Positions 1 through 64,000 of a DNA stretch of 64,000 nt are shown here, piece after piece. Within the stretch, counting starts at the first letter, position 1, and each line of letters begins with the position of its first letter. Source of the stretch: Selaginella moellendorffii (Eukaryota; Plantae; Lycopodiophyta); the NCBI RefSeq assembly GCF_000143415.4, contig NW_003314261.1, forward strand, positions 4,022,880-4,086,879. Reading direction: 5' to 3'. The position numbers and the translations under genes were made by a program. The notes under the pieces were generated by a model. The model was not told the DNA's origin. It saw only the letters and a program-made list of their open reading frames with translations, and did not search any database.

Positions 1-3000
1 GATTACGTACTCTTCGAAGGCCATCCCTTGGCTGCTGGTCGGGCTCCTTCTTCTAGTGACAACTTCAGTAGGCGGTCACAGACTGCATGAAATGAAGCAA
101 TATTCGCATCGATATACTCTTGGGTAGCTGCCTCAAGTTTCAGCCAAACAGCCGGATCAGTTTCGTCCAGTTCCATAATGCATCGCTCGTCAACTGGAAA
201 AGCAAGCATGAGTACGAGAAGAGCCTTTTCATAAATACTAACTAGGATTAAAACGATAATACTGAAGATCGGGAAGCAAAGGCAGAAGCGTGTCCAAGGC
301 TTCTTCTACCCGCTCGACAGAGCAGGCACTCTCGATCAAAACCTGGCCGGTATCTAGATATCGCCAGCCTCCTTTTCCACGAGCCTGAAATCCTAGCAGT
401 TCAGTGCATTGAAACGAAAAGGAAAAAGACCACAGAACCTTTGTTGGAACGTTTCCGCATCCAACGGACACTAAACATGCAATAGAAGTGTCTGGCCAAA
501 GAAGCTGTGCCTCTCGAATTGCAATCAAAGCTGGGTTATTTGCAACGATAGCTCCGTCCTGCCATCGATTTGTATCTGCCCAAAAAAAGAAAGAAAGAAA
601 GAAAGAAAAACATATGGCTACTGCTGCATTTTTTATATGTACCTATAGAGAAATCATCCAGGTAGTAAGGAGCAGCAGATGATGCCCTTATAGCCTCCCA
701 TATACGGTGCTTAGACGATCCCAAAAATGCACATCTTTTCGGACCTACTTGAGTTGTTAAAGGAGCGGCTGTTGCAGGTGTTCCTGAAACTGATACAGCT
801 GGTCCTTCCTTAGTCCATGGAGCTGTCTCGATAGTTCCCGCTGGGTACTATTCTAAAAGTTCAGCGAACCGTGTTAAACTCACACAAAGTGTTGCGTACC
901 TGGTAATTTCTGAACACGAATGGTTGGGCTGGTATGACGCTGACTAGCGACGATACCACAAATACCTTTGGAACCCCTTTAACTGCAGATTCTATCAAAA
1001 GGTCGCCCTCTTCATCCGCGCAAAGCTCCCTTAGGAGGCGTTCAAACTGGTCTGCATGATGCTGCAGAGAAAAAGACTGCCATCAATAAAAGAAAAGTAA
1101 AAGAGATTAAGCGCCTCACCTTAGAGCCATGCACCACAACACGAAAATTCTGTGAAGAGCTTTTATAGAGTTGATCTAGTTTTTCTCTCCAAGTGGCTGC
1201 TTCATTGTCCTTTGGAATCGGCTCGGCAAACACTACTTTTCCTGAAATGTACGAGGATCAGAAAAGCAGCTTACAAAGAATTTGAAGTACACACCCAGCG
1301 TCTTGTATATCTCTTCGCATTTGTCAAGGCTAAACTGTTTGATTGCAAGAGCGATGGCAAGCATTCCACCCGTCGATGTGCCACATATAAGATCAAACAT
1401 CTCATGGATCCGTTTTCCACTTCCTTGCTCAATTTTCCTAAGCATCTGCACGGTTGCAAGACCCCTCATTCCACCCCCGTCCATGGCCAATATTCTCAAG
1501 CCTTGCTTCGAAACAGGACGGGCTTTTGTTGCTCGTCTGAGATACTCATTCTCACCTGAAATAGAAATATACAACTTGAAAAGGCGGCTTGAGAGAGCAC
1601 TCGTTACCTAGTATAGCTAAGGCCCGTGCAGCGGACTTGGATATACGTGAATCTGTGGCACCAGATAGACGGAAAAGCAAATCTCGTAAGCTTTCTGAAG
1701 TTACCAGTAACTGTCTGTTCTCTCGACAGAATGCAAGATTTCCTACAGCTAACAATGCTTGACGTTGTACCTGTACACCGAGCTTAGTTGTAATCTCAAA
1801 ACGGAAAGACCAACCTCTATGTTCTCATGAGCACATAGCTGTTTTAGACGCCTCAAAATGTCCTTAGTAAGCATCTTTGACGCAATGACATCGGACGAGA
1901 AAGCAAGGTTGACAATAACTTTCAGAACCGAAGTAAGAAGCTCGGGAGCCGTGAACTTCAAAACAGTTTCAATGGACTCGACAGTATCGGCCTTTATTAG
2001 TCGTAGTGCTATGGGGTTTTCTGTTGCCAAAGACGAGAGTGCCACGCACGCTTGCTCAACCTGAGAATTTCAAGGCTAGTGGAAACAGAAGCAAAAGTTG
2101 AGCTCGTACGTACCACGTGGCGATTGTCACTTAGTATCATGCTTAAGAGTTGGCGAACAGCACTTTCGTCCTTTCCCATTTCTGCACGGTTGCCAGGGTC
2201 TTGAGCAATCTTCGCAAGCGCTGATGCCAAAACAGGATGTTGACAGGACGAGAACCGAAATACTAGAGCAAAAAAGGCGCTGAGTTTGTGCTTTGATTGA
2301 ACAAAATACGACGCATTCTCGGTCTGCAAGAAGAAGGTAAACAAAACAATACACACGAACAGAAGCATACCTCAATGTCTATGGCTATGTTGGATAGATC
2401 TTCGTCTGCTTTTATGTGAACATTTGCAAGCGAAAGAATGCGCAAGGCTTCGCACGGTAGGATCTCAGGCAAGAATTCCAAGGGATTGCCAAAAAGTTGT
2501 AGCAGCCTCAACTTGGTCATTGCTCTGATAATCAAAAAGCGACCAGTTCAGCCTCCTTGCAAGACGAGATGCATCTACCAAGACCTGAAGTCAAGAAGAA
2601 GGCGCAGCAACTTGTTATGCTCCAGAGACAATTCTTCTAATGCCGCGCATTGCTTGAGCTCAGCTGTGAAAGGACAATGATATGATATATAGTACCTTCA
2701 AAAGAAAAGAAAAGAAGAAACTACTCACCAGGCAACGAAACAAGCATGTTATGATCCACACGTAGAACTTGCAAATGCGAGAGCTGCCCGATTGCCGCTG
2801 GAAGACCGCTGATTTTGTTATTGTCAAGCAGGAGCTTTCGTAGCATCGGCAGCTTGGTCAATTCCAAAGGAAGCACCTGCATTGTCGTTTGTATGAATAG
2901 AGACTTCAAAGATAAAGACCATACCGTGAGCGAGCAATTGGCAAGATTCAAAGTCTGGAGCGCGTGCCACTGCTGCGAATTCGCAAGTGCGCTATCGGCG

Positions 3001-3506
3001 AAATTGGCTGGCCCCAAAAGCTTGGATAGAACTCCAAGATTTTCCACCGGAGGGCCTCCCGACCCGATGCTTCGCGACAGCGATAAGACCTTGAGATGCT
3101 CACGCTTCTCCCTCACTCCCATGCTCACTCTCACCCTCACGGCGTCCGGATCCTCCGAATCCAAGAAAAGCCTTACGCATACCTCGTCCCGGGGCGTCGG
3201 TAACGCCACCATGAGCTGGGATTGGAGCTTGAGAGCGGTCTGATCGTCGTCGTCGGCGGCCGACCAGTCGAATTGGAAGCGAAATCTACATTCCGATGCT
3301 AGATCTGCCGCATCGGGAAGAACAAGATGCGCGAGCTGCTTGCGCTTCTTCCCTTCCTCCTCCTGATCCTCCTGCGCCTTCTGGCTCTCCCTCTCAGATT
3401 CCTCAGCCTTGTCCTGCCTGCTGCGGAGATTAGTGGATTGCTCGCCATAGCCAAGCGTGAGGTGGAATGAATCGACCGGGCGCTTCCAGGCCAGCCCCCA
3501 AGACAT
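1..3506 (-). CDS. PLA-I: Patatin-like phospholipase A-I type (LRR + ARM repeats + patatin domain); multi-exon, runs off the left edge
   Basis: N-terminus MSWGLAWKRPVDSFHLTL; LRR exons (LRKLLLDNNKISGLP, LFGNPLEFLPEI); ARM-like exons; patatin motifs DGGGMRG, GTSTG and DGAIVANNP; short GT-AG introns. Confidence 0.93.
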
Positions 3507-3717
3507 TCGCTAGCTGAGAAAATGGGGACTATAAACCCTAAAGCTCACGCTGACGTGGACTATCAAATGTAGATGTGGCATTTCTTACGTGGCAGCGCCT
3601 GACGATAATTTCAAAGGTAGAATATTTGAGAATCACTTTCCCGCCCTTTTGAAACCCTAGTGGATTTAGGGCTCTTGGGCTGGTGGGCACGATCTGCTTA
3701 ATCGCGCGGAGGGCGAT

Positions 3718-4967
3718 GGTACATTTGCGCGCGTGGAGACGATGTTCCAGTCCAGCGGGTGGGGCAAGTCAAGGAGGGATGTGTGAGTGATCTATTGCCT
3801 GGCAGAGCTTCTCAGCGTCGTGGGGGCCGACTCGAGCATCACACCGCGGAGCTTTGTGAGGATGCTATGATCAGGACACTGACATAGGGGACGATCCCGG
3901 TCAGGCAGGCAAGCATTCTGGGAATCCGTGAAAGGATTGAGCTGTTGCGGCGGACGTGAAGGCTTGCTCGATGCCAAGGGCCGGACGAGAGGCGAGTGCT
4001 GGAAAGACTGGGAGAGCCGTGCTGTTGAGAGAGTGGCTCCGCTGGACGAGCTGGTGAGCTTTAGGCTGATGCAATCCGGAAGCATAAGCGTCCGGGTGCT
4101 CTTTGCGTTTGACGAGGCCAGGATACTGGTGCCGGAGTTGCTCAACCACAACCTGTATTTGCCGTGACAAGCTGCTTGGAGGAGCCGGTGCTTATGGCAA
4201 GCACGTAAGTGGTCAGGCTGAGCTGTCGGAGACGATGGCACTTGCAGTGCTGGGATCCCGGTGTGCTCTCAGCTTTGGTCCACGTTGTTCCGTGGTTTCT
4301 ACGCTTGCCTTATGACGCTTTTCAAGGTGGATCAGAGCGGGGGATGCCTGTATGCAGATTGGCCTATGAAGCCAATAGTTTCACTGGCGACGGCACGTAT
4401 CATGCGCAAGTGGGATGATGAAGGACGCAGCAGGGAGCTGTATATCCTACATGAAGAACGGATGGATGTCCAAAGGCTGCAACGGTGAGCTTATAGCGCG
4501 GATCATCATACTCCGAGCTTCTGGGGACGTCGTTGCTGAAGCTCGTCGGCCTGGAGAAGGTGATTGACGGGGTCAGGCAGCTCGCAAACTCCAAGGTCTG
4601 CTTCAATGCATTCCACAGGATCCACAAGAAGAGCTAAGGAGCTCCTGACGCAGCAGGACTTTGAGGGGCTGCTTAAAGACACAGTGAGGTTGTGGCCGAG
4701 GCTTGCAGCTGGGGAGACGAGCATTTCATCACGGATGACAAGGGAGTCGTGAGGGTGCACAACCGGGTCAAGTGCAGGCAGTCCGATTCTGCGATTGCTG
4801 ATCTTGCAAGGGAATCTCCGCCTTTCAGCGGGGTGGCTACCACGCAGTGTTTCTTGAGCCTTGACATCAAGGTAAGCTTTATGGCTGATGGTAAGGTGAC
4901 GGTGGTGGATCCTTTGCGCGTGCAGCAGGCAATGCAATCCAACATGGGAGGCAGAGGCAGGCCGTGA
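3718..4967 (+). pseudogene. Decayed Crinkler (CR)-type P-loop ATPase gene, with frameshifts and stops
   Basis: Motifs in collinear order across frames: FARVETMFQSSGWGKSR (Walker A, 3724-3774), VLFAFDEARIL (Walker B), KLLGG...ALAVLGSRCALSFGP, WPMKPIVSLATARIM, KGCNGELIARIIILRA; no introns. Confidence 0.65.
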
Positions 4968-6169
4968 GGCGGAAGCGAGGACCGAGATGGGCACCCGTGC
5001 CTGTTTGGGGCCTGGAAGTCGTGGCTTGATCTTGTGGAATGTGCTCCGGTGGACACTTCAGCGTTGGATCCACGCAAACCGTTTGAAAGGTTGAGTGTCC
5101 GTTCCCTTTCAAAAATCAGGGTAGACGTTCAATGATAGAATAGAAGAAATTTCCACCTTGGAACACACCTTAGAAAGTGTTTTTGTTGATATGATTTTTC
5201 TAAATAAATTTCTCTTGCCTTTGTATTATCATCCTTGTTCATTGGTCACTCTGGACCCCTTGCAAAGTTTCGCTATTGCGTGCCAAAAGGACAAAAATAG
5301 AACCTTGGAATAGTGTCGTCAACAGAATGTATTTCGTTTTATTCTAATAATTCAATCCTGGATCATGTAGAAATGCCACCAAGAACCATAAACATTAAAC
5401 TAACCATTTCTTGTTGAGAGAGCTAGCTTTGTTGATATTTGTGACTTTGGTACTTCATTAAATACTTCAGCTGGCAATGCATGCTTCTTTCTGTGGAATG
5501 GTGCACTTGGTGCAGCTCATCCCAAAGAACACCACCTTGATACAGGTTGATCATCTGTTAGCTGTAGTAGCTCCCTTTCCTGATATAAAATATTCTGGCT
5601 GCTTGTGAGTTTCGAAATGCCCTCAGGGAGACGCTTGATGCCGCAAGTCTTCTGGGCTGGCTGGCTCCACTTTTATCGTATGGACATGGACGAAGGTGGC
5701 ATCAGTATGACGTTCACAGAAGAGATTTCCAAAGGCAGCTACATCACCATTTCGCTTTTAGAGACACATAGCCAATGCTTAGTGGTCAAAATAAGTGACT
5801 AACCTTGAAACTATATCCCTTGGTTTTCCCTGACCCGAGCCCGGAGAAAGGATGAAAGGATCAGGCTACGCAACCGCAATTAGAAAATCGTAGCCCCGAG
5901 ATTGTTTTGTTTCGTGTTTCCTTCTGCACATTCTGCGCCGCCTAATTTCTATGTGATTTTCCAAAAAAAATTATTATCTTTCTGGCCCTAGGAATTCCAT
6001 TTTGATATCACTTCTGGTTTCGCCAAGATTCGAACAGGAAATGAAAGGAACTTTATGCAATAACCAGCAAAACCATTGCCCCGTTTGGCAAAGTCAAGCA
6101 TATGATAATAACAGTTATTTCAAGTCATGAGGACCCACGAAGGGCATCAGACCATCCTATCTACTGTTT

Positions 6170-7112
6170 GGTGGGACGTGTATCAAGGATGGCAAATAGC
6201 TCATCGCAAAGGTTTATGGTGGCAGTGAGGTACTCACAAAGTCGCTGGCGTTGCCGTTGCTAGCGATATGTATAACGTCTCGCTGTATTGGCTAGGGTTG
6301 GGAATTCTCTCGGCCGCTTTAGCCGATGCTAAGTAAAAGCTTGAAAAAAAAGAGCGAGCTCCAACATTGGTGTTAACAGAATTGGAGGTGCTGCTGCTCA
6401 ACGCGCTGGGGGCGGACCTCTGTTTCTTCTTACTTGGTATCTTCTTTTGAACAAGGGATCTTGAGTTGTCTGGTTTTTTGGATTTTGTGGAGTGGCTTCT
6501 TTTTCTGTATAGGACCTCGTGAACTTGCACAAACGTGCGAAAGATCAAGGATCCTTGCTGCTGGTCTGGATCGGTAGCTCGAAAGAGTGGATCCACCGCG
6601 ACCTTGTTTCCCCATATGGTGAGCACTAGCGAGAAGAGCTGAAGGTGGCAGAACCTTCTTTCTGCTGGCATTCAGCTGCGATTCAAGGAATTCTCCAACT
6701 CCCACTGTATCCAGATGGCCAGGATTAGCCGCGAGCAAACCCGAAGTTGGAAGAATTATGAAATATATTGTAAGAATGCTGCGCTTGTTCCAGAGCTTGA
6801 AGAGCTAATCTCCCTCGCTAGAATCTCTTGCATGATGCTCGAGACGTTGCTGCCACTCTCGCCATTGCCGCCGCCCACACCGCTCCTCTGCTTGAGCTTC
6901 GCAGCCAGCAGACTCGCACTCACCACCTCCCTCGAGCCTGCTGCGCTGCTGCTGCCCTGACAGCAGCCCCGGCCGCAGTGGCTCAAATCCCCTCGGAACT
7001 ATACTGGAGATGTAGCACTGGACAGCCGCTCTTCCTCAGCTTCTCCGCGTGAGTTCCATTGCTGGATGCCACGAAAAAGTGATCCCCTGAAGGAGATGAA
7101 GCCGTTGCCATC
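6170..7112 (-). pseudogene. Unidentified GC-rich coding-like fragment with stops and frameshifts
   Basis: Coding-like composition and partial ORFs (6234-6671, 6756-6986), but no recognised motif and no coherent frame. Confidence 0.25.
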
Positions 7113-7265
7113 TTGGCATTAAACATGGCCACCTCTTCCAGCCCTTCGGTGTCTCCAGTTAGCAAGGGTGCCGGTCGGAAATAAATTCTTCCGACAACAT
7201 GTTTGTGGTTGGCTGGATTGCGCGTTGCATATGGTGCCTTTCCATTGAATGCGGTGTGCCCAGTC

Positions 7266-8246
7266 AAAGTCCGAAGAATGATGAGGTTGTCGTAGTCCTG
7301 AACCTTTCATCCGGGAAGGTTGGTCTGCAAATTCAATATATGCTTCATCCAGAACGACGAGAAGTGGTAGAGCAAGAACGGCCATGAGATCCTCATCGGT
7401 TATTAAACTGAAAAAACAGGAGCAAAAACATATGCTTGACATACAAGATTTTCTTACTTACCTTGAAGTTACCTCCCATCTGGATTGTTTGGCGATGTCA
7501 AAAGATCATCTTTGGAGAGTGCTCCTTCAGCACGATACCAGGAATTAGTAAAGAACAGACCAAAGAAAATTGAATCACAAACAAGACCTTTGATGACGCT
7601 TACAGCGGCATCAAACGCATACATTGTCAAAGTGGGAGGACAATCCACAATCTTGTCACCACCTTCCAATGTACAACTAAAGAGATGAAGAACCATCTCG
7701 TGAAGAGCAAAAGAAGAAAAAAGAAAAAACACGCTAGGAGTTGGTCACTTACCACATGATCAAATCGATGAGCTCGTCGGCACCGCAGCCAGCAAGAATG
7801 TAATCCATAGACAGTCCCGAGTCTTCTGAAAGAGCTGCTCGAAGCCGCCTGCTCTCTGGATCTGGATAAATGTTTGGAAAGTCCATTCCTCCCAAGGATT
7901 CCATCACCTGTGTCAAACAAACAAGGACTAGAAAAAGAAGAAGAGGGAAAAAATTCCAAAGCTCTCAAACCTACATACTTCTGGTGGAGGCCCGTAGAGG
8001 TACTCGTTGGCATCCAGCTTCACGATCTCTTTTGGAGACCTTCCAAGCTTGGCAGACAGCACCTACATTCACAGGAGAGGAGAATTCGGGACACAAGAGG
8101 AAGAATCATACCTCGAACGGCTCGATCGGCTTGTAAGGCGCCAAATCCAGCAAGTGCTTCCGGATGAAACCGCATCCCGCCGCTGGTGTGGCCGGCGCCA
8201 TCGACAATGGGATGCTTGGCCCGCTGCAAGCGATTCTCGCCAGCAT
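7266..8246 (-). pseudogene. HISN6: Truncated histidinol-phosphate aminotransferase (5' portion only, introns retained)
   Basis: FIRKHLLDLAPYKPIEPFE, KLDANEYLYGPPPEV, IYPDPESRRLRAAL, GCGADELIDLIM, IVDCPPTLTMYAFDAAV, LTSPNNPDG, LVVLDEAYIEF; internal deletions; frameshift before VQDYDNLIILRT; homology stops just before the PLP-binding SK lysine. Confidence 0.88.
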
Positions 8247-9380
8247 TCTTCCTTAAACCCTAAATCACTCGCTTTCCATTTTATGTGGTCGTCCCAATAT
8301 AAACATGCTCATAATTTATAAATCTGAGCAGCCATGGATTGATTTGTGTTGCCATAGGTTTGGTGCGCTAGCCACAATCGCATATGTTTTCATGCTACTT
8401 TTTTCTTGTTATTTTTATTGCGCTAGTATTTCAGTATTGGTTCAGCCACAACAACAGCAATGGCATTTAACAAAACTCCAATTTTATGGAGGTGACAAGC
8501 TTAGCTCGGTAGCTTTTGATTGTTGTGAAGATAATTTTTAAGTGACTGAGGTTCACTCCACACTGTAAATCTAGTTTGTTTGTGGACAATGCCATTGTGA
8601 AGGTGTTGGAGTTCTTGGAATGTGGTTTTCCAGGAATAAAATATGTAATATAATTTAAGCTTAGAAAACTAAAGGATGATAAAAGCTAATATAAACCTAG
8701 CTAAAAGCCATTAACACTTATTCAGTCATTTTAGGCAAATGAAGATTGAGACAAGAATTTCTTTCGAGAATTTATTACTTTATTGACCTAAGAATGATGG
8801 AGAGATTCAATCCCAACTTTTGTTCTTCTCTTCATTCTACTTCTGCTTTGAATCTTCATGATCCATCCGCTTCCTGCAAATATTGATATTGATGTTTGTG
8901 TTGTTGTTGTTATTGTTGTTGCTCCTTCTGTGTGGACCAGAGGACCTCCACCTTCATACATCCTCATGATCATCCATCTCAGGAGGATGCATTAGAGAAT
9001 TGGACGCTAGCTCTACTGAAATACCATTATCCAAGACAAAAGCTCCCTTCCAACCAAAGATAGAGAGTGGCGAAGGCAAACACTACAAGCAACACCAAAA
9101 CAGCCTTCATTTGTTGTATAGAGCTTAACCGACTGTACTCTATATACTATAAGCTCCAGTAGTACAGCTATTAAGATTGAAAAAAAAATCATTGATTTTC
9201 TTTGATTGAATGAGGACAACGTGATTTAGCCCTCATACGTCCAGGAAATGTCCACAGCTACGCCTTTTGTCTTTGTAATTGGCGTGATCGCTTTGCAATC
9301 TGGCTATAAAAACAGCGCTCAACATATCTACCATAGTTTAACGTAGAAATCTTATATTTTCGTTTTTTTCTTTTCTTACA

Positions 9381-9819
9381 ATGGCAAGGCAATCAAAGGT
9401 ATGGATTCCCGTACTTCTGGCATTGCATCTCGCAGTTCCCAGCTTACAAATCCATAGCACGGCCACATTCTATCACGCCTATTATCGTGAGTTTTAGCCT
9501 TGATAGAGAACTCAACTCTAATCGCACAATATTTGATGTTTGTAATGTGAAAGCTTCTTCGTGCCGTGGATTTGCTCCTCTTCCCTCGGATTTCCTCTTC
9601 GTGGCGGCAGCTCCCAGCATCTTCCAGGCCAAAAGGGCGTGTGGGAAGCACTTCACTATACGTTGCGTAGGGAGCTCTTGCAAAGGCCACAAAAGCATCC
9701 GAGTGGTGGTGGTGGATTTGTGTCCCGGCTGCCCTGGAGCCTTTGATCTATCCAAGGAAGCATTTGAAAAGCTCGCAAATCCGGATGCTGGAGTGATCGA
9801 CATCGACTTCCATGCGTGA
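9381..9819 (+). CDS. EG45-like domain / plant natriuretic peptide-like secreted DPBB protein (2 exons; intron 9487-9553)
   Basis: Signal peptide MARQSKVWIPVLLALHLAV, then TATFYHAYY|PSSCRGF, ACGKHFTIRC, VVVVDLCPGC, FDLSKEAFEKLANPDAGVIDIDF; TATA at about 9305. Confidence 0.85.
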
Positions 9820-10726
9820 TATAGATTCTTTTACCGCTCAAGTTTTTTCGCGGGTCTTAAAAACCAACAATTGCATCACAAGAAGGTTAAAGCCGCTCGA
9901 TGAAGGAACGAATTTGAAGTTTTCCAGCGCAGTTTAGCGCGCTAAGAGAAGAACGTCTTCGTATCTTCTGTAAAAGCCAAGAGATCTATGCAAAGAAGTC
10001 CTTTGTGCTTTGCAATCCAGAATATTATGTCACAAAAAGAAAGGAACTATCTTCGAACTTCACAACATCGATCTCGTGAAATGTAAGTTCTTTCTCCCGA
10101 AAACGTTTTCTGTGTTTTTACTTCTTTACTCTTTCTTTCTCTCAATGTTACCTGTGTCTAGGCATATCATACATCGTCACGAGTTCCCTGAAAGCACGCT
10201 GGTAAAGAATAAACTACTTATAACCACAGGACAATACCTGACGAGTCCTCTCTCGCAAGAGTAAGTCACCAGGTTTGCGAAGAACTCATCAACACCCCAA
10301 GCCTTTGTCCATCGCATCCAAACCAAATGATGGCTGCCTTGAGCGGCTTTCGGCACTGGCTCGAGACACGGCTATGGCAGTCCATGAGATGATTTGCAAA
10401 CCATGTGAAAAAAGAAAACTCCCATCGAAGCTCAGCCTACTTACGCGTTATGTAGATCTCTCGCAGTACTGCACGGCAGGGAAAAAGTCTCATAACAAAG
10501 TTACAATAGTTCTTGTGGTCAGCAACTTACACTGAGCTTCTTGATGTTCTTGCGTCTTGCAAAGAATCCTGACGTTCCAAAAGTACTCACAAATACATAA
10601 GCCTGGTTGGAATTCTAGTCCATACACAGTCAGAAAGAAAACCACGTAAAAGATTGAATTACCTTTCGAGAAAACATGTACCGTGTAGTTCACAAGCGCC
10701 AGTGACTAATGTACACGACGTATGGT

Positions 10727-13700
10727 TCACACGATGCTCAGCAAAATCCTCGACAGCAGCGATGAATTGCTTGTGCTAGAGACGAGCTCCTTCTCCATTG
10801 TTACATAAGCATCTGCAAACGCCTGTGGGACCCAAAACACTCAAAAGATCGGATAGATTTTACAAAGGGAAATACCGGACCTTCGTGCACTGCAAAATGC
10901 GGAAACAATTCCGACCGACGTTATTCATAGAATGCAGCGGATCTTCGATGTGAAGTGGATCAATTCTGTCATTGAAACACAACTTGCCAATCGAAAAACA
11001 CATAAAGAAAACATTTCATACCCATGAAGTCGGTCCCTATTCACGTACATGCCACCCCCTCGAATGGAGATGCACATTCTTCGCGGATCAAAAACACACC
11101 TGTCAATCTACGGTCACTACTTGCAAGGACGCCTTGCAAAAAAACACTTACCCATAGAAATGCAGAAAATCCATAAGCAAGCTTCCTAAGCTCTGCCAAA
11201 GAAAAAGAGACAAGAAAGATTTCAGATGTTTCAGTCGTGCATGATTGTGAAAACCTGAGTTTGTGAAGGTCGTCCGAGATGGTTTTGGTGTTGAAGAAAT
11301 CTTGTGATGAGTAACACCTGCATATAAGATATTAGAGACCAGCCCACTCACTAGCTTGATTATACCAGACAATACGAACTCAAGCCGCCTGTATACGGGT
11401 GGTCTAAGCCTCGGTCCATCAAGAACTGCTTCAATACCAATGCCAGCGGACTGATTGCAGGAAACTGGCTGACAAGCTCTTTAACCTGGAACTCCCAAGA
11501 TTTAGAATAAATTGCAAATGCAAAAGAAAAAACTTACAAGCTCAGCCGTAAGCAGCCCAGAGTGCGACGCTGACTCAAAACTGATGTCAAGACGAACAAG
11601 ATGACGGTCTTCCTTTGTTCCCCAATGTTGTCCAGTGGCCTCCCCGTCACTTGCATATTGAATAGGAAGAACACTATCGGGAAAGCACTTTGCCACCAGC
11701 ATGATTATCGGTATCTGAAAGAGAAAAACAATCACGTTGGATAGTCCTAGATAAAGCTTACTGTTGTGTTCTCGATCGTCTTGAGGGAATCACTCTTCAC
11801 CCAATCCTGGTCAGCAAGATATCGAGCTGCATGCTGTGAAGTCGTGTCAGTTTGGAGTTCACATCTAGCAAAATACACAGACACTCACTTGCAAGCATGT
11901 CTCTTTTATTCCGTTACGTCCTTCTAGTATCCCGGCTTCCTTGATGGGTTCCTGAAGTCCATAACAACGAGTTAGCAGTATATAAAAACTTTAGGTGGTG
12001 CTACTCACGAGATTTCTCACGGGAGGCAGGCACACAACTAGATCAACATCGCTGTTGGGAAGAGCGAGGCCAGTGGCATTTGAACCAAAAACCTTGGTCC
12101 GTGACCGGGGCCAGAGAACCTGTAGCGCATGCGTGACTTTCTTCACCGCAATAGTAATGAAGGGCTTCCGCTTGGCATTCTCAGCCGCAACCTGTTGGAT
12201 AGCACTCCATAAATATAACTATCGGCATTTGCATAGATAACGCTACCTGTAAGGAAAAAGCCTCGATCTCTTTGTGAAGCCTGGCCAAGACAGTGGGCAT
12301 TGCTGGATATTGCTTGTGCAGCAAAGTCGTTTGCATGGGAAACGCGACGTCTGGCTGCAAGACAAATATAGTCAGATAGTAAATGGAAATTGTTGCCGAC
12401 TTACATGTTCTTGCTCCAAGGCCCGAGGGGGAATCGCAACAAGTCTCTCCCGGAGTAACGGATGCATTGCTGCCGTAGGAAAGCACCTCCTCCATCCGTT
12501 CGCTGGCAGAATTCCCTCGGGAGTTAAGGACTTGAGCTGGTTGTCAGGCCAGTTGAAAACTCCCCAATGCCGTGGACTAGAGCTTCCCGAGCGAACAGTA
12601 GGAAATCCTCGCCGTTTTCTCACACCAGCAATAGGAGACGGCGGAGGTGGCGGTGGAGCCGGCGGAACACAGCGAAGAACCGGCGACGGAGAACGCTTGC
12701 ACCGGACAAAATCCCTGCGCCCGCGAGGTTCGTGAGGACTTCTCGCCTCGTGACACTTCGAGCTGTCCAGCTTGGAATTCTTTGGCTCCCGCACAGCAAT
12801 AGGCGGAAGAGCTGGTGGCGGGATGTGCTCCGGAAACTCAGCACTACTCTGAGCTTCGGCAAAATGGTCCAGCGACCCGGAAGATGACGAGGTACATGCC
12901 ACGGTTGACGGACCGGAACTTAAACCCGAGTAAGAGGCAGCTATCGGCGGGAGTCCAACAATGTCGTCCACGACGATGGTTAAGTCAGCCTCACGGCGAG
13001 CCCAGCTACTGTCTTCGGAGCTGAGAGATCCAGGCCGAGAGTATCCCATGCCAGTATAATCTGCCGAAGTCCAATACATTACTCCTCCGCCGAAAAACTG
13101 GTTATAGTCCGTGTCGTAGAGTTGTCTAGGATCACCCTCGCTTTCGGACGTCCGGCACAGATAATCGTCGGAGTCTCCACCTCCATGTAAATCCTCGCGG
13201 TCAGTATCATCCGCAGCTGTTTGGTCACCGTCGCCACCATCTCCCGTCGTCACAATCGTAGCCAGTGGAACCGAAACAAAGCCCGGAGGCTCGTCTTTGA
13301 CCTGTGTTGTAAACCCGAACGGCGATGCGATCCCAAAGCCCGGTTGAACCATCGGTGGCCAGTCCCAGCTAACGTTTGCCGCTTTCGAGAGAAGGCTTCT
13401 TTGCACTCTGGAGTCCACTTGTCCGTTTTGCCGAGGAGTATAAGCAATCAAAGGTGGCTTGGAGCGGTGCCAGTCTCTGTTCACGTCCAAATGTAGCCAC
13501 TCAGTGGCTAGTGGTCGACCGCACGAATCTGAGAAGCGACTTTGTGGTGCTCCAGGCCACTCGTGCGAGGAAGACATGACGGGCGGTGGCGGATGATATG
13601 CCTGGTTGTTCTTCAGGTGGAAAGGCACACTCTGGTGTTGGCTTGAACGCTCCGTCGTCGGCTCAACCTCCTGTTTTGCCATGTCCACTGTCGTCACCCC

Positions 13701-15324
13701 TTCTGTAGCAGCAGTAGTAGAGCTTTCCTCTTCACTGCTAGCTTTGCTCAAGAAGTTTTCCACACCTTGAGCTTTTTCCGTGTTCTTCGCTCCAGAAGGA
13801 ATACACGTCTGTTTTCCTGATGTTTCTGCAGCGTCATGCTTGACTTTCTTGTTTCTCTTCTTCCTTTTTCCCGGAACCCAGCCAGTATCTTGGCACTGTT
13901 CACTGACATGGAGTGCGGCCATGTCTTTTGCACTTTCTCCGATCCGATCCTGCCAGTAGAAGTTTCACGATCAAATTTTCTTTCAGAAAAGCCATCGTGC
14001 TGTACCATATTGTCCGGCTGTGCGCTCTCGTCTTCAACGGGATCGCTTCTGTGAGTAGCAGTCACGTTTTTCTTCTGCTTCTTGCTTTTACTCTTTCGAG
14101 CTTTGACCTGAATCTTCTTGGCTACTGAGTTTTCCCTAGGAACGCCTTTGTTCCCATGGTCAAGAAGATCGTACTCCATATAATCCTTCATCACCTTCAT
14201 CAGTGTGTTTCTCAAAACTTGAAGAGCCGACTCCGAGTGACTGTGAGCTTCGTGAAGAGATGAGTAAACAACTCGCTCGCTCAGAGTCCATCTCAAGTCG
14301 TTTAAAAACTGGATGCCTGAGCAGAGCCTTCCGAATTGTTTGTCGCATACAGTACCACCATCCGGAAGTCGCAAACTTCTTTGCTCTTGGACCATGAGCG
14401 CCTGGGCGTCTTACAAAGTTATGATAAGAACCACACGAAAATTCCTACCTCGTCGGTGGAGAGCTTGGCAAGCGCAAAATCGCAAGCTTTTCGCCTGTCG
14501 TTCGCGTGAAGAGTGCTCCACCACTGCTCAAATCCTTGTCTCCTGGTACAAACTTTCGAAGAAGTGGTGGTCGTCTCAAACGCACAACGCGCAAGGGACC
14601 GGGAAAGCGACTTGGATGGCTGCTTGGTCCCAAGAGCAGTGATCCAGGCCGACCATAGCGAGATCTCCAGCTTGTTCGCGACGAAGGCTGACAAGCTGTA
14701 GTATCCCACGCGTTTGAGCCATGGAGTTTCTTCCCACGGAGAACCACCCGACAAACACTGCGTCGCTAGAAACTCCCCGTAAGAGATCTCGTCCATAACT
14801 CCCACCAGCCGCTCCACATTCTCGAGAAGCTCGTAGCTCACCGTCACGCTATCCAGCGACGATAGCCTTCTAGTCTCAGCTAAATCCTTGCAAGCTTCCC
14901 CGACGCGGGAGCTGTAGAGTCGCAAGCTCGTAGCGAGAAGCTCCCCGTTAGAGCTCTGTCTCTTAAGAAGACCCCTGGCTTTCCGGAAGCACAGCCCCGG
15001 AAGTGGAGGAGAACTTTTGGACAAGTTCGCATTTTGCTGCCGATCTTTCGCGGCCGAAGGAAAATCCGGGAGCACGAAGAAGAATCCGGGGCCCTCCGAC
15101 TCCAAAGCCTTCTGCATTTGGAGGAGTAAGGCCACCCACGCTTCGTCCACGATCGTGCAAGCAATCTGCCGCTCTTTAACGCTCAATCGAGCGAGCCATT
15201 CCACGACCCTGTGCCTATCACTCTTACCGGAAGACGAAGATTGCTGCCGCTCTAGCTGCCTCTTCCGGCAGTGATAGACGGCCATATGATCCGTCAGAGC
15301 ATCCAGGAGCTGCTGCGTCTCCAT
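10727..15324 (-). CDS. MEE44: Nucleotidyltransferase family protein (MEE44-like, non-canonical poly(A) polymerase/TUTase fold); multi-exon
   Basis: N-terminus METQQLLDALTDHMAVYH; FFGGGVMYW block; catalytic VFGSNATGLALPNSDVDLVV; VRLDISFE; PAP-associated region IDPLHIEDPL and NVGRNCFRI; stop after ...SRILLSIV. Confidence 0.85.
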
Positions 15325-15476
15325 TTCCCACTCCCCACAAACCTAGAACCTCAAATGTGACCGTAGAGGGAGGATGGCTCCCAGGGGCAAATCCACATTG
15401 TCTTTCCAAAAACCCTAAAATCGCGAAAAATGAAAACTTAGGGTTCTTGAAAAATTGCCCCTTCTTTCAAAACTTC

Positions 15477-16400
15477 TCACAATTGCTTGGCGGAATAGGT
15501 GCTGCCGAGCTGCCAATTCGCGGGCGCCACATTGTTGTGCACAGTAGTCTTTCCGGTACTGTAGCAAGTGACCATGAACGAGAGACTTTGGCCCTGGAGC
15601 TGCTTGAAAACTTGGAACCCTACGCCCCAATTCCGCGTCATGGCGATCCATCCCGTCCTCGATCCCTTCACCGACACCGCCTTGATATCACCGGAGCCGC
15701 CCACATTTGTGATGAACACCATGAGCCACCAGCGATTGCCGCCCAGCTTGAAATTCATGCCGCCGGATCGCACGCATGGCACCCTGACAGGAAAGTTTTC
15801 AAACTTTTAGCTGAAGAACCCTAAAATCTCGCGCGTTTTTCTTCTCTCACCTTCGATAGGAGACTGGGATGATTCCCGCCCGCCAAAACGCGATTTTCAT
15901 GAATGCCGGCTTGGACATGTCGAAATGGACGCGCGGCGGATTGCACCAGCCGCCATTGTTCGAGGGCTTGCTCCAATTGGGCGGGCAAAGATTTGTGGCG
16001 GTCACCACCACGGATTTTCCGAAGTAGCAGTGCTTCGATAGCGTGCAAGTGATCTCGTAGCACTGCCCGCAGCCATAGCCGCTGTTGAAGAGCGTACTGC
16101 TCAGCGCCGCCGTCATCAATCCATAGCCGGATTGGTACAAATTGCCATAGCCGCAAGCTCCACCTGCGCAAATTTAAATATGATCTCGAAAGTTTCTTCT
16201 TTACCCATTGTCTCCCTCGCTGTTTCATCGCCATAGAACGTCGCGAATGCCTGCTTCCACCCGCCGGCGTTGTAGATCTCCTTCGCGGCGTTCGTGGCCC
16301 GCTTCTTCAAGCTTTTGGGCGATGCCGCTCTCCCATGATCCACAGACACGAGAAGAGTGGCGCAGAGAAGAAGACACGCGATCACACTCCTCATCATCAA
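15477..16400 (-). CDS. EXPA7: Alpha-expansin, EXPA7/EXPA18 (root-hair) clade; 3 exons
   Basis: [14 protein letters not shown]|[82 protein letters not shown]; the GDET and WRAGIIPV signatures match the EXPA7 clade as recalled. Confidence 0.9.
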
Positions 16401-16450
16401 CGATCGATTTCGTGTAGAACCCTAATAGAAATCGATCGCAGCATTTCTCG

Positions 16451-16466
16451 ATCTTGCGCGCACGAA
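16451..16466 (+). promoter_or_regulatory. Root hair element (RHE) match upstream of the expansin
   Basis: ATCTTGCGCGCACGAA fits the recalled consensus WHHDTGNNNKCACGWH. Confidence 0.55.
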
Positions 16467-16537
16467 CTCTAGGAAGAGCTCGTGCCACGATCTTCGATCG
16501 AGTCAAACTCTCTTCGCCCGGGAAGTTTTTAAAAAAA

Positions 16538-16557
16538 TATCACACACGTGAAAATGA
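16538..16557. promoter_or_regulatory. G-box (CACGTG) fitting the TN6CACGT RHE core on both strands
   Basis: TATCACACACGTGAAAATGA: T16538-N6-CACGT on + and T16557-N6-CACGT on -. Confidence 0.45.
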
Positions 16558-16851
16558 CGTCGCGGGGGAAAAAGTATCGTACATTTGGAGCGCTACGAAG
16601 CGGCCATGTTTCTACTGGAGAAACATCCAAGTGATTTCCAATAATTTGTCCCCAATCGAAAATGTCCAGCCACGAATATTTGACGCATGGCGATTCGGCG
16701 AATATCCCTCTTACATTTAGTTTAGGTTTCCTTCTTTTTGGGTGTAGGGCTGCCCTACATTCTTCCTATTCTCGAAATCTGACCAGGTGAGTGATCGATT
16801 GCGCCAATCTCCGGAAGCAAAATCCGTTGCCTTGCAGGAAGATCGATCGCC

Positions 16852-18318
16852 ATGGCAGAGAATGGCGCCGCCGCGGCGCCGGAGGAGGCGTTTGATTTCG
16901 ATCTCTTCACCATCGGCGCTGGTAGCGGCGGAGTCCGCGCGTCCCGCACCGCGGCGAATTTCGGCGCCAAGGTAGCCGTGGTTGAGCTCCCATTCGCGCA
17001 CGTAAGCTCGGAGAGCGCCGGCGGCGTGGGAGGGACGTGCGTCATCCGCGGCTGCGTCCCCAAGAAGATCCTCGTCTACGCCTCCATGTTTAGCGCCGAG
17101 TTCCAGGACTCCAAGAACTTTGGCTGGAACGTCCCCGACGGCATCACCTTCGAGTGGAAGCGATTGATCGCCAACAAGGACAGAGAGATCGAGAGGCTCA
17201 ACGGGATCTACAAGAGGCTGCTCACCGGGTCCGGCGTGACGATCCTCGAGGGAAGAGCGAGCTTGGTGGACGATCACACTGTGGAGGTCTCTCACAGCGA
17301 TGGCTCCAGCAAGAGGTACCGCGCCAAGCACATCCTCGTCGCGACTGGGAGCCGCGCGGTCCGCTTGAACGTCCCGGGGAAGGAGCTGGCCATCACCTCG
17401 GACGAGGGGCTCAATCTGGACGAGCTCCCGCGGCGCTGCGTGATCGTCGGCGGCGGCTACATCGCGGTGGAGTTCGCGGGGATCTACTCCGGGATGGGGA
17501 GCAAAGTGGAGCTCCTCTACAGGAAGAAGACGCCGCTGCGTGGATTCGACGACGAGATGCGCGCCGTGGTGGCCAGGAACTTGGAGAACCGGGGCGTCCA
17601 TCTCCGCCCGGATACCAACGTGACCAAGATCGAGAAAGTTGGCGGCGAGCTCAAGGTCTCGATTGACAACGGTGGCGAGATCATGACCGACGCGGTGCTC
17701 TTCGCGGTGGGGAGGAAGCCCAAGACGAGCGGCTTGAATCTGGAGGAGCTGGGCGTGGAGCTGGACAAGTCGGGAGCGATCAAGGTGGACGAGTACTCGC
17801 GAAGCAGCGTTCCCAGCGTCTGGGCGATCGGGGACGTGACCAACAGGATCAATCTCACGCCGGTGGCGCTCATGGAGGGGACGTGCTTCGCAAAGACGGC
17901 GTTTGGCGGGCAGGCGACCAAGCCCGACCACGAGAACGTTGCGCGGGCGGTGTTTTGCCAGCCGCCGCTGGCGGTGGTGGGGCTGTCCGAGGAGGAGGCG
18001 GTGGCGGCCGCCAAGGGGGAGGTGGCGGTGTATAGCTCCAGCTTCACGCCCATGAAGAACACCATATCCGGGAGGCAGGAGAAGTCGGTGATGAAGCTGC
18101 TGGTGGACACTGGCGATGATCGAGTGCTGGGGGTTGCGATGTGTGGGCCGGACGCCCCCGAGATCATGCAGGGGATTAGTGTGGCGCTCAAGGGCGGCGC
18201 CACCAAGGCGCAGTTCGACTCCACGGTGGGGATTCATCCCACCGCTGCGGAGGAGTTTGTGACCATGAGGAGCGTAGCCAGGTTCGTGACCAAGTCTGGG
18301 GAGGTCCGGAAGCCATGA
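16852..18318 (+). CDS. GR1: Glutathione reductase, cytosolic type; single-exon CDS (488 aa)
   Basis: [15 protein letters not shown] (FAD binding), [13 protein letters not shown] redox disulfide, GGGYIAVEF (NADPH), [13 protein letters not shown]; no transit peptide; probable 5'UTR intron 16787-16837. Confidence 0.97.
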
Positions 18319-18612
18319 AAATGAAAAGTTCGAATAATAGGAATTTTAACTCTTATTCGTTTCGTTTTTAAATTATATTGATTTTATTGTGGTAAAATAA
18401 ATTAATGAATATTCTCAACATCCCCTCTTGTAACCCTAATTTTCTGCCCTTTTCTAGATGTCTTTGTTAAACCCTAGGAACGAGCACCTCGCCGTGTCGC
18501 GGTCGCGTCGCTCTCGCGGTCGGATCTTGCGGCGCAGCTGCTGCCACTGTAGCTGCTCACGCGTAATCTCGATCCAAATTGGCGCATTCCAGGCCGGGAT
18601 CGAATCAGGGGC

Positions 18613-19720
18613 GATGGGAGTGGAGAAGGGCGGTTTAGTCGCCGCCGCCAATGCATCTAACTATTTCAATTATGAATCACCTAACTATTGCGTGGAGCTG
18701 TTTCCAGAGGGCCATGAGGTGGATAGAATGAGACTGGTGCAAAGCATAGAACGGGAGTTGTCAAGCAGCAAGACGTGGGTGCTTGTTGACCGACGTCTTG
18801 GCATGGAGCCCCTGTGATGGACAGCGCCTGAGAATCCCGCTGGAGCTTGTGAAAACGCCTGATTGTGGCCTCCTATTAGCTCCTGGGAAAGGGGTGGCCA
18901 CAAGATGAGTTTGAGGTGCAGATGGACGCAGAGCAAGCATTCATCTTGAAGAATCAAAAGTGGCTCTTCTCTTCTGTCACAGGTTCATGGGAACATCTTG
19001 ATTCCATAACTGATGATGCCGTTTCCAGATTCAAGCACACCAATGCATCTCCCATGAGTGATCCTTTCTCTCTGACGCCGTGGCAGTATTACCGGAACTG
19101 GGTGGGCTTCCATGTCTACAAGGGAAAAACCTTTGCCATAGTTTTGAACTCGAAAGTAGATGTTAACATTTGAGGTTTTATGGTGGGAACACGACGAATG
19201 GCAAAGCCTGGATTCACATCTTAGTTATTGTCAAGGAATAACACGCTTGGGCCATGGGTGGCCGATGCATATGCATTTGGCAAAGGAATGAGTACGACTG
19301 TATGGGTAGTATATGACTTGGAAGACAAGGTGTGGCATTATCACTCGATCGAGGCTGGCTGTCAGTCGGGGGGTATTACAAAGGTTATGGTTTGCAATAG
19401 AGGTCACCTTGGGAATATTGCTGATTCCTTTGTTGCAGTGATTTTGACTTTCCCTCCATCCTCTGGTACCATAATGTGTTATTTCTTCTTTCTTTTTAAT
19501 CAAAATAAAGGAATATAAATGGGTTGATTATTGTATAAGCCTCAAAGATACCTCTCTTCTACCATAGGTTCTCTTGTAAGTATGAGTTTTTGTTGATCTA
19601 TTGACATGGAAGAGTGATTGTTTTTCTTGTAGATTTGAGTCTGAGATGACCAAGAGGCTTGCTCAAGATCACACAGGCATGTAGCACTTGTTGTAGAATT
19701 GGATTGTGGCTCAAAGTGCT
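18613..19720 (+). pseudogene. Degenerate fragments, possibly F-box-associated/kelch-like beta-propeller
   Basis: Broken ORFs with propeller-like segments (WLFSSVTGSWEHL, VWVVYDLEDKVWH); several stops. Confidence 0.3.
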
Positions 19721-20849
19721 TCATCAATTTATTTGTCCAACACCATTCTCACGATATGCTCACTCATAGATCCCACATCTCTTAATGTTTGTTACATATC
19801 ATGGGATGATAAGACAGAACTCAAGAATAGTATATGAATTTCATAGCTCCATCCAAACCACTGTTCAACTAACATTTAATGGTCTTTTTGGGGGATATGT
19901 TGATGGGGTTGCTATGTTAAATGAGGTGTTGAAGATGTATTGATTGCAAGTGAAATCAGCTAGTTGGTTTAATATTTGCATCAGAAACTTGCTGACACAT
20001 GTAAATCCCAACATTTCTGAGCCACTCAAGTTAGGTGTATTCTATCATGTATGTATTAGTCCTTTGTTTGTGGACATTGATGCAATTTAGAGAGTCTTAG
20101 TAGTGTTTTGAGGTTGACCATATTGTGTAATATTCATGTTATGAAGAGGTGTTTTATTATTTTAGTTGTGAATATCAAGAGTTATACTATCATTTATTCC
20201 TCTTATACCATATCCACTCTCTTTCACAACTTATGGTATGGAGTTGATAGAGTGTGAGAGTGAGAAGCTTTTGGCTCAATTCCAAATTTATTTGGTCCCA
20301 TTAATCAGACCAAGTCCATTATGTAGACATGGTATAGCTTGAGATGTATGTCTTTTTAGAATAGAACCTTGCTTGTGATTTCCTTACAATAAATAGTAGT
20401 TGAATATATGAATGAGAAGTCTATCTTGAGTCATTTGCAAGTCATATAGTCTATGGGCAGTTAAGTCACAGTTTATTCTCAAACCAGATAGGACTAAGTG
20501 CTACAATCAACTATTACCCTTTAAACTATGTTATGGTGGTTGATTTGTATCATTTGTGCAAGTGGAGATGTTTTTGAGAAAGTATTGGAGTTTATAATGG
20601 CCTTATATGAGGGATGAGGGTGATTATGGCACAACTCACAAGGGCACAAAAGAGGTATAGTGATTGATTATAGTTGGCACTTACTATTATAAATGGAGTT
20701 GACTAGTCAACCACTGACCACATAAGTGATAAGTGAGCCAATTATTTCATAATGTTTTTAATTATAAAATAAAAAAATGACATTTTAGGATAGAAAAAAT
20801 AAACTATTAGTAGTAAAACTAAACTACTACTAGAAATAAATTAATCATT

Positions 20850-22650
20850 TCTGACACCTTTAACATTTTTCTCAATAATTCTTATATCTTCATTTGGAAG
20901 ATCTTGCGTAACTTATATCTCTAAATTTTTCATATCAAAATATTTAAATCTAATTTATATCTCTATAATCCTCAATTTTTATGGCTTAAGCTTGATCTTA
21001 TTGAGATTGATCTCCAAGAACTTCACTTCTTTACTTTTAACATGATCCACCACTTTTGTGTTGTTATGCACATAAATTAACTTCTTTAAGTCTGCAAAAA
21101 ATAAGTGGCTGAGTCATTTATATATTTCAACTACTCTAATTTTGTTTATATAAGAAAACACCCTTCTTGATTTAACACATAAAGTGTTAATTTTCTTAAC
21201 TCAGTTATCTGATACTTGTATAAATTCCACAAAGATAGTAGGAATTTTCTTTTTACTTGAGTTTTAGCAAGTTTGGATTGATAACTCTTCTAATTCCTTA
21301 TTGAAATATATTAAATTACTCATCCAATTTTTTTTCCAATTAAATATCTTCATGTTATAAAAATTATAAATAATCCATCCAAAAACTTCTTACTTTAGCA
21401 TTCAAGTCTTATTCAAAGTATAAAGAATTTAAAATATGTGTAGTGTTGTGTATAAAACTAACTTTTCATCTACATTAGTCTTTAACCAAGATTTAAATAA
21501 ATCAACGTTACCTATATCATCTTGAGTTGTAAATTTAATATTTTAATTATATGATATATAGTTTTTATAGATTATTATTATTACCCTTATGACTAATATA
21601 AAGTAGCACTTTCAAAATAAAAGTTATCATGATTAATAAAATAGAAGCATTTTTTTCCAAATCTGATAATTGAGAATTGTTGTATGAATTTCCTTAGCAT
21701 CCTTTGTATGATACACAATTCAATTTTTATATTCATTATAAATTGTTAAAGACACATTAAAACAACATTATGCTAAAATTAATTGACCATAAGGGCAATG
21801 CAAAAAATTAAATTTTTGCAAGCTTCATGAGTTCTCTTGGGAAAAACTCTCTTATATAAGCAAGCAATATTAATTTTTTAGCTATGAATCTCACAATTTT
21901 CTTATAGTCACTTACCTTCTAATAAGGAAATCTAAATATGGTATAGATATTAATGTTGTAAGATAAAAGGGGAATATTTCCTCTCTTTTTCCCCCTCTTG
22001 ATACATAATTCAAAGCATTATTAGTCACAACTTCAATACATTTTTAACACCAACATACAAATTGATTAATCTAAATTACTCATAAGGTCAAAACCTAATT
22101 TTCTTTTATACTTTGGTGTTAGCAACCTACTATAATATATAAAGTTTAGAAATTATCTACTCTTTATGTTAGATTATGAACTTCACCACTACATTATTCA
22201 AATTGTTATATCTTGGTTTATTAAATATTTCCCTAATATTGTTATCTTGTCTTGTCTTCACTTTTGACAAGTAGATGATCCTTCATGGTATACAAAAACA
22301 ATCACATACTGGGATTGATTAGCACTATATATATGTCTTAAATCTAAAAACAAATGTTTCATTAAAACATTAGCTTTATAGATTTGCCATAGAATGTAAA
22401 TTAAAGGAGTAGTTGTGATTTTCTCCATAAACATTCATTAAACTTATTCTTAAATATAAAAGGGAATATTTTAAGCACTAAATTACTTCAATATTATACC
22501 CTAAAACTCTAGCAAAATGAGCCTTAATTTTTTTATGACTACTGTATATTTTCCATAATAGTTATATTTTTACTGTCTAACTCCTCAATTACTATAAATT
22601 TCCTTACATATTGGTACTCAAGAAAAAAACACTAAACCAGAATGTAGAAA
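20850..22650 (-). mobile_element. Heavily C->T/G->A mutated hAT-family transposase relic
   Basis: Minus-strand motifs in the right order: VGVKNV..EVVTNNALNY (about 22000-22050; cf. VGxENVVQVVTDNASNY), KKIVRFI, ELRKLTLYVLNQ, YKQN*SS* (cf. CERNWS), LKKLIYVHNN (cf. hAT dimerisation domain LVYVHYN). Confidence 0.7.
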
Positions 22651-23506
22651 ATCCCAAAAAGCTTAACTAGAACATGGTTAGTGGCAGTGAAGAAAATCCC
22701 AAAACTCAGTGAAGATCAAATAATCACATATGCAATGGTGATCGTAATCATAATTGAAACCAATAATCTTAATTGCAAGGCAAGTATAAAGTAGATTGTA
22801 GAGAGAGGTGCAATGGTCTTTAATACAATGGTCTTTATGTAATCAAATCAAATTGTAATCCCATTTATGAATGCAATGAGAGGTGTGATGATTTTAACCT
22901 TGGGCCAGTGTAGGCATGGTATAGTTCAGAGTAACAATACCCATAAATCTAACTGATGGAGCTAAAATAGCTTTTCCAACTCCAATAGTTTTTATGAGTT
23001 TATAGTGATATTATTTAAAATGATGGAAACACCTCAATAGTGTTAACGACTAAATTTTCGATTCTAATTTAGTCACTTAACCACACCTCTGACCACTTAG
23101 AGGGGTCTTATTCACAACCTCCTTAAGTCCAATTCAGGACTTGGGACTTGCTAGTCCCGAGAATGGCATCCATGCCACTCAACCCTTGCACTTGGTCAAG
23201 GTGCTCCACGTGTCCAGTCCCAAGACCGACACCCAAAGGTACCACTGATATATCATCCCATTACGCTAAGGCCATGCCCATTCACCTTTGCCGCACTGGT
23301 GGTCCAATACCACTTGCATCACAATCCCGTCTCTCCAAGACTAGGCCGTCTGTCCACGAGTGGTCATCCTAGATCCACTCCTTAGCATCCTTAGGATGCC
23401 CATAGACATGGGGAATAGCCTTCCCCAACATTCCTTTGTCAGTTCCTACCAAGTCCCTTTTCCGTCCATGGCCATGTTCACCAACACTGTGTAAGCTCCT
23501 AAGTTT

Positions 23507-23561
23507 GGACTTCCCGGGAGGTCACCCAGCCCAGTACTATTCAAACCCAAGGACGATTAAC
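23507..23561 (-). ncRNA. 5S rRNA-derived segment in the 3' LTR (A-box carries a G->T change)
   Basis: Same segment as in the other LTR, with GTTAATCG instead of GTTAAGCG. Confidence 0.85.
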
Positions 23562-23906
23562 CCCAAATATCCCAAGACCCTTAACCGATTGGAAAAGGGG
23601 GTGCACTCTTATTCATGGGCCCTTTCCCTCTATATTTGAACCCTTATGGATCGTCTCTCGAGTCGTTCCCTTTGGTTGCTTACAATTCACCACGCTTCCC
23701 TGCAAGTTCACGCCCTCGTGAACGGAAGCTGAGAGCCACAGCTCTCCCGAGAGCCTCGCTCTCTTGACACCCTACCCCTCGGGTCGAGCCCAGTGGGAGC
23801 AAACTGGACTAGCCAGATGTCAATCAACATGTGGTGCGATTCCCCTAGCCAACCAACAGAGTCGGACCCGAGACCCCTCTGATACCAAATGTAATCTCCT
23901 AAGTTT

Positions 23907-23961
23907 GGACTTCCCGGGAGGTCACCCAGCCCAGTACTATTCAAACCCAAGGACGCTTAAC
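23907..23961 (-). ncRNA. 5S rRNA-derived segment (A-box/IE/C-box Pol III promoter) in the 5' LTR
   Basis: GTTAAGCGTCCTTGGGTTTGAATAGTACTGGGCTGGGTGACCTCCCGGGAAGTCC matches the 3' half of plant 5S rRNA as recalled. Confidence 0.88.
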
Positions 23962-24637
23962 CCCAAATATCCCAAGACCCTTAACCGATTGGAAAAGGGG
24001 GTGCACTCTTATTCATGGGCCCTTTCCCTCTATATTTGAACCTTTATGGATCGTCTCTCGAGTCGTTCTCTTTGGTTGCTTACACACTACCACTAGATCA
24101 AGGCCTGCAGGCCTAGCCACTAAGTCCCATTGTTCTCTAGGACTTCCTCACCATATGATTATATCCGTAGTCACTACACTAGAGGATTGTTCTTCCTCTT
24201 TTCCCCATTTGGGATTTCGGGACAACATTTCGGAACACCATGGCCCTACGCGAGCCTCATGGGTACTCTTCCCACCTTCCACCTTTAGGTGCTCTAGCCA
24301 TGGGCTTAGAGCGAGGTTCCGTTGAGCCACACTAAGTATCCAAGTAGGTAGTGCCACCCACACTTGGACTGGGAGCATCGGCCAGTCGATCTCCTAGGAG
24401 AACTAGAGCTGACTCTCGAACACTTCACCAAGATACCCTGCTTGTTGGTCCATATTCACTTTAGTCTTAGACTTCCCAGTGGTCAGTTCATCACCCAACA
24501 CTGGGTCTGGCCTTCCTGGGCTAAATTGGCCTTTCTTGGGCAAACTGGCTCCACTGTAGTCCTCCCCCTTACTATACTTTTGGAGCTCACCAAACCCCCC
24601 AAGGTCTGGGAGACGAACGCTTTGGGCTTTCACCCTC

Positions 24638-25292
24638 TTAGACTCGGACTCGGACTCGAACTCGGACTCAGACTCGGACTCGAACTCGAACTCGGACTCG
24701 AACTCGAACTCGGACTCAGACTCGGACTCGGACTCAGACTCGGACTCGGACTTGGACTTGGACTCGGACTCAGGCTCGGGCTCGGGCTCGGTCTCGGCCT
24801 CGGTCCCAGTCTCGGTCCCGGTCTCGGTCTCGGTCTCGGTCTCGATCTCAGTCCCGGTCTCGGTCTTCGTCCTGGTCTCGGTCTCGACCTCGGACTCCAT
24901 CTCGGGTTCTTCTCAGACTCCATCTCAGATTCCATCTCGAGTCCATCTCAGACTCCATCTTGGACTCCGTCTCGGTCCATCTCGGACTCCATCTCGGGTC
25001 CTTCTCGGACTCCATCTCGAACTCCATCTCGGACTCCACCTCATACTCCAACTCGGGTTCATCTCGGACTCCATCTCAGGTCCACCTCGGACTCCATCTT
25101 GGATTCCAACTCGGGTCCATCTCGGACTCCATCTCAGACTCCATCTCGGGTCCACCTCGGACTCCATCTCAAACTCCATCTCGGGTCCACCTCAGACTCC
25201 ATCTCAGACTCCAACTCGGGTCCATCTCAGACTCCATCTCGGACTCCATCTCGGGTCCACCTCGGACTTCATCTCGGACTCCAACTCGGGTC
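24638..25292. repeat. Hierarchical minisatellite: (GACTCG/GGTCTC)n hexamers grading into 12- and 24-bp units (GGACTCCATCTC / GGGTCCACCTC)
   Basis: Directly visible; generates spurious LG-, SP- and ES-repeat ORFs. Confidence 0.95.
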
Positions 25293-25480
25293 CCTTTTTG
25301 GAGCCTTGTTTATTGCTTGCTTCATGCTCGTTCTTTGAGCACTCCGTTGGGAGTTCTATTTCTGCTCTTAACCTTTCAAGTTGGAGCCTTTTAGTCCAAA
25401 TGTGTTACGCTCGTTTGGCTTTTGCTTTAGCCACTACCACGTGGCACTTTGGGGCTTAGGGATTTGTGTCTCACAAATAG

Positions 25481-26650
25481 ATGATAGATAAAATGTTAAA
25501 AGGTTTTGAGGAGTTTGTATAAACTTATTTGGTAACATGCATATTGGACCAAAGAGTCTAACATGTATGCGAGTTTGTGGGTGTTAAACACGTCAAAAAA
25601 GTGCTTTAGATCCTTGAGAAGCATTTTCTCAAACTCAAACTTTGAAAGTGTAAATTTGGATAAAACTTTTATAGAAGGACTTGGGGTTTTTAATTTCATG
25701 AGATAAAGTGCAATTAGATCTTTACATGATGTAGGTTATTGATAAAGTTATTGTTCCTTTTAATATTGCAAAGTTGTATAATGTCTTGAGAAAGGCTGTT
25801 TTTTTAGAAATTTGTGCCAATGTTTTTCCAAATTTCTTCTATTTGTGAAGTTTGATTTTGCAAAATGTGCAATGTTTTTGGTTGTAAAAATTTTAGAAAG
25901 CATTTGAAAAGCTTAAAAAGCTTTTGACTTTTACATTGGTTTTACACTATTCTTACTTTTGTTGTAGACTTATCTTTCACATAAATGCTTTTAATATGGG
26001 TTTTATTATTGACTTAATGAAAAAAACTGCTAATGATTCTATATCTTATTAGGTATATTAGTTATTCTATCATTGATGTGGAGAGCTATTGTAGAGGTAT
26101 TTTTAGAGTTTCATGCCTTATTTCATGGATTAAATATCTTGATTGAGATAGATCATACAATTGTGATATCAATTCTTACGCATAAGGTTGTGTAACATGC
26201 TCTCAAATGCATCATTATGTTTCTAAGCATATAAAACCTTTAAAAAGTTTTAGCTCTGCCAACTTGTTAAGTCATTAAAACTAATTTAAGTTTCCCATTG
26301 GTCATATATGACTTAATATAGCCTTTTCTAAATCTACTATAGAGTAATCAGTACATCATCATTACATATGATTACCTCATGTGTTGGATTTAAATATACA
26401 CCTACATAATATAACAACCAACTCAATTGCATAATTTATTATACAAATAGTGATTTTGTGACATGGTGTTCTAGGTGTATCCATTCTGACTAAGGTCTTG
26501 GGATAGCCTCTAAAGTGTTTAACAGCAGCTCAACATTAAATCGAAATAATACAAAAATCAAATGCTCAAACCAAGGTTGATATTCAGTAATCATAATTGG
26601 CCTTCCTTTAACAAAATAAGCAAACAAAATTTAAAAAATAACTTATGAGC
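25481..26650 (+). mobile_element. AT-rich, CpG-depleted transposon relic, possibly a second hAT
   Basis: Extreme AT richness; weak motifs GFIID and FHGLNILIE (cf. hAT CxxHxLNL). Confidence 0.3.
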
Positions 26651-27066
26651 TGTGATAGAGCATTTATTTTATCTAAATAGATTTAAAGGCTTTTTATAAG
26701 ATTTTTTGAGAAACTCTCTAAATAAAGAAAATTTTATTGTGCATTACATGTGATTTGCTTAATATTAGTGTTATTCATATTTATTAATTCATTTGATCAA
26801 ATGGAAGTTTATAATTTTAAATATGTTTTTAATTTATAAACACAAGATTAATTTTATTGAATACCAATGATAATATGGTAGAATAAACTAGAATATACTA
26901 GAAATTTTTTAGGAAAGTTTATAAAGTATAAACATATTTATAAATTATAAATAAGAAATTAATCTAAATGAATAACAACTGTTGGATGGTAGAATATTCT
27001 AAGATATTTAAATATATTCTAGATATCACCTTGAAAGTTTGCTTAAGTAAAAGAATATTAATCATT

Positions 27067-27069
<3 letters not shown>

Positions 27070-27119
<50 letters not shown>
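27070..27119. repeat. (GA)25 microsatellite followed by a diverged ~50-bp local duplication (27111-27160 / 27192-27243)
   Basis: Directly visible. Confidence 0.95.
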
Positions 27120-27122
<3 letters not shown>

Positions 27123-28093
27123 TGACATCTGGTACATGAATTATTTAGGGTGTTTAGTTCTTGAAATGAAGTGTTATTTACATCAAGTCAAAGAGAGAGA
27201 GAATTCAACATTTGGTACATGCATTATTTAGGGTGTTTTGTTCAGTTCATTTGGAGTTGGTTTCACTCTAGAATAGTTATAAATAACTTGGAGAAGATAG
27301 AGTTCACTATAATGGTCTGGTAATCTTCTGGGACCATAGGATCTCCAGATTTATAGATGGGAACCACACAGTTTAAAGTCCATTCCTGAGGGAAATCTTG
27401 ATGTGCTGCTCATTCAAAGAAGATGCACCACAGGGTCTCCACAGATGCACTCTCCATGCCTGGTATTTTGTTGTGAAAGGAACAGAAAAGGTATGGCCAC
27501 CTCTTCTTTTTAGTTGACACATCTCTTGACTGGCAAGTGTTTTTGATTCAAGAACAACTTTCCAAGAACAGCAAGTCTGATGGTATTAAGATGACTCGCG
27601 TTCATCTTGCAGCGCCATGTAAGTGAGTATGTTATCTGGGAAATACACTATTGATAAAATTTGCAGGTTGTGGTCATGGGAATGGAAAGTGACCAAGAGA
27701 ACAGATGGTCGGGACGGACACTTGCTCCATCCATGCAGGTCAATGCATTTTTTACTGCCTGAAAACCTGTTGCGTCCCAGGAATGTTGCTTCTACACAAC
27801 GTATCAAGCTCTTGAATAAAGGTCCTTTATCATATATTTGTATGTATTGTCACGCCTCACACTTTGCCAATGAGATCAAGTCAATTTTGAATACCTTGGA
27901 ACAACTGTATTCATGCGTGCAACTTAACTCTTGCAAAACTTTTCCAGGTCAGAGATAAGTCCATCTGAAACGCAGTCCAGCTGAAAAACTTGTTGAATGA
28001 AGCTTGTAATCTTCCTTTTTCAATTTATTCTCATAGTTTGACACTCTTGAACGATACCAGCTTTTAATTCTTGGCAACTTGGTGGCTAGGGCA

Positions 28094-29431
28094 ATGGGCG
28101 AGGGGGAGATTCGCGCTTGCTGCCGCCGGCTTTCGATCCACTCGCGTCTTTGCTGGGCTGCAAATGTCCAAACTTGCGTCGCTGATGATCCCGCCAAAGC
28201 GGCCAGCAGCAGCAGGATTTCTTGTGGCAGCAGCGTTGCCAAAGAGCAGCTGAGCAGGAAAGATGCGTTTGAGCTGATTGAAAGCTTGTACCGGGATCAT
28301 CCAGCGCCGGTTTGGCGGGTACGCACTCGCTCCTCTTAGTTTCGTTCTACGCGATGGATCATCATCTTCCAGGTAGAGAGTAGGAAAGCAATGGAGATAC
28401 AGCAGCACAGTCTTAAAACTTCCAAGTGTCTCATCTATGGAGAAGTCAGTTTTTTCTTCCTTTTTTGTGTTCTTCCGCCACAGTGGTGTGTTGTTTCTTT
28501 TTTGCTTCGACGCTCTCAGGTAAGCTTTATAGCTTTTGCAAGGATGCTGGAGCTGTGTGTGCCTCTGGCTATGGGGGACTCCTCGGGGAAAGGCTTCGCG
28601 TTCTACGACTTGGGATGTGGTGCTGGCCGTCCTGTGTTTCTAGCTCCAATGTTGCGGCCGGACTGCGTGAAATCTTGTGGAATCGAGATTATCCCAAGTA
28701 TGTCTGTTTTTTCGCTGTATGCAAAAGTTCTTATGTGTTGTTTCGTTTTGTCAGGCATGCACGAGATGAATCAGGAGCTACTTCTGCTGTACAAATTGGA
28801 GGTTCAAGAAGAAGAAAAAAAAAAAGTTGTATGGACACTTACACTTAACTTGAGATTGTTTTGCAGGTTCTCCCTTATTTGCATCCTTCCAGACGCGATC
28901 AAGACATCAGTTTTGTTCGAGGAGACTTTCTCCAGGTGCTGTTTCATGTTTACTGTTTTTTTCTCAAGCGGATTAATGGCATTTCCATTTTCAGGAAGAC
29001 TGGTCAGACGCCGACATTGTTTTTGCGAACGCAACATGTTTTGATGATCCATTATTCGAGCAGCTTGAGGTATGTTTATGTTTTGCTTTAGGAGGAGAAG
29101 GAAAGGAGAATTATTCTCTCCTAACTTTCCCCACCAGCAAAGAGCTACTCAGACACTGCGAAATGGCTCGATTGTGATTTCCGTTACAAAGCGGTTTTCT
29201 GGTGGCTCCTGGGAGCTTGTCCAACGGCAAGAGATGAAAATGAGCTGGGCGCCAGCGATCGTTCACGTCCAGAGGAAGAAGCAGCAAAATCCACACTCAG
29301 ACAAACAAACAACAGACAATCACATCTCAGCGAAAGTGATACAGGTTCTCCAGATAGAAACTACAAAAGATCATGTCTCACAGACACTGATAACTTTCAC
29401 AGATCACGAAGCGTTCGAGCAGCAACAATGA
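28094..29431 (+). CDS. DOT1-like class I SAM-dependent methyltransferase; about 7 exons
   Basis: Spliced translation: LIYGE|VSF, FYDLGCGAGRPVF (motif I), SCGIEI (post-I), FVRGDFLQ|EDWSDADIVFANATCFD (motif II), LRNGSIVISVTK, MSWAPAIVHV; canonical GT-AG introns keep the frame. Confidence 0.72.
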
Positions 29432-30795
29432 CAAAATTTAGAGGTTGGTCATTCTTTCGGATAGGAAAAAACGCGATTTTGTGGGCGCTCACATGTTTCT
29501 CACGTCGGTGTTTGATTGCAGCAACAGTCACCACTACTAGGATCGAATAAAAAGAGGGGAAAAAAAAAAGCCTGCGCCGTTTCCAGTGGAAGGTCGTTCG
29601 TATGCTGGAGAGCAAGCTGGATCTCGTTCGTTTTCCTCGACAACTTGGATCTCTCATGTGGCAGCGCATCAAAGCCAGCCTTAAATTCACGCACTTTTGT
29701 TTGTAAGGTTCGTGGTTGGTGTTCTTCTGGTTCTGACTCTCTCTTTCTTTCGTTTTTCTTTCCTGATCGACTACAAAGAGTGGGATATGAGGAAGAACTT
29801 GGAACTTGTGTTCTGTGCATGGCTCAAAATCCGGCCTTTTCACATGCGCGCACGAGGTGTTTTTAGAACCGATCTCTCACTGGCAGAAACAGACGTCGAC
29901 GCTCCTGGAAAATTCGCCTCTCCAGGGAGAAATCACTAAAAACTCGCCGACGCAAGCAAGCAGAGATTCATCCTTTTCTTTGCTAAGTCAACCTCCAATC
30001 ATCCGGGATCAAGTAGCTGAGAAGTAAGAACTTAGTGCGATCCGGAAGATAAACAAATCACAGGCAAACAAGAGCAAAAACAATGAATTCTTCTCGAGGA
30101 ACAGTTGCGACTTTAAAGGCAAAACTTGGTGGCATCAATCACAACGAGGAAAGAGAAAACGAGGGAGCATCCAAGGAGAAAGACGGACAGTCACCACTAT
30201 CTACGTATACGCATACATTCAAACCGTGTTCCAGGGGGCGGTCAGCCGTAGTTATAAATCGGACACGGCTGGCTGCCAGCGAGCCAGCAGCAACAGAGAA
30301 AAAAAAAATCGAAAAAACAAGAGAAAAAGAATGAAAAAGTGGACAAAAATCACCACCTTGAAACCAGAGTCATCCGCGTTTCCTCCATTACCAGGCAAGA
30401 ACACTCACACTTTGATCTTCTTCGTTTTTTCCTTTCACTACTTCGAATCTTCTCTTTAGCTCTTCTCTTCCATTTATAAACCCACTTCTCACGCCTTGTC
30501 TACGAAAGAGTGTTTTGTTCCTTGCGTCTCTCGGCCGGGTGTGGGTTGTCTCGATCCTTTCTCGCTGGTGATCCAGATGGGCTTGCTAGATTTGTAGCGG
30601 AGCAGCCAAAGTTTTCTTCTTCCATGATCCGGAAGTTTATTCGTCTATAGCATTGGTTTCTCAGCTCCAGCGATGGCCTCTCGCTAAGCCCGCTCCTTGC
30701 TCCTTTTTCTGCTTGAAACACAGCAGGAAGAGAGGGAGTTTTACTTCGCTTTCCATCTCGTGCTGGCTTGGACACCGATTTGGCAGCCCAGGAGC

Positions 30796-32874
30796 ATGGA
30801 GCTCCGACCTGCATTGGCGGTTCTCGTGCTGCTTGTCCTCGCGAGCTGCGCCAGGGGCGAAGACCCATACCTCTACTTTGAGTGGAATGTCTCGTTTGTG
30901 GATCTGGCGCCTCTGGGAGCTCCTCAAAGAGTAAGAGCTCAAGCTTTAGCTATGTGGCCAAGTTTCTCATGGTTTTTTTTTCCTTTCTTTTTGATTCTTT
31001 TGGTTTTGTAGGTGATTGCTATCAACAACCAGCTTCCAGGGCCTGAGATCGCCGTGACCACCAACAACAACCTCGAGATCAATGTTTTCAACAGCCTGGA
31101 CGAGCCTCTTCTTTTCACCTGGTAAGAGATTTTCTCAAAGAAATGTTTGGACATGGTTTCATTCAAGTTTTTTCTTCCAGGAATGCGGTGTGGATGAGGA
31201 GAAGTTCATGGCAAGACGGTGTGCTTGGAACAAATTGTCCAATCCCACCGGGAGCAAACTGGACTTACAAGTTCCAAGTGAAAGACCAGATTGGGAGTGG
31301 CTTCTACTATCCTTCGCTGCTCATGCAACGAGCTGCTGGAGGCTATGGTGGAATCCGGATTTACAACAGGGCAGTCATTGCGGTTCCATTTGCTCCACCA
31401 GCCGGAGACATCACAATGCTCATTGGAGATTGGTACAAGCAAAACCACACTGTAAGTCTCTCGTTGTTTCTTCCTTCTCTCTTCTTTAACTTGAGCTGTT
31501 CTTCGTTTTTCTCGCAGGCTTTGCGAGGAACTTTAGATGCTGGATTCATGATCGGTGCTCCGGACGGTGTGCTTATCAATGGCAGGGGTCCCTATGGATC
31601 ATACTTTGTCGTAGAGCCAGGTATGTAGAACTAAGTTGGTGATAGCGATGTGAGAAGAAAAATCGATTTTTTTCTTGCAGCAAACACTTACCGATTGAGG
31701 ATATCAAACGTTGGAATTTCCACAACACTCAACTTTAGAATCGAAGGCCACCGGATGCTCCTGGTGGAGACCGAGGGCTCCTACACCGTCCAGAACTTCT
31801 ACGACTCGCTGGACGTTCACGTCGGCCAGTCTTACTCGGTAATCATCACCACCGATCAAGCACCGGGAGACTTCCACATTGTCGCGAGCAGTCGCTTTGG
31901 AGTTCCAGTTTTAACCGGACTGGCAACCCTCCACTACAGCAATTCTCCGTCAACTCTCGGTGGAACACTCCCCCCGGGGCCCGATCCAGGCGATGTTGGT
32001 TTCTCGTTCAATCAAGCTTGGTCCATCAGGTAGAAAAATAAAAGAGCTCTTTTTCTTCTGTTCTCGAGGATCGTTCTAAGTTCTTGTGGCTCTTTTCCAG
32101 ATGGAACTTGACAGCAGGAGCTGCCAGGCCAAATCCTCAAGGCTCCTTCCACTATGGAGTGATCAACGTGTCAAGAACTATCAAGCTCTTCAACACTGCT
32201 CCCATGATCAACGGCAAGCAGCGGTTTGCGGTGAACGACATCTCCTACTTTAATCCGGACACGCCTCTCAAGCTCGCCGATTACTACAAGATCCCAGGCG
32301 TTTTCTCTCTCAACTCCATCCCGGATTCCCCCTACTTCAGCACCCCGTTCCTCGGAACCTCGGTTCTCAACGTGGACTACCACAGCTTCATCGAGATCAT
32401 CTTTCAGAACAATGAGGAGGTGATCCAGTCGTGGCATATTGACGGCTACCAGTTTTTCGTGGTCGGGTACGTACTTAGATGACGAAAAGAATGAAGAAAA
32501 AATGAGTTTTTACTTGGTATGTTTCATCCAGATTCGGACCCGGAGCTTGGAACGATACCAGCAGGCTAACTTACAATCTCTACGATGCTGTTGCTCGATC
32601 CACGACCCAGGTACGTGTGCTTGGATCCTTCAGAGGTTCGTTTCTTCGTGCTCAAAGCAGGAAAACTTTGCAGGTCTATCCAATGTCCTGGACTGCAATC
32701 TTCATGTCCCTGGACAACGTCGGAATGTGGGAGATTCGCTCGCAAAACCCCGCGCGGCAATACTTGGGCCAGGATCTCTACATGCGAGTTTACAACCCGG
32801 AGGAGGCTAGGAGCACGGAGACGGCAATTCCCAGCAACGTTCTTCGCTGCGGCAAAGCCGTGGGTCTAAACTAG
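30796..32874 (+). CDS. SKS: SKU5-similar (SKS) / L-ascorbate oxidase homolog, multicopper oxidase fold
   Basis: Signal peptide, EDPYLYFEWNV, SWQDGVLGTNCPIPPG, VKDQIGS, LLVETEGSYT, WNLTAGAARPNPQGSFHYG, SWHIDGYQFFVVG, LDNVGMW; copper-ligand histidines mostly absent, as typical of SKS. Confidence 0.93.
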
Positions 32875-33038
32875 AAACAACCAACGACGCTCTCGATTTC
32901 TTCTGGAGGTGAAGAAAAGAGATTTTTTTTTCATTCTTTTTTATCGGAAACATGAATCTATCGTTCTGTGAGTTACAACTGAATAATTCAAGAGGGACCA
33001 TGGATTCCTCGAGGGGAAATAGTCGTTCTTTTGGGTGG

Positions 33039-34271
33039 CTAGAACTTTAGAGAGAGTGAGAGAGGCGCACAGGTTGCTCTAGTCGTCGCGCCTCCAAAGT
33101 CGGGCATGGTAGTGTGGCTATAACAAGCATCGTCGAGCTTTTCAGTTGCTCCTCCGGATCCACTCAAGAGAGCGCTGGTGTTCTTGTGGGTGATGAGAAC
33201 TCCACTGTTGCTGCTGCTACCGCTGCCGTGATCTTGCGGATTGCTGCCAATGAATCCATCGAATTGGTGGTACTGGATCTCAAATTGTTGCTGTTGCTGC
33301 TGGTATAATTGCCTCAAACTCTCGGCCTCTTTTCGAAGAGCTTCGTTGTGAGCTGCCAAAAGATCAATCGTAGAGATCATCGAAAAAAAAAAACAAGTGT
33401 TTTCTTGTAAACATACCGTCCTTGAGACGCACATTTTGCACCAATGCAGCTATCCTCTGCTTCATAACACCGTTGTCGACGTTCAAAAGAACTCTTTGGT
33501 GGTCCAAAAATGAGACCTGAGGTGTGAGTGTTGACACTTCCATCTTTTTCAAACGAAAATAGATGGTCAAAAGGTGTTGTATGAATTGATTGGCAATCTT
33601 ACCTGTAAGGAACTTACGTTCTTCTCCAATTCTGCTATGTACTGTAGCTTTCTTATCCGCGACCTCTGAGCAGATTGCCTGTTTGCAATGATCCTACATT
33701 TTTTCACAAAGTTTATGAAACATAAGATCTTCACAAAAGAGAGAAAACAAAGCCTATGAAACAGAGAGAGTGCGAGAGAGGCAGAGGAAAGCATACCTTC
33801 TGGCTCTTTTCGGATCCAAGCTGGGATCGAGAGATATATCATCGTCTAGAACTTGATTGGCGACAACAACACAATCACCATCCTGGCCATCGGAGATTGT
33901 TGGCGATGAATTCTTGGGGGAGATATCAATTTTGTTCATAGAACCCTCGAGAAGAACATCTGAGAGCTGTTGTGGATTCTTGACAAGCTGCTCCTCTTTC
34001 TCATGTCTCTCATCTGTTTGTGCAATTGCTGGAGGAGGGCTGGCGTTATCGATAAAAGCGGCAGTGTCACTCACAGATCTCCTGTGTTTGACTGAGGAAG
34101 TGGTAGCACTGCTGTTGGAATAGTCGTTCATCAACCAGCCTGTGTGTCATGAATTGTGGAGAGCGAATTAAAACCCAAATCACTTGCAAGTACTTGCCTA
34201 CCAGTTGAGTGGATTTTGTTGCTCCCGAAATTGGGCAATCCAAATCCAAGAGGCCATCCAAAATCTTCCAT
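33039..34271 (-). CDS. bZIP transcription factor, group E (bZIP34/bZIP61-like)
   Basis: MEDFGWPLG.. exon 1; KHRRSVSD; DPKRARR|IIANRQSAQRSRIRKLQYIAELE; zipper with proline (TLTPQVSFLDHQR); HNEALRKEAESLRQLY. Confidence 0.88.
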
Positions 34272-34548
34272 TCGATCGAGAGTGATTGATCAACAACAAA
34301 CAAACTAAAAACTTTCTGGAGCGGTTTTAAGTAGAAAAGAGCCTTTTTTTCTTTAATCTCTTGAAAAAAAAAAGAGAAAGAAAATGTAACAAGAAGATGG
34401 CGAGCACGCTTGCACGTTTGGCTAAAAATGGCATCCACGATGACATCCATTAGTTTACTGCCTAAATTTGATATAATCCGCATTATTCTCAAGATTATGC
34501 GCTAAATCACATTAGGGTTACTCTAGGGCTTTGGGTAGAAGAGACGCA

Positions 34549-35576
34549 ATGGCGCTAGTGAGGGCGGAGGTGGTGCTCAAGAAGCCCGTCACATTCGTCA
34601 CAGGCAATGCCAAGAAGCTGGAGGAGGTAAAGATGATCCTCGGCAATTCCATCCCCTTCTCGACGCTGCGCGTTGATTGTAAGCTTCGCATCTAGCGGCA
34701 TTGAGCAGTTTCGTTCTAAATGTTGGCTTTTCTCCAGTGCCGGAGCTTCAGGGAGAGCCCGAGGAGATCTCGAAAGAAAAGGCGCGCATTGCTGCCAAAC
34801 AGGTGCCACGAATCCAAGAAGAATGTAGATAGAAAAGTTTTGGTTTTTTTTCTTGCGAAGATTGATGGAGCTGTGCTCGTCGAGGATACATGCCTGTGCT
34901 TCAATGCTCTACATGGCCTTCCAGGTTTTGAGTTCTTGGAAGCTCTTGCAGGAACTAATTCTCTTCGAATTTTTCCATTCAGGGCCTTATGTGTAAGCAT
35001 TGGAAAACGCCTCATTGGTTTCGGAAAATGGATGCTTTTGTGCTTGCAGGAAGTGGTTTCTTCAAAAGCTTGGCCACGAAGGTTTGATACGATACTTCTC
35101 ATTCGTTTTCTTTTTCTAGTATCTAATGTGGTGTGATGCTTCAGGCCTCAATAACATGCTGGCAGCGTACAAAGATAAATCCGCTTATGCGTTGTGCGTC
35201 TTCTCACTAGCTCTCGGGCCTGGCTTTGAGCCTATAACATTTGTTGGACGCACTGAGGTAGATTTTTCTCGGAAAAAGAGTTTTTTCTTTCTTTCCCCGT
35301 TTCTAAGAGAAGGGCGATTCACAGGGGAAGATCGTTCCAGCGAGAGGGCCAGCAGATTTCGGCTGGGATCCGGTGTTCCAGCCAGATGGAAGCGATTTTA
35401 CGTGAGTGTTTTGCTCCATCATTCGCCTTCTTACATCTAGTTTTTCTCTGGGCCACAGCTACGCAGAAATGCCCAAGGACGAGAAGAATAAGATCTCTCA
35501 CCGGCGCCGCGCACTGGACAAAGTCCGAGATCATTTCCGGGAGTACGATTTCGTTGTGAGGAACGATGATTCATAA
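34549..35576 (+). CDS. ITPA: Inosine triphosphate pyrophosphatase (HAM1 family); 8 exons including a 10-nt microexon
   Basis: [35 protein letters not shown]|[24 protein letters not shown]. Confidence 0.95.
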
Positions 35577-35925
35577 ATGTACCGACAAAAAATCATCTTT
35601 TCCTTTTCCTAAAAGCTTCTAGCAGCCACGAGGAAGATCTACGTAAGCAATGTAAGCTTTTGATATATCCCTCTATGCTAATCCGCTTCTCCAATGGATC
35701 GAAGGTGTGAAAGTAGAGTAAAGTGGCCCTCCAGATTCCAGCTAATGATCGGTGAATGTTGTCTCCACGTTAGCAAGTTCAAAGCGCGCGAGGCACTCGC
35801 GGGAGCAGCCCATGTGTCGTAATCCACCGCGGCTGTCGTTGATCTGACTTTGTCTACCATACGTAAAATCCCCGAGAAATGGGTTCACGTTTTTCTCGAT
35901 CTCGAGATCGCCCGAATTGTGTGCC

Positions 35926-38357
35926 ATGGCCGTGTCTCGCGACGAAGATGCGCTGGAGCAGCCGCTGCTGCAGGACGATCCAGCAAAGCTGGAGGAGGAG
36001 CTGCGGAGCTGCAACCACGATCCGGATTGCCCCGGATGCAAAGTTGCCTACCTCAAACACCCCAAGGCCGGCGCTCCACTCCGGCTGCTCCTCGGCCTCG
36101 GCTTCGTCATGCTTTGCACCTGTAAGCTCCCCTCCCCGCTGCAAGATCAAGATCACTACTAGCTAGTTGATCCCATCCTTCCTTGATTTGCAGGTCTTCC
36201 AATCTCGGTGGTCTATCCCTTCCTCTATTTCATGGTATGAGGGATCCCATGGATCACAGCGATTGATTTGTTTCTTGGCAACTTGGATGATGATCCAGGT
36301 GAAAGACTTCCACGTTGCGAGGGTGGACGCAGACATTGGATTCTACGCGGGATGGATTGGTGAGGATGAAGCTCTGGATAAGTTTCGATAAGTTTATTCG
36401 ATCGACTCGTAGGATCCTCTTTCATGATCGGGAGGGCGTCAACCGGGATCCTATGGGGCAGCATTGCCGACAGATACGGTCGGAAGCCGACAATGTTCGC
36501 GGGTGTCGCATCTGTGTACGTAGCGCTACATTTTTGAATTTGGTTCCTTGAGATTTCTGCATTTCTTTAGTTGATGGCTAAAGTTTTTGGAAACAAATGC
36601 GTGCAGGGTTGTGTGGAACACGCTGTTTGGGCTGAGCACCAATTTCTGGATGGCCGTCACCACGCGCTTCCTGCTCGGCTGCTTCAATGGGATGCTGGGC
36701 GTCGTCCAGGCCTACGCATCGGAGCTCTGCAACGAAGAACAGCAGCCGCTCGGACTCTCTGTGGTAAGAAATCATCCCTTCAGTCATTTTGCAACGAGAA
36801 GAATTTGATCGATGTCTCGTTGGTCGTCAGGTAGGGACCGCTTGGGGATTTGGACTCATCGTCGGCCCCGCTTTGGGTGGCTTCTTGGCTCAAGTAATAT
36901 CAAACCGAAAACTTTTGCTCAAGAATGCCGCTTGTAACGCATCGTTTTGGTTGTGATGTTTTCAGCCAGCTCTCAAGTACCCAGACGTCTTCACGAGCGG
37001 GTCACTGTTTGACCGGTAAGGTATTTTCATGAATTCTCGTTTGTTCTCACATTCTATCAATTTTCTTTCTCTCCAAGGTTTCCATACTTATTGCAAGCCC
37101 TTTGCATTTCCTCCATCGCTGTTCTTGGTTTATTTGTTGTCTGCCTCTTACCGGTAAGTGTGAACGAAAGAAGAAATAAAACCAAGTATTGTGGTTTCAG
37201 GAAACATTGCACAGGAAGAGCTCCGTGCCAAAGGTTAAAGACTTGGAGAAATCGAATCCAGGCGATTCGACAGAGGAGAAAGTGGAGTCTATCTTCAGGA
37301 ACTGGCCTTTGATGGCTGCTATGACGCTATACTGTCTCTGGTCGCTCCATGATATGGCCTACGACGAGGTAAGAATGAAAGGAAAACTATGCGCGCCTAT
37401 GTTGGTTGTTGCAGCTGTTCGCTCTGTGGTCCGTGAGCCCAAAGTCTTACGGGGGTCTCGGTTACACGAGTTCTCAAGTTGGATCAGTTTTAGCAGTTGC
37501 AGGTTCGAAATTACTCTTTCTTTCTCCAAACTAAATTGGTGGAACTTTTGTTGTAGGTTGTGCAATACTTGGATCTCAACTTGGAGTTTTTCCAACAATT
37601 TGTAGACTCCTTGGACCGATCCGGGCCTGTCGGTATGGAGCCGTAAGTTCCAACATGTAGTTTTTCCTTAGCGTAACACTCATTCCTTTGTGTGTTTTGA
37701 GCAGCTTATCACAATTCCCCTTCTGGTAGCATATCCATACTTTGGCAGGATTCAAGGACCTTGGCTTTCTGTAACGGTCTATGCTGCCTCGGTTGTCAAA
37801 TGCATTGTCACGGTATTCTTGTCATTCTCTTTGCTTTCCAGTTTTCACACCGTAAATCTCTTCCAGACCGCCGTAATGACGGGATCATTCATACTCATCA
37901 ACAATTGCGTGGTACGTTTTTCTCTGTGAAGAGAAAAAGCTGCCTCTCTTTTTTTTTTAATTGGCTCTCACTCACCATGGTTTCCTAAAAATTGGCCAGA
38001 AGCAACGCCAGAGAGGAGCCGCCAATGGTTTCTCGCTCAGCATTGTATCCGTGTTCAAAGGACTGGGCCCAGCGATTGGAGGAATAGTGTGAGTTCTTGG
38101 AGAGGAAAAAACTTTGCTAGAAAACACTGACTTCGATTCCTTTTCAGCTTTTCTTATGCTCAAAAGAGACAACATTCATGGTTCTTCCCGGGTAATGTTC
38201 CAAAATCATTTTTTTTCTTCTTCTTACTTTATTCTGACTGTTTCCAGGCGATCACTTGGTGTTCCTCTTTCTCAACGTGTTTGCGCTGCTCACGGTTCTC
38301 ACATCTTTCGAGCCATTCCTGCCAAAATCGGCCAACCGGCTAATCGCTGACGACTGA
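35926..38357 (+). CDS. ZIFL1: MFS transporter, ZINC INDUCED FACILITATOR-LIKE; copy 1
   Basis: EQPLL dileucine, CPGCKV, IGFYAGWIG, WGSIADRYGRKP, RFLLGCFNG, FPYLL, ETLH, GGLG, QRGAANG. Confidence 0.92.
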
Positions 38358-38429
38358 TAGAAGGAGGCCTTCTATTGATTTTTTAACCCTGAAGGGTGAA
38401 AATAATAAATCGTGATTAGGGTTTTGCGT

Positions 38430-38636
38430 CCTTTGGAATTCGAATTTTTCCATTCAGGGTGTAAGCATTGGAAAAAGCTTCAGTGGTCACGGAAAATGGA
38501 TTCTTGTGTGCTTGCAGGAAAAAGCTTGGTTAGCTTTTTATGATTTCTAGCTTTCTAGGATAGTTTTCATTTTCTCTGGAATTTAATGTGTGATGCTCCA
38601 GGCCTCAAAAACATGCTGGCAGCATATAAAGATCGC
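38430..38636 (+). pseudogene. Degenerate partial copy of the ITPase gene (matches about 34965-35180)
   Basis: Near-identical intron/exon text, e.g. tttccattcaggg..tgtaagcattggaaaa and aggcctcaa.aacatgctggcagc; internal deletions. Confidence 0.85.
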
Positions 38637-39058
38637 AATAAATAGCACCCAACAGATGTTCCGATTGTCTTGGAGCGAGCCTCTGGAGCGATGAATAGCT
38701 CAGCGGCTATACCGGTTGGATCATCAGCGGGAGATCGCGTACCATGATCTATACAAAGCGCCAAACATGTCATACTCCAAGGACCAACACGCCGGATCTT
38801 TGCGTCTCATAGCAGCCCATGTGTAGAGCCTAACCCATCGCCACTTTGGAATTAGTCTACCATACGTAAGGTCCTCCTGGAAAACTCGTATAGAAGTATA
38901 TATGAGGTCCTCTATGTTCCACTCCCATTGCACAAGAGATCTCACACTCTGGTCGATCACAATTCGGAGGATCGAGCGACACTAATTGCATTGGAAGTTT
39001 GGTCGGTCTGGATCTCGAGTCGAGTGAATTGGGTGATAGATAGATCGCATTGTTTGCC

Positions 39059-41571
39059 ATGGCCGTGGGTCGCGACGCGCTCCACTCGAATGATCAAGAT
39101 GCGCTGGACCAGCCGCTGCTACTGGATCCGGCGAAACTGGAGGCCGAGATGCGGAGCTGCAACCACGATCCGGATTGCCCCGGATGCAGAGTTGCCTACC
39201 TCAAACATCCCAAAGCCAGCGCTCCCCTGCGGCTGCTCCTCGGCCTCGCTTTTGTCCTGCTTTGCACCTGTAAGCTCCAAGATCAAGATCACTACGCGCT
39301 AGCTAGTGCTTTCGTCATAAGAAGTTTGATTCTATCCTTTTTTATCAGCTCTGCCAATCTCGGTGGTCTATCCCTTCGTCTATTTCATGGTACGGGGCGG
39401 GATCTCATGGATCGCATCGATTGATTTGTTTTCTTGGCAATTTTGGTTTCGATTCATAGGTGAAAGACTTCCACATTGCGAGGGTGGACACAGACATTGG
39501 ATTCTACGCGGGGTGGATTGGTGAGGATGAAACTCTGGAGCTTTGATATGTTGTGCTGATCAAGAGATCCACTCTTAGGATCCTCTTTCATGATCGGGAG
39601 GGCGTCAACCGGGATCCTGTGGGGCAGCATTGCCGACAGATTCGGTCGGAAGCCAACAATGTTCGCGGGCGTCGCCTCGGTGTAAGTGGTGGATGCATTC
39701 CACATTTCGTTCGATCTTCTTTGCGTCGAAACATATTTAGTTCTCGAGGAGTTCTTCGCTGGTTCATGGCTGATGTTCGTGTGCAGGGTTGTGTTGAACA
39801 CGCTGTTTGGGCTGAGCACCAATTTCTGGATGGCCGTCACCACGCGCTTCATCCTCGGCTGCTTCAATGGGATGCTGGGCGTCGTCCAGGCCTACGCATC
39901 GGAGCTCTGCAATGAAGAACAGCAGCCGCTTGGACTCTCTGTGGTAAATCATTCTCGCATCGCAACAAGAAAAATTTGATTGGTGTCTCGTTGGTCGTCA
40001 GGTAGGGACCGCTTGGGGATTGGGACTCATCATCGGCCCTGCCGTGGGTGGCTACCTGGCTCAAGTAAGACCAAACAAGAAAAGTTCGCTCAAGAATGTA
40101 ACGCATCGTTTTGGTGGTGTGCTGCTCAGCCAGCTCTCAAGTACCCAAGCGTCTTTACGAGCGGGTCACTATTTGATCGGTAAGGCACTGAAATCTCGCG
40201 GTGTTCTCACTGACACTTTCGTTGTTCTATCTTTTCAACTTTCTCTCTGGAAGGTTTCCATACTTGTTACAGGCCCTTTGCATTTCCTCCATCGCTGTTT
40301 TTGGTCTATTCGTTGTCTGCCTCCTACCAGTAAGGCTGGCTGTATGGACGAGAAAAGAAATAGAAACTAATTTTCGTGGTTTCTATTGTTCAGGAAACTC
40401 TGCACAGGAAAAGCTCCGTGCCAAAGGTGGAAGACTTGGAGAAGTCGAATCCACTCAATTCGAAAGAGGAGAAAGTGGAGTCCATTTTCAGGAACTGGCC
40501 TTTGATGGCTGCTACGACGCTATACTGTCTTTGGTCGCTACATGATATGGCCTACAGCGAGGTAAGAAGAAAAAGCAAGAAAAGCTGTGAATCTATCTTT
40601 GTTCTTGCAGTTGTTTTCGTTGTGGTCCGTGAGCCCAAAGTCGTACGGGGGTCTCGGTTTCACGAGTTCTCAAGTTGGATCAGTTCTAGCGGTTGCAGGT
40701 TCCAATGTTCTCTTTATTCTTCAAACAAAAATGTTGGAACTTGTGTTGCAGGCTGTGCAATGCTTGGAGCTCAACTTGGAGTTTTTCCTACAGTTTGTAG
40801 AATGGTTGGACCGATCCGGGCTTGTCGGTTTGGAGCCGTAAGCTACAACACTTTTTTGTTTCTTCTCAAGCGTAACATTCCTTTTGTTTTGTTTTGTTTT
40901 GAGCAGCTCATCACAATTCCTCTGCTGGTAGCATATCCATACTTTGGCAGGATTCAAGGACCTTGGCTTTCAGTAACGGTCTATGCTGCCGCGATTCTCA
41001 AATACATTCTCACGGTAACCTTGTCTTTCTCTTTGCGTTCCAGTTTTCACACTCGTAAATCTCTTCCAGACCGCAGTATTGACGGGGTCGTTCATCCTCA
41101 TCAACAATTGCGTGGTACGTTAGAGCTTTTCTCCGAAGAAAAAAGAGCTGCCTCTCTTTTTTTTTTTTTTTGCTTGACTCTCATCATGTTCTCCAACAGA
41201 AGCAACGCCAGAGAGGAGCCGCGAATGGTTTCTCGCTCAGCATTGTATCCGTTTTCAAAGGACTGGGCCCAGCGATTGGAGGAATAGTGTAAGTTCTTCG
41301 AGAGGAAAAAAGATTCGCGAGGAAACACTGACTTTGATTCCTTTTCAGCTTTTCTTATGCTCAAAAGAGACAACACTCATGGTTCTTCCCAGGTAATGTT
41401 CCAAAATCCTTTTTTTCTTTCCTTCTTCTTCTTGTTCTTACTTTATTCTGACTGTTTCCAGGCGATCACTTGGTGTTCCTCTTTCTCAACGTGTTTGCGC
41501 TGCTCACGGTTCTCACATCTTTCGAGCCATTCCTCCCAAAATCGGCCAACCGGCTAATTGCTGACGACTGA
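39059..41571 (+). CDS. ZIFL1: MFS transporter ZIFL-like; tandem copy 2
   Basis: Same exon structure as copy 1, with alignable introns. Confidence 0.92.
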
Positions 41572-42119
41572 TAGAAGATAAAACCAAAGATTCTTTGCGA
41601 GATCGAAACGAGATCTATGTTGTAAAATTTGTTCTTTGCGAGTGTGTAAGTTTTTCGCGAGAGTAAAGAATATTTTAGAGGACCGAGAACATTCTTTCCA
41701 GACTGTCCATGTCATACCGCAGTGAGTGCTGAGTAAGCACTGCCACATCGGCAGCTGAGTAGTGAGTCAGCAGGAGTGCGTGGGAGGAGGAATCTAGGGC
41801 AAAGCAGGGGAAGTGACGAGCACGACGGCGATCTCCGCGTGGCGCGCAGCTGGCTCGCCTCGAAGGGATCGGCGGGGCGTGGCTGCTCTCGAGATTCGTC
41901 GAGCGCCCGGCAAAGATCACTCATAGATGATTCGTCGGCGACAGACGACGAGCTTTGGGATGTGAGACAATGAGCTAGCGAGCGACCTCGCGATTTCCGC
42001 GGCCTCGGCTCCAGCGATCAATCATCTCATATCATAGGCCGCCCCAGGAGGTAGGGATCGATCTCGCTCCTTTCGCTCTCCTCCGCGCGGGCTAGTTTTC
42101 GAGCGATCAGGGCTTGGGT

Positions 42120-44588
42120 ATGGAGGAGAGCGTGATCAAGGAAGAATGTGGGGTCACCACCGAGGAGGCAAAGGGCGTAGTGGAGGAGGAGAAGAGGGAA
42201 GTCATTGAAGAGGACAGGCACAGTCGCGAGGAGGAAAAAGAAGAGGGGGGATTTGACAAGTCCACGCGGAAGGAGAGCAGTCCCGCGGTTTCACTCAAGC
42301 CCGACTTGAACGAGATCGATCGCGAGGAGGAGGAAAGGGGCGAGGAAGAGAAGAAAGAAGAAGCTGACCAAGATGTGGTGGTGCTCTCCAAGAGCTCCGG
42401 CAGTCCCGAGAAGCTAGAAGCGAAGGACAAGGCGATGGCTACTCCAGCGAAGGATGATTTGCTGCTCACGCTCGGTGGGAGCTGGGGCGCTGGCGAAAGT
42501 AAGAAGCTCTTCCCGCCGGAGACGACGATCAAGGCCAGGAAGCCGTCTTCTTCGCTGGGAGGAGGCGGCGGCGGTGGTGGTGGTGGTGGAGAGATATCTC
42601 TGTCACTGGGTTCTTCCGGGTGTAACGCTCCCTCGGCTTCACTGGTGAGTGGGAAGATGAGCGTTCGCTCCATCTCGAACACCACCACCGTGAACACTAG
42701 ATCCTTCGTCCACAATCCCAGCTGCTCGCTCACGCACAACTCGCTGGATGATCTCAACTCCAGCGCGACGCAGTACGTTGCTGGGCACGAGAACGAGACG
42801 GTGTCTCACGGTGGTCTCTTCGGTCCTCAGGGGATCATCCAGAGAAGTAGGAATCCTTTCCCGGACAGTGGAGCTCTCGCTGCTGCTGCTGCTGCTCACA
42901 AGAACAACGTGGCCACCACCACCACCAACAACAACAATGGCACCACCACCACCACCACCATCACCAGGAGCAGCAACAGTGCCGGTTTCCAGCACCAGCA
43001 CCAAGTTCCACCACCCGTCAAGTGGAACTCTTACAACTTGGAGCAGTATCACGCCTTGTTCCCAGATCTCAAGGAGGGCTTTCGAAAGCACGCTGGTACG
43101 CGACGGGGCAAGCACAAGGCGGCCGAGGAGAGGTCCCTCCAAGGAGAGAACCGTGTGGGGCTGTACGAGGTGGCGGCGGATCCCGTAGCGGTGGTGGCCA
43201 ACAAGCTCCAGGAGCTCCCGGATATCTTCCTCGAGGACTTGAAGAAGTCACTCACGGAGATGCTCGGCAGCGTGGAGAAGCGGGACGAGTTCCTGCGGCT
43301 GCAAAGAATCCTCCAGCGGCGGAACGACCTCTCGGCCGAGAACCTCTACGTTGCCCACCGCACGCAGCTGGAGCTCCTGGTGGCGATGAAGACGGGCATC
43401 CAGGCTTTTCTTCTCTGCGAGAACCGGATGTCTACTGCGGCTCTCGTGGAGGTTTTCCTCCAGAAGCGGTGCCGCAACTTCGCGTGCCAGAACCAGCTCC
43501 CTACTGACGACTGCGACTGCCAGTTTTGCTCACAAAAGGAGGGATTTTGCAGCGGGTGTATGTGCATCGCCTGCTCCAAGTTCGACTTCATGGCCAACAC
43601 TTGCCGCTGGGTTGGCTGCGACTTTTGCCTCCACTGGTGCCACACCGACTGTGGGATCCGACTGTCGTATATCAAGCCCGGGAGTGCTCAAGGTGGAAAG
43701 CAGTCGGAGATGCAGTTCGTGTGCGTGGCTTGCGGCCATGCCTCGGACTTGTTTGGCTTCGTCCGGGAGGTGTTTACGACGTACGCCAAGGATTGGAGCG
43801 CCGAGACTCTGCGGCAGGAGCTCGACTGTATCCAGAGGATATTCCGGCGCAGCCAGGACTCTAGAGGGAAACAGCTGTGCTGGATTGCCGAGAAAATGCT
43901 GGGCAAGGTGGAGGGATGCGGTGACACTTCCGAGTTATGCGAGACGATCGTCCGGTTCTTCCAAGGTAAAAATCTTGTTTTTCCTAATTTTCGTTAACGA
44001 AAACGCTGTCCTGCAGAGGGGAAGATCGATTTGGAGACGGCCAAAGTGCAGCAGCAGCAGCAGCAGCAGCATGGAGGTGGAGAAGTTCCTGCGGGTGCGG
44101 TTGCAGTTCGAAGCGGCAGCTACGCGAATGCTGCGGAGGAAATGGTGGCGAAGAGCAAGAGTGGTTCTGGGAACGGCAACTTGCAGATTCTCGACCGGGA
44201 GCTCGAGGCCAAGAGGAACGAGATTGCCGAGATGCAGTACAGCCGGGCGAGGAAGCGGAGCGAGATCGAGGAGATGGAGAGCGCCATCCACATAAAGCAG
44301 GCCGAGGCCAAGATGTTCCAGCTGCGAGCCGACGAGGCCCGGCTCGAGGCGGAGAGGCTGCGGAAGATCGTGCTGGCCAAGAGCGAGAAGATGGAGGAGG
44401 AGTACGTCGCCAAGGGGTACAAGCTCCACGTTAACAACGCGGTGGAGAAGAGGAAGCGGTGCTTTGTGGAGTACCAGATGCTGGAGAAGGGGCTCCAGGA
44501 CTTCAACTCGATGAAGAGCAAGCTGGTGACGGACGTGCACGACGTGCTCATGAAGATGGACGTGATGAAACGCAACAAGATGCTGTGA
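42120..44588 (+). CDS. OBERON-family PHD-finger protein (OBE3/OBE4-TITANIA-like); intron about 43966-44017
   Basis: FVHNPSCSLTHNS, RCRNFACQNQLP.DDCDC.FC, CSGCMCIACSKFD, WVGCDFCLHWCHTDC, EMQFVCVACGHASDLFGFV; C-terminal coiled coil KQAEAKMFQLRADEAR. Confidence 0.93.
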
Positions 44589-45578
44589 GTGGGGGTCGAG
44601 CTTTTCCGATAAGAGAGAGAGAAGAAAGATCGCAAGAGCTCTCTGGAGGAAAGAACACACACAGGAAGAAGCGAAAACTTCGTCACAACTGGTAAATCTT
44701 AGCTCATTTTTGTTAAACTTCCGAAAGCTTGCTAGATCAAGTTTGGGTGTGGACGTTCTTAGAGAGCTCCGAGAAGGAGGTCCTTGTTATATGGCCGGAC
44801 TACTCTGTGAATAAGAACCCAACGCTTGCTTGTGAAAAGAATCGAAGATCCCTATGGATTGTTTGATCATGCCCAAGAACAAGGAGTATGGAACCATCCT
44901 CGCGAAGTACTCGATCCACGGTCCGATCCAAGGCCCCGCGCGCTAGATCGAAGGCGCCGCACCGCTAGTACATGCTGACCAGCGGGAATTCGATGTGGAA
45001 TCGGGGGCGAGAGATCGAGATCAGGAGGCGTGTTCTTGGCATCGCTGGAAGAGGGCAGGCGACTGGTAGCGAGATTCCCAGCGATCGCGAGCGATGTGAT
45101 GCGCTCTTGCTGGGTCCTCGCGCGTAATGCCAGCGATCTAAAAGCGCTCGCTCCTGGATGGAATCCCTCCAGATAGAACAGTCTCGCATTTGCCCCGTCA
45201 GGGCATTTGCTGGGATAGACTGCGAGAGGGCATTCGATCAAAGATCTCTTTGGCCTCGGCGTCTGACGAGTCGCGCGGTCTGGCTGATCGAGAAGACCAT
45301 GGGATGGGATGATTTCTGGACGAGAGAGTGGAGCTTCTTGGTTGAGTTTGGCTCTGGCAAAAGCTTAAGAGATTCTAGGCTGGGTTGGAGCCTGCCTTGT
45401 TCTAGAGCGCTTGCAAGCTTATCACTGTGACTACCAGTGACAAGAACGATGGCGATCTTTTAGAAAAACTATCCTGGAAGAACTAGAGGCATGAAAGACC
45501 ATCACATTGTCAAAAGAAAAGCCCAGAACCGGGATGAAAATGAAGTACCAGCAACAACCACCACCGTGGCGAGAAAAC

Positions 45579-47073
45579 TCAATAGGAGCTCGTCTGGTTC
45601 TTAGTTGTGAACACCATTTCATCAACAGAGAAGCTTTTCTTCTGCAAAAAAACAGGATCAAAATCAGAAAGTGAGAAGAAAAAATCTTCTTTCCTACCTG
45701 TTTGCAGCAGCCGCCCTGGCAATCCGAGTACTTGCTCGGACAACACATGTACTGCGAGCACTTGGATCCGATAGCCGGTTCTATGCAGCAGCAAGTCATT
45801 GCCGAGGGACAACTCTGGCTGCCACCGCAAGGAGGTGGCTTGCTCCCTGGAGCTGCTCCAGTCGGATAGGATGGGAACGCATTGATGTTGAGAATACCAT
45901 ATGGTTCTCCTCCCTGTCTCTTGATACGGATGTATCCGCCTTCGCCCCAGCCATAGCCCCACGAGTTTTTCGCGATCCAGTAGGGAACACCGTTGAGAGT
46001 ATCATATCCAACAACGAGGAGTGATGTAGTGGTGACCGCGTCCGCGAAAGGTCCAGTGTAGATTCCCTGTCGCGAGGGAAAGATGTCAGGAAAATAAAGG
46101 ATAGCTGCAATTCACTTACGCTGCGGTAATTGATGAACTGCGGCGTTGTTCCGTCGACTATCACCGCGACAGGCTGCTTTGCAACAGCATTAAGCAGTTC
46201 TGTATCGTCACTTGACGAGTAGATCCTCTCCACGCCAGAAATGGTAACCAAAGAAGATGGCTACCAAAATCAAAGATTCAAGAGTTCAGTAAAGAAACCA
46301 AATGTATAGAACAAGAAGAAAGAACTCACGAGTGGTTTGCATTGTCCAATTGTCCCAGTGTATGGATAAAGTTTTTCAGTCGTCAAGCCATTCTCCGCAA
46401 CGTAATCCAGAGCGAAAACGGGATCGAGAGTGGTGCATTTGTTTGCCTCGTCAACACAATCCAGGAGCTGCTGAGCGGAAAGGTCCTGCAGCCTATTGCC
46501 GTCGATTGCGAGCCTCCCCTCCACGGCTCCAGTTGCTGCATACGTCCAGCTAGCTCCTGAAAATGCTCAAACCCGAAGTGTCAGAAAAGAGAGAAGCAAG
46601 GGATGTTTTTTCTTGCCTTTGCAGCTGCTGCCAATGTCCTTCACGCGAGCAACAACAGCTCCCTTTCGCCTCCAGTCAATGGACGCTGGTGCAGCCACGC
46701 TGGAGACCTCCTCCTTGACGGAGCCCCACTTCTTCATCAGATCCTTGACGTCAACACGAGGGAGCCGAGCTTCCATTTCTTCCTGGCTCTGGTCCGAGAA
46801 CTGATTGAGACCGAGCTGGTAAGAATGCTGCTGGCTGTTGTGAGCCTGGATCTGGAACAGCTTCTCCTTGAACACTTCCCGCCTGAGCAGCCTCTCATCT
46901 TCAGTGCCATACCTCTTCCCGTGCTCTTCGCACCACGCATCAAACAATGCAGTGATGCGGTCTTCCGACTCAAGATCGGCCGGCGAGAAATCCAAATGAC
47001 CACCGTGCGCTGCCGCAAGACCAAATGCCACTACCAGTGAAACGAAAACAACAAGCGACCGGAGGCTCGCCAT
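45579..47073 (-). CDS. Papain-like (C1A) protein with I29 propeptide and granulin domain (RD21-like); catalytic residues replaced
   Basis: Signal peptide; LGLNQFSD; SIDWRRKG; [14 protein letters not shown] (cf. DQGxCGSCWAF); LSAQQLLDC; AVAKQPV; [10 protein letters not shown] (cf. DHAVLAVGY); [16 protein letters not shown]; granulin CPSAMTCCC...CCP. Confidence 0.88.
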
Positions 47074-47211
47074 CTCTGCCTATCCGCTCTTGCGGGCCTC
47101 CTCCAGTTAACCGTCCTTTATATCCACAATCTCACCACCACGAGGAAAACGTGTCGTCGCACGAGGAAAACCAGTCGACGAAAAAGCTTCATGCCAGTGT
47201 CCTAGTCCCTC

Positions 47212-48237
47212 TTATATCGGTGGCATCCGCAAGTGTATGTCTCCGTTCTCGCACGTCGTGTCCCCAGTCCACTCACTCTGCTCTCCCTTGTAATCCGAAT
47301 CTACGACCCCGAAAACACCACTGTGAGCTCCCCCCAGTGGCTCGTCCTCAAAGTGGTCGAAGAAGGCCCTCCCAGACCAAGGCCAATCGTCGTTCCACTT
47401 CCCTCTCATGGCTGTTGCTCGCCACTCCTGGTCAGCGATCATCTCTGGAGTGAGCCCCCAGTTCTCAAGCTCCTGCCTGCTGTGGTGCACGGCTAAACTG
47501 TACTCCCCTCCACTCCCGAGCTGCATCACCCTGATCTCGCAGTTCTGTGGATTGTTGAGCAGCTCGAATTGCTCCGTCGTCCACTTGAACCACCGCATGA
47601 GAAACACTCGCATCGTCAGCCCGTGCGAGACGATGATGAGGTTCAAGTCGGATGACTTTGAGCGGTTTAGCCTGTTCATGTCGATGTCTCGCCATAGAGA
47701 TTCGAGAAAGCCTGCCGCAAAGACGAAGAACACTACGTAAGAAAGACAAAGAACACACACAAAAAAAATAAAGCGAGGAAACGTACTTGTGACTCGATCA
47801 AACACATCAGCTGCCGATTCCCCCTCTGGAAATCGATAGAAAAATCGCCCAAATCTATCCCGAGTCTCCTTCACCACTTTCATCACCTCCATGCACTGGA
47901 AGTTCCCGAAGTCCTGCTCGCGGATCCGTGGCTCCTCCCTCACGCCCAGGATGCGCTCCTTCTCAAACGCCCGCCCGATGCCGCGCAGCGTGCAGCGCGT
48001 CCGCTTGTACGGCGAAACGTAGAAATACACCTTCCAGTCGTCGCGCACGTCGCGCTCGATGATCCTGCGTACCTCTTGCCCGCACGCGATTGCCTGCTGG
48101 AATCCGCCCTCGGTGAGATGGATCTTGTAGTCCGCCACGGACGAGTACTTGGATTCGTCCACATTCCCCTCGCTCTGGCCGTGGCGCACCAGGATTATCC
48201 GCGTCGGCCGCCGCGCCCTGCTCTCCTCGGCCATCAT
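47212..48237 (-). CDS. Phosphoglycerate mutase-like histidine phosphatase (AT74-like); one in-frame intron about 47714-47788
   Basis: IILVRHGQSEGN, FYVSPYKRT, EPRIREQDFG, FFYRFPEGESAADV, IVSHGLTMRVF. Confidence 0.93.
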   Translation of the reverse strand: MMAEESRARRPTRIILVRHGQSEGNVDESKYSSVADYKIHLTEGGFQQAIACGQEVRRIIERDVRDDWKVYFYVSPYKRTRCTLRGIGRAFEKERILGVREEPRIREQDFGNFQCMEVMKVVKETRDRFGRFFYRFPEGESAADVFDRVTSTFPRFIFFVCVLCLSYVVFFVFAAGFLESLWRDIDMNRLNRSKSSDLNLIIVSHGLTMRVFLMRWFKWTTEQFELLNNPQNCEIRVMQLGSGGEYSLAVHHSRQELENWGLTPEMIADQEWRATAMRGKWNDDWPWSGRAFFDHFEDEPLGGAHSGVFGVVDSDYKGEQSEWTGDTTCENGDIHLRMPPI

Positions 48238-48481
48238 CCGCGCGAATCGCGATCGATCGTAAACCCTAAACCTCTTCTTGCAAGAACCCTGATCGCAATG
48301 CCCGCCACCGCCGATCGCGAAACAAGCGCTGGAATGCCGCGGTGGGATTGGCGGCGACGCCGCTACTTATACGCAATTCCAGCCTCCAATCTCACATCCT
48401 TCCCACCCACATTCGCGCCGTGGTCGCCCATCGCCCACCTTTGACACGAACAAATAAGCGATCGTGATGCCACGATCTCGC

Positions 48482-48560
48482 TGACGTGGTCGGCCAGCCG
48501 GGAGTGGCCTGTCGCTGACGTGTATCCCCGCGTAGTGACGTGTTCATGTTTGCTGACGTG
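48482..48560. promoter_or_regulatory. Cluster of four TGACGTG (bZIP / ABRE-as-1 hybrid) boxes upstream of the AT74-like gene
   Basis: TGACGTG at 48482, 48516, 48536 and 48554. Confidence 0.6.
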
Positions 48561-48676
48561 TTTTCACAATAGTTGCCAGCGTGTCAAACTTTGGGTTTAT
48601 TGAAAGAATTTCTTTGGTTTATATACACAGTTCTTCTTTGTCCTAGCTATAGAGCTCCAATTCGATTCTTCTTGTT

Positions 48677-50119
48677 TCAAGAGCTCCTCTCCCAGCTCAC
48701 GATCCCATCGCCCTCTCGCCCAAAAAACTCCTGCATTGCTCCATTCGTGGACGCCAGCTCCATCTCCCCGGCGATCCATCCCTCCTCCCCCTGGCTCAGC
48801 GCCCTCGACAGCCTCAAGATCTCCTTCTCCGTCTCCTCCCTGGCGAATCCTCCGCCATCCTTGGAGCTAAACTTCTCAAACTCGTCGCCGCCACCACCAC
48901 CACCACCGCTACTCGCTTCCAAAAACTCGGTCGTCGTCCCCAAAACTTCGCCTTGTTGTTCTTGCTCTTCTTTCTCTTCTTCTTCTTCCTCCTCATCCTC
49001 CTCCTCCAGCTCCTCCTCCTCCTCTTCTTCCTCCTCCTCCCGTACTCCTCCAGCCACCGCCTCCACGACCTCCTCCTCGTCTGTGTACTCCGACTCCCAG
49101 TCCTCCTCCTCGGGCGGCGGCGGGAGATCGCTCTCGTCGTCGTCCGAGTCCACATTCTCTCGATCAAACCGGTTCTGGAGCGCGCGCCGCCGGAGCACAA
49201 ACACGTTGAAGTAGTAGCTCACCAGCTCGCGCCGCCGCCGCGATGGGAACGCGTAGCGCAGTGGCGTCCAGAAGTTCCTGCGCTGCGACGCCGGGTTGAG
49301 CCTCACCACCTCCCCGAAGATCTTCTCCTCCTGCTCCGTCCACCTCCGCGACACACACTCCCCCATCTCCTCCAGCCCGAGCTTGACGTAAACCAGCGCT
49401 CCCACCTCTCTCGCCACCTTTCCCCGGCTCTCGTCTACGTGCCGCCTCGCGCACTCCACCGAGCCCCGATCTTCGCAGCCACACTCCTGGCTTCTACCCT
49501 TCCCTACGCGCTCGCTGTCGTCGCAAGAGCTCTGGATTTCTTCCGGAGAACCCGGCGGCCAGACCCTCTCGCCGATCCAGGCTTCCTCCTCCTCGTCCAC
49601 CTCCTTGGGCTTGTCCGGATCCCAGTGGGGAACCTCGGCCTGGTAGTCGGGGCCGATTGGAACTCCTTTGATCCTCGGCAGGAGGCCCTCCAAGGCGGCC
49701 TGGAAGAAGCGCGAGGGAGCCGGGGAGCTGATGCTGGATTCCTGAACCGGGAAGCACAGCTCCAGGCTCGAGATCTCCTGGGACGAGCTGTTGTCCCGGG
49801 TTGGCTCCGAGGAGCCTTTGAGGCACGCTTCCGTGCTCGAGTCGTCGAAGCGGACCTGGAAGAACTTGGAAGACAAAGTTTGAGACAAGAGAATCGAAGA
49901 TGGAAAGAAAGATTGGAGTACCTTGTGGTTGTGGTGGTGGTGGTGGTGCTGGAAGTTGTCCGATGGATCAATGTCCACTACCTCGTCCTCGGCTCCCCCG
50001 GACTCTAGAACAAACTCGTCCTCGCTCTTGCGCGTCAAAGCCTCGTCTTGGTGCTTCAAACACTTTGCGGGCGGGAAGGAAACACAGTGCTCGAGCGATC
50101 GCTTGTGTTGTCCTATCAT
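48677..50119 (-). CDS. ELM2 + SANT/Myb-like domain protein
   Basis: VPIGPDYQAEVP (ELM2), CGCEDRGSVECARRH, WTEQEEKIF...NFW..L...FPSRRRRELVSYYFNVFVLRRRA; acidic tail. Confidence 0.88.
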   Translation of the reverse strand: MIGQHKRSLEHCVSFPPAKCLKHQDEALTRKSEDEFVLESGGAEDEVVDIDPSDNFQHHHHHHNHKVLQSFFPSSILLSQTLSSKFFQVRFDDSSTEACLKGSSEPTRDNSSSQEISSLELCFPVQESSISSPAPSRFFQAALEGLLPRIKGVPIGPDYQAEVPHWDPDKPKEVDEEEEAWIGERVWPPGSPEEIQSSCDDSERVGKGRSQECGCEDRGSVECARRHVDESRGKVAREVGALVYVKLGLEEMGECVSRRWTEQEEKIFGEVVRLNPASQRRNFWTPLRYAFPSRRRRELVSYYFNVFVLRRRALQNRFDRENVDSDDDESDLPPPPEEEDWESEYTDEEEVVEAVAGGVREEEEEEEEEELEEEDEEEEEEEKEEQEQQGEVLGTTTEFLEASSGGGGGGGDEFEKFSSKDGGGFAREETEKEILRLSRALSQGEEGWIAGEMELASTNGAMQEFFGREGDGIVSWERSS

Positions 50120-50738
50120 CGCGAACGAGACTGTCGAAAGAAAATAATCGATTCCATCAAACATCCCCAGGAGTACAATCAAAATTCGCTAAATTGCCTC
50201 ATACAAAAATTATCAAAGAAAAACAACTTGCAAGAAAAAAGGAGTTAAGGAAAAAAAAATTATCTAGGGTTAGGGCTCGACAGGGAAAAACACCAAACGC
50301 ACCTTTCGATCTCGAGGATTGTCACAGATCTAGTCCCCAAGAAATCCTCCAGGAACAAGATCGATCCGGAGAGAAATCAATCTAATCGAAAATTCTCGCC
50401 ACGAGAAAAAAAAGCCCCAAAATTCTTCGCTACCCTAAAAACCCTAGCTGCAAGGAGCGAGCGCGATCCACAGCCTATAGCCGCGCCGTGGCCATGCCAA
50501 TCCAATCCAGTCCCAACCCAAATGGATCCCCACTCCAAAACCCAAGTGGGTGTCTAGGCGAAGCTTTTGGCTATGGCGGACGGTACCACACAAAGCCCGG
50601 GGGAGAGAGACGGGTCCCTTTGAACCACTTAAACCAGGTAGCGCCGGAATATTCCATGCGGCGGAAGGAATATTCTGGCCCCACAAAGACACGTCACTGC
50701 CCCTTTTCTCTAAAAACCCACCAAAACTATTTGACCTT

Positions 50739-52112
50739 TTAGCCGACCGCCGAGACCTTCTCCGAGAAATGGCTGAGCGCGTCCATTCCGGGAGGGATGA
50801 AGACGACGTCGCCCCAGCCGGAGCCATCGTCGCTTGACTGTCACAGACACGAGATTTTTAAGAGCTGGAAGAAGTGGAAGAACTGGGAGAACTTCGCAAT
50901 TGGAAGAGAAGAGCTTACCTCCAAGCGCTGCAAAACGTCCTCGAAGCTGCCGACTTGGATGTCGGTGTTCACCTTGAGCGCGGGATTGATCTTCTGCTGC
51001 TGCTTGAATGCTCCCAAGAGCGCTCTCTCCAGATCCTCCTGGTAAAGCAAAACACAGTTTTTGTCGGTCCAGCAACAGCGAAAGGAGTTTTTGATACCTT
51101 GGAGAAGAATATCGGACAGAAGCGTCGGTTCTTGCTCCGGAGGACGAGGTTATCCGACTGCCATGGAAACATTTAGCGAGATTCAAAACCTCCTCTTCTC
51201 TGTTTCTCCACACACCTGAAAGACTGGCACGCCATCGAAAGCTTTCCCGGGATCGCCAGCCTTTGCTCTCGACTGCGACACGCACAAACAGAAAAGTCCA
51301 GTCCACCACTTGGGAAACAGAAGTAAGAAAAAAAAGAGGGGATTTTTCTGACCTCAAGAGCATGCTTGACTTGGAGAGGATCCGGCAAGAACCTGAAAGC
51401 GATGCCTTCCGTCTTGAGCTGGTAGACCTGATGATGATCCAGAGCCAAAGAAAGTAAAGGCAAAAGCAAAGAAGCTCTCAGTACATACAAAGTAAGAAAA
51501 GAAAGCTCGCACCTTGTCGAGAGAGACAGCTACAATCTTCGCTCCACGGCCCAGGCCAGGCTCTCTATCTCGGATCTGCCAAGCTACAAAAGTTTGAGAA
51601 CGTCAACCTAGAAGAAGAAGAAGAAGAGGAAGAAGAAGAGGAAGAGATAAATCGAGCGATGGATGGACTCATACCTGTGCTAGCAGCGCCTCGGCGTCCT
51701 CGTGGCGGAAGCAAAACAAGCCCAGAGATTTGTGGCCATTGGAGTCGGAGATGAGGACAAATTCGTTGTCGTGGTTGCTCACCGTGTAGACGGGGACGCC
51801 GTCGAGGCGCTTGGAGACCTGGTCGGGCGCCATCGCGAGGTCGAAGAGATGGCGCCCCGGCGCCTCCGCCCCAAATGCCGCTGCGCCGCGCGACAGGCAC
51901 GCGAACGACGCCGCCGCGGCCACATTTCGGGGCGGCGCCGCCAAGACTTCCAGCCCCTGCCTGATCTTGCGCTCCACGGCCTGAATCACTTGGACGGGGA
52001 AGGGCGGCGCGGTGTAGCCCGCGCGAGCGAGGCGGCGCTGGAAGCGCGAGAGGAGACTGGCCAGCGGCGACTGCTCGCCTCCAGCGCTCGCCGCGGCGGC
52101 TCCCTCCACCAT
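50739..52112 (-). CDS. TIC22: Tic22 chloroplast intermembrane-space import component
   Basis: LDGVPVYTVSN..NEFVLI, LGLFCFRHEDAEALL, IAFRFLPDP.QVKHA, FDGVPVFQ, CPIFFSK|EDL, WGDVVFIPPG. Confidence 0.92.
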
Positions 52113-52358
52113 CTTTGCCAAGAGCCCTAAACCTCAAACAGTCAAAACATAATTAAAAGATAACGGGAAACTTTAAAGATTTGATCTTTTCAAATTCCAA
52201 CCAAAGATTGATCAATCCACTTGATTGATTTCACTCCTAGCTCGGAGGCTATGCTGAGAATAGATGGGATACGACAAGATCTTCAATGAGAGATTATACT
52301 TGAAAAAATCTTTGGTATCCACATCCAAACTTTTGCTCAAAAGCTTCTTTAGAGAGCT

Positions 52359-53903
52359 CTAGCTATCAGAAATATCTGGCTCGTGATCCTGCGCTGCTGT
52401 AACCATGGAGCTGCGGCTTTCCTGCTTGGAATCTTTGGACGTGAAGGACGAGCTCGCCGCCGCCGCTGCTGCTGCCACCGCCGCTACCGCCGCCGCCTGG
52501 TTTTCGTGCTGCCGCTGTGTCTCATCGTTCTCGCCGCTTTGCAATTGCCGGCCTCCATTCAAGGCCCGGCAGTGTGGGCAAATGTACGTCACGTACTGGA
52601 ACTCTTCTTTCGGAGCTAGTCCTGCAATGCAAAAGGGAAAAGAAGAAAAGAAGTTGTAAGCTCTCAGCCTTTGAGGATGTAAAGTTCTCACCGTTGTGCA
52701 TATGGCAGTTCTTGCAGATGAGAGCGTAGCACTGGGAAGGATCCTCTCCAACAAGCATGGCTGCGATGCGGGCCAGCCAGCCTATTCCTCCTCCTCCTCC
52801 TCCTGCTGCTGCTGCTGCTGCGAAGCCACCACCCATCCGACCTCTAGCCCGATCCATGGCGGCGTCGCGGTCCAGAGCCTCCGTTTCCCTCTCTCCCTTC
52901 ACTTCGTCCTCAAGAGCCTTGAGAAATCCTTGAGTGTCGAGGGGCTCTTTGGTTTGAGCCTGTGATCCTTTGCGCTGCCTCAAACCGGAGCTGGTTTCGG
53001 GGCTGCGGGTTTTCCCACCGTTCGCTGAAGTAGTGGCGTTCGAACTGTCAGCGCCTTCTGACGATTTGAACGCCACATTCAAGCCCGATTCGGCTCCGAG
53101 CTTGGCCGCCAGAACGCTTGCGGCAGCCGCCTTGGCCGTGGGATCTAGATCATATCTCTGGAAACGCACGATGCAAAGCTTACAAAAACGAAACGAAAAG
53201 AAAACTCACTTGGATAAGCTCTTGAGTAGCATAGTAATTCGTTCTCTGTTTCAGCTCGTCTATCCTCGCCTGCCTTTCAGCCCGCAGTTTCTCTAGAGTT
53301 CGCTGATCCTTACGCTCTCCTGGAAATGAAAGAAGAAAGAGAAACGTCAGGACGTACTAGCGCATTGAAAGTTCTTACTCATATGGAAGTAGCGCGAGCA
53401 TGCTGTGTATAGCAGAGCCGCTATAGCAGGGACTGCGAAAACTGGGAACACTCTAATAGCTCTCAGCTTCCAAGGAATGTCAAGCGACCGGGTGGAAACC
53501 AATGCAAATCCTAGCGCTAGAACCTGTGTTCCAGAAACCAGAAAAAAAAACTTAAATCTCGATTCTAGGAAAGAAGGAAACAAAAAGGAAAGCAAGACCG
53601 CAAGGCACAAAAAATTTCCCTTACCTCGATGAGCACCGAGTAAAGAACTATAGCTCGCGCGACCCTTCTCCACGTATGCGTCCTCCTCTTCAAGCGGCTG
53701 TGCACAGTGACCTCCTCCTTGGACAGATGCCGCAGCCTCTTCTCAAAATCAATGTTCCTGCGGCCAAACAAGATCCCCACAAGGCCGCTCCAGATCCACC
53801 GCAGCGTGCCTCCTCTGCCGGCGCCAGAGCCTCCCGATCCCTGGGAGCTGCTCGACGGCACAGAATCTTTCAATCCGTCGGCTTCAGCTGGAGATTCGGC
53901 CAT
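52359..53903 (-). CDS. LNP: Lunapark (ER junction protein) with C-terminal zinc ribbon
   Basis: DFEKRLRHLSKEE, two TM segments, IDELKQRTNYYATQELIQ, LVGEDPSQCYALICKNCHMHNG, YICPHCRALN. Confidence 0.92.
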
Positions 53904-54070
53904 TCTCGCTGGATCGAGCTCTGCCGATGTGAGATCGGTGAGAACCAGCCTCTGGATCGGCTCCAGCCCCTGCATTACCCTTGCGCCACGCCGAAGCGAT
54001 CGATCCACTGCCTTGCCCTAAACATCTCAAAAATAGAAAAGAGTAAAATACCCTTTCTCATAAAAGGTGA

Positions 54071-56157
54071 TTAGTCCGCATAAACGTGATTAGTAGCTAA
54101 GCTGAGCGTCACTTCTTCCTCGTCGTCACACATCGCGCTGGGCTTTTCTTCCACAGCGATAGATCTTGGAGCAGCCACACCAGCGCTTCGCCACGCTAAA
54201 TTTCCCGGAGATTCTACTCGTGTCGAGACATCCTCTTTCTCGGTCGTATTCGCGCGATCCTGCAATAAAAAAAAGAAAAAACGATTTTTCCTGGTCCTAT
54301 CCAGAACAGCGCTACGTGAAAGCGAGAAAGACTTACGCGGCTGAAAAGAACACCGCGGAGAACTTGGCCGTTTAGATGAGTAGTCATAAGGTAGCCTGAA
54401 TCGAACATAGCGTCCACAACTCCATGCACTTCGCTTCCAATCTGTGCGTACACAAGATAAAACAAAACAAGGATAAAAAGAGATTCAAACTCCGAGCTCA
54501 GAAACTTTTCGCTTGCCTGAATGCCGTACCACTGAGCGTCATGATTGGTCCCCAGCTTTAAAGTTAGAGATTTATGTCTGTTGTGTGAGCAACCATGATT
54601 TGGAGCTTGCCACTTTCCTGAAACTGTGGATTCGACAACGGACCAGTCGTCGTTCTCACGGAATACTAATAAGTCGCGTGACGTCCGCTTCTTGTGCACT
54701 GTAAAACCACAAATCAGAACCGGACGAGAAGAATTCACGATGGAGTGAAGTACTTTGAAATGTTCTTTCCGCTGCATAGCCTTGAAGAACGCCTTTCATG
54801 AGCAGATTCTCGCTGCACAACACACGGCGAGTCGCCTGAAAGGACAAATTGAGAAAAGAGTGAAGTTCCATTCAATCATTCAGCCTACCAAGTCGTCCTT
54901 CCGAGAGGAAACTGAAGGCCGCGAAGAAGTCTTCTGTCCAACTATCTGCATTCTCTGCTCGTTATTAAGCTTTGACCAAATACCGGGCTTAGGCAGCTCC
55001 TCTCCACCAATACACAGGACGAGGAACTCGTCTAGAGGTCTCTCGTCTTCGCCACATCTGCAAACTCTGGTCAGAGAAAACGTAGTTTGGAGACTTTTGC
55101 ATCTCACCCCCCATAAACAATTACGCCGTCATCAGCACGAGCTGCGACATGAGAGAATCGACCCTGTGGCTGCAAGCTTCGAATTTTCAGTTGAGACCAG
55201 CAACGCGTTTCAACGTCCATGGCCCACACATCGCTGTAGTACGTCCGGTCGCCAACACCTCCAAAAACATACATCTGAGAGCTTTCAGTTGTGAGATTCT
55301 TCGAAAGATTTCAAGGACTTCCACCTTTGTGTCGACTGCTATTGCAACGTGACCAGCTCTCACTCCCGGCTTCGTTGTTGACCCGGCATTCTCTAGCTGA
55401 AAAGGAAAAAAGAGTTTGAGCTATGAGACTAGACTTTGTAAGTAAAAAGCTTACCTTGGACCATGTCATGAGCTCCAAGTCAAGCACATCCACATCTCCC
55501 AAGTACCGATCTCCACAGTCACCTCCATATAGAAAAAGCCGATTCTTGATGACGACCGAGCTATGGCTGTCCCGACAAATTGGCGAGTAGCCCTTCCCGC
55601 ACAGCGAAATCCATTTCATACTCCCGCAATCCAGGATGTGAGTGTCGCTCAAATAATCTCCGTTGTCACCACTTCCACCAAAAACCAAGGCCTGATTCTC
55701 ACTAATCATAGTTGCCGTGTGACTTTCTCTTGGAGCAGGAAGAGAGCCTTGCATAGATGGCCGAGCCCAGACCAAAGACTTTAGATCAAGTACGTGAACA
55801 GCGTTAGTTTTCTTTGATCCACTTGTACCCCCAAAAACTATCATTTTTTGGTGATCGTAAAGCACGGCAGTGTGACTGTCCCGGGGACCAGGCTCTTCGC
55901 CCGTTGTGACAAGATTCTCCCAAGACATCGTCTCCAGATCCAGCATCAAGACATCACTGAACTGGAGACCACCACGGCATCCCTGTAAACTTAGACATTA
56001 GTTCCAGTAGTAAGCGAGAGAAGAACTCCCTTACCCCGTAGATGTAGAGCTTCCCATCGCAGTAGACTCCAGAATGGCCCCATCTCTCTGGCAGGTTTTG
56101 ATCCGCAAGCTTGGGATGAAACCAAGAAGCCTCGCTTCTCGTTGTTGTTGCTTCCAT
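54071..56157 (-). CDS. Kelch-repeat protein with a conserved C-terminal 'GxVDxxFDSGYL...LRGVLF' domain
   Basis: ERWGHS, PRDSHTA...VFGG, PRESHTA, CRDSHS...LYGG; C-terminal IGSEVHGVVDAMFDSGYLMTTHLNGQVLRGVLFS. Confidence 0.85.
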
Positions 56158-56733
56158 CGCTGCTGCTCAAAAACTATATCGCTCTTACCCAAACCACCTG
56201 GAACCAACGCGAAAAGAGGATTTGAAGAAACTTTGAAAGTAGTACGCGTATGCTTACGTGAGGCTGAGCTCAATTCTAGACCTGAAGCTCATGTGGCCAT
56301 GCCAGAAGCAGGAAAATGCCAATAACTCGGGAGAACTGAGCCAAACGGCCCTCCCGAAACAAATGTCTAGTTTATTGCCTACACGAAGCCCAACAAAAGC
56401 GAGGAGTGGATCGAGGCTATAGAAAATGCGTTCTACACGGAGAAAGAGGGAAAAGAAGCGAGTAAAGTGTGCGATGCGCTTACCAGCGGCGCCCTGATCC
56501 ATCCAGCTGCATTCACCAGCGCAGGACCAGCGCCAGCAGCGGCGCCGCTCCCAATGCCGCCATCGCTTCGCCATGGCTTCCTCGATCGCCCAGAGATCTT
56601 TAGGGCAGCCAAAATGACCTAGAAATCTGGCGCCTAATTTAAAAACTCTTAATGATTTAAAATTTCGGTCGTTACAAAAGCAAGAATAAATTACATGGAA
56701 ATCACTGGCTTGATCGATGATCTATCGAGCTTC

Positions 56734-59622
56734 TCAGTGGTTTGCTTTCGCGCGAGAGAAGAATTTTCCCAATCCCAGGACGCCGCCGCCGTGCTTCTCG
56801 GAAGAATGCGAGCACATATCCGCCGATTTGGACAGCTCCCCGTGGTTGCCATAGCTCTTGGTGGCGGCCGCGGCGGCGGCGGCCTTGCACTTGCGGTAGT
56901 ATCTCGCGGGAGTCCTCACCTCTAGAGGGATCTCCTCCGGCGCCTGGGGTGCCGAGTAAGAGATCATCCCCGGCTGGTGGCGCGCGGCGAATCCAGGCGT
57001 CCCCTCGGAGCTCCAGTACGTCTCCTGCTTGTGGATGTAGTCCGAGCTCTCCATGGTGGCGCTCGGGAGCTCCGACACCCGGGAGAAGTGCCTGGCCGGA
57101 GTCGTGTGCGAGGAGCTCGGTGGCAGGCCCAGCGATTCCAGCTGCTTCCCCAGCGCGTGAATTGTCCTCTGGCATTCCGCTAGCTTCTCTCCGGCAGCGA
57201 TCAGCTCTTGTTCCTGTGGCAAGCGATTATAAAAAACAAAGACTAAGAAAACCAAAGCGTTACCTTTTGTATTGTGATGCTTTCATCGTGTCTGGAAAGT
57301 TGGGAAGCATGATGTTAGAAGAATGATATACAAGTCGTGGAAAGACTAACCTTGGGATTTGCTGGAGCATTTGCAGCTTGAGAGCGACCTCCTGGTGCCT
57401 CCGCTGCTCCTCTTTCAGCTCCGCTGCCAAGCGAGCGCTCTCCTGGCGGACCTGACGTATCTCGGTATCTGCCATGTTCACCCTCGACTCCAGCTTGTTT
57501 TTCAGAGCCGTCACCGCGCCAACCTCGCTCTGAAGTATTTTTCTTTCGTCCTGCGTGGCCGCCAGCTGCTTTTGCAGAAGGCATCGCTCTTCATCTACAG
57601 TTGCAAGATGAATCTTCAGGCTCTTGACCGTGTCTGTCGAAGACTTGAGACTGCTCTCTAGCTCCGCGAGCTCGGACCGCAGGTGATGGATTTCCTGCAC
57701 GTAGTCGGTCGCCGACCTTCGGCTCTGCTCGGACGAGCTTGGAGACTCCAGCCTTCCCCCGGCATTGAAGCTCATTCCCACGACGAAGTCGAGTGCGCAC
57801 GAAAGCTCGGCAATAAAGTCCAAGACCGGAACCTCGCCTTGCAGTAAGTTCTTGCTGACAGCGACGAGCCGTTTCACGCCGCCATCACTGCCATGAGATG
57901 ACAGTTCCGGCGAGGAAAGCGTTGAAGTTTCTTGCGCCATCGATTCGACCAGATGAATTATTCTGCCAACGGAGGATCTTAGCCTGGCCTTGGACTCCGC
58001 GTCGATGGTGTCCGAGAGCTTGTCTTTGCAGCTCTTGAGCCCGAACATAAGGTCCACCGTCTCCTGGATTTTCCCAAGCGAGCCATCCGTTGCACTTCGA
58101 CAGTGGCAACCCTTTAGCTTCTTCTCCACCGCGGCCAGCTTGTTCCGTAACTCCGCACAGACATCGTTTGCCTGACGAACCTCTTTTTCCTTCGCTCGGA
58201 GTGCTGCTTCGAGTCTGCCAGAGTCCCGTTTCACGTTTTCTTTGTCGTTGGCTGCCAGCCGCTCCATCTCAATAAAGTCTTCCATAAGGTCAAAGTTGGT
58301 CGACTCCAATAACTTATCCGTGCCCCCGGCTGCCTCGTCTGGCTTTGCCCGCTTGAGAACACGAACTTGGTCCTCCAACTGCGAGAGCTTGCTTGCCGTC
58401 TTAACACACTGTAGCCTCGAATCCTGGAGCTCCTCGTTCTTCTTGGCGAGAATTTCTTTCAGCAACGACGTCTCTTCTTCCATGGCCCGCAACCTGTCCA
58501 AGGACATGTCGTTCTCTTTATCGTCCAAGCTGCTTTCGTCCGCTGGCTCCGAGCAATACTTTCCGGGCTTTGCGATGCCTTTTCTCCTGCTTTCGCCAGG
58601 ATCCGCCTCTACACGCATTTGTGCCAGGGCCCCCGGACCAGGAAGTTTCTTTTTCAGCAGCATACGCAGCCTTTGACATTCGGCTTCCAGCCTACTCGTC
58701 TTCTTCACGTTTTCGATCTGTTGCCGGTTGGAAGCCTCCATCATCTTCTGGCTGTATTCTCTCTCCTCGTTGCGAATTTCCAGCTCCCTCTGGAGTACTT
58801 GGAGGTCATACTTTAGAGCCGCGTACTCCTTCTCGACGCTCTCGAGCCTGGCACGGGTGCTACGGGCATCCATCTCCGCTGCGACTTTGCAATCGTTCAG
58901 CTCCAAGATCGTCATTGTCCGCTCTTGGAGGGATTTCGAGACGGCGTTGGCATGAGATCCTGATTGTGACAATTGGCTCCTCAACTCCAACAATTCGCCC
59001 TCAAGCCCCGAACGCAAGCTCTCCCATTCCCTCGTTTTCCTGGCAATTGTCTCGTGCAACCTCTCTTCCTGCTCTTCCCGGACGAGGCGGAGTTGCCGGA
59101 CGCACTCCTTGAGAGCATTGTCCAGATGAGCGACTCTGTCCTCCAATGCCACCTTCTTTTGCAGGGCATCTTCGAGCTGCTTCTTCAGTGTCGCGGCCTC
59201 CAACTCTGATTTCTCCCATCCTGCGAATTGTGTGAGCTTTGAAAGAAAATTCGAAAGCTTCCACCAATTTATCTTACCGGTGACAGCTTCCTCGGCCACT
59301 TTCATGTGTTGCTTTGCAACGGCATCTTTCTCCGAGACTTCGCACTGGGCAGCTGCCAGCCTCTCGCTCAGCAATTTTACCACCTCATCGAGCTGCAATC
59401 CCTCGGGAATGGAAATCGCCACGGGCTCGGGCTGCACAAGCTTTGAACAATGCTGCCACAGAATCAAGAAAAAATCAGAAATTCAAGACAAGAAGAAAAA
59501 CCAAAACGAATTGATCGTTCGAAAAAACTCACATTTTCGTCGTTCGATGGATCGCTTGCGTCGGGCGCCGCCGCGACCTTGTCCGACGACTTCTTCTTCC
59601 ATAGCCAGCTCCGGCGTTCCAT
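56734..59622 (-). CDS. FPP: Filament-like plant protein (FPP / DUF869 coiled coil)
   Basis: MERRSWLWKKKSSDK; KQHMKVAEEAV.GWEK; HLDNALKECVRQL; LEAECQRLR.L.KKKLPGP; LMEDFIEMERLA; AAGEKLAECQRTIHALGKQL. Confidence 0.93.
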
Positions 59623-61269
59623 GACAAATCCCTCACCTTTCTATCAGACACAGAAAGGGCCAGATTCAACAGAAATAGAAAATTTTCGCATGCGAGCAGC
59701 AAAGCGACATACCAAGATTCCCGCACAGCGCGATTTCCGAGAGGAGCTGGGAGCTAGCGCAAATGCGGCCACTGCATTCTCCTACAAATCCAAGAAAGAG
59801 CTAAGAATCCAGGAAGCATCAATCGATCAGCAAATCCGGAGCGCGGTGAAGCATCCCTGAGCACGGCCCTCGAGGAAGAGAATCGCGGGAAGGCGAGGAG
59901 GCCATCGCCGCCACAGCCGGGAGCTCGCCGCCGCAGCGCTAACCTCCTCCGCCATGGCTAAACAAGCCTAACATCAATCCCCTAAAGCTTTTCAAAACAG
60001 AGCCCTTCCTTCTCCCGCCTTAACCGCGGTGATTCGAGACAAACTAGTTCTACAGTATTAACCGCCGTTACCTGCGGTGAATTCACGTCCGTACGAATGG
60101 CCACCATTTACCATGGGCCATGTGGTCGGTTGGTGGCCCAATTTGAAGAACTGGAAGATGGGCTGGAGGGATGCAAGCAATGGAATGCAGCACAGCCAAA
60201 AAGGTTGGCCAAATGGCAGCGAAAACGATGGCCATTTTTATGGGCTCGTATCAATCTGGAAATTTTGCCTGGTTGAGGATATGATTAATATCAAAGCCTT
60301 GGATCGATTCGTTTCCAGAAATGCGCTACAGCCAGGGAGGGCCACCATATCTTTTTGTTTTCCTTGGTACAGTGGCACATGCAAACGTGAATAAGGGCGA
60401 AAGGTACCTTGAATAAATATTAGAAACCTTGTACCACGAGGAGGAAAAGAAAAAGAAAGAACATGGAATTATGATGAAAATGCCAACCCTTCATTGCCCC
60501 GCCACCTTTTGGGGGTTAGAAGGTCACTTTGGGGCTCCTTAAAGGTGGTGTGCTGGATGGAAGGAGCAAATTGTAGCAGACATGCATGTATGCGTCCAAA
60601 AAGCCCAGGAACTTAAAACGAATATCCCTCTCCCTTTTGCGAGTAGGGATTGAGAGAGCTCTGTGCGTTCGTCGCTGTTTAACCCCCATTTTGTCAGGAT
60701 GCATTCTAGCCTGGATTTCTTCCTTTTCTTTTCATTCCAGCCGGGATTTCACGGAGAAACTAACAAGAATCCAGTGGATATGTCCACTCAATTTCAAGTA
60801 CGCGCGCATGCGTAGAATTATACAAACGCTTTGATCGTGAATCATCCCCACCAAACGAGCATGTGATCCTAGAGCGCAGGGGAATCATTCGAAATGCATT
60901 CAATCATAGAAACGTTGGTTAGCTGGATGCCAGCAAACTAATCAGTCGGCCAACGGGATTAATTTGCTAGCATAATTATGGCACTTAAATCTTAACTACC
61001 ACATGGAATGCATGGCAGCGGCCAGCCTGAAAGAACGCTGTGCTTGTAAGGCTGAGCGTCTCTTTTCTTGTTACCTAGCATGTGGAAGATGGTACCCAGC
61101 TTTTTGGATGGACCACTAGTACTATTAGCCCCAAGGAGCCCTAGGTTGGCTAACTGCATTAATTGTTGTTGTGGTTTGCATTGTGCATGTGTTTGCAAGA
61201 GGAAGGGCAACAAGGAAGTTAAACTTAGAAAGATAGAATTACCAACTCCAAAACTGGGGAGAAATTGAA

Positions 61270-64000
61270 AGAGAATATACTGTAATTATAGGAGAATAAT
61301 AAATTAATTAATATTATAAAATATTTACTATCAATATTTAAAAGTTTCTCAATGTATATGTAATTTACTAAATACTAATAGTTTAAACCCTTCTTTACAT
61401 ATAAGAATGGATGGATCAAACTCAATTCCAAATAAACAGTTTATATGCTATAGAACTATAATTATTATATTATCTAGATAGGGTAATATATGTATGTATT
61501 TACAAACCTTCCCTCTAGAAGATGAAAAAGTGATAACAATAAATCATGTGAAATATTTGGAGCTTCTGTTGGGTAATTATAAACAACAACAAGAACTGGA
61601 AAATTATAAGATTTAGGGTAGAAGACTTTTCTTTATAAAACCACTAACATAATAACAATAATTGAGAAAAATCTAAATCCATAGTACAAGCATCAATCAA
61701 TTACAAAATCCTGATAAACCAATTGCAACTTTATATGTAGTTACCAAATGTTCAAACTAACCTTAAAGTTATAATTTTGAATTAAAACAAAGAAATTTAA
61801 AAGCTATTACAGTTCATAAAGCATTATTATAACAAATAAAACATTTCATATCCCCTTGGCCATCTTCCAAAACCACTTATGACTATGAGGAGAATTTGTA
61901 TTTGTGATTTTTTATCAATCAACATTTACAATCTTTATCCTTATGTAACACCATATATAAAAAGTTGAACTCACTCTGTTAGTCCTTTATATCCTCCTTA
62001 TCCTTTCTTTGAAAGAAAAAAAGTTTTGTAACACCATTTATATTTATTATATTTATTTTTACTCTGTTATTGATGTTTAGCCTTACTCCATAATTGCATC
62101 CATTCTACTTCCCTATGTCAAAGCAAAATATTTTATTTAAACTTACTATACTTATTCTCACTCTATAATCTATACCATTTACCTTCATTTCACTATTATA
62201 TCCACTTGTTCTTACTTCATTATCTAGGTTGTACTCCTATCTATCCCATTTACCCCCTCCTCCAAAGAAAAAAAAGTTTAAAATATCAACAAAAAAAAAA
62301 GATCATGAGAAAAATTAAGAAAAAATATTGTGAAAGAAAAAAAAGGTGAATAAAAAAGTATTAGTAAAGAAATTTTTAATAGTTATCAAAGTAGAAATAG
62401 GAAAAGAAAAAGAGAAAAATGTGCTTAAAGCTTGGAAAAAAAGGGATATCCTATTATTAAATATTTTAGCCACCATAATATAACTAAAAAATTCACAGTA
62501 CTTAACCTCCTTAACACACAACTCAATATTTGATGAGGGAAAATTAATAAAAATATCCACACTTTCAAAGCAATATATAAAGTCTTTAACAATAATGGCA
62601 AAATAAAGGATTTTAATGGCATTTACAATTGGAGATATGTATTTTAATTGAAATTCTACCAAAAGTGACTTAACCTTTTGAACAAAAGAATATTTAATAC
62701 CAAAACTGATCAAAGACTCTATTAATGAAACAAAAGTAAGATGTTCAACTTCACATACATACTTAACATCTAAATTCGTATGAAGAAGATATTAAACATT
62801 GATTATGAGAATGAAAAGTTAAAGTACTAAAAGAAGGAAATACTATAAATGAGAAAAAAAAACTCTACAAAATTGTTTAAACTAAAAAAAAATGTTAAAA
62901 AAGAGTAAAAGGTAAAGAGAAAATATTAAATGGCAATTTGAAAGATTGACAGTTACCCTTCAAAATCTCCACTTGTCTCTAAAGCTATCTTCATAGTAAT
63001 TAAACTCTCTATCAAAATTTAAAATCCATTTAAGCTTGTATATATTATTTTCCCATAAACTTGATCTTTAAATATTCTTCAAGAACTAAATTGCATCATT
63101 TATAGCTCTCCAATCAATATTACAATCATACTACATTTTAGTAAATGATAGCAAAACATCAAAAATAAGAGAAGCCATATAATTATGTCTCATGAAAGTT
63201 TGAAATCATTAAAGTTGAGTACAATACTAATATGATTATGCCCATTGCACTAAAAGTTTGATCTAATGGAGTAGCATTAATACCTTTATAATGTATATGA
63301 TCATGGCATGGCATTTGAATAAACTATCATCACAAATCTTTAGAATCTTGGGAATAAAATAACCACTAAAAGTTTTTTTTATCAAGTCTAATTAGTTTAA
63401 AGGGAGAGAAATAAATTGCACTATATATGGTATTAAAACAAATGGCATAGGTTTGATTTCCATCAATTAAAGACTATTTAAAATATATATTGATCTAATC
63501 CCTTTTTCATAAATTTTAGTGTGTCCAATTTAATCTTGGTGTTTTGACAAGACGTTATCTTTAACAATTAATCACTAAATTGATCCACGGTCACAACCAA
63601 AGCTAAAGATAATAATGTAAATGAAAGGAGGTTGGTTTGAAAACTTGCTATCATATATTACAAGTTTATAAAAACCTATTACATTTTAATTTTTCTTGGA
63701 TAGGAATATACCTTACTCAAAATTATATTATGATGATATATTTAGAATATATTTTATTCATTCTAACATATTTTATAGTTAAAATTATACATATATGACA
63801 TCTATATATATGTGTGTGTATAGTATGGATATGGAATATAGAAATGGAATAAAAAATATGTATATTCAATTAGCCCTAAAACCTTAGCTTATATATAGGA
63901 GTGAGTGGTCCAAATTAAAAATAATCGAATACCTATCAAAATCCCACTATAGTAATATTAATGTATAGCATTATAACCATACATTTGGACCTCACATCAT
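61270..64000. mobile_element. AT-rich, CpG-depleted decayed transposon region; possible integrase-core remnant at about 63280-63430 (+)
   Basis: Abrupt switch to very high AT with almost no CG; weak motif string YDHGMAF..LGIK..KSN..ER/EIN. Confidence 0.4.

What the first reader, a model, noticed from the sequence alone, without database searches (positions are those of the whole stretch)
28094..29431. Intact, spliced DOT1-family methyltransferase in a land plant
Seen: a frame-preserving multi-exon gene with YGE, FYDLGCGAG, GIE, IVFANATCF and terminal MSW motifs. Known: this ordered set (YGE; DLGSGxG; GxE; hhFxNN; SW) is the DOT1 H3K79 methyltransferase signature, and flowering plants are considered to lack DOT1 and H3K79 methylation. 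Inference: seed-free plants may retain a DOT1-like enzyme, implying either unrecognised H3K79-type methylation or a non-histone substrate. One option is a target linked to flagellated sperm or an organelle, given the Arg/Ser/Ala-rich N-terminal extension.
Basis: partly seen in the sequence, partly recalled or inferred. Interest (0 to 1): 0.78.

Follow-up and report, generated by a model that had tools for sequence, protein, structure and literature searches.

The report
Short DOT1-like methyltransferase gene in Selaginella
The stretch holds a real, expressed and spliced DOT1-family methyltransferase gene of the spikemoss Selaginella moellendorffii. It is already in the databases and in a 2016 paper, and it resembles a short, non-histone DOT1-like enzyme of Legionella more than the classical H3K79 histone enzyme.

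Summary
A GT-AG gene on the + strand starts at 28094. They also show a seventh coding intron (29345-29402), which moves the stop to TAG 29439-29441 and gives 303 aa instead of 319.

The window is Selaginella moellendorffii, and the gene is SELMODRAFT_402649 (UniProt D8QML4), already auto-named "H3 lysine-79 specific" methyltransferase. A 2016 paper already states that S. moellendorffii keeps Dot1 while angiosperms lack it.

The DOT1 assignment is sound. Pfam PF08123 scores 44.5 bits against a cut-off of 23, and the predicted fold matches DOT1 structures. The closest solved relative is 9NE1, Legionella LpDot1. That enzyme showed no activity on histones and methylates the non-histone protein SFPQ.

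Like LpDot1, the plant protein has no room for the DOT1L loop 273-286 or the C-terminal helix 319-331, and it lacks the F131 equivalent. These are the parts DOT1L needs on nucleosomes. Orthologues form one clade in lycophytes, ferns, mosses and liverworts, and no seed-plant orthologue was found.

The most likely reading is an active lysine methyltransferase of the short DOT1-like clade with an unknown substrate, probably not nucleosomal H3K79. The scan had no earlier DOT1 note.

The parts
28058..28093 (+). 5' UTR (minimum extent)
   Evidence: An X1 contig piece begins at 28058. No RNA depth was seen over 27700-28023. An in-frame TAG at 28037-28039 lies upstream of the start, and there is no other ATG between it and 28094 (read).
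28094..28318 (+). Exon 1: start codon, conserved N-terminal helix motif (CRRLSIHSRL) and the LYRDHP helix
   Evidence: The Diphasiastrum orthologue P0003 starts at the equivalent methionine.
28373..28444 (+). Exon 2, ending in the YGE motif
   Evidence: joints 28317>28372 cut +1 and 28444>28520.
28520..28697 (+). Exon 3: SAM motif I (FYDLGCGAG) and post-I GIE
28755..28801 (+). Exon 4
28867..28935 (+). Exon 5: RGDFL motif (DOT1L D222/F223 equivalents)
28995..29069 (+). Exon 6: DWSDADIVFANATCF (DOT1L N241 equivalent = N209)
29138..29344 (+). Exon 7: last beta strands and the MSW hairpin (W259 = DOT1L W305 position), then an unconserved tail
29403..29443 (+). Exon 8: last 12 codons and the TAG stop at 29439-29441
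   Evidence: Joint 29340>29399 (cut +4) in the X1 contig and one X10 read; translation.
29522..29702 (+). 3' UTR exon. It follows intron 29444-29521 and is followed by intron 29703-29778. The transcript end was not determined.
   Evidence: Joints. RNA depth continues to about 29967.

Best explanation
The gene encodes an active S-adenosylmethionine-dependent protein lysine methyltransferase with a DOT1 fold. It belongs to the short, catalytic-domain-only DOT1-like clade, whose one characterised member is Legionella LpDot1 (PDB 9NE1). It keeps the SAM pocket and the lysine-channel residues. It has no room for the DOT1L loop and helix that grip the nucleosome acidic patch and ubiquitin. It therefore most likely methylates a lysine on a substrate other than nucleosomal H3K79, either a non-histone (possibly nuclear) protein or at most free histone. 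A conserved, plant-specific N-terminal helix probably serves targeting or regulation.

The gene was inherited vertically in land plants and is retained in lycophytes, ferns, mosses and liverworts. No seed-plant orthologue was found. Shown here: the gene structure, expression, family, fold, motif conservation, missing elements and phyletic pattern. Inferred: catalytic activity, substrate class and the role of the N-terminal helix.
For: Gene structure and expression.

Family and fold: Pfam DOT1 scores 44.5 bits against a gathering score of 23, E 1.7e-11, and six homologues also pass. Sequence matches to solved structures are LpDot1 9NE1 at E 1.1e-19 and DOT1L at 3e-4. With the family profile, 9NE1 scores 5.4e-40, DOT1L 5e-13, yeast Dot1p 1.6e-11 and archaeal aKMT 1.8e-7. 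The AF2 model has a core pLDDT of about 90. Foldseek ranks 9NE1 first (TM 0.83 on the target, rmsd 2.7), followed by Dot1p and DOT1L. VIA-align gives Z 25.0 for 9NE1 (198 of 203 residues aligned), about 22 for DOT1L, 19 for Dot1p, 18.8 for T. brucei DOT1A and 15-16 for generic class I methyltransferases.

Conserved residues: Y97, G98, E99, D129, G131, G133, G135, E155, D194, N209 and W259 are kept in the land-plant sequences that cover them; F195 is F in 6 of 8 and M in 2.

Missing elements: the spacing from F242 to W259 is 17-18 residues across the family, against 35 in DOT1L (F270 to W305). Most members end 11-13 residues after the tryptophan. The F131 equivalent is S, R, A or V in plants. 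The LpDot1 preprint reports no activity on calf histones, methylation of SFPQ K518, and absence of DOT1L loop 273-286 and helix 319-331.

Other support: the catalytic domain has net charge -2 and pI 6.25. Land plants form one clade with SH-aLRT 99, sister to an environmental eukaryote-like sequence and then a stramenopile group, and apart from Legionella.
Against: No biochemical data exist for any plant member. Small size does not rule out histone activity, since the small Trypanosoma DOT1A (8FJM, named in its PDB entry as an H3K76 methyltransferase) aligns at Z 18.8. The LpDot1 preprint also mentions another bacterial DOT1-like enzyme that trimethylates H3K79. W305, which helps position H3K79 in DOT1L, is conserved. 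LpDot1 is a bacterial effector that may have been repurposed, so its substrate need not reflect the eukaryotic ancestors. The tree contained no canonical DOT1 sequences, because none could be fetched by reference, so the two-clade picture rests on score differences, insertions and deletions, and the preprint's report of long and short forms in Acanthamoeba.
Confidence: 0.6

Rival explanations
1. It is a true H3K79 histone methyltransferase, a functional DOT1 orthologue, so seed-free land plants carry DOT1-dependent H3K79 methylation that seed plants lost.
For: Pfam DOT1 is above threshold. The fold match to DOT1L and Dot1p is strong, Z about 19-22. The SAM and lysine-channel residues, including the N241 and W305 equivalents, are kept. 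Small DOT1 enzymes of trypanosomes are histone enzymes (8FJM title). The LpDot1 preprint cites another bacterial DOT1-like enzyme that trimethylates H3K79.
Against: The protein is far closer to LpDot1, which did not methylate histones. It has no counterpart of DOT1L loop 273-286 or helix 319-331, and no aromatic residue at the F131 position. The catalytic domain is near neutral. No basic DNA-binding tail is conserved, since the Marchantia proteins end at YRKK.
Confidence: 0.22
2. It methylates something other than a protein lysine, such as RNA or a small molecule, and uses a DOT1-like fold only as a scaffold.
For: Generic class I methyltransferase profiles (Methyltransf_31 at 26.5 bits, just under its cut-off) also match. 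A Salinibacter 'RNA methyltransferase' (5BXY) and RsmD-type enzymes align at Z 15-17.
Against: All the best matches by sequence and fold are protein lysine methyltransferases: LpDot1, DOT1L, Dot1p, TbDOT1A and aKMT. The DOT1-specific YGE, N209 and SW elements that shape the lysine channel are conserved.
Confidence: 0.1
3. It is a decaying or non-functional remnant, or a recent bacterial transfer or contaminant.
For: Expression is low. Intron 1 is retained in one contig piece. The 3' UTR carries two introns downstream of the stop, which could invite nonsense-mediated decay. Close relatives are common in Legionellales and Patescibacteria.
Against: The frame is open across eight coding exons with spliceosomal introns confirmed by RNA. 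Catalytic residues are invariant. Both Selaginella copies (P0001 and P0011) are kept, at 98% identity over the conserved columns. Land-plant orthologues form one well-supported clade separate from the bacterial sequences.
Confidence: 0.04

Closest known systems
LpDot1 of Legionella pneumophila (lpp3025; PDB 9NE1; bioRxiv 10.64898/2026.01.11.698932)
   Same: It is the best sequence and fold match (E 1.1e-19 for the single sequence, 5.4e-40 for the profile; Z 25.0 with 198 of 203 residues aligned at rmsd 2.2). The two are colinear from the LYRDHP-type helix to the end. They share the YGE, DxGxGxG, GxE, GDF and MSW motifs, the same 17-residue spacing before the SW hairpin, and an end about 11 residues after it. 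Neither has a phenylalanine at the DOT1L F131 position.
   Different: Identity is only about 27-29%. The plant protein is an endogenous, intron-containing eukaryotic gene, not a secreted bacterial effector. It has an extra N-terminal region of about 50 residues with a plant-specific conserved helix, and it keeps W200 where most bacterial members have F or L. LpDot1's substrate, SFPQ, is a human protein, so the plant substrate is unknown.
Human DOT1L and yeast Dot1p (KMT4), the nucleosomal H3K79 methyltransferases
   Same: They share the Pfam family (PF08123) and the fold, including the helical N-lobe (model 42-283 aligns to DOT1L 40-332, Z about 22). The equivalents of D161, G163, G165, G167, E186, D222, F223, N241 and W305 are conserved (DOT1L numbering from the 1NW3-type chains and).
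   Different: Identity is about 18%. There are 17 rather than 35 residues between the KPF-equivalent strand and SW, so the loop 273-286 has no counterpart. There is no helix 319-331, no F131 equivalent, N242 is replaced by A and F243 by T, and no conserved basic DNA-binding tail is present. The domain is near neutral.
Trypanosoma brucei DOT1A (PDB 8FJM/8FJN)
   Same: It is a small DOT1-fold enzyme of similar size and aligns at Z 18.8.
   Different: Sequence similarity is weak, limited to the motif I region, with profile E 2.6e-6. The PDB entry names it a histone H3K76 enzyme.
Archaeal aKMT/aKMT4 of Sulfolobus (PDB 5FA8, 5FAD, 5JWJ)
   Same: It is a minimal DOT1-like protein lysine methyltransferase, matched at profile E 1.8e-7 and Z 18.
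   Different: It is about 160 aa, lacks the N-terminal helices, and is more distant than LpDot1 or DOT1L.

Membership tests
DOT1 domain family (Pfam PF08123) | Whole-protein score above Pfam's gathering threshold | tested here: met
   The score is 44.5 bits against 23, E 1.7e-11, covering profile positions 21-167 of 205. Six homologues score 29.7-40 bits.
DOT1 domain family (Pfam PF08123) | SAM-binding motifs: DxGxGxG (motif I), acidic post-I residue (GxE) and GDF (D222/F223 equivalents) | tested here: met
   The residues are D129-L-G-C-G-A-G135, G153-I-E155 and G193-D-F195. The motif I and GxE residues and D194 are invariant in all land-plant members; F195 is M in two of eight.
DOT1 domain family (Pfam PF08123) | DOT1-type fold: class I methyltransferase core plus N-terminal helical lobe and C-terminal beta hairpin | tested here: met
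   The AF2 model matches 9NE1 at Z 25, DOT1L at about 22 and Dot1p at 19, with generic methyltransferases at 15-16.
Canonical nucleosomal H3K79 methyltransferase (DOT1L/Dot1p, KMT4) | Nucleosome acidic-patch loop (DOT1L residues 273-286) | tested here: not met
   Only 17-18 residues separate F242 from W259, against 35 in DOT1L (F270 to W305). The spacing matches LpDot1, which lacks the loop.
Canonical nucleosomal H3K79 methyltransferase (DOT1L/Dot1p, KMT4) | C-terminal helix 319-331 that contacts H2A/H2B and ubiquitin | tested here: not met
   Conservation stops about 11 residues after the SW motif. The Marchantia orthologues end there. The Selaginella tail has pLDDT below 50 and is not conserved.
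Canonical nucleosomal H3K79 methyltransferase (DOT1L/Dot1p, KMT4) | F131 and W305 pair that positions H3K79 | tested here: inconclusive
   The W305 equivalent (W259) is conserved. The F131 equivalent is S92 here and R, A or V in other land plants.
Canonical nucleosomal H3K79 methyltransferase (DOT1L/Dot1p, KMT4) | Methylates H3K79 in nucleosomes | not testable with these tools
   This needs enzyme assays and histone mass spectrometry.
Short catalytic-domain-only DOT1-like clade (LpDot1 type) | Closest to LpDot1 in sequence and structure, and colinear with it without large insertions | tested here: met
   The profile scores 140.8 bits to 9NE1, against 52 bits to DOT1L. 198 of 203 residues align.
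Short catalytic-domain-only DOT1-like clade (LpDot1 type) | Non-histone protein substrate | not testable with these tools
   This is known only for LpDot1. The preprint states that the substrates of eukaryotic members are unknown.

The most novel reading that the evidence does not exclude
Seed-free land plants keep an LpDot1-type lysine methyltransferase that writes a so far unknown methyl mark on a non-histone protein, for instance a nuclear RNA-processing factor or a protein needed for motile sperm. A plant-specific N-terminal CRRLSIHSRL helix directs or regulates it, and the whole pathway was discarded in seed plants. The alternative novel reading is that it methylates H3K79 on free or nucleosomal H3, which would give bryophytes, lycophytes and ferns a chromatin mark that flowering plants lack.
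Probability: 0.35. Interest if true: 0.55.

Novelty: already known. Interest (0 to 1): 0.3.

Why it matters
This gene is not a discovery. It is catalogued as SELMODRAFT_402649 (UniProt D8QML4), and its presence in Selaginella with loss in angiosperms was published in 2016. What this check adds is a warning about the automatic name "H3 lysine-79 specific". The plant proteins belong with the short LpDot1-like enzymes and lack the parts DOT1L uses on nucleosomes. Nobody should therefore infer H3K79 methylation in seed-free plants from the gene's presence alone. The family has a single-copy Marchantia orthologue, Mp4g21560, which makes the substrate question directly testable.

Tried and rejected
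1. Pfam on single exons gave only sub-threshold DOT1 and AdoMet_MTase hits. A PDB search with the exon 2-3 piece put arsenic methyltransferases first. Short pieces were misleading. The full-length reference P0001:74-392 resolved this.

2. A word-index search restricted to exon 3 found nothing. This was a sensitivity limit, not absence.

3. The database model P0001 adds 73 residues upstream (exons from about 27398). I rejected this for four reasons. There is no RNA depth over 27700-28023, and the X1 contig starts at 28058. An in-frame stop lies just upstream of 28040. The Diphasiastrum orthologue starts at the equivalent methionine. The haplotype copy P0011 has a different, non-homologous predicted N-terminus.

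4. The transit-peptide idea was rejected. Acidic residues sit at positions 3 and 5. The segment is a conserved predicted helix with pLDDT 71-84. In liverworts the motif lies about 90-110 residues inside the protein. No targeting predictor was available.

5. A text search for '9NE1' found nothing. The entry was identified through a Legionella/DOT1 search and the preprint's data statement.

6. Searches for Mp4g21560, Mapoly0090s0065, SELMODRAFT_402649 and MpDOT1 found no relevant paper.

8. A LINE reverse-transcriptase-like ORF at 27266-27367 (-) gave no Pfam hit.

Full report
**Observation.** All are flanked by GT-AG and the introns are 54-75 nt. The CDS is an open 960 nt, or 319 aa. It carries every motif listed: YGE, FYDLGCGAG, GIE, IVFANATCF and MSW.

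**Expression and splicing.** Public runs of the same organism were laid on 27700-30100. A transcript-like contig set (X1) and raw stranded RNA-seq reads (X9, X10) show GT..AG joints at all six modelled introns. All first mates lie on the - strand, which fits + strand RNA. A DNA-like contig (X6) is unspliced.

Three further introns appear: 29345-29402, 29444-29521 and 29703-29778. The real reading frame therefore continues in a short exon 29403-29443 and stops at TAG 29439-29441, giving 303 aa. Only the unconserved tail is affected.

No RNA was seen upstream of about 28024. One X1 contig piece (28292-28401) retains intron 1. Depth is low, at 18 and 2 reads in about 12% of two runs.

**Identity of the genome and gene.** An exhaustive HMMER search with the exon 2-3 piece found a 392-aa protein, P0001, at 98% identity. 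The word-index search and the cluster look-up identify it as SELMODRAFT_402649 of Selaginella moellendorffii (EFJ37956.1, UniProt D8QML4). UniRef already names it "Histone-lysine N-methyltransferase, H3 lysine-79 specific" and it carries a precomputed PF08123 hit. The 73 extra N-terminal residues of the database model are not supported (see Tried and rejected).

A second copy, SELMODRAFT_408223 (P0011), shows 89% best-local-alignment identity over the query, 95% in the MAFFT alignment and 98% over the conserved columns. It is probably the other haplotype.

PMC4822149 (2016) already states that a Dot1/Dot1L gene is present in S. moellendorffii and was probably lost in the angiosperm ancestor.

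**Family and fold.** The full protein scores 44.5 bits on Pfam DOT1 (gathering score 23, E 1.7e-11). The next family, Methyltransf_31, stays just below its cut-off. Among solved structures the best sequence match is 9NE1 (E 1.1e-19), with human DOT1L at 3e-4 and yeast Dot1p at 0.04. With a 17-sequence family profile these become 5.4e-40, 5e-13 and 1.6e-11, followed by archaeal aKMT at 1.8e-7.

An AlphaFold2 model (mean pLDDT 74, core about 90, disordered tail) was compared with solved structures:

| Structure | Foldseek | VIA-align Z |
|---|---|---|
| 9NE1 (LpDot1) | ranked first; TM 0.83 on the target, rmsd 2.7 | 25.0 (198 of 203 residues, rmsd 2.2) |
| DOT1L | ranked after Dot1p | about 22 |
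| Dot1p | ranked second | 19 |
| T. brucei DOT1A | not in top 50 | 18.8 |
| aKMT | ranks 18 and 34 | 18 |
| Generic class I methyltransferases | rank 50 (5BXY) | 15-16 |

**What 9NE1 is.** The preprint 10.64898/2026.01.11.698932 identifies 9NE1 as LpDot1 of Legionella pneumophila. According to it:
- LpDot1 shows no activity on calf histones.
- It methylates nuclear non-histone proteins, notably SFPQ K518.
- It lacks the DOT1L loop 273-286 and helix 319-331 that contact H2A/H2B and ubiquitin.
- It has alanine in place of F131.
- Short catalytic-domain-only forms coexist with long DOT1L-like forms in Acanthamoeba.
- The substrates of the protist homologues are unknown.

**Residue-level comparison.** In the HMMER alignments to DOT1L and in a 106-sequence family alignment, the DOT1L SAM-pocket and channel positions map as follows:

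| DOT1L residue | Selaginella residue | Note |
|---|---|---|
| Y136 / G137 / E138 | Y97 / G98 / E99 | |
| D161 / G163 / G165 / G167 | D129 / G131 / G133 / G135 | |
| E186 | E155 | |
| D222 / F223 | D194 / F195 | F195 is M in 2 of 8 land-plant sequences |
| N241 | N209 | |
| W305 | W259 | mapped through the LpDot1 alignment and the SW motif |

Apart from the F195 exception, these are invariant in the land-plant sequences that cover them. The differences are T139 to V, Q168 to R, N242 to A and F243 to T, and the F131 position is S92 (R, A or V in other land plants).

The distance from F242 to W259 is 17-18 residues throughout the family, against 35 in DOT1L. Most members end 11-13 residues after the tryptophan, and the Marchantia proteins end at YRKK. 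The loop and helix that DOT1L uses on nucleosomes therefore have no counterpart.

The catalytic domain is near neutral, with net charge -2 and pI 6.25. The assignment of roles to the DOT1L residues other than F131 and W305 rests on established DOT1L structural literature recalled from memory, not on a tool result.

**Distribution and descent.** Orthologues at 43-51% identity occur in:
- Diphasiastrum (lycophyte)
- Adiantum (fern)
- Ceratodon (moss)
- Marchantia polymorpha (Mp4g21560), M. paleacea and Calypogeia (liverworts)

No seed-plant protein appeared in the exhaustive partial-query search or in the two word-index searches of 5.8 billion proteins. More distant members come from Tribonema, Epipyxis, Blepharisma and environmental eukaryote-like contigs.

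A genome scan found 181 bacterial relatives. These are mostly Legionellales and Coxiellaceae, but also Patescibacteria (Roizman-, Magasanik- and Peregrinibacteria).

In a quick maximum-likelihood tree of 50 sequences, land plants form one clade (SH-aLRT 99). It is sister to one environmental sequence that shares the N-terminal motif, then to a stramenopile group. Legionella sequences lie elsewhere. Rows left out of the tree: the spurious hits P0007, P0008, P0010 and P0041; near-duplicate isoforms; and 55 of the 80 bacterial loci. No canonical DOT1 was included, so the tree has no root.

**N-terminal extension.** The first 30 residues form a predicted helix with pLDDT 71-84. It carries a consensus C-x-R-x-L-S-I-x-S-R-L shared by lycophyte, fern and liverwort proteins and by the environmental sister sequence. 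In liverworts it lies about 90-110 residues inside the protein, behind an acidic region. That argues against a cleavable organelle transit peptide and for a conserved interaction or regulatory element. Its function is unknown.

**Verdict.** The DOT1-family call is correct and is more than a generic methyltransferase match. The gene and its phyletic oddity are already on record.

The best-supported mechanism is an active lysine methyltransferase of the short LpDot1-like DOT1 clade acting on something other than nucleosomal H3K79 (confidence about 0.6). A true H3K79 enzyme remains possible (about 0.2). 

Noticed in passing
window 29345-29778: The stop codon (29439-29441) lies 2 nt before an exon junction, and the 3' UTR holds two more spliced introns (29444-29521 and 29703-29778). 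That layout could expose the mRNA to nonsense-mediated decay. Expression is low.
   Followed up: partly
window 28292-28401: One contig piece of run X1 reads straight through intron 1 (28319-28372), at higher word depth (8.9) than the spliced joint (3.9). The retained intron carries an in-frame stop. An ATG at 28391 could restart just before the YGE motif.
   Followed up: no
window 27398-28093: The public gene model (P0001) adds upstream coding exons that have no RNA support here. They also differ from the predicted N-terminus of the second Selaginella copy (P0011). This is probably an annotation artefact.
   Followed up: partly
window 27069-27120: A (GA)n microsatellite of about 50 nt lies in an AT-rich stretch (GC 0.32 over 26-28 kb) just upstream of the gene.
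   Followed up: no
window 31143-32479 (+) and 33570-33842 (-): The downstream neighbours are a multi-exon multicopper oxidase gene (Cu-oxidase_3, Cu-oxidase and Cu-oxidase_2 domains in successive ORFs) and a bZIP transcription factor on the opposite strand.
   Followed up: partly
window 24364-25459: A long, low-complexity repeat region reads as (GL)n, (SD)n and 'SRTPS'-type ORFs on both strands.
   Followed up: no
P0002 / P0042 (Ceratodon purpureus KC19_VG231300): By its locus tag, the moss orthologue sits on a 110.5-Mb record labelled chromosome V, the male sex chromosome of that species as I recall it.
   Followed up: no
loci L001-L080 (genome contigs): Short DOT1-like genes are widespread beyond Legionella. 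They occur in Coxiellaceae, Rickettsiales and several Patescibacteria lineages (Roizman-, Magasanik- and Peregrinibacteria), and some of these group nearer the eukaryotic clade than Legionella does.
   Followed up: partly
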